Assembly: GCA_951406725.2 (NCBI GenBank)
Contig: OX597823.1
Location: forward strand, 77,810,001-77,874,000
Length of the DNA: 64,000 nt
Direction of reading: 5' to 3'
Source of the DNA: Octopus vulgaris
Lineage: Eukaryota
Part shown: one piece after another, positions 1-64,000 of the stretch
Position numbering within the stretch: the stretch's first letter is position 1
Layout of the letters: each line of letters opens with the position of its first letter
Translations under genes and position numbers: made by a program
Notes under the pieces: generated by a model
Seen by the model: the letters and a program-made list of their open reading frames with translations, nothing else
Databases searched by the model: none
Told to the model about the DNA's origin: nothing

Positions 1-235
1 TTAAGTTAACCTCATGAAGGGATGGTTTCATCAAAGGAAATACTGGTTCAATACATATTTGGGGGGAATTCATTTCCTTAAAATAATACGTATATATGAA
101 AACATGTAGTTTATATTCTTTAGTATTTCAAGATATTTTTATGTAATTTTGATAAATATATCTGTTAAAATGAAATGTCAGTGTTATTTTCATTTTTGCA
201 TAATTTAGATGACAGTTTATTCACTGCACCCTGTA
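1..235 (+). mobile_element. Probable right end of a Tc1/mariner-type DNA transposon remnant
   Basis: Ends in CACCCTG followed by TA (227-235), the reverse complement of the TA-CAGGGTG terminus common in Tc1/mariner elements. The other end is outside the window. Confidence 0.35.
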
Positions 236-1962
236 TATTTACATATATATAAGGTCCAACCATGCTAGCATGGAAAGCGGACGTTAAATGATGACATTTT
301 TACATTTTACACATAAGGTAGACTCTCCTGTTGTAAATGACTGATGAAGGCTCCACACCTTCATGTCTTTACTTTGATTATTAAGTTGAGTACTGGTTTG
401 TTGAGTAGCAATCTTGAGTAGGTTTCTGCTTTTTATTGTGGGAAGCAAACCCTACCTAGCTATGTGCTGTATATCTAATCTATCTCTCTACGTGTGTGGA
501 GCTTATATATATCTATCTATACATATATGTTTATGGAGAGAGAGAGAGAGAGAGAGGGATACACATATATATACACACACATCAATAAGGAGAAATTTGA
601 TTATTCTAGCGAATCACTTCGAATTCTTGATTATTTTTGAAAATAAATGGAGACACAGGCAGAGGATCGTATTTAAAGATATAATCAAGGAAGGGAGTTA
701 ATCACTCAACAAGTTCATTATAATCATTGGAAGGGAGTTAATTGCTTAACACGTCCTCTGTAAACGCTCGATTTTAATTCTAATGTATTTAGAATGAATA
801 AACAAATAAATAAATAATAAATTAATTAATACTTCACTTCTTTCTTCTACAATTTTTTAAAAAATAATTGTTTATTTCTATTACAAAAAAAATTTTAAAG
901 ATACAAAATAGAAACAACACAACAAAAAGTCACTAGATTTAATTTTGCCAATTTTACAAAGAGCGTGCATAACTTCAACATCAGCCTAGGAATCTTGGAA
1001 TTTTCAACCAATTATTTAGAAAACGCAATTCGATTCATAGACCTCCCGCTTCCATTGCTCTCTGTTTCTTGTTCATAGGTGTCAGGACTGTAAAAGTTGT
1101 TGCTCCTTTTCTTTTTTCATTTTGTTTTTTCTTCCAATTAATTTATTTATTCGTTAAAAAAATTTTTTTTTCAATGGCAGAGTGAAATAATGTGATGGAA
1201 AGTATTTATCATTAGTGGAAATCACTTTATTGTTTTGTGGGAGTGGAGAGAGAGAGTGAAAAAAAATATTAAATTTAAAATAAAAATATTTGAGAAAAGT
1301 GTCGATAATAATGTGTATATGTATGCAAAAAAAATCTATATCAATGGTTATATGTGTATAAATAAATGTGTGTGTGTGCATGAGAGAGACAGACAGACAG
1401 ACAGAGTGTGGGTGTACGTGTGTTTGTGTGTGTATATGTGTGTATGCGTGTGTAGGAGTGTGCATATATGTCTGTTCATGTCTGGATGAATTTGTTTGCT
1501 TTGCTTGTTTTTATTTTTGTCTTTTTATTTTTTTTCCAACTTAATTCAATGAAAATTCAAATGAGAAAATAAGAAAATGAAAAAAACCAAAAAAGAAAAC
1601 AATAATAACTAGTAAAACCAGTAGCAACAGTTACAGCCAAGTTAACTCAAGATGGCAGTATTTGTAATAGTGAGGATTAACGAAGTCTTAACAGTTGTTT
1701 CGCTTATTTATTTATTTTTTGGCTTTTTATTCTGGCAAGTGTGAAAGTCATTTAGTCAAACTCAATACTTCTTTGGTACATGTAGCCTCATATAACACTG
1801 ATTCAATTATCACTGATCTGAGATAACATAGTATGCTCAATTGTGAACCACATTATGCTTATCAAGAACTGATCAGTGATAACACTGGTCTGCAATCAGT
1901 GAAGGATTTTATTTGTATAAAAGTGTGACCCAGTGACCACATATTTGTCATACAAAAGTGCT

Positions 1963-2328
1963 CATGGTCCGAGGTTCAGTCCCACCGCATGGTACTTTCG
2001 GCTAGTGTCTTCTACTATAGCTTCAGGCCTACCAAAGCTTTGTGAGTGGATTTGGTAGATGGAAACTGAAAGAAACCCGTTGTATATATATATATATGTA
2101 TATATCTATGTGTGTGTCTTTGTGTCAGTGCTTGTCCCCCAGCACTACTTTTCAACTGGTGTTGGTGTGTTTACATCCCCATAACTTGGTGATTCGGCAA
2201 AAGAGACTGATAGAATAAATATCAGGCTTTAAAAAATAGGTCCTGGGGTTGATTTGTTCGACTGAAACCCTTCAAGGCAGTGCCCCAGCATGGCCACAGT
2301 CAAAAGTGACTGAAACAAGTAAAAGATA
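1963..2328 (+). mobile_element. tRNA-derived SINE, family A (5'-truncated)
   Basis: Aligns to the full copies at 2747 and 56417: GGTTCAGTCCC B-box, GGATTTGGTAGAYGGAAACTGAAAGAA core, internal TA/TG tract, GAAACAAGTAAAAGA tail. Confidence 0.85.
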
Positions 2329-2424
2329 CAAGGGAAAAAATTGACCCAGATTACACTGAGTATTGCTTGTGTTTACATGGCCATGTAGTGAGGTAGCTTG
2401 TTTTTTTATATAAATTTATATGCT

Positions 2425-2655
2425 TGTTGCTTTGAGCTGGTCCTTGTACCTTCGAAGAGGATAACCCCCATGATTTTTTTTCCTAAAGTAATCTCTTTGA
2501 ATAAGACTTGGTGTGGAAATCATGAGTTTGCCTTTCTTGTTATATGTCCTGACCATCAAAGATAAAGTTTCATGATTTTATTCAGTGAGCTCGCTTCAGG
2601 AAATATACCACAGGGTTGCCCTCTTCAAAGATACAAAGACCAGAACAAAGCAACA
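2425..2655. mobile_element. MITE-like element with ~45-bp imperfect terminal inverted repeats
   Basis: TGTTGCTTTG..CTGGTCCTTGTACCTTCGAAGAGGATAACCC is matched in reverse complement by GGGTTGCCCTCTTCAAAGATACAAAGACCAG..CAAAGCAACA. Confidence 0.6.
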
Positions 2656-2746
2656 CTTTAAGCCAATAGAACTGAGCCTAAATCATTTGAAACACAAGCC
2701 TGAGACCATATCAAAGGAACCACAAACTTAAAAAGCCATCAGAAGA

Positions 2747-2911
2747 GGTGTAGGAGTGGCAGTGTGGTAAGTAGCTTGCTTACCAACCACATGGTTCCGG
2801 GTTCAGTCCCACTATGTGGCACCTAGGACAAGTGTCTTCTACTATAGCTTCAAGCTGACCAAAGCCTTGTGAGTGGATTTGGTAGACGGAAACTGAAAGA
2901 AGCCTGTTTTA

Positions 2912-2950
<39 letters not shown>

Positions 2951-3160
2951 TTGTGTGTCTGTGTTTGTCCTCCCAACATCACTTGACAACCGATGCTGGT
3001 ATGTTACGTCCCCATAACTTAGCGATCCGGCAAAAGAGACTGATAGAATAAGTACTAGGCTTACAAAGAATAAGTCCTGGGGTCGATTTGCTCAACTAAA
3101 GGCGATGCTCCAGCATGGCCACAGTCAAATGGCTGAAACAAGTAAAAGAGTAAAATAGAA
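2747..3160 (+). mobile_element. tRNA-derived SINE, family A (full length)
   Basis: A-box-like GTGGCAGTGTGG, B-box GGTTCAGTCCC, CORE-like CCTAGGACAAGTGTC, internal (TA)n, (GTAAAAGA)n tail. Many paralogs in the window. Confidence 0.9.
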
Positions 3161-3479
3161 GAGTAAAGGAAGAAATGAAATGAGAGGAGAGTAAGGCTTA
3201 ACAAACTCAGCCGCGACCTCCACCAACATTGCAAAGCGGTCACTTGCTGCTCTCTAACAACTTTGCTGACAGACCAACTTAAAATTCAGAAAATAGCAAA
3301 GTTTTTATGTCTACAACTGTGATTCCCAAATGATGAATGGGAGATGTTTAGCTCACTGTGAAAATATTAAAATTCTATTTTCGTAATATAAACTCTGTGC
3401 AACGTTGGCTAAAAGTTTTGTTGTACATACATGTACATGTGTGTGTGAGGAGGAGTGAATGTGAGTGTGTGTGTGTGTA

Positions 3480-3510
<31 letters not shown>

Positions 3511-3604
3511 TTGTATAAAGCTACGCATCACCATCATCATCATTATTGTCTTAATGTCTACTTTGCAATGCTCCCCTCTAAAAGAAGCCTGTCACATATA
3601 TGAA

Positions 3605-3795
3605 TGCGTAGCCGTATTTCGTCTGTCGTTACATTCTGAGTTCAAATTCCGCCAAGGTCGACTTTGCCTTTCATCCTTTCGGGGTCGATAAATTAAGTAC
3701 CAGTTTCTCACTGGGGTCGATGTAATCGACTTAATCCCTTTGTCTGTCTTTGTTTGTCCCCTCTGTGTTTAGCCCCTTGTGGGTAGTAAAGAAAT
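3605..3795 (+). mobile_element. SINE family B (5'-truncated)
   Basis: Near-identical to 16146-16380 (GAGTTCAAATTCCGCC..GACTTTGCCTTTCATCCTTTCGGGGTCGATAAATTAAGTACCAG). Confidence 0.9.
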
Positions 3796-3840
3796 ATATA
3801 TGAATGTATGTCTGTATGCTGTGTGTGTATGTGTGTTGTT

Positions 3841-4123
3841 CCTTCTCGAGCCAGGCTCATAAGGGCCGGTTTCCCAGTTTCCTTGGAATATAGGTTCCCC
3901 ACCTGGATGGGATGCCGGTACATCACAGGTGAGCTGCAAGATGCAGGAGGAAAGAGTGAGAGAAAGTTGTGGCAAAAGAGTCAGCAGAAGTTTGCCATTA
4001 ACTTCTACCGGAGCTGCATGGAGCTTAGGTGTTTCACTCATAAACACACACATCGCCCGGTCTGAGATTCGAACCTGCGATTCCTCGACCTCGAGTCCAC
4101 TGCTCTAACCACTAGGCTATGTG
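3841..4123 (-). mobile_element. tRNA(Arg)-like SINE, family D
   Basis: Minus strand reads CACATAGCCTAGTGGTTAGAGCAGTGGACTCG..GGTTCGAATC (A and B boxes, TCG anticodon-like loop). Paralogs at 11645 and 30935. Confidence 0.8.
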
Positions 4124-4144
4124 TTTCTACTGTGTGTGTGAGTG

Positions 4145-4770
4145 TAAGTTTTTGTGTCTGTGTTTGTCCCCTACCACTGCTTCACAACCAGTGTTGTTGT
4201 ATTTACATCCTTGTTGTAACTTAGCAGTTCAGCAAAAGATATCAATAGCATAAGTACCAGACTTTAAAAAAAAACCAATAAACAAGCACTAGGCACAGGA
4301 GTGGCTGTGTGGTAAGAAGCTTACTTCCCAACAACATGGTTTTGGGTTCAGTCCCACTGTGTGACATCTTGGGCAAGTGTCTTCCACTCTAGCCTCGAGC
4401 CAACCAAAGCTTTATGAGTAGATTTGGTAGATGGAAAACTGTTTGTGTGTGTGAATGTATGTATGTATTTGTGTGTCTGTGTGTGTCCCCCACCATCACT
4501 AGACAACTAATGTTGGTGCGTTTATGTCCCTGTAACTTAGCAGTTTGTCAAAAGAGTTTGACAGAAATAAGTACCAGGCTTACAAAGAAGAAGTCTTGGG
4601 GTCGATTTGTCCAACTAAAAGCTGGTGCTCCAGCATGGCCACAGTCAAATGACTGAAACAAGTAAAAGAATAAAAGAACAAAAGAACTAGGGGTTGATTC
4701 ATTCAACTAAAATTCTTCAAGATGATGCCCCAGCATGGCCACAGTCAAATGACTGAAACAAGTAAAAGTT
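4145..4770 (+). mobile_element. Nested family A SINEs: a full copy (4292-4680) inserted into an older copy
   Basis: The older 3' half stops at ~4290 and resumes at ~4686; ACTAGG is repeated at both junctions. Confidence 0.8.
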
Positions 4771-6919
4771 ACAAGACATGTCTATGTCTGCTTACAACAA
4801 CAAGAACTTAAAACAACTTGCAAAAATCATGGAACACATTATCAAGCCACTCACTTGTGGGTAACAGCCATGGAATTATATAAGTGAAATTTTATATTCT
4901 TAGTAAATGTCTGATTGCTATTGAATGGTGGTAAGCCATACTATAGCTAAACTGGTGGAACCTCTATTATAGAGGTTTTCCAAAAGCTTTTCTTTTCCAG
5001 TTAACTCCTGGCAACCATTTTGAAAGTGAATTTTCCTCCTATCTGTTTTGTTCAATAAATTGAGTTTAGACTTTTACCACAATAAAACAACTGACAAATA
5101 GAAATTTAAAATAGTGTTTTTAAACATTATTAAGTTCAACTAACGATAACAATAAAAATAGTACATAACAATGTTATTTCTCTTATTCACTTATTTATGA
5201 ACTAATGGGGAACAGATAGTAGAACAAAACAGTCTGCTGAATTAGACTACTCCATTAGCAATAAAATAAATAGATAGATAAATAAATAAATTTAAAAAAA
5301 TAAATATGTAAATAAATAAAAAATTGAAGTCAACAATAGAGATCATTAAATCCAAAGTGATTAGACAGAAAAAAATTAAGTTTTTCACCTACTTCAAATT
5401 TTCTTCTCAGTGTCAAATTTTTTTTTAAATTATAATTGCTAAAGATAAAATATGTATAAATTCATAATCAGTAAATTTACTTCCTAGATAGGCAAAAGGC
5501 AAAATTTGTCTATCTAGGAATTCTCTCCAATGTGGCGTGAATTGACCTCACATTTGGGTACCCTGATCTATACAGTTTTTAAAATTGCACCACTCAAACT
5601 TAAAAAGGAAACAAATTGTGTAACCAAGTTACAACTTCAAAAATGAAAAGAATGTCTTTAGTCATAAGTCTGGGGTTTATGATTAACAAACTTCAAACAT
5701 CTCACTCCAATTTATTTGTTTTAAATAATAAAAAAGACCAAACGTTCTTCCCAAGTCATTGTTCATAAGGATAGGATGCTAGTTATATCACAGAGTAACT
5801 TGAAATGAAGTGTTTTGCTCAAGAACACAATGTATCGCACAGTTCAGGAATTGAAACCAAAATCTTATGAATCATAGATGCAACACCCTAAAAACTAAGC
5901 CCTGTGTCTCCACAATAGTTGCAAACAGGTTTGATAAAGATAAACTGGAATATTAGTTTTTGGGTTTTTTTTAAAATTTCATTATGAAGCATACCTCTGC
6001 CTGCCCAAGTCTTCAAATTTGGTCATATTTAATTGTAGAATTTATTATTAAACCCAAAGTTAGACCTGGTCAAACAAATCTATGATAAAAATGTTTGAGT
6101 TGTGACTATCCTCTGTGTTTTTTTATCTATCTTTATTGTTATATGGTCTACATTATTCAGTATATCCTTCCTTTTTTTTAAGATAAAACATTTAGCTACT
6201 ACTTTTACCTGATCAAGTTATCACATAGAGGTTGTCCTGTTGATGCGAAATTTAATAGTTTGTAATGTAAAAACTCATCCAGAGACTCTGGTTTTCATAT
6301 CCAAAGTGAATGTCTTCAGTGAGGTCTCGGTGACCTAACGGGTTACAGAATAATTAATTTTGAAAATATAAATTGACTTTCTGTTATAATTAACAATACA
6401 AACAAGTTAGCTGCTTTTTCACCTTTTATTTTTGATAATGAGTTGGACTGCTTAGATTCAGATTACTTTCATTTTCAACAAATTCTGCAGTAGTTAACAT
6501 TTTAATGAAAATATTTGCTTTTTATGGTTTTAAATATTTGCAATTTGTAGTTGTAGCTTTTTCTCCAGGGTATTAGCCTGAGCAAAGATATAAAGAAATT
6601 GGTTTGTCCAAAAATAAGAACCACCCTGTAATTTTTACTAGTAATATTCAAATGAAAGGTAGTACAATACAATAGGTCACTGTTATAGTTGACCTTTTTG
6701 GGCATCAGCCAGAGTATACATACATACATATATATAAAATAAACTTGGAAATGGATGCATGGTGTTCAATCATATAATAATATAAATAATACATATATAT
6801 ATATATGCATATATACATACATATATGTACATACTTACATATATATGTGTGTGTGTGTATATGTAATATATATAGATAGATAGATATAGATATAGATATA
6901 GATATATGCATATATAAAT

Positions 6920-7540
6920 ACAGGACATCACAAAACGTAAACAACATGAAATATGAAAACAACATGAATTACAAAATATGTATATATTATGAAATATGAA
7001 GGCAAACTTAGGTATGCAAACAACAAGAAAAGCAAGTGGAAAACCAGACAAGTAACATAAAGAACGACCCTTCATCAGTTGTCGGCTATTCATCTACTCC
7101 ATACTTTGAACAATTAATGACAATATGAGGCTTCAAAAAAATAGTTGTTCCCGTGAACCAAACTGAAAATTTGGGATTTGTGGAATGTCAAAGTTGGTAA
7201 CAAAAACAGGACAGTGGAGACATTCAACAAACCAAAAGGAAACAAACGTGGAGGGCCATTAGGCCAGATGAGGTAAGGTAGCGAATGCTGGATGAATATT
7301 CTTTGACAAGAGAAAAGGTAAGAGAGGAGATAGATAAGAATGTATCAGGTCTGTGTGACAGACTGAAGGAAAAGAAAGATGATCACACGAGGAAAAGAAA
7401 GATGGACGATGGTCACATGTGTGCAGTGAGAGAGAGTAAAGGAGTAAGAGGGAGAGAGAGACAGACAGATAGAAAACAGTGAAGGGAGAGAAAAAGAATA
7501 AATGAGAAATATATATTTGAAAGAATGAGTTAGCCATCTC
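6920..7540 (-). mobile_element. Degenerate interspersed repeat, possibly Penelope-related
   Basis: Purine-biased plus strand next to a (TA)n tract; minus strand carries GACAA-CTGATGA-AGGG. Classification is inference only. Confidence 0.3.
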
Positions 7541-7698
7541 TACTCATTCTTTCAAGTATATATAATACTGTACAAAGAACTTCCTCTTTATTATTCTAAC
7601 ATACACACACACACACACACACACACATAAATATTCACCAATGAGAATGAGTGCTCAACACCACTTTGATGGATAGAAATTTTTTATTTGTGTATTGA

Positions 7699-7841
7699 GG
7701 CAACCATTAGTTTCATGTTAAGAAATATCTCAGGAATTCTTCAGGCCAATCATAGAAAACTTGGAGGCAAACACCAATTATTCTATATGATTGGTTTGAA
7801 GAAGTGTTGAGATATTTCTTAACATGAAACCAGTGGTAGCC
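7699..7841. repeat. Fold-back/MITE-like inverted repeat with ~65-bp arms
   Basis: GTTTCATGTTAAGAAATATCTCA pairs with TGAGATATTTCTTAACATGAAAC, with further pairing inward (CCAATCATA/TATGATTGG). Confidence 0.75.
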
Positions 7842-7844
7842 GTA

Positions 7845-8432
7845 ACCATGGTCTATGCCAGTGTCACATAACCAGCCCATTTAAGAGTACCCTTCAATCA
7901 TTGGGTAATAAACTGTGCTTCAGAAGACCTGTTGAGTGAAGTGCAATCATTGTTGTGGCCAATGCCTGTACTGCCTGACAGGCACCCGTGCTAGTGAAAT
8001 GTTTAAAACACCACTCGAGCAAGGTTGAAGCCAGTCCCACTGGATTGGCTCCTGTGCCGGTGGTCTGTAAAATACACCATATGAATGCGGTCGATACCCG
8101 TGCTGCCTGACTGGTCCTATGCCAATGCACATAAAAAGCACCATTCGAGCATGGTCAGTGCCAGTGTCACCTTCCTGACTCTCATGCTGGTGGAACGTAA
8201 AGAGCACCATCTGAGCATGGCCATTGCCAGTGTTGCTTGACTGGCCCACATGCCTGTGATACATAAAAAGCACCTGCTACACTCTCAGAGTGGTTGGCAT
8301 TAGGAAGAACATCCAGCTGTAGAAACCTTGCCAGATCAGATTGGAGACTGATGGAGCCATCTGGCTTGCCAATCCTCAGTCAAATCGTCCTACCCATGCC
8401 AGCATGGAAAGCAGACGTTAAACGATGATGAT
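7845..8432 (+). mobile_element. SINE family E, with internal TAAAA(A)GCACC subrepeats and (GAT)n tail
   Basis: The 3' end CCCATGCCAGCATGGAAAGCAGACGTTAAACGATGATG recurs at ~255-295, 10040-10110, 22830-22870 and 47670-47710. Confidence 0.75.
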
Positions 8433-8945
8433 ATACAAACACATGATGAACTTCTTTCTGTTTCCATCTACCAAGTCAACGCACTAAGCTTTGGTTAGCC
8501 AGGGGCTATAGAAAAAGACACTTGGCTAGGTGCTACGCTGTGGGAATGAACCTAGAAGCAAGTGGTTAGAAGCAAACGTCTTGCAACACAACCACACCTA
8601 AGTTCTGTTACTGAGGTGACATAATTAGTACTGGCAGTGGGGTTAAAGGTATCATAGTAACTAGGATTTGAAAATAGATTTAAAATCATAGGAACTATTA
8701 TTCCTGTTGGAAATGTCATTTCCTTTCGCTAGATATAAAAAGAAATCTGGTTAGACGAATATGTGAGAATTTTGTTGGTAACAAGATAATGAAAATGAAT
8801 TCTGGGTATGTGATTATTAATACAGACCCAATTAAGTAAGGCCTATTGGATATTCAATGTCTGGTTCCAAGAAAGATTGACTGCATTCTGTAGAAGCAAT
8901 GCAGCTGGTGTGAATAGATGATGCCAATAGATATTATATTCTGTG

Positions 8946-9480
8946 TTTAAAACTTTGGCATTTAAACCAAAGGCACGTGGCTTAGTGGTTAGGGTATTCG
9001 GTTCACAATCATAAGGTTGTGAGTTCAATTCCCAGTGATATATTGTGTTCTTAAGCAAGACACTTTATTTCATGTTGTTCCAGTCCACTCAACTGACAAA
9101 AATGAGTAGTACCTGAATTTCAAAGGGCCAGCCTTAAATTTCTCTGAGAACTACATTAAGTGTATGTGTGTATGTCTGTGGAGTACTCAGTCACTTGCAC
9201 GTTAATTTCATTGAATTGGATCAACTGGAACTCTCATCATTGTAACTGATGTACTGCCAGTTATTTAAACTGACCATATCGGGCTCGAATATTCTATCTG
9301 CTTTATATTCAGACCAGTCAGTCCTGGCCTCTCACACCTACCTTAGAATATCATTCTGGAAATAAGCAATCATATCATAAAAATTACACAGCCATACAAT
9401 AATGCATGATTAATTCAAAGCAATATGAATAAATGAGCATTTTTTTTTCTCACAAAGTAATCAGAATGGTAAAGGTTTAA
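8946..9480. mobile_element. TTAA-bounded piggyBac-like MITE interrupted by a family C SINE
   Basis: Ends TTAAAACTTTGGCATT and AATGGTAAAGGTTTAA are imperfect inverted repeats. ATTTAAAC is duplicated on both sides of the nested SINE. Confidence 0.55.
8971..9261 (+). mobile_element. tRNA-derived SINE, family C
   Basis: GGCACGTGGCTTAGTGGTTAGG A-box, GAGTTCAATTCC B-box, core TTGTGTTCTTAAGCAAGACACTTTATTTCATGTTGTTCCAGTCCACTCA. Paralogs at ~5780, 10822, 45620, 48805 and 61610. Confidence 0.85.
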
Positions 9481-10821
9481 AAGATGGCCAAATTTTGGTG
9501 TTGGAAAACAGGCACCTAAAAACCTAACCACATTGTTTCAGATTCAGTTTCACTGAGTTACATCTTGGGTATGTGTCTACTTATATAGGCCTTAGCTGAC
9601 CAAATATTAATGAATGGATATGGTAGATGGAAACTGAAAGAAGCTTATCATATATATATAAAATATAAATTAGAGATAAAACCGCTATTATACACTATTA
9701 TGTATTGGTTTATGTCTATCAATGTTTGAGTTGCATAATAGTGGTTTTATCTCTAATATATATTTTATATATCTAAACTGGGAAATTTGATTTAATACAT
9801 ATACATATATATATATATAAAAATGTGTGTGTGTTTATTTGTGTCTTTTTGTCACATCATGTGATAGTTGCAAGTGGGTGTTACTGTCATATGAACAGTT
9901 TTATTCACTTTCAGTATGGCATGAAAACATGTCTGGCCTTGGGGAAATATTACTGGATGGTGAAACAGGTGAGGAGTGGGGGTGACAGGAAGAGCATCCA
10001 ACCATAGGAAATATACCTCTCTCTTAAAAAAACTATACCCAACCAATGAAAGCATGGAAAAGTGTACATTAAAACAATGATGGTGATGATGATGATGATG
10101 ATGATGACAACGACATAACCACCAGGCATCACTAATGAGTTGATATAAAAATCAAGATGCCTGAAAAGATGATTTAGTTCATTTCAATCAAACTGTGCAA
10201 ATATGGAGAAAGATGGATGCTGAAACAATGATGATGATGATGATGATGATGATGATAATTGTGATGATTAGGACAATAAATATATGAACTACACAAGATA
10301 TGAACTGGTTTGAAGAATTACATTTTTCTTTTATTTTTTCTTTCATAACTGGAAAGTAATAGTTCAATGTTTAATGTGTCATAGACTGCCTGAAAAACAT
10401 TTCATTAATAACTTCTCATCATCACCATAAGTACCTCAGTGAGAGATGTAATATTACTAACATAAAATTAGAGGCTGCTATATTTCATAAATGCAAATTC
10501 ATAAACAGCTGCTCTTTAATATTTAATAACTCTTTCTGTAACAAGACTTGCTTCAGAAACTGGGTAAACTGTATTAATAGTTTTTATATGTTCACTAGGT
10601 TATCAGTTTTCGTATATATAAACAGACTATATTTAAATGTCTACAGCCAACAGCTATATATCTTTCTTGTGTTACAAACAATTAAATATTCCAGTTTTCT
10701 TCCGTCTTGGAAATATTTTGGTACTATCTAATATCCGTTGAGCTTTCCTTTTCTTTTCTTAGAGTCTGACATTGCTCTATAAGTTTTCAAAGTTAATTAA
10801 ATTAAAAATATATAAAAATAA

Positions 10822-11068
10822 ATGCGCCCTTTTTTTAAAGCCTAGCCAGGCTCACGGGCCTAGTTTCCCAGTTTCTATGGCATATTCCCAAGCTGGATGG
10901 GATGCCAGTCCATCACAGCATTACTCATTTTTGCCAGCTGAGTGGACTGGAGTAACAGGAAATGAGGTGTTTTGCTCAGGAACACAACACGTCGCCCAGT
11001 CCAGGAATCAAAACCACAATCTTACGATCATGATGCTGACATCCTAACCACTAAGCCATGTGTCTCCA
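10822..11068 (-). mobile_element. tRNA-derived SINE, family C head with family D-type tail
   Basis: Head and core match 8971; tail AGCCTAGCCAGGCTCACGGGCC matches the ends of the family D copies. Confidence 0.8.
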
Positions 11069-11644
11069 CAAATCAAAAATATAACACTTTTTAATTTGCT
11101 TCTATGGCTTGTTGCACCTAACAATGAACTGGTATGATAAGAGGAGTATGATTTACCAGCATAAAAAGCAAATGTGAGTTTAACAAGATCAATGCATTAG
11201 TTTGCAACATTGACAAATAAGATAGGACAGAACTCTCATCAACACACACACATATATGTATGTCTATGTGTTCCCCCTGTCACCATATGACAACTGATGC
11301 TGGTTTGTTTATTTCCCCATAACTTAGTGCTTCAGCTAAAAAAGACCAATAGAATATGATCCAGGCTTAAATATAAATAATGGAGTTCATTTCCAGTGAT
11401 TGAAACAACACACACACATGCACGCAGGCAAACATTGTTAACTCTTCTATGTCTTGCAGTCACTAGTAGCAGTGGTATGAAGGTGGCCATGTGCTGTAAC
11501 AGCACATCATTGCAGCCAACGTTTGTTGGCAATTTGCTACTCTTAGCAGATGAAATCTTTGCACCAGTTAGGCAATATTCCTCCAGCCCATGGGCCTGTT
11601 TGGGTAGTTGTTACTGGTGAGAGTTTTCCTATTTTTATCTATTT

Positions 11645-11847
11645 AGCCAGGCTCATGGGCCCGGTTTCTGTGGCGTATGTATTCCCCCCAGAAACAGGAA
11701 GAAAGAGTGAGAGAAAGTTGGGGTGAAAGAGTACAACAGAGTACACCACACTGCCGGAGCCTCGTGGAGCTTTAGGTGTTTTCACTCAATAAACACTACA
11801 CCCGGTCTGGGAATTGAAGCCGCGATCCTCCGACTGCGAGTCCGCTA
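11645..11847 (-). mobile_element. SINE family D
   Basis: Homologous to 3841-4123 and 30935-31192. Confidence 0.8.
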
Positions 11848-12239
11848 AATCCTACCTCAAATTATTTTAGTCACCTTTTATGACACGTAAAGGAAACGTT
11901 GAGTCTGTCCTTTGACATGCTGATCCCCACACAGCACAGAGGAAAATTATTTCACATGAATCTTAACATAAACAGACCCAATGGATTCTAGAGGTTTACA
12001 AACATGTAAATACCTTTTACACTTCTTTAATTCATACGTGGGACAGATATTCACCTGTTGTTTCTACGTGTTGATTGAATTGCAGAGAATAAATTAATGA
12101 CTATTGTTATGTATTTGAGAGGTATGGAACACACGCAACAGTTTTCAATTTCCTACTCAAATAATTTAAGTTTATGTTTCGACCGTGCAATTCAAGGCTG
12201 TACTTTAAAATAACTGCCATAGAACATCTTGTTTTAAAT

Positions 12240-12490
12240 GGCATTTTGTAACGAACAATCATAAATCATGTCCCGCTGTTTATGTCTTCGTTTTAAAGAT
12301 GGCGGCAGATTTATTCCTCCGAGCTTCCAGGGCAAATAAACAGTGATTAGATGGTCAATAAACATTATATCGCCTGTCTCAAGATCATTATGTCATTTCG
12401 TAGAAACGAGTTCGCCAATTACGTCATACCGAGACGCTGTCGTCGTTTTTGTTTAAAACTCTTTGACAAATCATTAAAGTCGTAAGTAAC
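12240..12490. promoter_or_regulatory. Candidate CpG-rich promoter/TSS region
   Basis: YY1-type AAGATGGCGGC (12296-12306), CCAAT (12415-12419), CRE-like TTACGTCA (12419-12426), locally high CpG in non-repeat sequence, and a GTAAGT donor at 12482. Confidence 0.5.
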
Positions 12491-12746
12491 TGAATGGGAA
12501 TAACGTCTTTAAACAAAGCTGAGTATGTGATTTGCTTGCTTTTATGGATGATCTATAATAGGTTTAGTGTCAGTCTGGGCGTCTGGAACTATAATAAACC
12601 AAAGACGAAATACGTAGTCGATTGATTTAGAAAGTTATTGGGAGGAGACGGTTGGAATTTATACGATTATCCTACTTAACTACATTGAAATTATGGCCAA
12701 GGTGGTTTTCTTCTCTTAACTATTGGTTTCCATTACACCTGCACCT

Positions 12747-12749
<3 letters not shown>

Positions 12750-12796
<47 letters not shown>

Positions 12797-12945
12797 ATAT
12801 ATATGTGTATATATATATGTGTGTGTATATATGTGTATATATATATATGTATGTGTATATATGTGTATATATATATATGTATATATATATATATGTATAT
12901 ATGTGTATATGTACGTATATGTGTATATGCATATATGTGTATATG

Positions 12946-12998
<53 letters not shown>
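12750..12998. repeat. Compound (TA)n/(TG)n microsatellite
   Basis: Directly visible. Confidence 0.95.
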
Positions 12999-13001
<3 letters not shown>

Positions 13002-13031
13002 TGTTTTGCCTATCGGCTTTATGTAGGTACT

Positions 13032-13254
13032 ACTTGAGAACAGTGGTCCCGGTGCGTACACTCGCATAGTCACGCATCCGCGCTAGCTAGTCGTGACTAG
13101 TCGATCCTACAACGACTACCTAGCAAAGTAAATAAAACACAAAATAAATAATTTTTTAAACAAATTAACACAAAAACACAAAGTAAGGATCGACTAGTCA
13201 TGACTAGCTAGCGCGGATGCGCGAGTGCGCGCACCGGGACCACTGTTCTCAAGT
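13032..13254. mobile_element. CpG-rich MITE with ~70-bp terminal inverted repeats
   Basis: ACTTGAGAACAGTGGTCCCGGTGCG and CGCACCGGGACCACTGTTCTCAAGT are an exact 25-bp inverted pair; pairing continues through GCATCCGCGCTAGCTAGTCRTGACTAGTCGATCCT. A-rich spacer. Confidence 0.85.
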
Positions 13255-14994
13255 GCATGCTGTACATGTACAGCTGTTTGTTTAAATAATTGCTGTTTTA
13301 GTTAAAGTTAAGTACCAGTAAGGTACTGAGGCTGATTTAATGAATATATTGAAGTCACAGGAAGCTTCCATAAACATCTGACTTAGTGCTTGTTTTTTGT
13401 CGTATTATTTTATCAAAGATATTAATAAAACGTGACTTTTTCCAACTACGTGTAATGCCATTTATTATGTAGGGTTGTCATTGTGTACAAGTCGTGTACT
13501 ACCTGTTAATGGGTGACTTAAAATATTTGCTTAATTACTTTAATTATATTTATGCTATTTCGATGAAATTTTTTTTCTTGCTCTGTAGCTATATATTTCC
13601 TTACACAGATTTAATCGACTGTTTGCCCTTCCCATAAATTTGAGGCATTGTACCTCTATTAGAAATCAATTTAGTCACGTAAAACAGTTTTTCAATGTTT
13701 GAATGCATATAACATCTCATGTAGCAGTTTGTTGGGCGAAAGTTAAGGATTACCACCCAATCAATAAATGAATGACTGAAGAAAATCAGTTTCTGTCATG
13801 AATATTTTGTAAATTACATGTTATTGCCACACCAATGGTTCTTCGATTTGGCAATAAAAACATTTTTGTCTTAGCGATAAGAAAGAATATTCTTCTTTTA
13901 AAATTAGTTTTGTGTTGTAAATTCAGCACTGGTTGAATTATTTTACAATTACGATTTTATTGTATCAAAACTAATTCATCCATAATTTCATTTTTATCTC
14001 GTATTGTAATACCAATAATAACAATAATAATAATTATTATTACTATATTATTATTAAAACAACTAATGACTGTTTTTAAAGAGTTTCCAATGCTTTCATT
14101 AATTTATATTACTGAATTATGTATTTCACAACATAAAGTCACTTTATTTCCGAACTTTTTACTTCAGTTACAAATAATTAAATTTTGCATAATATATTAT
14201 TTTTCTTTTAAAGAAGAAAAATAATAATTGTGTGCGTAAATCCGAATTTCAAACAATGGTAATCATAATTATGACAAATGACAAATTTTATGCATTCAAA
14301 CATTGTTTCCTTCTTTGTTTAAACTCAAAGCCAATTCTTTACGCAAAAGATTGAATGGATCTCTCTTTGACTATTTGGTACTTTATTGCTGTTTATCTTG
14401 TTTAGCTCCGGCCAAACCCATATTCGTTTTTTTTTTAAATATCCAATGTTTAGAGAATTTGGCTTCTATTTCTAACTGCTCATACAACTACGTCGAATTT
14501 ATCTGATTGGTTTGTTGGCATTGTCCTATTTGGTGATTCTATGGCTATTGTTCTTTTGCTTGAGTCATCTTTAGTCTTCTAGCTGTAATCACATAAAACT
14601 ACGTTATCCAAAGCGCTCTATTTTATTTTATTAAAACAGTTACATCTACAGCTTACAGTAGGGGATACCTTGCTGGTGCAGCTAATTGCCAGATTTGGAA
14701 GTTGGTGGGATAAAATGAGAGAACTTATTATTACGATGTTTGTATTTCCTATTGTTTTAGCAATGCCCTCTGACCCACGTCAACAACAGCAACTGTTCTC
14801 AAAGTAACAAATGCTAGATATGCTCTATTCTCATCAACGTGGGCTGAAGAAAATAGGATATTTTTACTCGTTCCTTACTCTTTATTAATGAAAAATCGTA
14901 ATTGCGTTTGCAGTTATAAGTGCTTCTTTACAATGTCGTTGGATAGGGTGTTTTTAGCTGGTATGAAACGTGTCCCTGACCCTCGCATTACAAA

Positions 14995-15385
14995 TCTCTC
15001 TATATATGTAATGCTGAAGTTGTCTGTGTATGGCTGGTTTGGTAGCCTTCAACTAACGCTATCTCCTCCAAGACCCTGCGGTGCAAGTTGACCAAATCTG
15101 GGAGTATGATAGAAGGCTTGCTCTTCCTTCCGTAGAAGAAAACAATTTTGTCGGACCAAGTTAAGACCAAAAATTATTTACATCAAAAAGGTGCTTTTTT
15201 TGTATGAAAACCCTTATTTTTTTACGATTTTTTGACTGCTGTGTCACCATTTTCGGCGTATTTCAATCAGAAAAATGTTCACTTAAAAAGAATAACAAGC
15301 TACTTAGTGCAAAATTTTTACTTCTCTAAAATTCCAATTCTAAAGGGTCGAAACAAACCCGAGCAACGCCGGGCGATACTGCTAG
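14995..15385 (+). mobile_element. Non-autonomous Helitron
   Basis: 5' TC after A (TCTCTCTATATATGTAATGCTGAAGTTG), subterminal hairpin CCCGAGCAACGCCGGG, 3' CTAG followed by T. The same termini occur at 60207-60603. Confidence 0.85.
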
Positions 15386-16145
15386 TACATGATATGTTCT
15401 ATTCCCATCAACGTGGGCTGAAGAAAATAATGGATTTTTATTTTACTCATTCCTTACTCTTTATTAATGAAAAATCGTAATTGAGTTTGCAGTCATAAGT
15501 GTTTCTTTACAATGTCGCTGGATAGTTTTTTTTATAGCTGGTATGAAACGTGCCCCTGACCCTCGCATTGCAAATTCTTTATATAACCCTTGTACCAAGA
15601 CATTCCAGAAAGATCTAACAGAACCTATCATGTAAAGGTTGCTGCTGATTGATCGATAATTCAACCTCTCACATGAACATGGTTGTGCTATGTTGTGACT
15701 TAAACATCGCAATCTGTCGAGTCAGTTTCAAGTCTTGTTACAGTTGTTATGTCTCTCACAAAGGCATTTGCTTACATCTTGAACTACAGTCAGTTTTGAT
15801 GCCGCTTCACCGAAGAGCAACTTCTAGCCAATGGAGTTTTATAGCGGATTTAGCGGCTTATAGCTACGCAGGAATTCATAATTTATAATTCTTTGGCGCC
15901 TATTCTATGTTCTTAGTATCTGTGATTACAAAACGGCAATAAAATGAACAATAATTGTTGGATGTACAAAAATAACTTGACTTTACTGAATGATTATTAA
16001 GAGTAATGGCTAAAAATAGATGTTAGAGATCGTCAAAAGATCAAGAAAATGCCTTACATTTTGAGTTCCGTTGTGTTCGGTTTCACCTTTCGTTTGTTTG
16101 GAATTGATAAGGTATTGGTCAAGTACTGGGGATCGATGGTACCTA

Positions 16146-16380
16146 CAAGGCGGCGAGCTGGCAGAATCGTTAGCACGCCGGGCGAAATGCGTAGCCGTAT
16201 TTCGTCTGCCGTTACGTTCTGAGTTCAAATTCCGCCGAGGTCGACTTTGCCTTTCATCCTTTCGGGGTCGATAAATTAAGTACCAGTTACGCACTGGGGT
16301 CGATGTAATCGACTTAATACCTATGTCTGTCCTTGTTTGTCCCCTCTGTGTTTAGCCCCTTGTGGGTAATAAAGAAATAG
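16146..16380 (+). mobile_element. SINE family B, full length, CpGs intact
   Basis: AAGGCGGCGAGCTGGCAGAATCGTTAGC A-box region, GAGTTCAAATTCC B-box, conserved core. Approximate TSD GGTAYCTAC; lies inside an older copy of the same family. Confidence 0.9.
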
Positions 16381-17274
16381 GTATCTACCAGCCTTTATTA
16401 CTCCGAAAATTGCAGGCATTGTCCAGGTATTTAGTCCATCATGTTCTGAGTTCAAATTCCGCCGAGGTTGACATTGCTTGTCCTCCCTTCCAGCCAAGAT
16501 CGTTGTAATAGATTATCCCCCTTCTCTTAAATTATTGATTATTGTTGTCATTTCTCACCATCGACATTCTCGTTTCAAAAACTACAGAAAAAATGCAATT
16601 ATTTATTTGAAGGTTTACAGAAAAGAAATTTATGAAGAGATGTGTGTCTGTTCCGGTGAGATTTAAATTACAAGATGTAATGACATACGGACAGACAAGA
16701 TAAATTTCGAAAAGATGCAATTTCCTAGCTGTCGTTTCATTCATTTCACCACGATGATAGCCAATTATTTTTCTACACTCTCCGCTATTGTTGGTTTCAT
16801 TTTAATTGACGCTGCTTTCGATAAGGATCACCAAACTAAATGTGATTAACAAAACACGATAAGCAATAGTATTCTTTATATTTAAAAAAAAAATTTTAAC
16901 AGCGACCTTTGGTTTATATAAGTTCATGTATCTGTGAGACCGATGATGCAGTACCTAAAAACCAGGGTCGAACTTACCAAAAATATTAAATGGAAAAATT
17001 TCTAAGATTTTACTTCACGGTGGAACTTCTGTATGGTCACTAAACATGCTAGGATCTTTTAAATTACGCCCTAGTAATTTATTTATTTATTTATTTTTTA
17101 CTGTATTGAAATTAAAAAGGCAATTTTGTCTCTATGAACTGTTGTCTATGCATCTGGATTGATTCCAGTGATAACAACTGAATGCTGCTAAAACTAGATC
17201 CCGTCTCAAAATTAGGTAATGATATTAAAACAACCAATAAATTTATAAATGGTCAAAGGATATACCATTTAGAG

Positions 17275-17417
17275 CAGACATGGACAAACTTTTCGAGGAG
17301 TAAGCCACACGAGACATGATTCATCATTAGGCAAGTGGCTTTACTAGAAAAAAATTTAAAGTAACTTTCCATTAGGCATGTCATTTCGAAAGTCTCATGG
17401 GCCATAGTTTGCCCATG
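17275..17417. mobile_element. hAT/Charlie-like MITE remnant
   Basis: CAGACATGGACAAACT at the left end and AGTTTGCCCATG at the right end are imperfect inverted termini. Confidence 0.45.
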
Positions 17418-17667
17418 AATTACTTAAATAATAATTTCGTAAATTGATCCAAAGGATCGTTTTGGGAAATATGCGCCATATTACTGTCTCATAATACCTT
17501 GTCAAAAATTTGTAACATGAAAAATCTTCAAAATTTGAAAGATTTTTTTTGGTTTTCGACTGGAAGAAGTGCTGCTAATAGAACCTTTCAAAAATCTCTC
17601 AAAAGATCCAGGGTTGGCATACAGGCTGTTGTAGGTTATGTATCAGATCATTAACTATTTGGAGTGT

Positions 17668-17886
17668 AAGGCGGCGAGCTGATAGAAACATAAGTATGCC
17701 AGGCAAAATACTTAGCAGTATTTTGTCTGTCATTATGTTCTGAGTTCAAATTCCGCTGAGGTCGACTTTGCCTTTCATCCATTCGGGGTCGATAAATTAG
17801 GTACCAGTTGCGTACTGGGTTTGATCTAATCGACTGTGCCCTCCCCACAAATTTCGAGCCTTGTGCCTAGATTAGAAAAAATTAAA
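17668..17886 (+). mobile_element. SINE family B
   Basis: Homologous to 16146; flanked by the direct repeat TATTTGGAGTG (TSD). Confidence 0.9.
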
Positions 17887-18409
17887 TATTTGGAGTGCCC
17901 TCACTCTTGTCCAGCCTAGATAATTTAGTTTCAGTTTATTTTAACAACTGCTATAGTAAAACCTCCTTAGTGTGTATTGCTTACTGGCTGTTTTGTGCCT
18001 TAACTCAGAGTTTCATAAACTGACGAATGGCCGTGGTCATGTGCATGCCTTTGTGCTTGTCCCAGTCACTGCTTGACAACCAGTGTTGGTTTGTTTCCAT
18101 CCCTGTAACTTAGTGGTTTGGCAAAAGATATCAACAGAATAAGTACCAGACTTTAAAAGAAATGCAATAATGGGGTCGATTTGTTTGATTAAACCCTTAA
18201 TAGCTGTGCCCCAACATTGTTATGTTCCAATGACTGAAACAGATATGAACAGTAACAGAAGTGCTGCTATATAGTGTACCGAAAGAGTTAAAAACCACAA
18301 GGTAAATTACCATATTTGATGACATATTAGATGCACTCTGATTTCAGTAGAGCCTATTCAAGAAAGAGTAAATTTATAGTGCATTAAAGTATGTAATATA
18401 ACCCCAACT

Positions 18410-18782
18410 TATGGTGGCATGCTGTCAGAACCATTAGTGCTACAGGTTGACTTTGCCTTTCATTCTTTCAGTTTTGATAACATAAGTACCAGTTAAGAAC
18501 TGGTGTCTATGTAATCAATTATCCCTCTACCCGAAATTTCTGGTCTTGTGCCAAAATTTGAAACTAATATAAGCCCAACTTAAGGCAGAATCATTACTGT
18601 GTTGGATTTGCAAGCTTTTTTTTTTCTGACTTTACATTCTGAGTTCAAATGCCTCTGGGGTCAACTTGGCTTTTTATTTTTTGGGAGTCAATAAAATAAC
18701 TACCAGTTGAGCACTGGGGTTGATCTAATCGATTTCCTCCCTCCCCAACATTGCTGGCCTTGTGCCAAAATTTGAAACCAAT
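18410..18782 (+). mobile_element. Two tandem degenerate family B SINEs
   Basis: Both end CTTGTGCCAAAATTTGAAAC; both are preceded by AATATAA(C/G)CCCAACTTA. Confidence 0.7.
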
Positions 18783-20118
18783 ATATACTCAACTTCGCAT
18801 ACTGGACTCTGGGTGACTTTTGAGATATGTTTTTGAAAAAATAAAGGGGAAAGAAATGGAAAAAATGGTATCAAATGGAAATGGTATCAAACACAGTATT
18901 TCATGACATTTGTAAATTTGGATATGTTGGGTCTGCTTTGATTGAAAAATCAGGATTCTTGTTTCCCTAAGGCTCACAAACTTTTTCAAATTTTTAAACA
19001 TCCCGAAATAAATTTTTGCCGATACGGAACCACTAATTTCCTTGGTCTCTGGTTCATTTATATTTCATATGAATCAACTTCCCTGCCCTTCCATTATTTC
19101 AGTATTGATAGGAGAATAAATAATTTAGAGTTCTGTTAAAGATTTTGGAAATTATTTCATGTGTATTCCTTTTCCTTTGATGTTAGCTCTCTCTCTTTCA
19201 TATTAATTCTAACCATCAGTTACATTACATTGTACAATAAAATCATTTTTCAAAGAGCTGATTCTGTGATAGTTTTTCTGCCAAAACTCCCAAATATTGT
19301 ATTGTACTTCCTGTTGATCATTTACATTCTTGCTAATTTGATATATTCAACTGTCCGATCAACTGCTTTATCATCTCTCCTCCTTTAACTAAAGAGTTCA
19401 GTGCATCAATCTTTGTTCTTTGATGCATATTGAACTAACCTGTTTGTTTTTTTTTTTTCCTATCTTAAAGCACTTGAAGTTCTCCCTCTCTCTCTCTCTC
19501 TCTCTCTCATTTATATTTTTTTATTCCTTCACTCATTATTTGATATTTATTATGATGCTTTTCAAAACTGTTTTACCAAACTGTTATTCTTCCTTTCTCA
19601 CTATAATTTAGCAATATTACTGTAGTCAGGGTAGTTAGAAAGAGCAAAGGTTCACATGATATTTTTTTTTTTTTTTACCTTGTATCTTGTTCACTGCTAA
19701 CCCTAACGTCCTCAAGATTAAATACAAAACTAGTTTTGTTTGTATTAAAGGGCTACAAACATTTCAGTTGACTTCAGTAAATTTCTTTGCAATTCTTTGG
19801 TTCCAGGTTCAATACTTCTACCCAGCAACTTTGGAAAGTGTCGTCTAAGTATAGCCTCAGGTCATAGACAAGAACTTTTGGGTGAAACTAGGTTGAAAGA
19901 AACTGTGAGAAAGCCTATCAAAAGTGTGTTTGAGTGCATATACTGTTAGCTCCTTCATCAAATTGAGGATGACTTAACAGGGATAAAGGCAATTGTTAAA
20001 CTGGGACAAATTTGTTTTCTATTTCTTTTATACCAAGAAAGAGCTGCATGTGCATCAGATGCACTCTCTCAGTCTTACACATTATGTCAAGTGGCAAAGT
20101 AAAATAAACACTGTAAGC

Positions 20119-20370
20119 ATCTATCTATCTATCTGCTCAGTCAAAATCGACTCTCGGTTACTCGATGGATCAGTGTTCTCCAGCCAGTTCTATCCTGGGT
20201 CGCTTCTTTCAGAATGGCTATGGCCATTCCCATGTCAGTCTTAATGGTGTCAAGCCAGCGGGTTCTTGGTCGGCCTCTTCCTCTCTTACCACTAACCATT
20301 CTGAGCAGGATGTCCTTCTCCAGGGATTTTCTCTGCATAATATGACCAAAATATGCCAGTCTATGCTTGT
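20119..20370 (-). mobile_element. RTE-clade LINE 3' fragment (BovB-like)
   Basis: Translates to RLAYFGHIMQRKSLEKDILLRMVSGKRGRGRPRTRWLDTIK..DRTGWRTLIHRVTESR, the typical RTE C-terminus, followed by a (GATA)n tail. Confidence 0.9.
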
Positions 20371-21104
20371 TATATGTATATGTATGTACAGTAAGCATAT
20401 CTATATATAAAAATGTTAAAATGGTTGAAGGGATCTCCATACTTTGCAGTACCATCTCATTTCATGTGTTACCCAAGCCATAAAAGATATCTGGTATTTG
20501 TCCTGTATTATAGCTTCTAGCCCAGTATGACAATATGTTGCTACCTACAATGGTTGTCTCTCTTTGTCCCTTAGTTACAAAACCGTGTAAATAAAGGTTA
20601 CATATTTCTTTCATGCCTATTCATATGAAATGCAAACGTGCTACAAAACATTCACTTGCATGCATGTATATACATATGTACATATAACAAACTGGCTGTT
20701 AACTCACCTGAGTTAATCTGCTTTCTGACAGGGTTTCTTTTTCACTCAACCAGATTTCTGAAATCAGCCTCCTCATAATATAGGCTGTTGGAGGTTGCTA
20801 AATTTAGTAGCTGTCAACCCAGTCGGGCCTTAAATTGTACTGGGTCACAAACATGATCTGACACACAATATTCTTTTTAATTGAAAATCAACTTTAAATA
20901 GCAGATTAACATATACCTAATGAAAGAAGATATTTGTGTGCAAAGAGAAAAAAATAAAGAATAATAAAATAAATTTGTGCCTCTGCAAAAGTTTGGACTA
21001 ATCCTTCAGATTGATATAAAATTGGTATAAAATTGTTTTTTATATAACAGAACATAAAAACAACCATCAGTAAATATATATAAAAGCTATAGAAGTTGCA
21101 TTAG

Positions 21105-21165
<61 letters not shown>

Positions 21166-24100
21166 GTATATATATGTATATACATACATATACACACACA
21201 TACACACACATTTTTGTGAGCTATCTTAACATTTTCATGTCTTAATGCTGGTTCCTTTGTAGTGGATGACGACATAGATAAAATGTATTTACCAATGATT
21301 TTATTTACGTTAGTAAAAATAATTGCATGCAAATTATAATATTCATTGATTATCAATAAACTGGTAAAGAAAGTTTTATAACCGGTATTGTTAGACATTT
21401 GTGTGTATCCATACATTAATTTAATAAGTTTGCTTTATAAACTATGTTCTCTTTTAATAATTAATATTGCATATTAAAACTAAAATCACTGAAGATTATT
21501 CTGAACTGGAATTTTGGGGACAATAATTATCTACTTTATATGATTTCACACATAGTTTTTCCTGTTTATTAAATTTATAAAAGTTATAAAGTGGAATTAA
21601 TTTTCTGGTTTATCACAATAATTTTCACATTATCAATTTAATTTCTGCTTTGAATTCTGTTAAATTACTTATAAGAATTTGAAAGTTAAAGTTAAAATAA
21701 AAATTAACCAAAATTATTACTAAAAAGAAACCGAGCCTATTGTGATAGCATGTAAATCAGGAATTTTAAACATCTCCTCTTTTAATAATTTTTGGCAAGT
21801 TGATTTCTCTAGAAGCTACGAAGTAAATTTGAAACCCTTCACAACCTACTTCCTCAACACTCTTTTATTTCTGATCCAAGTAAATGCTCTCAATTCTATG
21901 ACCCAGATTTTTGTTTGTCTTTCAAAGCAGTGCTTTCTATCCTGGTAATCAATAATTTGTAATCTGAGTTTTTAAATGTTGGCATGAAGTTCTGATATAT
22001 TTTTTTTTTTCCCTTTCTTTCTTGTTTTATCACTTATATTTGTCATCAGTTTAACAAGCTACTTGATATTGCATTTGATGAAATGAATTTGAACGTGCCT
22101 TGTCTCTAAAAGATTTTCTTTAGACCATTAAAATTTGGCTCAGGCAGTTTGTTGTAAATAAAATATCGATATGGATCAAAATCTGTTAATGTGAATTTGA
22201 TTTAAGAGTTATAGAGGAAGATGGAAAATAATCAAATAAAATAATCATATATACTTATGTACATACATACAGACATATGTACATGAAACACACACTGGGA
22301 ATTTACACCTACATACCAGGAATTTACAAGCCAATACACACACACACATACACGTGTGTATGTATATGCCTGGTGTATTGTTATTCATTATGATAAATGA
22401 TTGTATGTGTTGACTTAATGAAACAGTAGGTAGTTTCTTTCAGTGACTATTTAATTTTCCCCTGAATAACAGTATTCCATAGCGCTTTGTTATTATGATT
22501 TAATTGACAGTAGAGTTGAGAAATTAATTACTAACCCAATCATACTCATTTTAAAGTTACATATTTACTGAACTCTGATATAATTTCTATGCTATATTAA
22601 TTTCTATATCGGCTGTGATCATGATATACTAATGATTTATGATATAGGATTAATGATATCATGGTTGTAAACAAGCATCATTGTCAAAGAAGTGGTGTTG
22701 TTTGTTTCCAGTCTTCTGTGGAAAACATGTCTGGCCATGGAGAAATATAATCTTACTTGACAACAGATGAAGGTTGGTGACAAGAAAGACACTTGGTTGT
22801 AGAATATGTGCCCCAACAAATTCTGTCTGGCCCATGCAATAAAGGAAAAGTGGATATTAAATAATGATGAGGAGGTGAAGGAATTTATTTTATAGATATC
22901 TACATTTATAGAATCAAGCCCATAGGTTTAATTCTTTTATAACCATATTATTAATGAATTACACTGCCCATTGATTTTAATTTATTATTTAAAATAATCA
23001 ACAGTCCGAAATGTTTAGTAAAGTCCATTATTAAATTAGTATCTGGAACGATTTAATGAAACATTAAAATATATAATTGTGATTAAAATTATTAAATCAC
23101 ATGATCACTGATATTACTGCAGTAAGTGAAGGAATAAACCACCTCATTGTGGTGGTTGTGGTGGTGGGGGTGCTGCTGCTGGTGTTGGTAGTGGGGGTGG
23201 GGTGTTGTTGTTGTTGGTGGTGGTAGTGATGGTGGTGTTAAATTGAAAAAAACACTCAAGAACTAATACAATCTTTCAGAGGACTTTTGCACAATTTCCG
23301 TCTTCTCCCTAACTTCACAAAAGGTTAATGACAATCTGAACCTACGGCCAAAGAACCATGCAGTGGGGTCAGACCCAGAACCATGTAATTTCAAAGAAAA
23401 CTAAACCATACAGCCACGCTTGCATTCTTTAATGTTTACAAGCCATCTAAGTTTCACTAGCATGGAAAATTGCACATATAACAGCAAATATATATCTACA
23501 TATGTTTATCTATGTATACATACTTTATTAGATATTATTTCTTTAATGTGTATACACACACATATATGTGAAGTGAACTAATCACTAAATGTATGTTCAT
23601 AGAGAGTAACGCCTTTCATGTGTTTGATATCAAAAACATTTAATATAGGAAACAGTTTTAAGAAAGTACTTCCAGTTTTTACCAATGTTCATTTTTTTTT
23701 TCCCCCCATATTTTTCTTTCTTTCATTTTCTATAATTCTTAAGAATGTAAATGACACTTAGAGTGGAGATCATTCGTTTTGATATTTTAACAGTTTGCAG
23801 AGTTGTTTTCTTTAGTCGGTTCTCACTGGGAAACACAGGCGCCCAATGTAGTCTGCCAGTTGCATTTCTACGTCTTGAAATTATATAAGAATGCTGTATA
23901 TAAATACATGTATGTGCAGCCAATCACCACCACCACCACCACCACCAAACCATCACCACTACCACCACCATCATCATCATCATCATTGCTATCACCATCG
24001 CCACAGCTACTTTTGTCTGTTCCTCCTTGTTGGAATGAGTTGGTTCATTGGGCAAGGCTTTTTGAGACAGTGTTTTATGGCCTGGTGCCAACTCTTTTAG

Positions 24101-24784
24101 TTGCTTCTTTATAACATGCAGGGATATGGTGAGCCTTTTCTAAAAACAGGGGATATCAAAAAGTTTATGTATGTAATGTATGTATGCATGTATCCATACA
24201 CATATATAATGTATGCACATGTGTGTATATATGTATGTTGTTTTTTATTACAATTGAAAAATATTTATGCTTATGTTTTGAGTTCTGTCTTTCTTGTTTG
24301 TGTTATCAAATTTATTTGCTTATATGTTTGTATGCATTTGTGTCTGTGTGCGAATATGAATGTATATATGTATTTGTGTGAGAGAAGTAGAAGGGAGAGA
24401 GAGAGAGAGAGAGCAATGTAGTATTGAAATTAAAGTATCAAATATAATGAAGAACATTTATTTAAAAAATAAAGTTGTGCCAAGGAATGAAAGTAGGGGA
24501 TATACTGAAGAATTAATTTATATATTTCTTAAACCTATAAATGTACTTTGGCTTAGTGAATATTTTAATTCCGAAACACTGTGATGCATTGATAATTTTC
24601 TCATGGTTGTCAAAGTAGCATTAATATGCAAAGTAGCTTACTCATATGTAAATTAAGTTATTTTACCCATGCAACTGTGAACTGCTTTTTTTTCTTTTGA
24701 TTATTTCTTACTATCATAATATTACCAATGTAAAAAGTTTCATGCTCACTGTTGCCAATAACTTAAGGTGTGTGTGTTTGTGTA

Positions 24785-24924
<140 letters not shown>

Positions 24925-27314
24925 GCTGAGTACATTGGAATAAATTATCCAGGTGGGTAATATAAATGCTCTTAGGTATATTCCAAGTTCTGGCCAATCA
25001 TGTAAATAAGAAGCATCAAGGATTGCTTAGGGTGAGCAGTCCCACAAATTCTTCTGGGTTCACTTTGGTGGATTATGAATATTTTGGAAAGTATAAATCC
25101 AGTTGCTTTGAATATATATATATATATATAAATATGAGTGTTTTTATGCACCACAACTCTGTATGAGAAGTCCTTTCAAGGTAAATAATGTAGTGTTCTA
25201 TGTTCTAATATATAAATATAAATATATATGCCATCTTTTGTCATTCCATTAAATTGATATATATTTGTGTACACATGTATATACAAATTGACAGAGGAAT
25301 TTGTTCTGTATCTATACTTTTTCAGTTCATATACTGATAAAGGTCAATCTTACTTTAATCTTTCTGCTGTTGATAAATTAAAGTACCAGAGAAGTATTGA
25401 GGCTGATTTAATTGATTATTCCGCACTTCCACCCAAATATCTGGCCCTCTCACTATGATAGAGATTATTCTGGTATTAAAAAGTGTGGATGTGTGTGTAG
25501 TTAAACACAATATTTTTTGTTGAAAATTTTCTAAATGCCCAGTCTTGTAGAGATTGTCACCAAACAGAAATGATTGATAAAAGAAGTCATTAGTGTTTTC
25601 TCCCTTTCATTAAAATGTTTCTCACTTCCTTGAAAATGAATGTAAACAATGTTAGTTTGATTTTTGTGATAGTGTGCATTTCAGAACGAGTTGACTGAAT
25701 ACTGTCTCATGTGGTGCCATGTCTTACATGAAGTTATGAGTTAATAAAACGAGAGAGAGAGAAAGAGGAAAAATAAATATGATGTAATATGATATGCTAG
25801 TTAATGATATACCTATATTTAATGACACAAAGAATGAAAAATAAGCCAAATGGGAATTCTTTATATTCTTATTGAATTCATATACATATTTGTGTATGTT
25901 AGATTATTGGAAAGTAGATACTAGTTTCAACTTAATATTGGCTTGGTTGTAGCTAGAAATGGCATTCTTCCATGAAACATCTGCTGCAAATAGGTAAAAC
26001 CTAGCCAACCAATGCCATAAGGTAAGTATGGATCTATAAACGTGAGCATGTGTAGGTAGGCATTGCGAAATGTTTTATTAAAGAAATATATTCTTATATT
26101 TTCCAATATCAGATTTTTCAATAAAATATCATCTTCTCTATTTTCTTTCTTACTCTCTTATTTGTTTTCTTTATTCATTTATAGTTTTCTTGCTTTCATT
26201 TTTCTAAGGTCATTTATTCATAATGAATATTTTTTTAAAAATCTGAAATAGGTTTGGGTTTTTTTTTTTGGCATTTTTTCTTTTTTTATCAAAGGAAAAA
26301 AGTCTCCTTTATAATTGTTCCAATTATTGTATTCTGAAATTGAATATCAACATTGAATGAAGAATGTTTCATAATTGAGATTTTGAAAATATCTTGGAAT
26401 AACAATAAAATAAAGGACTTCTTGTTTATTTCCTATAAAACTAATTTCAGAGTTTTCATTTTGGCCTTTTAAAAAAATATTAACTCTAAATAACAACTAT
26501 CTCCCATGTCCTCTACTCATGTAAAGAAAACATTTCTCAGTCCATGTCTGATTTTAGTTGTGATAAAATTACAAAAACAAAATAGAGAAAGCTCACTCTG
26601 TCAGTATCCATTGCTGTATTTTTCTTTATTTTATACAATTTTTTTTTTACAAGCTATTTCACATTAAATTTCAGGATATTTAATAATACAGACGATTCAA
26701 ATATAATATGCCTCATAATTGCCAATTCTACTCCATGGAAATCTTCCAATATATTTCAACAAAATTGGCTTTCTCAAATGTCTAATTTTCACAGGCATTA
26801 TCACTAAAAGCGACAAGATGGATCCAAATGATGAGTTGCTAAATATATTCCTAAGATTCAAACCAATATTCTGGAATGGTTGTAATTCAAGATATTTACA
26901 CTTCAAATGTTATGTTCGTTCTATACTATGTTATATCATCTGTTGGATAGTTCTGAAAATTCAGATATCTGCATAAATTGTCAGGGCCGCTATTTTATAG
27001 CATGATATCCTTATGTTAATTATTCAGTTAGAAAAGTAGAGGTGATGTCTGCTTTCATTCATAAAGTTTGTTAAACCATGTAATATAAAGATTGAAGGAA
27101 GTTTCTCAGGGATGCCTTTTGCATAAAGAACAAGTAGTTAGAGCTAACATAAAATAGTGAACTCCCAAAAGGATTAATTCTGAAGAAGATATACAAGATA
27201 ACTGCGAAATCTGAATTTATTTTAAATTATGAGATCAGGCAGCAGAGTGTGACTTTGACATTTGACAGCTATGGTGAACTTTCAGACAGCATTCTTGATA
27301 ATGTATTATCTAGG

Positions 27315-27620
27315 CTTTTGTCAAGAGATGACATGTGGCCTCATTCTCTATTGAAGTTGGTTGCCATGACTTTCCAGTTAGATCATTGTTCTAGTTCCTT
27401 CAAAAGGTTGCTCTGGAGCCCAAACAAGTGAAGAGAGCCACAAAGAAGATAGGTAAGGCAGGTGAAACCAGCTTAAGGTGGCTGTGGTTGACAATAGACT
27501 GCAGGTGGAACCTGTATACTGAGCTCCACTCAGTATACAGGTTAAGGGGTGAAATGCTTGCGATACTCAGATACCGGCTGACGAAATGTTTCTGACATTA
27601 CGATGGATTCAGAAGAATTT
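27315..27620 (+). mobile_element. HERO-like (RLE-encoding) non-LTR retrotransposon 3' remnant
   Basis: Translates to IEVGCHDFPVRSLF*FLQKVALEPKQVKRATKKIGKAGETSLRWLWL, resembling the recalled EVGCRGF...AERASRWLWL C-terminus. One in-frame stop. Confidence 0.65.
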
Positions 27621-28544
27621 GTGATACTTTTGAGTATCTCCTGCAAATTCAGCATGAGACAAAGCAGCTGTGGTGTTTATTTCTCCCATTTATTTTGCCT
27701 ACATCACTTTCAATAACATTATAATGTATATTTGCCTACAGAAGCATGGTTTAAGCATTCTTAACTTGGGTAGTTGCACTCCTCTGAGCTTGCAGGGGCC
27801 AGCTAGTGTCAATAGTGGTGCTTTGTATTTAGAAGGGTTGTGGTTTTACTTAGTAATAAAACATATAAACTAAACAATACTTACATTGTAAAAACAAGTT
27901 CATAAATATCTTTATCAAGATTAAAGTATGTGAAAGATATTGTGTAATCAGTGAGCAGATCACATAACTGGTTATGTGCTAAGGTTGGTCTTATATAATT
28001 TCATTATGTAAATTCTCAACATTTTTTTTTTGTAATTTCCATAAAAAATTTTCATATGGCATACTAGCCCATGTAAATATCTCAAAGAAGGCTACTACTG
28101 GTTGCTTAATGTCAAAATATGTGGATAATTAACTATCATACAGATATAGTATCCTATTATACTTGGAGATGGTTATATTTTGTTGATCAAACATGTACTG
28201 TATATTTGGTCTTCACTTTACCTTTATTACTATTATTATTTTAGTTTCTTTCATCACACATCTTGTGACCTCTTCAGTGACTCTCCGTCCCACATGACTC
28301 ATCTTGTTCTGCTTATTCCATCCTGTTGTTTTTCTTTTTCTTTTTTGGAAAAATATGGGGGGGAAAAGCATGGTACATATACTGAATGACATTTGTAAAA
28401 TATCATTTGGTGAATGTGGTCTGACACTATAGTAGAAGACACTTACCCAAGGTGCCACACAGTAGAAATGAACCTGGAATCATGTGGTTGGGAAGCAAGC
28501 TTCTTACCACACAGTTACACCTACACTTTCAATATTTTTTCTAT

Positions 28545-28730
28545 TTTAAATACTCTGCTTCTGAAAATATTGAAATATTTAGTAAGATAATTCTTTATTA
28601 AGCTGGTTTTTGAAATATAAATCAACATGAAATTTTGACTGTAAGTTTAAAATTTAGTTCACTTTGAAATAGTCAATTTGTGTCATAGAATGAGGGCAGT
28701 TTCAGGTGGGGTTAGTAACAAAAGAGTTAA
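28545..28730 (+). mobile_element. piggyBac-like MITE (partial)
   Basis: Homologous to 54708-54935; ends GTAACAAAAGAGTTAA. Confidence 0.6.
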
Positions 28731-30934
28731 ATATGATTTCATCTGTTGTTTATTTGCAGAGATGAATTAAGGCTTTCATTTCTTAACAATTACAAATATA
28801 TTTATCTCCAACATTCTGTTTCAAGGAGACGTATCATTGGTTATCAAAATCTGGTAATCTATGTGTACTAGAAGACTCCTTTACAAGAACACGGTGAGTT
28901 GGGGAAAATAATAGGATAAAAACAGCATTAGATGCGTGGGCAAGAGAATGAGTGCTTTGTACATATATTATGAATGTAAGATAAATGGTGCATAAACATG
29001 TGCTGTGAGTTTGTGATAAAAGCTAATGTGATAATGGGAAATGAATGGTGAGATACCTTATTCAAAGCTCCCTTTAAAGTATGGGAAAGATAAGAAAAGA
29101 GGCATTATGAAATTTTTGTTTGTGTGTGTGTGTGGAGTAGAGTCGATGACTGCATTCATTTTCTTGACCACAAAAGGATGAAGTGCAAAAATTGACTTTG
29201 GTCAGATTTGAACTCAGAACATTAAAAAATACATTAGTGAGAGTGGGAGGCATTTTGTTTGCTGTTCTATAGTTTTGCCAACCCCTTGTTCTTAAAAGGA
29301 GGAGGATGATGATGGGGATGGTAATGGTGATGATGATGATGATTTCTTTGTTTACTGATAATGGTTTATAAAAAAAGTTTCTACTATAAAAATGCATAGA
29401 CTCACATGAGAAAAAGAAAAGAAAATACTTGTTCCTACTAAAACATACACACATTTCTAAATTCTATTTATAATCATTAATCAGTGATTAAGTCATTTAA
29501 AAATTTGTTCAATTCATGCAAGTCAGGATAAAAGGATTTCAAACTTTCAATGCTATTAATGGCGAGACTGAACTATGTAGCAGAAAATGTGATTGGAGAA
29601 TAGATTTGGAAATTAGCTTACTACAGCAGTGACCTTAAAGGCCTGGAAGTTATGCTGTGTAATGTAATGGAATATAAACGCATGAAGTAGAATGATTATT
29701 TGAGGATTTTGTGGAAATTGTTGTAACATTGTTATTGGTAACTTACTGGCTCAAGAACTGTTCATTTCAATCTCCCTATTGCTGTATAGTATCCATGGGC
29801 AGAGTCTTTATTTCTCACTGTCTGTTCACTTAGCTGAAAATAAGAATCATTACTATAGATAGATGAGTGTACTATATAAATGGTTTGTTTACTTATGGTG
29901 CTAAGTTAAAACTCCCTCAGTGAGCCTGCAGGTGGTATTGCAGCCTTCTTAATGTTATTTTTTTTTGTTTTTCAAGTAAGTCTTAATCTTCAGAAACCTT
30001 CAGAGTTGATGTAGATTTGTAAATTTTACTAGAAAATCTAAATTTCTGGGGACATTCAGAGCTGATGTAAATTTGGTGAAATGCAATTTTGTTATTGCAG
30101 AGTGGAACATTATCAAAATAAATGCAAGTAAAAATATTGGTGTAAGATAAATAAAAATGGAAACAAAAATCTGAAACCTAAAAATTAGAAATATTTTAAG
30201 AATAAGAAGTTCGGCGGGTGCAGTAAAACAAAGCAAGACCACAAATAATGATCCAGTCTATGTTTGCTAACTTCATTCTTTTTGAAGACAAAGATTACGA
30301 AGGAGCATTCAAATAAAATCATTTTTAAAGTTGCTTCTTTGTTTTTTGTCACAGCAAATTCTTTGATTAGTCATGCAAGTAATTCTGATTCAGGAGATTA
30401 TATGAAATAAGTGCACAGATGCTAATGGAAATCAACTTAACATTCAAGTCCGTGGTTATTCTTTGTGAACTCAGAAGACTAAATTGTTAAAATATTTGAT
30501 CTTCAGTAAATTTTAAAGAGACATTTGTGAAGCATTTCATTGTCAAATTTTCATTCATATAAAGATTTCATCTCCAAAGGAATTTTTTTTTCTTAAAGAA
30601 ATAATCAAATGTTTTATTGAGCAATTTGTTCATTGTTTGCTTGAAAAGACAGAAAACAGACACATTCCTTTTTGGCGAAGCCCTTATCAGTTTCTTCAAG
30701 TTCTACTTGGAGAGAAAGGTAAGGATGGAGAGAGAGGTGTTACCTTCAAGTGACTGCTGAAACGTGGGTGAGAGTGAAGAGAATAAACACATTCTAAGTA
30801 TATGCCTGTAGACCAGAGAACATAGTTGGGAGAGGGCACTTTCGCTTGGTAGTGCAGGATCTATGGGGTTCCTTGATTAGCCCTAGATGGCTGTTTCCTA
30901 ATAGGAATATCTCATTTCATGCTTTTCTTTTTGC

Positions 30935-31192
30935 TCTTTTCAAGCCTAGCCGGGCTCATGGGCCTGGTTTCCTGGTTTATGTGGCATGTGTGTTCCCCAC
31001 AGCTGGACAGGACACCAGAAACAGGAAGAGAGAGTGAAAGAAAATTGTGGTGAAAGAGTACAACAGGGTTCACCACCACCCCCTGCCGGAGCCTCGTGGA
31101 GCTTTTAGGTGTTTTTGCTCAATAAACACACACAACGCCCAGTCTGGGAATTGAAACTGCAATCCTCCGACCACAAGTCCATTGCCCTAACC
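30935..31192 (-). mobile_element. SINE family D
   Basis: Homologous to 3841 and 11645. Confidence 0.8.
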
Positions 31193-32989
31193 ATTGCTTA
31201 GCAACATTCTTTCCAGCTCTTGACATTCTAATTTCAAATTTTTCAAGGGCTGACCTTGCCTTCAGTGTTTTTGGTGTTTTGTACCTATTGAGCATTGGGG
31301 TCGGTGTAATTGGTTTTTACCCCCCACCTGGAAATTGCTGGCCTTATGCCAAAATTTGAAACCATTATTATCTTCTTCAGGGTGGTGGGTTGACAGGATC
31401 ATTAAAGATTTTAACAAAACACTTCACGGTATTTAGTTTCCACCTTTTCATGTTCTGAATTGATATTCTACTGAAATTGACTTTGCTTTTCATCTGTCTG
31501 GGGTCAATCTACTGTCCATCTGTAGTCAAGTACTGGAGTTGAGGGTATCAATTAACCCTCTTGTCCAATTTTTTTGCCTTGTGTTTATATTAAAAACAAT
31601 TATCATCAATTTTGTTTATTTCCCAATTTTTTAGTTTTATTTATGCTTATATTTTATCAATGATTCTTTTTGTCATGATTCAAAAATCTCGTGTAGACTT
31701 TAATATTAAAAGATTATTCATCTCTGAAGACTAGGTTAATTAAATCTAATTAACAACAATCTCAGACAATTAGACAGCTATTGTCTTTTTCCAATATTCA
31801 GGAGTTTGTCCAAATTTAGAATAATTATCAGTTTTCTTATAAATCTTAGAAGCAATTATTGTGGCAAACAAATTGTTGTTGTTATTGTTACTGAGCCTCA
31901 GATTAACTCAGGCTGAATAGACAGACCTATGTGGTATAAAATATAATTATATAAGATATACTACTGTCTACATACATAGCTACTCTTTATGAAAAATGTG
32001 TTGCTGTGTGCCAATGCTAAAATTCTTTATTTTAATAAAAATGAAAATAATATGAAAAGTTTACACCCTGGGTTCATAATGTTTTTGACTTTGTGGCATT
32101 CTGAAGGTCAAACGAAAAAATATATACTGGCATAATTTTCATGGAACATTGAAATAAACAAAGCCTCTTTTACTGTTAAAAAGAATGGGAAATATATTAA
32201 AAAATACCCAAAGCGAATGCCCATCTAATTAATTAATCAATTTATCATATCATATATGTGTATTACAATATTATGAATTTTGTTACATGTAACTCTGATA
32301 TGTACAACTATGGCTATGTGGTTAAGAAGGTTGCTTTGCAATTACGTAGTTTCTAGTTCAATCCTGTGGTGCAGCTTTTTCAACATGTGTCTTCTGCTGT
32401 GGTCCTAGGATAACCAATCTCCTTTATATATCTCTCACTACAATGTCAAATGTGTCCCATTTTCCTAAAATGTAGCTAAAATCTAATGATTTATTATTTT
32501 TTTCTTGCTGGTAAAAATAACTGTTAAGTAGTGACTATAGTACTGTTTCACAAGGGGCATCTAGATGCACCACAGAATTTTCAAAATAAATTAAGATCTT
32601 CAGGAAACCTAAAGTTATGCTTGGGTATCTTGTGTAACTAGTGATTCAAAATTTTGTTAAACACAGATATGAAAAATAAAACACTGTATGCAATAATCTT
32701 CTATATTTTATAAAATTAAAAAATTTAAAATATAATTTTACATAACATTCTATGCCAAGAGAACCAGCTTTTATAATTCTTTCTATTTAGTCTCAGAGCA
32801 CTGCAAAATCAATACAATTAAGAACCACAAATATAGAGATACCCACATTGGCTCATAGCAAAAATTACGTCATATATGTAGCATTATTTTATGGCTGTTA
32901 GTGTATAAGTTTTAGTGGAAGTGTTTTGAAAATATTTACTACCTTGATATTGTAAATTAATAAATAAGTCTTCTTGATGTTAGTGAGAC

Positions 32990-33057
<68 letters not shown>

Positions 33058-33397
33058 TATAATTCCTGTACATTTGATATTTTCAAGTGAACAATAGAAA
33101 TAATGATACTGTTAGCAATTGTAATTACAAATATAGGCTTTATTAATTAAAAAATAAATAAATAAATAATAGGATTGTTTAGGAAGCAAATAAAGTAAAA
33201 TTACACAGTTTAGCATGATTCTCATATTACCTGGAAGTCTCCCAAGCACGAAACACTTGGAACTTTGTAAATATAGAACAGAAATATATAAAGAGACATT
33301 TATTTTTAATTCGTTATATATTATATCTACTTTTTCTCGCTGTTGGACTTCTAAATTTTTTTTCCTTTTACTGCAGAACAATAAATCCTATGCTGTA

Positions 33398-33438
<41 letters not shown>

Positions 33439-33669
33439 TGTTTTGCTTGTATGACATAAATGTATCATAAGCCGTTGTAATGCAAATTGTTTTTGGCATG
33501 TGTATTTGATGTATTATTCATAGCATCTCATAAGCAGAATATTCAGTAATCAAAGCTACATACACACACACACACATACACACACGCACACACACACAAC
33601 ACATAAACATATATATGCATGAACTAATGCGAAATATTCTTGACTTCGATCCTCGTCTGATGCTATACA

Positions 33670-34350
33670 TTTTATATTATAAGGTTTATACTTATGACAT
33701 TTTGACTGTGGTACACTCCCGCTGTCTTTGATATTCATTTTGTAGTTGTTTCTCTTGGAGGCATCACACAGTATATTCTCTGCTGGAGATGGCAGACACA
33801 AACAACCATCCTGTTAATTCTTTTGATCCCTTTAGAATTAGATTTCTTGCCAACAATTCTTCGACCATTCATTAATTATTGATATCGAACTCCATTTGGT
33901 CTTTTAGTGAAAGCTCGGCCTAAAGCCATTTACACTTAAAAGTTGAAAACTTTCAAACACATTATTCACCTTTAGAAACTTGAAGGTTTATTTCCAAACC
34001 CTTTTAGATCATCAGTTTTCTATGAATATCTATAGCCACCTGAATATATTATCAAGATTCATTTCATTTTATTTAGCCTTACAGAAGCATTGCCAAATCT
34101 TCGTTCTTCATACACAACCGAATCTCCATATACTTTTATTTGCAACGACATTAAAATGTTATGGCTCTAATACATCTTATTTGAACTATACACTTGTTCC
34201 TTTCTGGTTTTTGGTATTAACTTACTACCAAGGTTGTCACCAGTATTTCCAAGGATTATATAGGATGTGTATTCCAATTTTTATTGATATTTATTCCCCG
34301 AGGAATATTGTAAGAATTGAAATGTTGGTATATTCAATGGTCTTAAATTT
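33670..34350 (-). pseudogene. Highly decayed R4/Dong-like non-LTR retrotransposon ORF remnant
   Basis: Collinear motifs across frameshifts and stops: LIPKTRK (cf. LDxKTRK), DSVVYEERRFG (cf. EDCVxxEER), KRNNYKMNIKD..SKCHK (cf. TNxYKxxI..KCRxC). Motif comparison from memory. Confidence 0.35.
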
Positions 34351-36278
34351 AAACTACAAGCAAATATATAAATATATTTCAATTTTTAACATGGATTGTG
34401 TTTTTCTTGAATGAGTAGTCTTCTTAGTCTTTGAATTAAGAGTGATACACACACACACACACATATATATGCAACATATGTACAACATAAGAACATATGG
34501 ACCTGATGCTGTGTGATGAAGTGCCAACTGTACATACTGCCTTACTTTTGACACGGAATCATTTACAGTTAATGGCATTTGAAACAGTGGGACCAAAACA
34601 ATTGTAACTAATTATAAAGTTGTGTTAAATTTATTCTTTGTCTTTACACATGGATGCACACGCACACACACTAAGAAGAAAGGATGGATAGATGATTTTT
34701 TTAGTCAAATAGGTATTTTTTGTTTCTGTCTCACGCCAGGTTATCTTTCCTCAAGCAAACTACCCAGTGTCCTTTTTAAAAAGATAGCAGTGCATTGTGT
34801 GCGATTTGGCTGCTATTTCTAGCAGGTTAAATGACTCCTTAGAGGCTCCACATTCCCTTGTAAGTTCTGAACTAAATTTAGTGAGTGGTGAAAGTTTCAA
34901 AATATATTTTTTCCTATTATATTTTCATATATTGTAAATTTTTTGTATTATACTTATCTTTATATATTATACATTTTTCTATTATACCTATCTTTATATA
35001 TTATACATTTTTTTCTGTTATGCATTTCTATAATATCTTACAATAACATTAAGCATTTTTAATGTGCTATTAGTAGATTAAGTTTCGAGTTCAATTCTCA
35101 TCTTACACAATAATTATATTATAAAATTTGTTACGAATTCTTGAACTTGAGTTTAGATATTTCATTTCCATTTCTTACCTGCCTGTCACTGGCAAATAAA
35201 TCAAAGGTTTGATTTATTGATTCAGTAAGTTAAGATAGTTTTCTTCACTTCTTAAGTAGTAGTATATGAGAAAAACAGAATTGCAGTTCAAATCAAATTG
35301 TTGCCTCAAATCAAATTTTCTTTGATCCTAGCATTTACTAATGCAGATTATATGAGGTACGTGTTAAGAAGTGCTGTAACAGTTAAAAAAAAATTGCAAA
35401 TGAATAGAATATACAAAGATAAGAGAGGAGAGATTTCAATGCGATCTGTTAGATGTGGAATGTTAACTTACAAGAAAAACATCAGCCAATGTATGGTGGC
35501 GAATTGGCTATGCTGGAATATAAGAATGACTGTGCTAGGAAAAGGTGAAAGTTGCTGTGAAGTTGATGATAGGAAGTACTTATGAAAAAGGGAACTGCAT
35601 AGAAAAGATTTAGCAAGAGCCACTTCACTGAAAACTGAGAACATTGCTTCTCATAAGTTAAATGATACACATTGGAGATAGAACGAGAGTAGCTGTGTCA
35701 CAGATCCAAGTAACTTATTTCATGTATGGTAAAAACATATATGTATATTATGAAGAGGATTATATTATGAAGTTTAGGCTCCAGAATCGGTTCGTCGCCA
35801 CCATTATTGTTGTCGATGTTGTTGTCTTGGAGAAAATTATTAGAAAATAACTGTTATTACTGTTACTCACTACTATAGCAATATCTTACGATGTAGGAAA
35901 ATTAAGAAAGAAACATGGACTCTTAACTGACATCACTTCTCTGACCGATGATAATTGCATGACCTCTTTCTTTCAAACTCAGATAGACAAAATTTTAAAG
36001 CTGGAAATGGTTGTTAATACAAGGAATAAGTAATGCCAAATGATTTTGCTGGAATGTTTTAGCAGACATACATACATACATACATGTATATATATATATA
36101 TATGTATGTATATACAAAGTTATTTTGCATTTCGTTCTTTCTTTTGGACTCAATCTAACCATTTTGCTATATACTAAAAACTTCATTTATTGCCAAACTT
36201 TATCATAAAACATGAAATTCAGGAGCAACCTCCAATCAAAATATTAATAAACAAGAAGTAGAAATGTCTTTCCTTTTC

Positions 36279-36360
36279 TTCTTCTTCTTCTTCTTCTTCT
36301 TCTTCTTCTTCTTCTTCTTCTTCTTCTTCTTCTTCTTCTTCTTCTTCTCCTCCTCCTCCT
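36279..36360. repeat. (CTT)n(CCT)n microsatellite
   Basis: Directly visible; source of the spurious poly-Glu ORF. Confidence 0.95.
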
Positions 36361-37767
36361 TTTGCTATTCCTTCTTCAGTCATGATTTGATGATAATGGC
36401 TTTTGATTTTTATCATGAAGCCACTGACTTTCTGCTGGTTTAAGAAAGACTAACAAAGCTTGGTTCATAACATGACTGACAATCTTCTCGTAGTATTTGT
36501 AATTTAGATAACATGTAATATAATCGTCATCATCACTGCCGCCGTCATCCTTGTCATCATCGTATGGCCATGTTCCATGCTGGAATATGTTGGACAGTTT
36601 GACGGGATCCAGTGGGTCCAAGGACTGCATCATGCCCTAGCGTTTCTGCTTTGGCAGGATTTCTCTGGGTGAATGCATGCACACACACACACACACACAC
36701 ATAGCTTGTACATTATGTATTTCAGACGTTTTGTTTGTTGAAGTGAAATTCTGAATATAAAACATTTTCAACAAAATCTAAGAAGTAGACATCTTGTTTG
36801 GGCAAAATCATAAACCACTTCTTTTTGGAGTTACTTTGCTAGAGTATATAGACAAGGTTTTAAGTTCAAAACTAACTTTAATTTGTATACTTTTGGTTCT
36901 GAATGTGGTACATCACTTATTTCAATATACCTGTTTAATAACTAATTTAATGCTTATAACATGATTTGTAGGAACAATGTTTAACTGAAGAAATTGCTCC
37001 AGAAGTATGCAAATCTCTTGATTTACCAAAGTTTATCCCAACCCAAATTAGCAGAGATGAAAATGAAAGTAAACGATAGAATGTCCTTTTTTTCTCTTAT
37101 AATGAAGTCAATATGTTCAGTTTGCTCATGGTTTCATGAAACATAGGTTAACCATGTAGCTGAAAGAATTTAAATCATTCATTATATAATTTTGGTAATA
37201 CTATTAAGGAATGCATTTTTTTTTTCATGTGGAAAGATATCATAGAGTGCCATGAAATTCTTTAATCATTTCATCAGTTTTGGTCATTGGACTGAAAATA
37301 GTGGGGCATTTCTCAGAAGTGTTTTCATGGATTGATTCAGTCCCAATGCTTTGCCCAGTATGTATTTTATTGACCTCATGAGGACAAAAAAAAATCAAAA
37401 GTTGACTCAGGAATAAAGAAACACAACCTAACATAATTTTTTTTTTGGTTTTATCTCTATTGTTTGACGATCCACAACTGATTTTGTTATCTCCTTGCAA
37501 TGTTTGTCTCAGACAAAATTATGTGACATTTCTGGGTATCAAATTTCACTCAAAAGACTTTGGTTGACCCTTGGCAATAAGAGAAGTCACTTATACAAGG
37601 AAGCAAACTCTGTGGAATCAAATCTGGAATGAAATTGTTGCAAAGTGAACTTCCCAATCAGACAACCAAGGCTACTCCTGTATATTTAAATATATACAAG
37701 AATTAAAGACAACATTATTTACATTATTTGTTACTGACGGATATTTGTCCTCATCTTGTATGTTGTT

Positions 37768-37813
37768 AACACAAAGTTTCGGCTGATATACACTCCAACC
37801 TTCATCAGGTGTC
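37768..37813 (-). ncRNA. Minimal type I hammerhead ribozyme motif
   Basis: GACAC-CUGAUGA-A-GGUUG-(10 nt)-CAGCC-GAAA-CUUU-GUGUU. Both core boxes are intact and stems I and II pair; the helix III palindrome is mutated (ACGU to ACUU). Confidence 0.7.
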
Positions 37814-37861
37814 TTGGGGAAATTTCAAACCTGGGTTCTCATTCCTAAGGTTTTTTCGATG

Positions 37862-37910
<49 letters not shown>

Positions 37911-38104
37911 AGTCACTGCCTGGAATTGAACTCGGAATCTTGGGGTTAAGAGCACGGACTACTAACCCCAAGATTCCAAGTTTGATTCCAGACAGTGACC
38001 TGAATAAGAATAATAATGATAATGATAATAATGATAATAATAATAACAGCAACAACATCAAAAAATACCTTAGGAATGAGAACCCAGGTTCGAAATTTCC
38101 CCAA

Positions 38105-38150
38105 GTCACCTGATGAAGGCTGGAGGGTAGATCTGCTGAAATGTTGTATT
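38105..38150 (+). ncRNA. Minimal type I hammerhead motif (degenerate copy)
   Basis: GUCAC-CUGAUGA-A-GGCUG-(10 nt)-CUGCU-GAAA-UGUU-GUAUU. Core intact, stems partly mismatched. Confidence 0.55.
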
Positions 38151-38959
38151 AACAATAAACAAGATGAGGACAAATACTTGTCAAATATAAATAATGTAAA
38201 TAATTCCTCATCTCTTAAATATAGAACTGTATTAATTAAAGACAAGATTTACAAGTCATGTTGATGAAGGTATATTTTTTCTGTACTAGTCATAGATGTC
38301 CATTATGCAAAAACTAAATTTGAAATTCATTCATCACCTTATTATACTTGAAGTGAATTATAAAACATAATTAAATTAATATCTGTTGCTTATACATTTC
38401 CTGTTTAGTTGGATCTGTTTTGAACCCCTTACCCATACATTAGTTGGCAGTGATTAACAAACCACTTTGATCTGCTAAGGTCTCTGTAGATTAATTAGTG
38501 CTTTGAAAGGTATTGAGGAATTTCAAATGGAATACTCTAGAACTTCATTCATTGCTTTTAATTTTCAGATTCACACAACCCTCATGAGAATAGATGTGAA
38601 GATGAAATAAATGGTTTATGTATTCTTCTGTTAATCTGAAACCACTTGGTCTAATCTCCTCATTACTAACAATCTTGATTGCTAAAAAGTAGCAATCAGT
38701 CTTTTACGAAAACTAACCATATATTTCTGCAATATCTATGACATAGTATCAATGTTTTCCAATTCAATTTTTTTTTCTCCAGATTTCTATCCAGTTAACC
38801 GGTTCATTACCAGGATCTCTCCAGAATTTGGTAAATATTTCTGGTAGAAGTGAATCTAATAGCAAAATAACTGTTTAAATTTGAAAGAAAAAAAAAAATA
38901 TCTCTTTTAAAAGACTTTTGTGCCGTTTGAGAAAGAAAAAAATAGTTTGCAAAATTATC

Positions 38960-39067
<108 letters not shown>

Positions 39068-40282
39068 TACACATACTAATACTCATAGTGGAAAATATGG
39101 ATTTGAGTGTGCTTCACTATGATAGCTTCCCTCTGTTTGCTGTTCTCTAGTTACGAGTGTATTTTCAATTTTTTTGGTTTGTGGTTATAAGCATGTTTGC
39201 TTGCTTTTTTTAAAAATATATATATAAACAAATCCATGTTCTTACCAAAGCATTTTTGCATTTCCTTTTTTCAAGTGCTCTTCACCATAAGTTTTTTTCT
39301 TACAACTTTGCAGCAGAATTTAACAGACGACGTTTATTTTACTAAAGTAGTAGTTAAAATTTTCTTCAATTTTAGAAATAGAATCAAAAAAAGCTCTTCA
39401 GTACTGGTAAAAAATAAAGTTACCTGTTTGCAAATAATTAATGGTACTTGAAAAAAAAATCTATATCATATGTTTGATATCTTATTTATAATATATAAAC
39501 AATAAAGGCTTTGAATATATCCCAGGGAGGAAAAAACCACCACCACATTTCAATGTTACTCAAAATATTTATACTTAAAACTGATCAATAAATACTTAAA
39601 AGGTGTCTCTAAAGTGTTGTTATGAGAAGAGTATCTGTGTGTGTAGTTCTTAAAATATATAGTTCATTGTTAAGCAGGAATCCACTGAAGTGCTCCATAG
39701 ACTAGGTTTAGAGTAATATAACTTAATACATCGACTAACTGAAATTAAAGCATTTATATTGAAATGACAGGTATTATATTGGATCACATCTGTATTTCTG
39801 AAAACTGGTTGCAACTGAAGAGAGATAGCAGGAGCCATTGCTGGCTTTGAGTAAGTGGAGGAAATTTGAATTCATCATCAATTACACTCGCAACAACGAA
39901 GCCATGGCTTGTGAGGTGTTGAATTCAAGGCTAAACTTTGCATAATTCAACACTCATCTATTTGTGTTGAGAATTACCGTTGTAGAATACATCAGCAAAT
40001 AGAGATTTAGCTGCACTCAGTTATAAATATCTTTCTCAAAATACATCAGGACTGCATTGCTAAGTAGGAATCCTCCATTGTGATGCAGGAATACGGTAAA
40101 GTGGTCCATAAATTAAGCTTAGAGTGATATAACTTAATGTCAGGAGTGTAAATATTAATATTGGTAAATTTGATTCTCCTTGATTTACTCCCTACTGGTA
40201 ATGGCACTGGTTACGTCTTTGTGAATGCAATCTGATTCTAGAAACACAGCTGTGTCCCAATGTAATACATACTGTATGAAGC

Positions 40283-40358
40283 TATATATATATATATATA
40301 TCTTTATATATATATACATATATATATATACATATATATATATATACATATATACATA

Positions 40359-40418
<60 letters not shown>

Positions 40419-40419
40419 C

Positions 40420-40464
<45 letters not shown>

Positions 40465-40506
40465 CATATATATATACATATATATATGTATATATACATA
40501 TATATA

Positions 40507-40583
<77 letters not shown>
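40283..40583. repeat. Compound (TA)n/(TG)n microsatellite
   Basis: Directly visible. Confidence 0.95.
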
Positions 40584-40586
<3 letters not shown>

Positions 40587-40758
40587 ATTATAGATCCATT
40601 ACAGCTGATCTTACCAATTGGTTTCCCACTGAATATTGGATAACTAGATATTAGATAACAGGGTGGCTATATGATTAATATACCCACTCTGTTGGCAAAT
40701 ATACACATTCCTAGTTTTTTTCTGAATTATAGATTAGAAATGTGTGTGTGTGTGTGTA

Positions 40759-40904
40759 ATGAAAAGTTCCTGGCTTTGGGTAAAAGAAACTACAGGAGGA
40801 TCAGATAATTATGATTTTATTCAACATATTCCCCTCTCAGATTCACACACTTATTACAGCAGTCCTTCAGTTTTTCTAAGTGCTGTAAAAGAACTTGGAA
40901 GGTT
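40759..40904 (-). mobile_element. Mariner transposon 3' end (transposase C-terminus plus partial TIR)
   Basis: Minus strand translates LEKLKDCCNKCVNLRGEYVE*, matching the mariner KLxxRWxKCIxxxGxYVE end; TIR-like TGAAAAGTTCC nearby. Confidence 0.75.
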
Positions 40905-40911
40905 ATATATA

Positions 40912-41066
40912 TGGTAAGTAGCTTGCTTGCCAACCACAGGATTCTGGGTTCAGTCCCACTGCGTGGCATCTTGGGCAAGTGTCTTCTACTATAGACTCAG
41001 GCCGACTAAGGCCATGTGAGTGGATTTGGTAGACGGAAACTGAAAGAAGCCCATCATATATATGCA

Positions 41067-41123
<57 letters not shown>

Positions 41124-41340
41124 ATATGTTTGTGTGTCTGTGTTTGTCCCCCCAACATCGCTTGACAACCAATGGTAGTGTGTTTATGTCCCCATAACTT
41201 AGCGGTTTGGCAAAAGACACCAATAGAATAAGTATTAGGCTTCCAAAGAATAAGTCCTGGAGTCAATTTGTTCAACTACAAGTGGTGCTCCAGCATGGCT
41301 GCAGTCAATTGACTGAGACAAGTAAAAGAGTAAAGAGAGT
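40912..41340 (+). mobile_element. SINE family A (near full length)
   Basis: Aligns to 56417-56835. Confidence 0.9.
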
Positions 41341-41599
41341 ATATATATATATATATATATATATATAATCATTGATGTCTATATATGTATGTTTATATGC
41401 TTATGTAGAAGCAAGAACAGCAGAAATGAAATAATTTCCTGTTATTTTTTGATCTTTGAACATAGATCTACATTTAAGGCAGTGGTGAATTGCCAACTAT
41501 AATTTCTTTGTTGAAAATTTCTACTGAATTAGTCTGGAGGGTGGGGTTGTGCCTTTGGTCTTCACAATCCCTTTGAAGTCATTAAGACCAATGACAATA

Positions 41600-41851
41600 T
41601 AAGTTCCTCTTGAGCTGCTAGTCAGTGATTGCATGGAAGGAATTCCAGAAGGTTCAACATTCTGTGGAAGAAGGAATTAGTGTAGAAGGAAGAAGGAATT
41701 GATGCAGAATAGAGCAAGGAATGGGCAAATCCAGCCAACAAGGGGGAAATAAACCAGTTAGTAGGGAACAATGAGAGTGATGTGTAATAAGAGGAAGCTG
41801 GGGACATGTGACTTGGCATTGGAGTAGCTGGCTCTGAGAAGCAGAGGTCAC
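41600..41851 (-). mobile_element. CR1/L2-group LINE 3' remnant
   Basis: YTNSFFHRMLNL then WNSF after a frameshift, resembling the NSFFPRTxxxWNxLP terminal motif. Confidence 0.55.
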
Positions 41852-41852
41852 T

Positions 41853-42025
41853 TCAGTAGTGGTAGTAATAGTAGTAGTAGTAGCAGCAGCAAGTAGTGTT
41901 AGTAATATTAGTAATTTTAGTGGTAGTAGCAGTGTTAGTAATGTTACTATTAGTAGTAATATTAGTAGTAGTGGTGTTAGTAGGAGTAGTTCTAGCTATA
42001 GTGTTAGTTGTATTAGTACTGTTGT

Positions 42026-42062
<37 letters not shown>
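41853..42062. repeat. Degenerate (GTA)n microsatellite
   Basis: Directly visible. Confidence 0.9.
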
Positions 42063-42063
<1 letters not shown>

Positions 42064-42460
42064 AGGTGGCAGGTCGGCAGAATCGTTAGTATGCTGGACG
42101 AAATACTTAGCAGCATTTTATCCATTGCTACGTTCTGAGTTCAAATTCTGCCAAGGTTGACTTTGCCTTTCATCCTTTCAGGGGTCAATGAAATAAATAC
42201 CAGCAAAACACTGAAGTGAATGTAAACGACTAATTCCTGCCTCCACATTTCAGACCTTGTGTCTATAGTAGAAAGGATTTTTATTATTATTTGCATCGCT
42301 ACATTCTGAGTTCAAATTCCACCGAGGTCGACCTTGCCTTTCATCCTTCTAGGCTTAATGAATTAAGTACCAGTTATGCAGTGGGGTTGATGTAATTGAC
42401 TGATCCCCTCCCTGCAAAATTCCAGACCTTGTACCTACAGTAGAAAGGATTATTATTATT
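42063..42460 (+). mobile_element. Two tandem family B SINEs
   Basis: Two consecutive GAGTTCAAATTC..GCCTTTCATCCTT..AGTAGAAAGGATT units with (ATT)n tails. Confidence 0.85.
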
Positions 42461-42468
42461 GTTATTAT

Positions 42469-42820
42469 TTTTCCTTCTTTCTTCAAATTTTCTTCCGTTT
42501 CTCGCCGAGTGTTTTCTGTACACCTAGGGCAGAGAAACTCATTGTATGCATTCCCAGATTACACATGTAAATTCACAGGTAAAATATGTATTTAAAAAAT
42601 TAATAAACAAATAAATTCATGAATGGATGTTGTTTTCACAGTGATAATGCTCTTCTCAGTACATGGGCCATTCCAGTTAACACAATTTTTTGCACTTCCT
42701 GTAGGGATGGTAAGCCTGGTATCATTTCCAAATAGGTTTCAGTACCTTTCTTTTATCATTCCTAGAGATCCTACAATCACTGGTACTGTAGTCGCCTTGA
42801 GATGCCACATTTTTTCAATT
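42469..42820 (-). mobile_element. R4/Dong-clade non-LTR retrotransposon, 5'-truncated, in (TAA)n
   Basis: IEKMWHLKATTVPVIVGSLGMIK/KGTETYLEMIPGLPSLQEVQKIVLTGMAHVLRRALSL* (one frameshift) is the RLE C-terminus; 3' UTR follows; (TTA)n on both sides. Confidence 0.85.
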
Positions 42821-43480
42821 TATTATTATTATTATTACCAGTAGTAGTAGTGTTACTAGCAGCAGTGTTAGCTGTAGTGATGTTAATGGCACTACTTTTT
42901 GCAGCAGGAGTGAAGAAAGGCAAAAGAGCAGTCAGTATGTCTATACACCAGAGGTTCGTGTATATTAGTTTGTGATTTCATGCCAATCAATTGCATGGTC
43001 ATTCTTTCCATGCAAACTAGGAATATGTCTGTCTCTCTAGTAGTGGCCAAATACATGCAATATTAAGTGGTGAATCCCACTCACTTTCAATAGAGGAATA
43101 CTGGTTTCTGTGTACATAACTTCTTGTTTATGCTGAAGGTGAATGGGAATGTGTGACATTACAAAATTGAGTCAGATTTGATCTGTTAACAGCTGATTTA
43201 ATTTATAGCATTCCCTATTAGCGCCTGAAAGGATTGAGGAAGTCTTGAAATGACCATTTGATTTGCTGCAAATACTAGCTAAATATCCTTCAAATTATAC
43301 TCTACCATCTTTAAAATGTAAGGACACTTTGAATAATCTAGTTCACACTGGATTAACCATTAAGCTAGATAAGCATGTACTTAGGGCATTAAAGGAAGTG
43401 GTAAATGGTTAACAGTACAAAAGAAATCACTTCAAATGTTCTAAAACAATATTTGGAATGCCTTATTTTTACTAAGTATA

Positions 43481-44096
43481 GGCGTAGAAGTGATTGTGTG
43501 GTAAGTAGCTTCCTTACGTACCACATGGTTCCAGGTTCAGTCCAACTGCATAGCACATTGGGCAAGTGTCTTTTATTACTATAGCCTAGGGCCAACCAAA
43601 GCCTTGCGAGTGGATTTGGTAGATGGAAACTGAAAGAAGCCTGTCGTATATATGCATGTTTGTGTGTGTGTGTGTGTGTGTGTGTTTGTGCATGTTTTTG
43701 TGTCTGGTTTGTCACCCACCATGGCTTGACAACTGGTAGTAAAGTTTGTTTGCCAACATAACATGGCAGTCCTGATTTAGGATGAATGTTGCTATAATTT
43801 AACCCCAGGAGGCATTGTCTCCAGCTGGCTATCCAGGAGATGGTGTCTCCTGGGGCTAAATTACAGTAACATTTTTCCTAAACCAGGACTGCCATGTTAT
43901 GTTGGCAAACAATCTTTACTACAGAGTACTGTTGGTGAATATCTCATGTTGTGAGATTTAAAAATAGTAATTTTTGGCAATTGGTGTTGTGGTGTTTATG
44001 TCCATGCAACTTAGAAGTTCAGCAAAAGAGACCGAGAGAATAAGTGCCAGGCTTAGAAATAACAAGCTCTGGGGTTGATATTTTGACCACAACCCT
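43481..44096 (+). mobile_element. SINE family A interrupted by a fold-back insertion
   Basis: The SINE stops at ~43735 (TTGACAACTGGT) and resumes at ~43976 (GGCAATTGGTGTT). Confidence 0.8.
43736..43922. repeat. Inverted repeat with ~90-bp arms
   Basis: TTGTTTGCCAACATAACATGGCAGTCCTG pairs exactly with CAGGACTGCCATGTTATGTTGGCAAACAA; pairing continues inward to CCCCAGGAG/CTCCTGGGG. Confidence 0.9.
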
Positions 44097-44114
44097 TGCC
44101 TCAAACTTACGATT

Positions 44115-44255
44115 TTTCACTTTGCTTGTGGTTGTAGGTTTCGTGCACCCCTATGACCTGAAAAATTATTCTGGAGGGAGTTTTACTCCTGGAAGGTTTA
44201 ACAAAGCTAGGTAGGTCTGAAGGGAGAGGATCGGACTAAATGAGACTCACCATTA
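44115..44255 (+). mobile_element. Possible RTE-type LINE 5' UTR remnant
   Basis: CTTGTGGTTGTAGG..ATGACC..GGGAG..CTCCTGG..GGTCTGAAGGGAGAGG..GACTAAA resembles recalled RTE 5' UTR motifs. Degenerate. Confidence 0.3.
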
Positions 44256-46794
44256 GAAGGCACAGAAAGCAGCATAGCCTTGTACAATTTCCTACTAGGG
44301 AGTCTATTTATCAATGATCAATGAATCTCTTAAGATGCTGGAAGATGGAACGGCATTAATGACTATGGCTAGGAATGCTTAATTCCAATAGTAAGCCACT
44401 GCCAATATTTATAGAACAGGTGATGATAAATGTTATTAATATACTGAAAGATTTCAAAATCCAAGCAAGATCAACCCAATTATGATGATATATCTTTATT
44501 TGTTTTAATCCTCAAACTCCTTTGTGACCATTTACATTAACATGTAATTATCTTAATTAGTGTTTGAAACCTATTTATTCCCTTAGTTGGGGCTTATGGC
44601 AACAAACCTTCTCTGATAAAAATATTTAATTTCATTTATATCCCTGTGAAATAACAGCTGGATATTAATTATACATAATTCGTTAAGCCTTGGAGTATGG
44701 CTAATTAATTAAATCTAATGAACAAGAAAGAAAATATTTCTTATATATTTCTAAGGTAGCAATTTATCGACTTCCTAATTCCAATTCTTGTTGTTGTTGA
44801 GTCTCATTTTAGCCCTAAAGGAGTAGACACATGGCCAAAGGCACTCCAACGATGACCATTCCCTCAGTTACTCAGAATCACACCATCCATGTCTTTCTTT
44901 TCGAAGATGATAAGGTGTGATTTTAGTGAGATTTGCCTGCTATTTCTAGCAGATTGAGTGACTGTGGAAATGCTCATTTGATAGCTTGTTCATCCTTCAG
45001 TTTATGTATACATATATCATAGTGGTTTATACTGAGTTAGATATTCCATGGAGTTTAATTAGGAAAAGTATACATGTAATTGGGTAATATTAACTGCATT
45101 GGTAAACAGTTTACCTGAATGAATAAATAAGTTTGATTTGAAATAGACTCTAAATATAAAATAAGCTGTTTTTCAAAATTAATTTGCTATGTATTCTATG
45201 TCATGTGTGGAATATCTGAGTAACTTCAAATTATTTTTCAATTTTGGATTTGGTTTGCAAGATTCTTTATATGAGTTTGTGTGTTGAAGCATATTCTGTT
45301 ATGTCTGGAGAGAGTCATTTTCTTTTTGTGCCTTATAATGTAACACACTCACCGGTAAAATTTCCACTTATTTTTATTTTCCTAAAATTTTCGTTGCATC
45401 TTGAAAAAGCGCCATGCTTTGGCAACTGAAAAATTGCGATACATGGACTCAGCTTGAGTTCATTTCTTTGAAGCTGTTTAAATGCATGTGCATTAGCAAT
45501 ACTTGCTTATTTTATATCCTAACTGATGACCATTAATCATTGGTTACAGGCTTCTTACAAGCAAAATCATTAGGATCCTCGTCTCCATAGTATAAAAGCA
45601 ACTGGGATCACAACAATTCCCCTGAATAGGATTCTAATCCGCTATGGTGTTACTCATTTGCAGCTGAATGGACTGGAGCAATATGAAATGAAGTGTTTTG
45701 TTCAAGAATACAATGCACTGCCTGGGCCTGGAATTGAAACCCTGTTCTTGTGATAGTGAGTGCAACACTCAATCCTCTAGGCTACGTGCTCTGATTGCCA
45801 TTACAATAATGACCATCCATAAAATCCAAGATCCATGATTCATAGTGCAATAAAATGAAAGTGGTCATGCATTGATGTGTGTGTGAGTGTGTGTATATAT
45901 GTGTCTGTGTGTGTGTGTGAGAGAGAGAGAGAGTGAGACTGTGTGCATTATATGATATCAATACATCTATGAATATAATCAGTTGCACTGTGTGTGATGT
46001 AATGCTCAGCACACTGCCTTTGAATAAACCCATTCATCATGTATAAAGACAAAGCAATCAATAGGATAAGATATTGGACCATCAGTTTATTGATTTGAGT
46101 TCAAATCTGTTGCAGACGTTTATTTATCTATTTTATATCACATTTTAGGAAGAACAGCATCATAGGTTTCCAACATGCCAATCACTGGTTCAGTGAATTC
46201 ATAATAGTGACAGTGATAAGGCAGCGTCTGTGAAACTTAGGTAGAATAAATGTCACAAGGAATTTTTATTTGAATGCACCGGTTTATTGGGCTTTTACTT
46301 TTTTTTCTCTCGTTGATCCTTGTATTTTCTGCCAGTGTACTATACCTTGACAAAAGTTACATGCATACTTATTAATGTATATGTGTGTACCATTCACTTA
46401 TATTGATAAAATACACACATATAAACAAGATGATTGCTATCCAGTTCTATCTACTAAATTCTATTATCCACAAGATAGTAGTAAGTCAAAGTTTATGGTA
46501 GAGAAAACGTATGAAAGGTGGACATGGAATGGGATCAAGCTCAAAACCGTGTTTACTGTAAAGCAGTAATCTTCTTAACTGTACTTTCATGCCTGTATTC
46601 ATTTCAGTGTATCTTTGAGCAAGGTTCTTCATTGCCTGTCTCATAGAAGTTTTTTGAATATTTTTTTTCCACTCTCATTCAGTTAAGCTCTGGTCCTTAC
46701 AAATCACTTCAAGATCTTAGAAATATTTTATCTTACATATCTTGCATGTTGAGGGGTTTTTTTACAGGGTAAACTATATACAACAAAACAAAGC

Positions 46795-46851
<57 letters not shown>

Positions 46852-46898
46852 GATGATGATGATGATGATGATGATGATGTTTATTATTATTATTATTA
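46795..46898. repeat. (TTA)n(TGA)n microsatellite
   Basis: Directly visible. Confidence 0.95.
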
Positions 46899-48804
46899 TG
46901 TTTATATATTTTTCTGTGATCTGAAATAGCTTGTTTTACCTGGGTTTTGAAAGTGATCATTATTATTGATAAATTTAAAATTGTTATTGGTTCTTTGATT
47001 CTAACACACAGTTCAACACATATGCATACACAGATATTATTCTTTGATTACCAATAATATTAATTGAATTTTTCTTTGATGTTTGAATATCAAAAGACGA
47101 CAGAATATTTATTAGTGCAATATGATTTAAATATGCGAAACATTTATTATTGGTTAAGACTCACATATTTTGCATTTCAACACCTTTTATGAGGTACAGA
47201 TGATAGTAGGCAGCATTCAATGTTTTTCTCTTTTGCTTATTCCAATCAATGGTTGGTAACCTCGTTAGGGTACTGCCATCTCGAGTTTTAGTTGATCATA
47301 CCGGTCCCAGTATTTATTTGAATCTTGTATCGATTTTATTTATATCTATTTATTGAACCTCTATGTTAAGCTTTTTTTTAAACATAAATGTACACAACTG
47401 TACACACCAGTCTATATTGGTAAACTTAAGCACACGCTTGAATATTGATATACACCAGTTATATGCTCTCATGCACATGGTCTTATTGAGGACATAATAA
47501 CCTAGTGTTAGTGTTATAATAACATGCACTTTCTATATTCTGTAAATTGGTTGATGTTAGGAAGGCCGTCCAGCCATAAAAGCTAGTTGACTTACAGAAT
47601 ATGTATAGTTACCCTACCTATTTAAGGGAGAATTAGCAACAAATAAGAACTGTGCAGATCACTGCAACCCATTCTATCCATACTAGCATGGAAAGAGGAC
47701 ATTAAATGATTAGAATAAATATATATCCCCAAAGTATTCATTTATTCAGTGTGCTTTTCTCCATGCAAGCATGGGTTGACAGAGACTTATTTTCTGGCAG
47801 AATCTTACAATCAGAAGCTCTTTTTATTTCTGACACCCACATATTTTTTCCTGTTAGTATTTTCTTCCACCGTAGTTCTCCAGACCCAGAACCAAATAGT
47901 TGTGAAACATAACTTCATAACAACACACCAATGTCTAATAAAAAAAAAAAATGAATGAATTATTTAATTGTTTAAATAGATGAATTCATTTATTTTGCAA
48001 GTCTTCACAAAAATAAATAAATAGATAAATAAAATAAACAAATGAAATAAAATGCAAAAAATTATATTATGAAATACAAATTCTGCAATTATGATATTGA
48101 TTTTTTGTTTACTTAAATTATTTTCGTTTGTTTCTACTTATATAATGATGATGGATTTTGATGGAGTAATTATTTATGCAGTTGGATATACTTTTTTCCT
48201 GCTAACCATTTAAATATAAAGTAGGAATGGTAAGTAAGACAAACAAGCAATTGGACTCATGCTGAAGGTGAAGTAAGCCTGAGCTTATGACCATGTGGTC
48301 AGTAGTCTAGTGCCTCAGTGTCACAGCTCTTGCATCTTAAAATTCATTATTTCTTTTGTCTTCTGTACTTGATGCATGGTACTACGGTGCACCTGTTAAG
48401 CATTCATTAATTTGATGGAGCGAGTGAGCTAATGTGTGACACAAGCATTTGATGACTATAAACAAATCATTTGTGCAGGCTCTTCAACAAAAGCTGAACA
48501 CTCATACTTCGTCTTTGATGGGGGAGCCCATCAATATAAACCATGGATGTTATCCACTAAGACCCTGACCAGCAAAAGCCTGGGTCTGTAATAAAATGCA
48601 CTAAGATGCTTCAAGATAGGACTGAACCTAAAACTACATAGGGAGTAAATGTCTTAATCACACAGCTCAGCCTTCTCATATTACACACACATACACACAC
48701 ACTCTCTTGCTCTCTCTCTCTTACATATAAGTAATGCTCATGCATACACATATATACGCACATAAGCAGGCTTAGATGTATTGTTTTTAGAAGAATACTC
48801 AGTA

Positions 48805-49153
48805 TTGAGACCCCACCTTTGGTCATGACTGACCATGGGATTGCACCTAGAAAGTTACCCTCCCAAGCACAAGTCCGGGCAAGGTTGTTTATGGAAGACC
48901 AGCAGTCACCCATGCATACTGGCCTCCCCTCTCCATGCCACCAGTGTTATCCAAGGGAAAAGCAAAGGGGCCGATACAGCTTGGCACCTGTGACGTTGCA
49001 GCTCATTTCTACAGCTGAGTGAACTGAAGCAACGTGAAATAAAGTGTATTGCTCAAGAACACAACACACAACCCTGTCTGAGAACTGAACTCACAACCTC
49101 ATGATCGTAAGCTCGACGTTCTAACCACTGAGCCACGCATCTTCACCTGAGAG
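48805..49153 (-). mobile_element. SINE family C head with a third tail type
   Basis: Head and core as at 8971; distinct ~190-bp tail; 12-bp TSD GAATACTCAGTA at 48793-48804 and 49154-49165. Confidence 0.85.
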
Positions 49154-49750
49154 GAATACTCAGTACATGAATCTAAAAAGTGCTTGACATAATATTGGCA
49201 GAAATAGTTATTTAAACTACATTAAACCACACTTTTATTTCTGAATATAATTAAGGAAAATGTCATTCCTTTCTTTCTAAATTTGTAGGAAAACAGAACA
49301 TTTCTTTCATTCTAAAAATGTATGTCACTTCAGATAAAGTTAAATTAATTTATCTGCTCGCATTTTACAAAGAGTTAATTGTATTACTCTGATCTGCAAT
49401 TCCATACACCTCGTTTCATTAATTTAATAAGATTCTGAATTTCAATATTAAATAAGTTAGTGCAAATCACCAAGCATTTGTAAATTAGAATATAACAGGC
49501 TTAGAGTGAGGGAGGGGAAGAAAAAAATTACGATAGAAAAATTAAAACAAGATTTTTTAACCGCCAGGAAAATCTGTTTCATTCAGGGGTAGAAAGTAAT
49601 GATAAAGTGGAATGAAATACAAAACAAAATATTTCAAACCATTTTGATAATTAGCAACAATTTTGGTTGTAGATTGATCAGGCCTTGTGAGTAAAGATAT
49701 TCTAGCCATGAGCATCCTGTCTGTGTTTTTTACCAGACATGTAGGATTCT

Positions 49751-49814
49751 ACAGCTCTCTATATTTGAGCGATGAGGATTTATGTATATTATGTACATTA
49801 TTTACATTTGACAG

Positions 49815-49862
<48 letters not shown>

Positions 49863-50019
49863 CAACAACAACAACATTGAAAAATACCTTAGGAATGAGA
49901 ACCCAGGTTTGAAATTTCCCCAGTACACCTGATGAAGGCTGGAGAGTATATCAGCCAAAACGTTGTGTTAACAACAAACAAGATGAGGACAAATATCTGT
50001 CAAGTGTAAATAATGTATC
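49751..50019. mobile_element. Second fold-back insertion of the hammerhead-tail element
   Basis: Inverted 3' end (49751-49818), then a forward copy from (AAT)n through the tail; 9-bp TSD TAGGATTCT at 49742-49750 and 50020-50028. Confidence 0.8.
49924..49969 (+). ncRNA. Minimal type I hammerhead motif (G12 mutated)
   Basis: UACAC-CUGAUGA-A-GGCUG-(10 nt)-CAGCC-AAAA-CGUU-GUGUU. Perfect stem II and ACGU palindrome, but GAAA is AAAA (CpG-decay-type change). Confidence 0.6.
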
Positions 50020-50164
50020 TAGGATTCTGTTGTACAGTGTGTTTTGTTTATTTTAAAGACACTGAGATTTGGTTGTTATTTCTACTTGGTGAATATTTAA
50101 GTACATGCCATGATGCTCCATCATGCATGTGGTTTATGAATAAGGTAGCCGAGGCAGTGAAAGT

Positions 50165-50372
50165 AATAATAATAATGAAAACAATCCTTTCTAATATAGA
50201 CACAAGACCTGAAATTTGTGGAGAGAGTGCTAGTCAATTACATCAACCCCAGTTTAATCGAACCTGAAAGGATGAAAGGCAAAGTTGACCTCAGTGGAAT
50301 TTGAAATCAGAATGTAGCAGCAGACGAGATACCACTAAGTATTTCATCTAGCGTGCTAACGATTCTGCTACC
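50165..50372 (-). mobile_element. SINE family B
   Basis: Reverse complement of the core (GAAAGGATGAAAGGCAAAGTTGACCTC). Confidence 0.8.
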
Positions 50373-50808
50373 ACATGTATATCTTATACATGAGTATTTC
50401 ATGTGGCGGTGTTTATTTCATTTGCCCCGATCAAGCAGAACTGCGATCAAATGCGTTCACGATTTACCCATCACTTCTTTAAGCATAAAGTCAGCCCTGA
50501 TCAAGCAGAACTACTATCGAAGGCTTTTCTAGATGCGACCATCCTTTCTTTCTGCATATATCTATGACTACATAATGAACGATATGTCCTTTGTTTAAAT
50601 AGCATGGTTAACAGGCCAAGCAAGTACTGTAAGGTCTTCCTTATCGGCTGGAAAATCTCGCAAGATGAATGACTCTGTAGAGGCTCTGTTGTCAGCTGAT
50701 GCATAAGTTGTAGAAAAGCCATAATTGGAAGGAGATTTGTAACAAAAGCAACATTCTAACAATGCTCAAATGGATGTAATAAGTAAATACATTGATTGTG
50801 TGTCTCTG

Positions 50809-50842
<34 letters not shown>

Positions 50843-51214
50843 GGATATATGGCACCTAGTGTGTATGTATATATCCAGATCTATACCAATATATACAATG
50901 TTCTATTAAATAAATTATTTCTGAAGGAAATTAATTTGAACACCTCTACATTTTTGTTTTCATTCTGGCCAAGTTATTAGCAGTTCTATATCTTTTTTAT
51001 TGACTTATATCAGAATACTATGTTGCACACAGCACCCAGCATTGGTGGTATAAACATTACTATAAAATTATATAATTTCCTTTCTATTATTATATATAAA
51101 TAGATTTATTGAATATTCCCTCCATTTTTTCCATTTTTCACTCACATAGATTCCTTTCAAATGTATGAATATTAAAATATTATATTTGTTGGTGTCTTTT
51201 TTGTTATACCACAC

Positions 51215-51255
<41 letters not shown>

Positions 51256-52129
51256 GGGGAGACAGACAGATAGAGACAGCAACAGATAGGGTAGGTATAG
51301 TGCACATGGATTTTATGTATGTGTATGTATGTATTTATAATTTATATCTATATATAAATGTGTGTGTATGTATATATATATGTATATAGTGTACATATAA
51401 TATGTGTATATATGTATACTTTGATATATATCATGTATGCATGTATATGTATATACTACATACATATTTGTGCAAATATGTTTCTAAAAATGCATGTGTA
51501 TGTGTGAACATATACACACAATATATACATGTGTATATGCTTATACACATGCATAAATATATGATATAATATAAACACATACACATATATCGAATAAATA
51601 GTACAGTATACATTATAAAATATATATGTCTGTATATAATTAAATTTATGTAGAATCAGCTTTATTTTATCCACATACCTCAATTATTACAGCTAAAACC
51701 TATCTAGTGGTTTGAAATTATCTCATTATTTTATATAGTACATTCCATTCCTACAAAGATAATAAGCAACATGAAACTTATTAAATCCTATTGATTTTGC
51801 TTCTCTTCTCTATTTTTATATTTCGTCTCTCTCTTTCATGCATGCATGCATGCAGCTCTATATAATATGTGTATTTATAAAGGGGAAGAATTTGGCAAAA
51901 ATAGATATAGATAATAAAGTGAAGCTTGTTATTTAGGAGAACGTTATCTCTACACAGCAGGCTGGTTAAATTTAAACGACCATAGCACTATTTTACCAAT
52001 ATATTTTCAAATTGATCCACACGTGTGTGTGTGTGAGTATGTGGTTGCATGTGTGCATGTATACACACACATTTATAGACACAGACACACATACACACAC
52101 ACGTGTATATACACATGCACATACAAATA

Positions 52130-52218
52130 AATCCATATGTATATATGTATATATATATATTCGTATATACATACATATATATATATGCATATATATGTAT
52201 ATATATATGTATGTATAC

Positions 52219-52263
<45 letters not shown>

Positions 52264-52295
52264 CATATATATATGTATCAATATATTTATACATA

Positions 52296-52328
<33 letters not shown>

Positions 52329-52420
52329 GTATGTATCAATATATCTACACACATATACACATGCATATATGTATACACACATATATATATACATATACAT
52401 TCACATGTGTGTATATACAT

Positions 52421-52452
<32 letters not shown>

Positions 52453-52490
52453 GCACATATACATGCATGTGTGTGTGTGTGCATGTGTGT
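52130..52490. repeat. Degenerate (TA)n/(CA)n low-complexity tract
   Basis: Directly visible. Confidence 0.9.
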
Positions 52491-53207
52491 ACACATGTCC
52501 AATATTGTGGTATCCTAAAATCTTTGAAAATATCCACAGGAGCTATATATAAATTAAAGCATAGACATTCTGAAAATTTTTCCTGTTTATAAATAATGAA
52601 GTAACCTGCAGTGTTGGATATTGTAGAAACAGCACAAGCATCAAGATTCTCTATATTATAATTCTAAAATTGGTGAAAAGGTGGATGATGGAGTAGGCAG
52701 AACGGTAGAATACTAAACTAAATGTCTGGAAGCATGTGGTTAGGTCTCTCTTATAATCTGTCTTCAAACCCTGCTGAGCTTATCTTTGCTTTTACTCTTT
52801 ACGAGGTAAATAAAATAAATGCCAGCCAATTACTGGAGTTAATTAAATGATCTGTAAACATTCGCCTCCACCTCCACCCCTACTCCACTAATGTTTGAGG
52901 TCTTGTACCAAGGTTAGGAATAAATGTTAATGGAAGAGGATGCGTTCTCACTTTAATCATAAATTTTTCTTTGACTGAAATTCTGCTCTGTATGGTTTGA
53001 AAGTGACAAATCATTAAAGCAGTGAATATCTTTCAAAGATATTAGTAAATCACAATTTGCTTCTGTGACCAAAAGACTTAACTCTCAACAGAGTTTTTAA
53101 CATCAGATTATTATTTTTCAGACTATTAACTTTATCTTTATAGATAAAGCATCTTTTTTTTTTTTTTGTTTTTTGTTTTTTGAAACATTTACACTATTCC
53201 CAGATAT

Positions 53208-53447
53208 TCTTTTACTCTTTTACTTGTTTCAGTCATTTGACTGTGGCCAAGCTGGAACACCACCTTTATTCGAGAAAAAATTGACCCCCAGGACTTATTC
53301 TTTGTAAGCCTAGTACTTATTCTATCGGTCTCTCTTGTCGAACCGTTAAGTGATGGGGACGTAAACATACCAGCATCAGTTGTCAAGCAATGTTGGGGGG
53401 ACAAACATAGACACCCAAACACATACATATATATGTGTGTGTATATA

Positions 53448-53534
<87 letters not shown>

Positions 53535-53696
53535 GACGAGCTTCTTTCAGTTTCCGCTTACCAAATCTACTCACAAGGATTTGGTCTGTCTGAAGCAATA
53601 GTAAAAGACACTTGCCCAAGGTGCCATGCAGTGGGACTGAACCCAGAACCATGTGGTTCATAAGCAGGCTACTTGCCACACAGCCACTCCTGCACC
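53208..53696 (-). mobile_element. SINE family A (full length)
   Basis: Reverse complement of 56417-56835. Confidence 0.9.
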
Positions 53697-54054
53697 TATA
53701 TGTATATAATATCAGGCTGCAGTTGAAGTAGAAATTATCATTTCGAAACTGAAGATAGTAATCCCACCTAGGTTGTAGATTAAGCAAGGTACTTTGTAGA
53801 TAGTCATGATTAAGACACCTGATAGCTATCAAAGTGATTGATATATATTGATTGATACATGCTCTAGATGTTGATGATAAGGAGCCAGGTTTGTTAGAGC
53901 ATCAGAAGGAATGTTTTACAATATTTGTTTTAGATCTCAAATCCTTCCAAGTTCAGCTTTGCTGTTCATGGATTCAGCATTCAATAAATTCCTATTCAAG
54001 AACTAGTCATTTCTCTTTTCTCATTTATCACTTTATTTTTCTCACTTTGTGTGT

Positions 54055-54182
<128 letters not shown>

Positions 54183-54184
54183 CT

Positions 54185-54373
54185 CTGTAATACAAATATC
54201 TTGTTTTCATAAGTTTTGAATTAAAACCTTCCACCAAACCTTAGTCACAATTTATGCTCCTATCACCAGCTTAATGATAACTAAGTTATTTTACTAAATT
54301 CTTTGATATACTTAAAATTAATTGAAAGAAACACAGAGCAACCCAAAATAAAATGCAGTAACAAAAGGGTTAA
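54185..54373 (-). mobile_element. piggyBac-like MITE (partial)
   Basis: Ends GTAACAAAAGGGTTAA; reverse complement of the family copy at 54708. Confidence 0.65.
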
Positions 54374-54707
54374 AATGCCCAGGAGATGCCATATGTCACA
54401 TCTTCCCTGTGACTCTTTCAGGGGTAGGGAACTCAAGGAGAGAAGAAGAGTCTTAGCATAATTGTTACAAAATGTTTCTATCTGTATGTCTGTAAATAAA
54501 CTAATATCCTGAAAATTATAATTGAATTACATAAAGCTCATCTCAGACATTAACACATTTAATTAAACGTTGTACATAATTAATTATATGTAGGTAATGA
54601 GTGTGGCTTCATTTATCAGTTTAAGCTTGGAATACTGAATTGAATTTTTTATCATGGAATTACAATAGGTGCAGAAAGACTGGTGTGTTCGGTCATCAAT
54701 TTGCATG

Positions 54708-54935
54708 TTAATTCTTTTGTTACCATATTTCTGTTGAAATATGCTTTCTTGCTTCAGCTAATTTTGAAAAATAACAAAAAAATATAGTAAAATAATTTTT
54801 TTTATAATTAAGCCAATGTTTGGAGCATAAATTAATATGGAATTTTGATGGAAAATGTTAATCTAGATTGCTTTATAACGTAAAGTTTGGTTGAAAGAGC
54901 CATGAGCAGTCTCAGGTTGATATCAAAAGAATTAA
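54708..54935 (+). mobile_element. piggyBac-like MITE
   Basis: TTAATTCTTTTGTTAC and ATATCAAAAGAATTAA are TTAA-bounded inverted ends. Confidence 0.65.
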
Positions 54936-55142
54936 AACACTACACAACAGAAAATAGCAACACAAGGATTCTTCAGATGGATAGGTGATAGGAAGAGGAG
55001 ATAAACAAGAAATTAAAAAAATGTATTTCATCTTGTTAATTCTTTTCCTGTTCCTTATTTTGATATGCATGATGAAGCACAATCTGACTGATTTAGAATG
55101 TTTTAAACCTTGATGCTGCCTGTTTCTGCATTTCTTAATTTA

Positions 55143-55285
55143 AATCTCACAACATCAGGTTTGTATTTCATCCTTCGAATCTCACATCATCAGGTTTGTA
55201 TTTCATCCTTCGAATCTCACATAATCAGGTTTGTATTTCATCCTTCGAATCTCACATAATCAGGTTTGTATTTCATCCTTCGAAT
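55143..55285. repeat. 35-bp minisatellite, 4 copies
   Basis: AATCTCACATAATCAGGTTTGTATTTCATCCTTCG units start at 55143, 55178, 55213 and 55248 with no spacers. Confidence 0.95.
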
Positions 55286-56235
55286 GTGAAAAATATTTGT
55301 TTCGATAACACAGGGGAACAATTTTGAACATAATTCCTGATCAGTTTGCTTTTTTCACTTGATTTAGACTAAAACTGTTATACAGGTCTCAAAACTACAC
55401 TCAGTTTTCTTCTATCATGTCAAAGATTTTTTTTCTACATCTTACTATCTGAATAAGCACCATCATATTGTTCATCCGTAAGTAATTGAACTGCTCAGAT
55501 GCTTTCATTATTTTACTGATAATTATCAATGAAATAATGGATAATAATTCATTCTGTTTGAGACATTTGAGATTTTCCTTTCCTATAAAGAAATGGCCTT
55601 AATTTTCTATGTTTATTTGGTGAATTCTCATTTTGCATTGATGTTTCTTTTACTTGCTTCAGTCTTCAGACTATGGCCAGACTGGAGCATCACTTTCAAG
55701 GGTTTCACCAAACAAATTGGCTATAGTACTTATTTTAAAATCTGGTACCATTGTTCTCTTTGCCAAACTACTAAGTTGCAAGGACTTAAGCCCATATTGA
55801 TAGTCTAGTGATTGCAGGGGAAAAAACACACACATACACACAACACATGCTCACACACATAACAGAGTTATTAGTGAGGGATTATCAATCCAAGCTAAAT
55901 ACTCTCTGTTAGTACTCCAGGCTACAATATTGTTTAATTTAGTAAAGAACTCAATGAATTCTTGTAGCGAAGACCAAGGTTATAGTTCATCACCATTCTA
56001 TATTGTAAATATTGTGTTCCAGTTAGATTGGGCTTTTACACAGTCATATACAAGACAAGGCATAAAATAATGGTCATTAAATATTTTTGCTTATTGTAGT
56101 AAATTTGACTTACTGCTGTTTCTGGTAGCATTATAGGTTTGTTATTGATAGCTTTAAACGGCTGTAAGAGAAATATTTACTACAATAAAAAACAATATAT
56201 AATGATCATTATTTACGCCTTGCATTATCTCTCTA

Positions 56236-56281
<46 letters not shown>

Positions 56282-56293
56282 TTTACATAGACA

Positions 56294-56375
56294 CAGTAAT
56301 TCCTTGACTATCGTGGCTGTTAGGTTCCAAGATCTCCCATGATAGGTGAAAATCTGCAAAGTAGAAACCATACTG
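56294..56375. mobile_element. Possible Tigger/pogo-like MITE remnant
   Basis: CAGTA..TACTG-TA termini and a CAGTAATTCCTTGAC start resembling Tigger TIRs. Confidence 0.35.
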
Positions 56376-56416
56376 TACTATATATATATTTTATATATAT
56401 ATATATATATTATATA

Positions 56417-56578
56417 GGCGCAGGAGTGGCTGTGTGGTAAGTAGCTTGCTTACCAACCACATGGTTCCCGGTTCAGTCCCGCTGTGTGGCATCTTGGGCA
56501 TGTGTCCTCTGCTATAGCCTCGGGCCAACCAATGCCTTGTGAGTGGATTTGGTAGATGCAAACTGAAAGAAGCCTGTC

Positions 56579-56620
<42 letters not shown>

Positions 56621-56835
56621 ATATGTTTGTGTGTCTGTGTTTGTCTCTCTAGCATTGCTTGACAACCGATGCTGGTGTATTTACGTCCCCATCACTTAGC
56701 GGTTCGGCAAAAGAGACCAATAGAACAAGTACTGGGCTTACAAAGAATAAGTCCCGGTGTTGGTTTGCTCGACTAAAGGTGGTGCTCCAGCATGGCAGCA
56801 GTCAAATGACTGAAACAAGTAAAAGAGTAAAAGAG
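56417..56835 (+). mobile_element. SINE family A (full length, reference copy)
   Basis: GGCGCAGGAGTGGCTGTGTGG head, B-box, core, internal (TA)n, (GTAAAAGA)n tail; sits in (TA)n. Confidence 0.92.
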
Positions 56836-58321
56836 TATATATATATATATATATAATATTAAATTAGAGATAAAACCACTATTAGGCAAATCAAACAATG
56901 AAAAACTTAAGCCAATACATAAAATTAATTAATTTATATATATAAAATTCCCTCACAAAGTATTGCTTAGCCTGAGGCTATAGTACAAGAAGTTCAAGGT
57001 GGTGCAATGTGAGAGCCTTAACCACACAGTCATGCCTATTAAATTTTATTGAAAATGTACAACTCTTTAGGTATCTAAGTTGGGAAAATCTACATTTTGC
57101 TTAAGTAGGGCATTTTTACTCTTAAAGAATTTCTACATGTTTCATTTTATTTAACATTTTTAGAGCGAAAATCAGATATATCCATGCAAAATTTCTTACA
57201 TCTTTAACTGAGGAAAGCAGTTTTGAAACTAGTTTAAATGCTAAAGAGTTCATAGCATAACGATTGTGAAGAAATCTTGATTCATGTGATTATCTTGGTT
57301 CATGTGATTCTCAAATTGTGTGGTCTTAACTCTGTTACTGTACAAATCATAAATGTCCACTCAAAATTTCATCACCCTTGACTGAGGAAAGCGGTTTTAT
57401 ATAACAATCTAGTTTTTGTTGAGGAATTCCTGTTTTAAACTATATTTCATTGTGATTTATTGAATCTATTGAGGAAATGTGACTTGCAGGAAACACTTGT
57501 TCTACCTTTTGGAAGATATTTAACATAATTACTGAAATAACCATGAAATTTAATTTCACAGTTAAAGGGTTAAGGCTTACAATAGATACAAACATAAATC
57601 AATGAACTTGTTTTTTGCATTTATATTGTTACCTATTTTACTAGTGAGTGAAGCAGCTGAAAGTATTCTCTTGGTATTGGGGTTGAATTTTTTAAAAAAT
57701 AAATTAATAAATTTGGAGTGAAATATAATATAATTTGATATTAAATTTCACTATATCAAGCTTACCATGCAATATCATTATCAAAATGTTAAAACAAAAA
57801 AAATATAATCGGCTTTCATTGTTAAAAAAAAAAGACAAGACAACAAAAATTCAACTCAGACTTGTATCAAGCAAATGAAATGCCCTAGTAACTATTTCCA
57901 AATAATTTCAACTCAAATTTTATTAGTAATTTAAGAAATAAAATGGAAAAATAACCATATCCCATGAGATGTGTGCATGAATATTGGTATAAACATGTTA
58001 GCTTAACAATAGTACTTTTAATATTTAAATTGTCAACAACAACAATGCAGATAAAGGTGGTAACAGTAAGGATTGCAAATATACACTTAATGGAAGTTAC
58101 TTTTTACAGTCTGACTGTCTGTCTGTCTATTTGTTTGTCTGTCTGTCTGTCTCTGTCAATGACTCTCTCTCTCTCTCTCTCACCATCTTTTCCTCTCAGA
58201 CAAAATTTCGCAATAAAATTGTTTATTTGACTTCTTCCTGAACAAATTGTCACAGAGGATTAATAGCAGTTTATATTTTTCTCATCTAGCTTTAAACTTT
58301 GTTTTTTGCTTATTCTATTTC

Positions 58322-58324
<3 letters not shown>

Positions 58325-58365
<41 letters not shown>

Positions 58366-58382
58366 GTATATATATATGTATG

Positions 58383-58413
<31 letters not shown>

Positions 58414-58460
58414 GTATGTATATATATATATGTATGTATATATATATATATGTATGTATA

Positions 58461-58557
<97 letters not shown>

Positions 58558-58638
58558 GTATATATATATATGTATGTATATATATATATATGTATGTATA
58601 TATATATATATGTATGTATATATATATATATGTATGTA
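58325..58638. repeat. (TA)n/(TATG)n compound microsatellite
   Basis: Directly visible. Confidence 0.95.
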
Positions 58639-59036
58639 TTTACAATTTTGTAAAACTTTTCACCATTCAAGCCTCTGCAGAGTTTGGTTCATAAAGATTA
58701 ATTTATTGATTGATGTTAAGAAATCCAACCCACTGTGTCGTTCAATATTACTCACTCAGCAGTATTCATTTCAAAATGACTTGTAATGCCAAACTTAAAA
58801 CGTTGGTGCTCAAAAAATTACAGAAAACTAATGTCTGCATGAAAGATACATAATTGGGAAGCTGTTTAAATATACGCCTCCATATTGTCACATGCACACA
58901 CAAACACACACATAGTAACATAACATATTTACACTACCCAAGTCACTGAGTTCCCTTTTGCTGTGATCAGAAATTTGTACATAATCTCAATTATAAACAT
59001 GCTACTAATGATTGCATGTGTGTATATATAAATATA

Positions 59037-60206
59037 TCTCTTATTATAAAAGGCAGATTTTATCTGCCTCCCTTTGGGAGTTATACAAATCTACAATATA
59101 GGATTTCTTCAATTACAATTTACCTACCATTTTTAAGAGTAGAATGCATCGCGTCATGCCAGGTCCAGTTTTTAAAATTTAAACTCCAATTAAGCAAAAT
59201 TTACAGAAAACTCACATTCTGGTGTGTGTGTCAAATGCTTTTCTTAGTCTGGTTTACACCACACGCAAACGCCCACACACAGTGTGCAACGAATAAAATG
59301 AAAGTAAATAGCGACAGAGTGATTTGAGGAAGACTAAACTGAAAGTATTTAAACCACTACTCAAAAAATAAAAAAACACAGCAAACAGAAACAAATAAAT
59401 ACATAACCATTTACTCCTCACACAATTTCTTGAATTAGAATTTACCTAAGATTTTTCAGAGTACTTCAGTGGGTGATGCCATAAAAAATTTCTTTCAATT
59501 TTACCACCAATTAAGACAAAATTCGAGAAAACTCAATATTTTAACATATCACTCCGAAAGCATTGATGTACATGTATGCGTGCGTGAGTGTGTGTGTGTC
59601 ATTCCTCACACACACGCATACACATACATATACAACTACATACAACTACATACACATACAACTACATACAAACACGTGTGTGTTTGTTATTAGTAAAAAA
59701 GGCGCCAAAACTCAACTCACTTATCATTCCAACACATTTGCAAAGACACACGGACGGACAGAAAAGGTAAATTGGTTTTTATTTTACTCTGTATATATTT
59801 TATTATATAATATTATATATAGATATATGTATATATAATTGCAGTATGAAACAGTGTTTATGTATAAACAGACGACACTTATATATAGTTACCAAGCCGC
59901 CCGAATTTACCTATTCATATTTAAATGAGAATATCAGAGCAAATCTCTTTAGTACATTCGTGAAAACACGTATTATACTTCGTAAACACTTCAACTACAG
60001 TTTTGTACAAAAATCGAAGTGTAATTTTAATTCCGTGAATTATGGGAGATTTTTTTCCGAAATTTGTTCCTATTGTGTTTTCAAAATTTGTAATTCTGAC
60101 AAAAAATGGATACGAATTTCATTATATCAAGCAGCGAGTCAGAATTCGAAGGATTTTCTACTGAAGACCTTCATAAATCTAACTCTATGACTGAAAAAAA
60201 AAAGCA
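59037..60206 (+). mobile_element. Probable Helitron 5' portion fused to the downstream Helitron
   Basis: Starts A|TCTCTTTATTATAAAAG, is CpG-rich relative to its flanks, and has no 3' hairpin-CTAG of its own before 60207. Confidence 0.5.
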
Positions 60207-60603
60207 TCTTTATATAAGAGTGAAGTTGTGTGTCTGTCTCCTACGATTTAGATTCCTAACTACTCCCACATTTTGCGGTGCAGTTTAACCAAAAGCGGGT
60301 ATCTTATAGTCGTGATTCATATCGAGCCCTTCTGGGTATTAGCGTGCGTCTACGATGAGTCTACGATTTTTAAAAAAATTTACCATCATATTTTTCCATT
60401 TTAATGCATTTTTTTCGCTTTTATATAAGGGAAGTAACTCTCTAAAAATATCTACGATGTGTCAACGATTTAAAAAATAATTTACCATAATTTTTTTTCA
60501 ATTTTTAATGCATTTTTTTTGCTATTTTTTGGCTATAACTCTCTAAAAATGCTTATATATTTATTTCCCTTACAACCCAAGCAACGGCGGGCGATACTGC
60601 TAG
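60207..60603 (+). mobile_element. Non-autonomous Helitron
   Basis: A|TCTTTATATAAGAGTGAAGTTG start; ends ACCCAAGCAACGGCGGGCGATACTGCTAG|T; internal ~100-bp duplication. Confidence 0.85.
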
Positions 60604-60623
60604 TATATATATATTTACACACA

Positions 60624-60679
<56 letters not shown>

Positions 60680-60687
60680 TAGATAGA

Positions 60688-61135
60688 TCAAAGGCCCTGC
60701 AATGGAATTTCAACATCAACAACAGGGTATTTTTGTTTGTTTGTATGTATATATGTGCAGATTTGTATGTTTTATGTATGTACCCTCATGCATATAGTTA
60801 CATATCTATGCATGCTCATATATATTTAAATGATAAACTTCTGGCAAGATTTTTACAGCTCTAGTGATGGATTGGATCTCTAATCTTCGAATTAGCTTTC
60901 TCCTTTCTGGTTTTGAGAAGCCTGATTTCTCAAGATTGGCATTTAGGCAGTGTCTTACATATCCCAGGGCCCCAATAATTACAGGTATAAATATGAATTT
61001 GCAATCTGGATAGAGTAACTGCAGATTTCTGAATAGTTCAGCATAAGTGTTCTCTTTTTCACTGATCCTCAGCTTTACGTTAACATCTGCTGGGCAGCTA
61101 ATTTCCACAACTCTGCACAGCTTATCTTTCTCTAT
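60688..61135 (-). mobile_element. R4/Dong-like RLE non-LTR retrotransposon, 5'-truncated
   Basis: LCRVVEISCPADVNVKLRISEKENTYAEL..FIPVIIGALG..RRLEIQSITRAVKI is an RLE C-terminus; microsatellites on both sides. Confidence 0.85.
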
Positions 61136-61165
61136 ATATGTATGTATGTATGCATGCATGTATGT

Positions 61166-61276
<111 letters not shown>

Positions 61277-61609
61277 GTTAATTCCAGTTGGGTGATCAAA
61301 GTAATTCACAAAAATGAAATGTCAGAAATATCATATTTGGTTTATTGTTACTTACAACATGGTCAGATTTTTTAACTGTTGTTTCTATGAAGCAGATATA
61401 CTGGCAGTGTGTGTGTGTGGTTGGGAAGCAGACTTCTTACCATACAAGCATACCTTATTATATTTATGGTTGGTTATATCTCAAAATTCAGTGCAAGAAA
61501 TGTTAACCAGCTATATTGTTTAATATAAGTTATGCACTACCTTTATTTTATTCATCTTGTGAAAACCAGTTGAAGAATGCACCTAATATAATAAAGGTTC
61601 TTCCTGATT

Positions 61610-61838
61610 CATATAGACTCATAGGCCCAATTTCCCACTTCCCCTGGCATATATAGTCCTCCCTTGGACAGGATGCTGGACCATCACAGGATTACCTTGT
61701 TTTGGCAGCTGAGTGAACTGGAGCAACATGGAGGGATGTGTTTTGCTCAGGAACGTGTGTCATCCAGTCCAGGAATTGAAACCACAGTCTTACTATCATA
61801 TGTCCAACACCCCTAACAACTGAGCTACACACCTCCAC
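61610..61838 (-). mobile_element. SINE family C
   Basis: Homologous to 10822-11068. Confidence 0.75.
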
Positions 61839-61939
61839 AATGCACCTAATGGGTTTGTGTAAACAGAAATTGTCTTTTGTGGTTTGTTTGAAGATCCTAA
61901 TCCTAGAATTAGGGGCAAGAGAATCCAATACCCTTTCAC

Positions 61940-62159
61940 ATTTTTCTTTGTTTCCGTCATTAGACTGCAGCCATGCTGAGGCACTTCCTTAAAGGGTTTT
62001 AGTCAAGTGAACTGACTCCAGTACTTATTTAATCTTTCTTGTAACCCTTGTACTTATTCTTTTGCTGAACTGCTAAGTTATGGGATGTAAACAAACCAAC
62101 TCCAGTTCTCAAGCAGTGGTGGGGAAAATTGCAAACACAAAAGCACACACAGACACACT

Positions 62160-62209
<50 letters not shown>

Positions 62210-62282
62210 TATATATATTTACATGATGGGCTTCTTCCAGTTTCCATCTGCCAAATCTACTTACAAGGTTTTGGTTGGCCTG
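61940..62282 (-). mobile_element. SINE family A (5'-truncated)
   Basis: Reverse-complement match to the family A core and tail. Confidence 0.8.
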
Positions 62283-63242
62283 CTATTCATTTTTTTCAAG
62301 TGCTGCACTTAATGCACCCATCACTTAGTTCATGGTTAGCTTTATAGCAGCAAATGTTTTGTTACTTTGTAGTTTTTCAAGACATCATGGCTATCCATTG
62401 TCTAAAGCATTTTCTTTAAGTGACTTTTTTTTTGCCATATGAATCTTTTGTGACTAAATTTTCAATGGTGATTTGTCTCTTTTAAACAATTATTTTAAAA
62501 GGTGAATTGTTATAAACTTCTGAGATATTTTCAGTTACTCACATTGACATGTATAAAAGATTTTTCAAAACTGAAAGTTTATTAGCATGCATTTTTTTTT
62601 TAATGATGACTTTCAAAGTGAGATGACATTTACACTTGCCATTTCAACTCGCAGCTTTCTGCAAAGACAAATAAAACAAATGTCACGTGCAATTTGAATT
62701 GTACTAAGAATTCTTATGACTAATTAAACAGCAAGTTGTTTAAAGCAGCAAGCTGGCAGAACCATTAGCATGCTGGATTAAATGCTTAATAGCATTTTGT
62801 CCATCTCTATGTCATGAGTTCAAATCCCACCAAGGTTGATTTCGCTTTTCGTCCTTTTGGTGTTAATAATACGACTACCAGTTGAACACTAGGGTCAATA
62901 TAGCTGACTTAGCCAACTTCCTCATATTTGCTGACCTTGTCCCCCAAAATTTGAAACCAATTAGGTGAATGCTTAAAAAGCATTTATTTACTCTCTTTGT
63001 ATTTTCAATAATTCTACTGTTTTCCAACACCCATTTGTGTATGAATGATAAAACAACAAAACTTATGTGAGCTGGTTCAAACAACATAGATTAAAGCAGA
63101 AGGTTGGTACGACTGTTCACTGTCTTGGATATTTCGGTCTCGTAAAACAGTTAAATCAAATAAGCAAATACAATCATTCATCAACAGATGCTTGCATAGT
63201 ATACTTAAAATTAAATGGCCCGAACACATAAGCAATATTTAG

Positions 63243-63575
63243 CTATGGCAAAGAACAAATGAAGTTTCGATTAGGGAGCAAATATTTAGGAAAAAGTGGA
63301 AGTGGATTGGTAGCACAATTAGACAAGACACAACAAATGTAGCGAAAAGTGCTTTACAGGGGAATCCAGATGGATATAGAAAGAAAGGTAGACCTAAGAA
63401 CTCGTGGCGTAGATCAACACAAAAGGTACTAGAGAAAGGGGGACACTCATGGCAGAGTATAAGTACAGAGGCCAAAAATTATGCAACATGGAATTCAACT
63501 ATAAGCGGCCTTGGCTTCTGTACTTATACTCTGCCTCTGCATTGGAGGGTTAAAGGCATAAAGAAAGAAAGAAGA
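63243..63575 (+). mobile_element. RTE-clade LINE 3' fragment
   Basis: LWQRTNEVSIREQIFRKKWKWIGSTIRQ..KSALQGNPDGYRKKGRPKNSWRR, followed by an (AAGA)n tail. Confidence 0.88.
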
Positions 63576-64000
63576 AAACAATTTCAGTGGTACCAAGTCT
63601 AATTGCTTGAGCTTCTGAAAAGGAGTACTATGGCCATACTGGGGCATAGTACTCCCTTTGAAAATTTCAATGTATTGAATAGTTGAATTTTAGCTTTTTG
63701 ATGTAAACATACACACACATATTCACGCATATAAGCAACTAAAACAATTAGTAATATCTTATCCAATAGGCTTTTGCACAGTTTCAATCAACCAAATTTC
63801 ACATGTGGCTCTCTGGGCAAATGTCTTCAGTAATAGTCATGGCTGTAAGCCATGAACTCATGTTTTTGTTTTCTTCTTTAATCATTCGCACAAATGTGTG
63901 CTGTATTCTGGTGTTGTCAGTTTTCTGGTCAACAAATCATGTGCATACTTTGTGCTTTCAAACCCACAAAGAATAAGATGTGTTATGTATGTATGTATGT

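Follow-up and report, generated by a model that had tools for sequence, protein, structure and literature searches.

The tRNA-headed, hammerhead-bearing repeat of Octopus vulgaris is the pseudo-LTR of a Penelope-type element

Introduction

What kind of retroelement joins a tRNA-like head, an (AAT)n tract and a hammerhead ribozyme? The question is raised by a repeat at positions 37701-38245 of a 64,000-nt stretch of the Octopus vulgaris genome (2.8 Gb), hereafter the window (OX597823.1 of assembly GCA_951406725.2, positions 77,810,001-77,874,000, or G000:C10:77810001-77874000; 33% GC). Autonomous retrotransposons are held to use Pol II, with Pol I co-transcription for R2, and SINEs to use Pol III. 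The initial annotation took the repeat for a non-autonomous, Pol III-driven and ribozyme-processed SINE/retrozyme hybrid that is mobilised by a Penelope-like element (PLE). Here we examine the locus, its relatives across the genome and the element to which they belong. Comparisons with published systems refer to excerpts of the papers cited.

Results

Anatomy of the locus

All three parts named in the initial annotation, the tRNA-like head, the (AAT)n tract and a tail of ~180 nt, are present at 37701-38245, including the B box of the left arm (Table 1), and the window does hold three copies of the tail (37714-37860 on the minus strand, 38050-38231 and 49880-50019 on the plus strand), each with a likely disabling change. 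What had been read as one unit, however, is a pair of head-to-head arms, 84% alike, that are joined at a 5-nt inverted repeat and flanked by a 12-bp target-site duplication (TSD). Neither arm retains an intact head, most of the A box being absent from both, and the third copy is headless and belongs to a second insertion. We conclude that 37701-38245 is an inverted pair of short pseudo-LTR (pLTR) copies of a Penelope-type element, and a typical PLE insertion. In tandem copies of the family, the frame that opens at the equivalent of the ATG in each arm continues through the hammerhead into the RT body. Different interspersed repeat families with (TA)n or (TG)n ends, probably common host SINEs, occupy 1919-2141, 2746-2968, 3564-3733, 16147-16316, 17668-17837, 40893-41115, 56416-56638 and other positions of the window.

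Table 1. Features of the two insertions in the window, and landmarks of the consensus unit
Feature	Reference	Position	Strand	Remark
TSD, left copy, 12 bp	window	37701-37712	+	same 12-mer at 38234-38245
TSD, right copy, 12 bp	window	38234-38245	+	same 12-mer at 37701-37712
Left arm, inverted pLTR copy, unit 2401-2635	window	37714-37967	-	5'-truncated inside head; stops at first 3' end, without tail
Minimal type I hammerhead, left arm	window	37768-37813	-	G16.2>U disrupts palindrome (likely disabling)
ATG, left arm	window	37840-37842	-	equivalent to start of 835-aa consensus ORF
(AAT)n tract, left arm	window	37862-37908	-	
Pol III B-box match, left arm	window	37922-37933	-	
Inversion junction	window	37944-37967		5-nt inverted repeat within tRNA-like head; both arms without most of A box
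Right arm, pLTR copy with tail, unit 2401-2662	window	37944-38231	+	
B box, right arm	window	37978-37989	+	CpG-decayed
(AAT)n/(AAC)n tract, right arm	window	38003-38055	+	
ATG, right arm	window	38076-38078	+	equivalent to PLE ORF start
Minimal type I hammerhead, right arm	window	38105-38150	+	6 changes from consensus; C15.2>U, C11.1>U and stem changes likely disabling
PLE tail, ~33 nt	window	38199-38231	+	between two preferred 3' ends
Second insertion of family	window	49742-50028		inverted tail arm, AAT tract and headless plus-strand arm
TSD, second insertion, 9 bp	window	49742-49750 / 50020-50028		
Short inverted tail arm, second insertion	window	about 49751-49818	-	
Hammerhead, headless arm of second insertion	window	49924-49969	+	G12>A (likely disabling)
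ORF stop	unit	2353		
tRNA +1	unit	2385		
B box	unit	2437		
ATG	unit	2507		
Hammerhead	unit	2536-2581		cut after 2576
3' ends	unit	near 2629-2635 and 2662		

The parent element

Some copies of the family extend upstream of the head into an RT/GIY-YIG frame, and a search with that region, combined with walking in the 5' direction, recovered the element. All unit positions are given on a 2,659-nt majority consensus made by script from the fetched copies. This consensus holds a single 835-aa ORF in which DKG and YVDD occur along with a GIY-YIG-type motif (the GIY-YIG/CxC assignment is by eye); RVT_1 matched two of three natural fragments, one just above and one just below the cut-off, and Pfam GIY-YIG gave no match in the fragments tested. 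The order of the unit is ORF stop, ~30 nt, a small hairpin, A and B boxes, (AAT)n, ATG, hammerhead, two 3' ends and the RT-GIY-YIG body. The ORF begins ~30 nt 5' of the hammerhead, whose sequence lies within its first codons, and continues from there into the body. What had been called the tail therefore corresponds to the 5' end of the Penelope ORF rather than to a borrowed 3' end. Together with the head, the AAT tract and the hammerhead, it makes up the pLTR of a Penelope/Poseidon-type element.

Among 30 loci selected on the GIY-YIG region, the head follows directly on the GIY-YIG ORF stop in 28, the hammerhead/tail is present in 26, and both are found in 25. The initial annotation was thus right to name a PLE as the mobiliser: the autonomous GIY-YIG/RT element that it suggested looking for exists, as the 835-aa consensus ORF, and the tail belongs to this PLE rather than to an ordinary LINE 3' UTR. 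The ORF is 37% identical to an 836-aa Anolis protein (P0057) and 57% identical to P0004, in which the hammerhead-encoded peptide is kept (compared as protein). A quick tree built with 30 of the 120 homologs listed places the element among Penelope-type homologs, far from the host's second PLE type. Low Phe content of the ORF was set aside as too weak to serve as evidence, 2 of 49 homologs being equally low.

With ~5% non-CpG divergence, the family appears to be inactive, and the best 150 of 6,845 candidates include no intact autonomous copy, the longest open frame being 569 aa. DNA contigs of four sequencing runs cover every part of the pLTR; the 21 runs listed as holding the stretch or part of it, under five organism labels, include no RNA run. 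The host also carries a young PLE (L271-L274, e.g. G000:C16:20835000-20841999). Intact ORFs of 781 aa are numerous in it, another ORF of 330-380 aa lies upstream, and repeated CCAAT/CRE motifs, a TATA motif and a splice-donor-like site were seen by eye in its pLTR; this element has probably been active recently.

Abundance and insertion anatomy

Seven insertions in 58 evenly placed 10-kb regions give a hand estimate of ~34,000 loci (Poisson range 14,000-70,000). The 3' ends of copies are bimodal, clustering at unit 2626-2635 and 2660-2666, and the tail between them is present on one arm only in 29 of 30 inverted loci. A TSD of at least 8 bp flanks 18 of these 30 loci (one is a TA repeat), compared with 4.5% of mismatched pairs. 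The pLTRs are found in partial tandem or inverted arrangement. The one-armed tail, bimodal 3' ends and TSDs agree with PLE anatomy as described in PMC8557442 and PMC3846280.

The closest published relatives in organization are the EN+ Penelope/Poseidon PLEs, in particular Anolis Poseidon (PAc; Frangieh et al. 2024, PMC11167929) and Adineta Pen2 (PMC3846280), which, in the excerpts, share with the octopus element a single RT-GIY-YIG ORF of ~835 aa, a pLTR that overlaps the ORF start and a hammerhead at that start. They also share two internal 3' ends around a 30-40-nt tail, inverted and partial-tandem insertions, TSDs of ~9-13 bp and uncleaved RNA as template. Unlike them, as far as the excerpts describe, the octopus family has a tRNA-derived A/B-box segment and (AAT)n in its pLTR, most of its copies stop there, and its unit contains no T4 run.

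Several headless copies (L005, L011, L025, L090) follow immediately on the (AAT)n tails of other LINE-like elements, which suggests targeting of, or annealing to, AAT microsatellites. At three loci (oriented positions L184:1731, L189:1732 and L203:1760) a direct junction connects position ~234-255 of the body with unit 2378-2379. Two of them, L184 and L189, are separate insertions that restart at 2379 and have six variants in common; these shared variants suggest that the two may be traces of a minor young master of 515 nt.

The hammerhead

The ribozyme described in the initial annotation was confirmed in the family consensus, which has both catalytic boxes, 5-bp stems I and II, an extra A after A9, a palindromic remnant of stem III (15.2-16.2) and a cleavable GUU triplet. 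In every point it agrees with the minimal PLE type (Cervera and de la Peña 2014, PMC4209133): helix III is absent, 15.2-16.2 is palindromic, one extra nucleotide stands between 9 and 10.1, and G10.1 pairs with C11.1. Such hammerheads are described there as dispersed in thousands, singly and in opposite-strand pairs, and ascribed to truncated PLEs; the excerpts offer no difference within the ribozyme itself.

The exact, intact 39-nt core occurs 1,218 times in the genome (G000) and 0 times in the reversed control. Across 124 arms chosen independently of the core pattern, the core was kept in 35 and the core with both stems in 18. N7 is the sole strongly polymorphic non-CpG core position in these arms (T 72%, A 27%), and N7 of the hammerhead tolerates any base. 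Stem II is identical in this family and in an older sister family described below, and no compensatory pairs were seen in the stems. In the window alone, a loose core pattern gave one match against 0.32 expected, which is not above chance. Rfam scans returned no hammerhead or tRNA match among the best 150 of 185 listed or among all 13 of a second list; for the hammerhead, this is as expected of a motif that lacks helix III.

A recurrent in-frame 3-nt deletion at the cut site (unit 2573-2578) is present in a minority of arms at many loci (e.g. L198 and L203); it may reflect slippage or a cleavage-dead sub-lineage, and no clear linkage with other variants was seen. Junctions that land at the cleavage site in L191 and L202 were considered as cleavage footprints and rejected, because microhomology of 5-8 nt suffices to explain them. 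Nine loci (L164, L176, L110, L286, L328, L329, L332, L343 and L349) hold minimal hammerheads of other families, in which stem II is short, the flanks are rich in pyrimidines and the ends are (TA)n; no ORF or tRNA head was seen nearby.

Short copies and the older sister family

An independent SINE/retrozyme, with short masters of its own and a tail borrowed from a PLE, would accord with the finding that short head-tail copies far outnumber ORF-linked ones. The head, however, is part of the autonomous element's own pLTR, and a comparison of 67 short with 46 ORF-linked heads revealed no position at which the majority base differs (two flagged positions were gaps). Non-CpG divergence is likewise equal, at 4.8% for short copies, 5.5% for ORF-linked copies and 4.6% for the ORF. 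Processing by the ribozyme does not hold up either. Short copies extend across the cut site, with the hammerhead in their middle, and 1 of 98 arms starts near that site (2570-2584; full tails were a selection criterion for the focal arms but not for their partners). The short copies cross the cleavage site and are like the ORF-linked ones in both sequence and age, so they derive from uncleaved RNA. Cleavage by the hammerhead probably depends on dimer formation or on help from a protein, and the templates of these copies were not cut.

Set beside the known classes, the family has the tRNA-related head with A and B boxes of a SINE2 element and 5' ends at the head (47 of 61 arms) but forms no separate lineage. 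It also has neither the tandem monomer arrays nor the cleavage-delimited unit of a non-LTR retrozyme: young copies are dispersed and inverted, and the old family forms partial tandems only.

That old family (L351-L380, e.g. G000:C12:33298181 and C20:44907069) is an ORF-less mini-element of the kind first envisaged. Its 298-nt unit consists of the tail, ~50 nt of body, the UTR, a tRNA-like head with boxes kept and no AAT tract, and a hammerhead with a GUA triplet. Among the 30 best of 46 matches to a query that spanned the ORF-deletion junction, the junction was present in 28, and divergence is 17%. The copies are partial tandem and inverted, L377 carrying a ~114-nt tandem array of its head; no autonomous parent of the 298-nt family was found. 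From its sequence, we regard it as a true non-autonomous, tRNA- and hammerhead-bearing PLE derivative. Typical young short copies end at the tail, without the downstream ORF sequence that the old family has kept.

The existence of this sister family, the hint of a minor young master in L184 and L189, and the precedent of schistosome Sm-alpha (PMC6765202) give the independent SINE/retrozyme some standing. For the young family, nonetheless, the model is largely refuted by the location of the head, the lack of any diagnostic difference, the spanned cut site and the ends of the short copies, and we consider it improbable.

The schistosome elements Sm-alpha and Sj-alpha (PMC6765202, PMC2770079) resemble the octopus repeat in that a tRNA-derived, Pol III-type head is followed by a hammerhead, at high copy number and interspersed. 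Their hammerheads are canonical type I and the excerpts name no autonomous parent, whereas the octopus head lies within an autonomous PLE repeat and its hammerhead is minimal and coding. PLE-derived retrozymes have been proposed (bioRxiv 10.64898/2026.07.22.740005, PMC7761336, PMC7229834), and the ~300-nt hammerhead units of non-LTR retrozymes, for which dependence on PLEs has been proposed (PMC7229834; bioRxiv 10.64898/2026.07.22.740005), are similar to the 298-nt family in size and partial-tandem form. Those retrozymes form tandem arrays and circular RNAs, unlike the young octopus family, and no tRNA head is mentioned (0 matches for 'tRNA' in the excerpt of the bioRxiv paper). A likely non-LTR retrozyme array is present elsewhere in the genome, as tandem ~359-nt repeats that each carry a type I hammerhead (L091:3078-4508, plus strand, with two copies on the minus strand; G000:C1:20000001-20010000).

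The tRNA-like head and the 5' limit of copies

The initial annotation described the head as tRNA-like, with a B box, and a derivation from a tRNA with Pol III boxes holds: of the eight isotypes compared, host tRNA-Arg is the best match, with a score of 63 against a shuffled maximum of 47. The boxes are kept and the cloverleaf is decayed, with acceptor and T stems broken; ARAGORN reported no tRNA in the window and found the consensus head only at a 70% threshold. A functional tRNA or RNase P substrate was rejected because these stems are broken.

Copies have a sharp 5' limit at unit 2378-2386. In 93 arms drawn from sets that were not selected on upstream sequence, only 8 reach the ORF, and 47 of the 61 at-risk arms (those reaching 2395) end at 2376-2395, within 20 nt of the tRNA start. 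Genome-wide 18-mer counts fall across this wall, from 6,097 in the head to 999 about 60 nt upstream. What sets the wall? RNase P cuts at +1 in mascRNA-type elements, and 7 of the 93 arms start exactly at tRNA +1, so the head could be a processing signal at which RNase P trims longer Pol II transcripts. With its broken stems, its recognition by ARAGORN only at the relaxed threshold and many arms that reach 2-7 nt upstream of +1, we find this very improbable.

A stronger case can be made that the element is an ordinary, Pol II-read Penelope with a passive tRNA/SINE relic in its pLTR, and that a hairpin at unit 2378-2389, rather than an RNA start, makes the wall through cDNA fold-back or resolution. 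The wall coincides with this hairpin, one of the strongest in the unit and conserved between the young family and the old, and palindromes are described at the pLTR 5' ends of Adineta (rotifer) Penelopes, with no tRNA mentioned in the excerpts (PMC3846280). When 45 arms ending at 2376-2392 were sorted into rough k-mer classes, 12 were symmetric fold-backs; where an arm is inverted, its first bases are indistinguishable from upstream sequence. The other 33 were not symmetric, 21 meeting a distant part of the partner arm and 12 unrelated flank. Moreover, most ends fall in the loop or on the 5' side of the stem and not at its 3' base, where RT would stall, and the direct tandem junctions of L184, L189 and L203 restart at 2378-2379.

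The boxes themselves tell against a passive relic. Three A/B-box changes separate the young family from its sister, which is 17% decayed, and all fall at positions degenerate in the box consensus, while the spacer has a 10-nt indel. On the other side, conservation of the UTR that precedes the head equals that of the boxes. Self-priming at the hairpin beside a passive relic is the main rival to a Pol III promoter, and we rate it as unlikely though far from negligible.

T4 runs and transcription data

The sense strand of the 2,659-nt unit contains no TTTT. In the ORF, three nulls run on the consensus gave expectations of 2.9, 5.0 and 3.1 (P 0.024, 0.005 and 0.029), and TTTT is its most depleted 4-mer. 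For comparison, the Pol II-type young PLE of the same genome, with the same T content, has 8-9 T4 runs (expected 6.4-7.7). The depletion is modest, which suits a Pol II-read element: A5 (P 0.002-0.04) and G4 runs are low too, and one LINE ORF has a single T4 in 2,589 nt (P 0.02-0.03). Inspection by eye revealed no CCAAT, CRE, TATA or intron-like motifs in the element, unlike the control PLE, which tells against Pol II. Three RNA-seq runs of a related organism, which look unstranded with reads on both strands, showed no pile-up of RNA starts at the head or cut site.

Discussion

The sharp stop at the tRNA start, the kept boxes, the lack of TTTT and an older ORF-less family that retains boxes and hammerhead together suggest a Pol III promoter in a PLE. 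Judged from sequence, Pol III drive of the head is plausible, and a Penelope pLTR with a tRNA-derived Pol III promoter is in our view the best explanation of the family, one that we favour with a little more than even confidence.

In the scheme that follows, the anatomy is observed, whereas we infer which polymerase acts, where transcription starts and how the cDNAs are joined. In a tandem master, a type 2 Pol III promoter would start transcription near unit 2379, ~13 nt upstream of the A box, and the transcript would traverse the ORF without meeting a T4 terminator. Anolis Poseidon primes in vitro at two internal sites, extends both strands, uses uncleaved RNA and has a protein-assisted hammerhead (PMC11167929). 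By analogy, the octopus RT would prime inside the RNA at the two sites that bound the tail. Priming in the upstream pLTR would leave only ~250-280 nt to the RNA 5' end and so yield the SINE-like majority, whereas priming in the downstream pLTR would yield copies that contain the ORF. Head-to-head pairs such as 37701-38245 would arise when both strands of a single cut prime a cDNA and the two cDNAs join through microhomology.

The fullest form of this scheme, in which the whole ~2.9-kb autonomous PLE RNA is made by Pol III from a captured tRNA-Arg promoter, is kept free of T4, and sheds SINE-like copies by internal priming and non-autonomous tRNA and hammerhead elements by ORF deletion, strikes us as distinctly doubtful. 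Two points count against Pol III: translation of an uncapped Pol III RNA is left without explanation, and autonomous LTR partners of Pol III elements must, according to Kojima, use Pol II (PMC10886601).

Much of this anatomy is familiar. The family is mostly a textbook Penelope end, with one unusual feature, the tRNA-derived A/B-box segment in its own repeat. A tRNA head joined to a hammerhead is already known from Sm-alpha (PMC6765202, PMC2770079), as are Pol III promoters in the terminal repeats of non-autonomous TRIMs. The TRIMp3 elements Cassandra, Helenus and Ajax (Kojima 2024, PMC10886601) likewise have a small-RNA-derived Pol III promoter in the terminal repeat, but they are non-autonomous LTR elements, whereas the octopus case is a PLE and the repeat is that of an ORF-bearing element. 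The pLTR promoters described for PLEs in the excerpt of PMC3846280 are TATA/Inr-like; the octopus pLTR has an A/B-box segment instead. The literature searched, outside Repbase, Dfam and most subscription papers, yielded no account of an autonomous PLE whose pLTR is tRNA-derived; the family may therefore be on record already. Among published annotations, one of octopus repeats counts 190 PLE families, with no match for 'hammerhead' in the excerpted text or supplement (PMC13282606).

If a Penelope does carry a tRNA promoter in its own repeat, the Pol II/Pol III divide between autonomous elements and SINEs would be blurred, and hammerhead-bearing SINE-like elements such as schistosome Sm-alpha would gain a testable origin, by way of a PLE that gives rise to a hammerhead SINE. 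Should Pol III play no part, the family still marks the point at which a PLE RNA began, and it provides in vivo support for the model of internal priming on an uncleaved template that is known in vitro from Anolis Poseidon. A caution also follows for the host genome, in which tens of thousands of 'tRNA SINE' calls may be the ends of PLEs.
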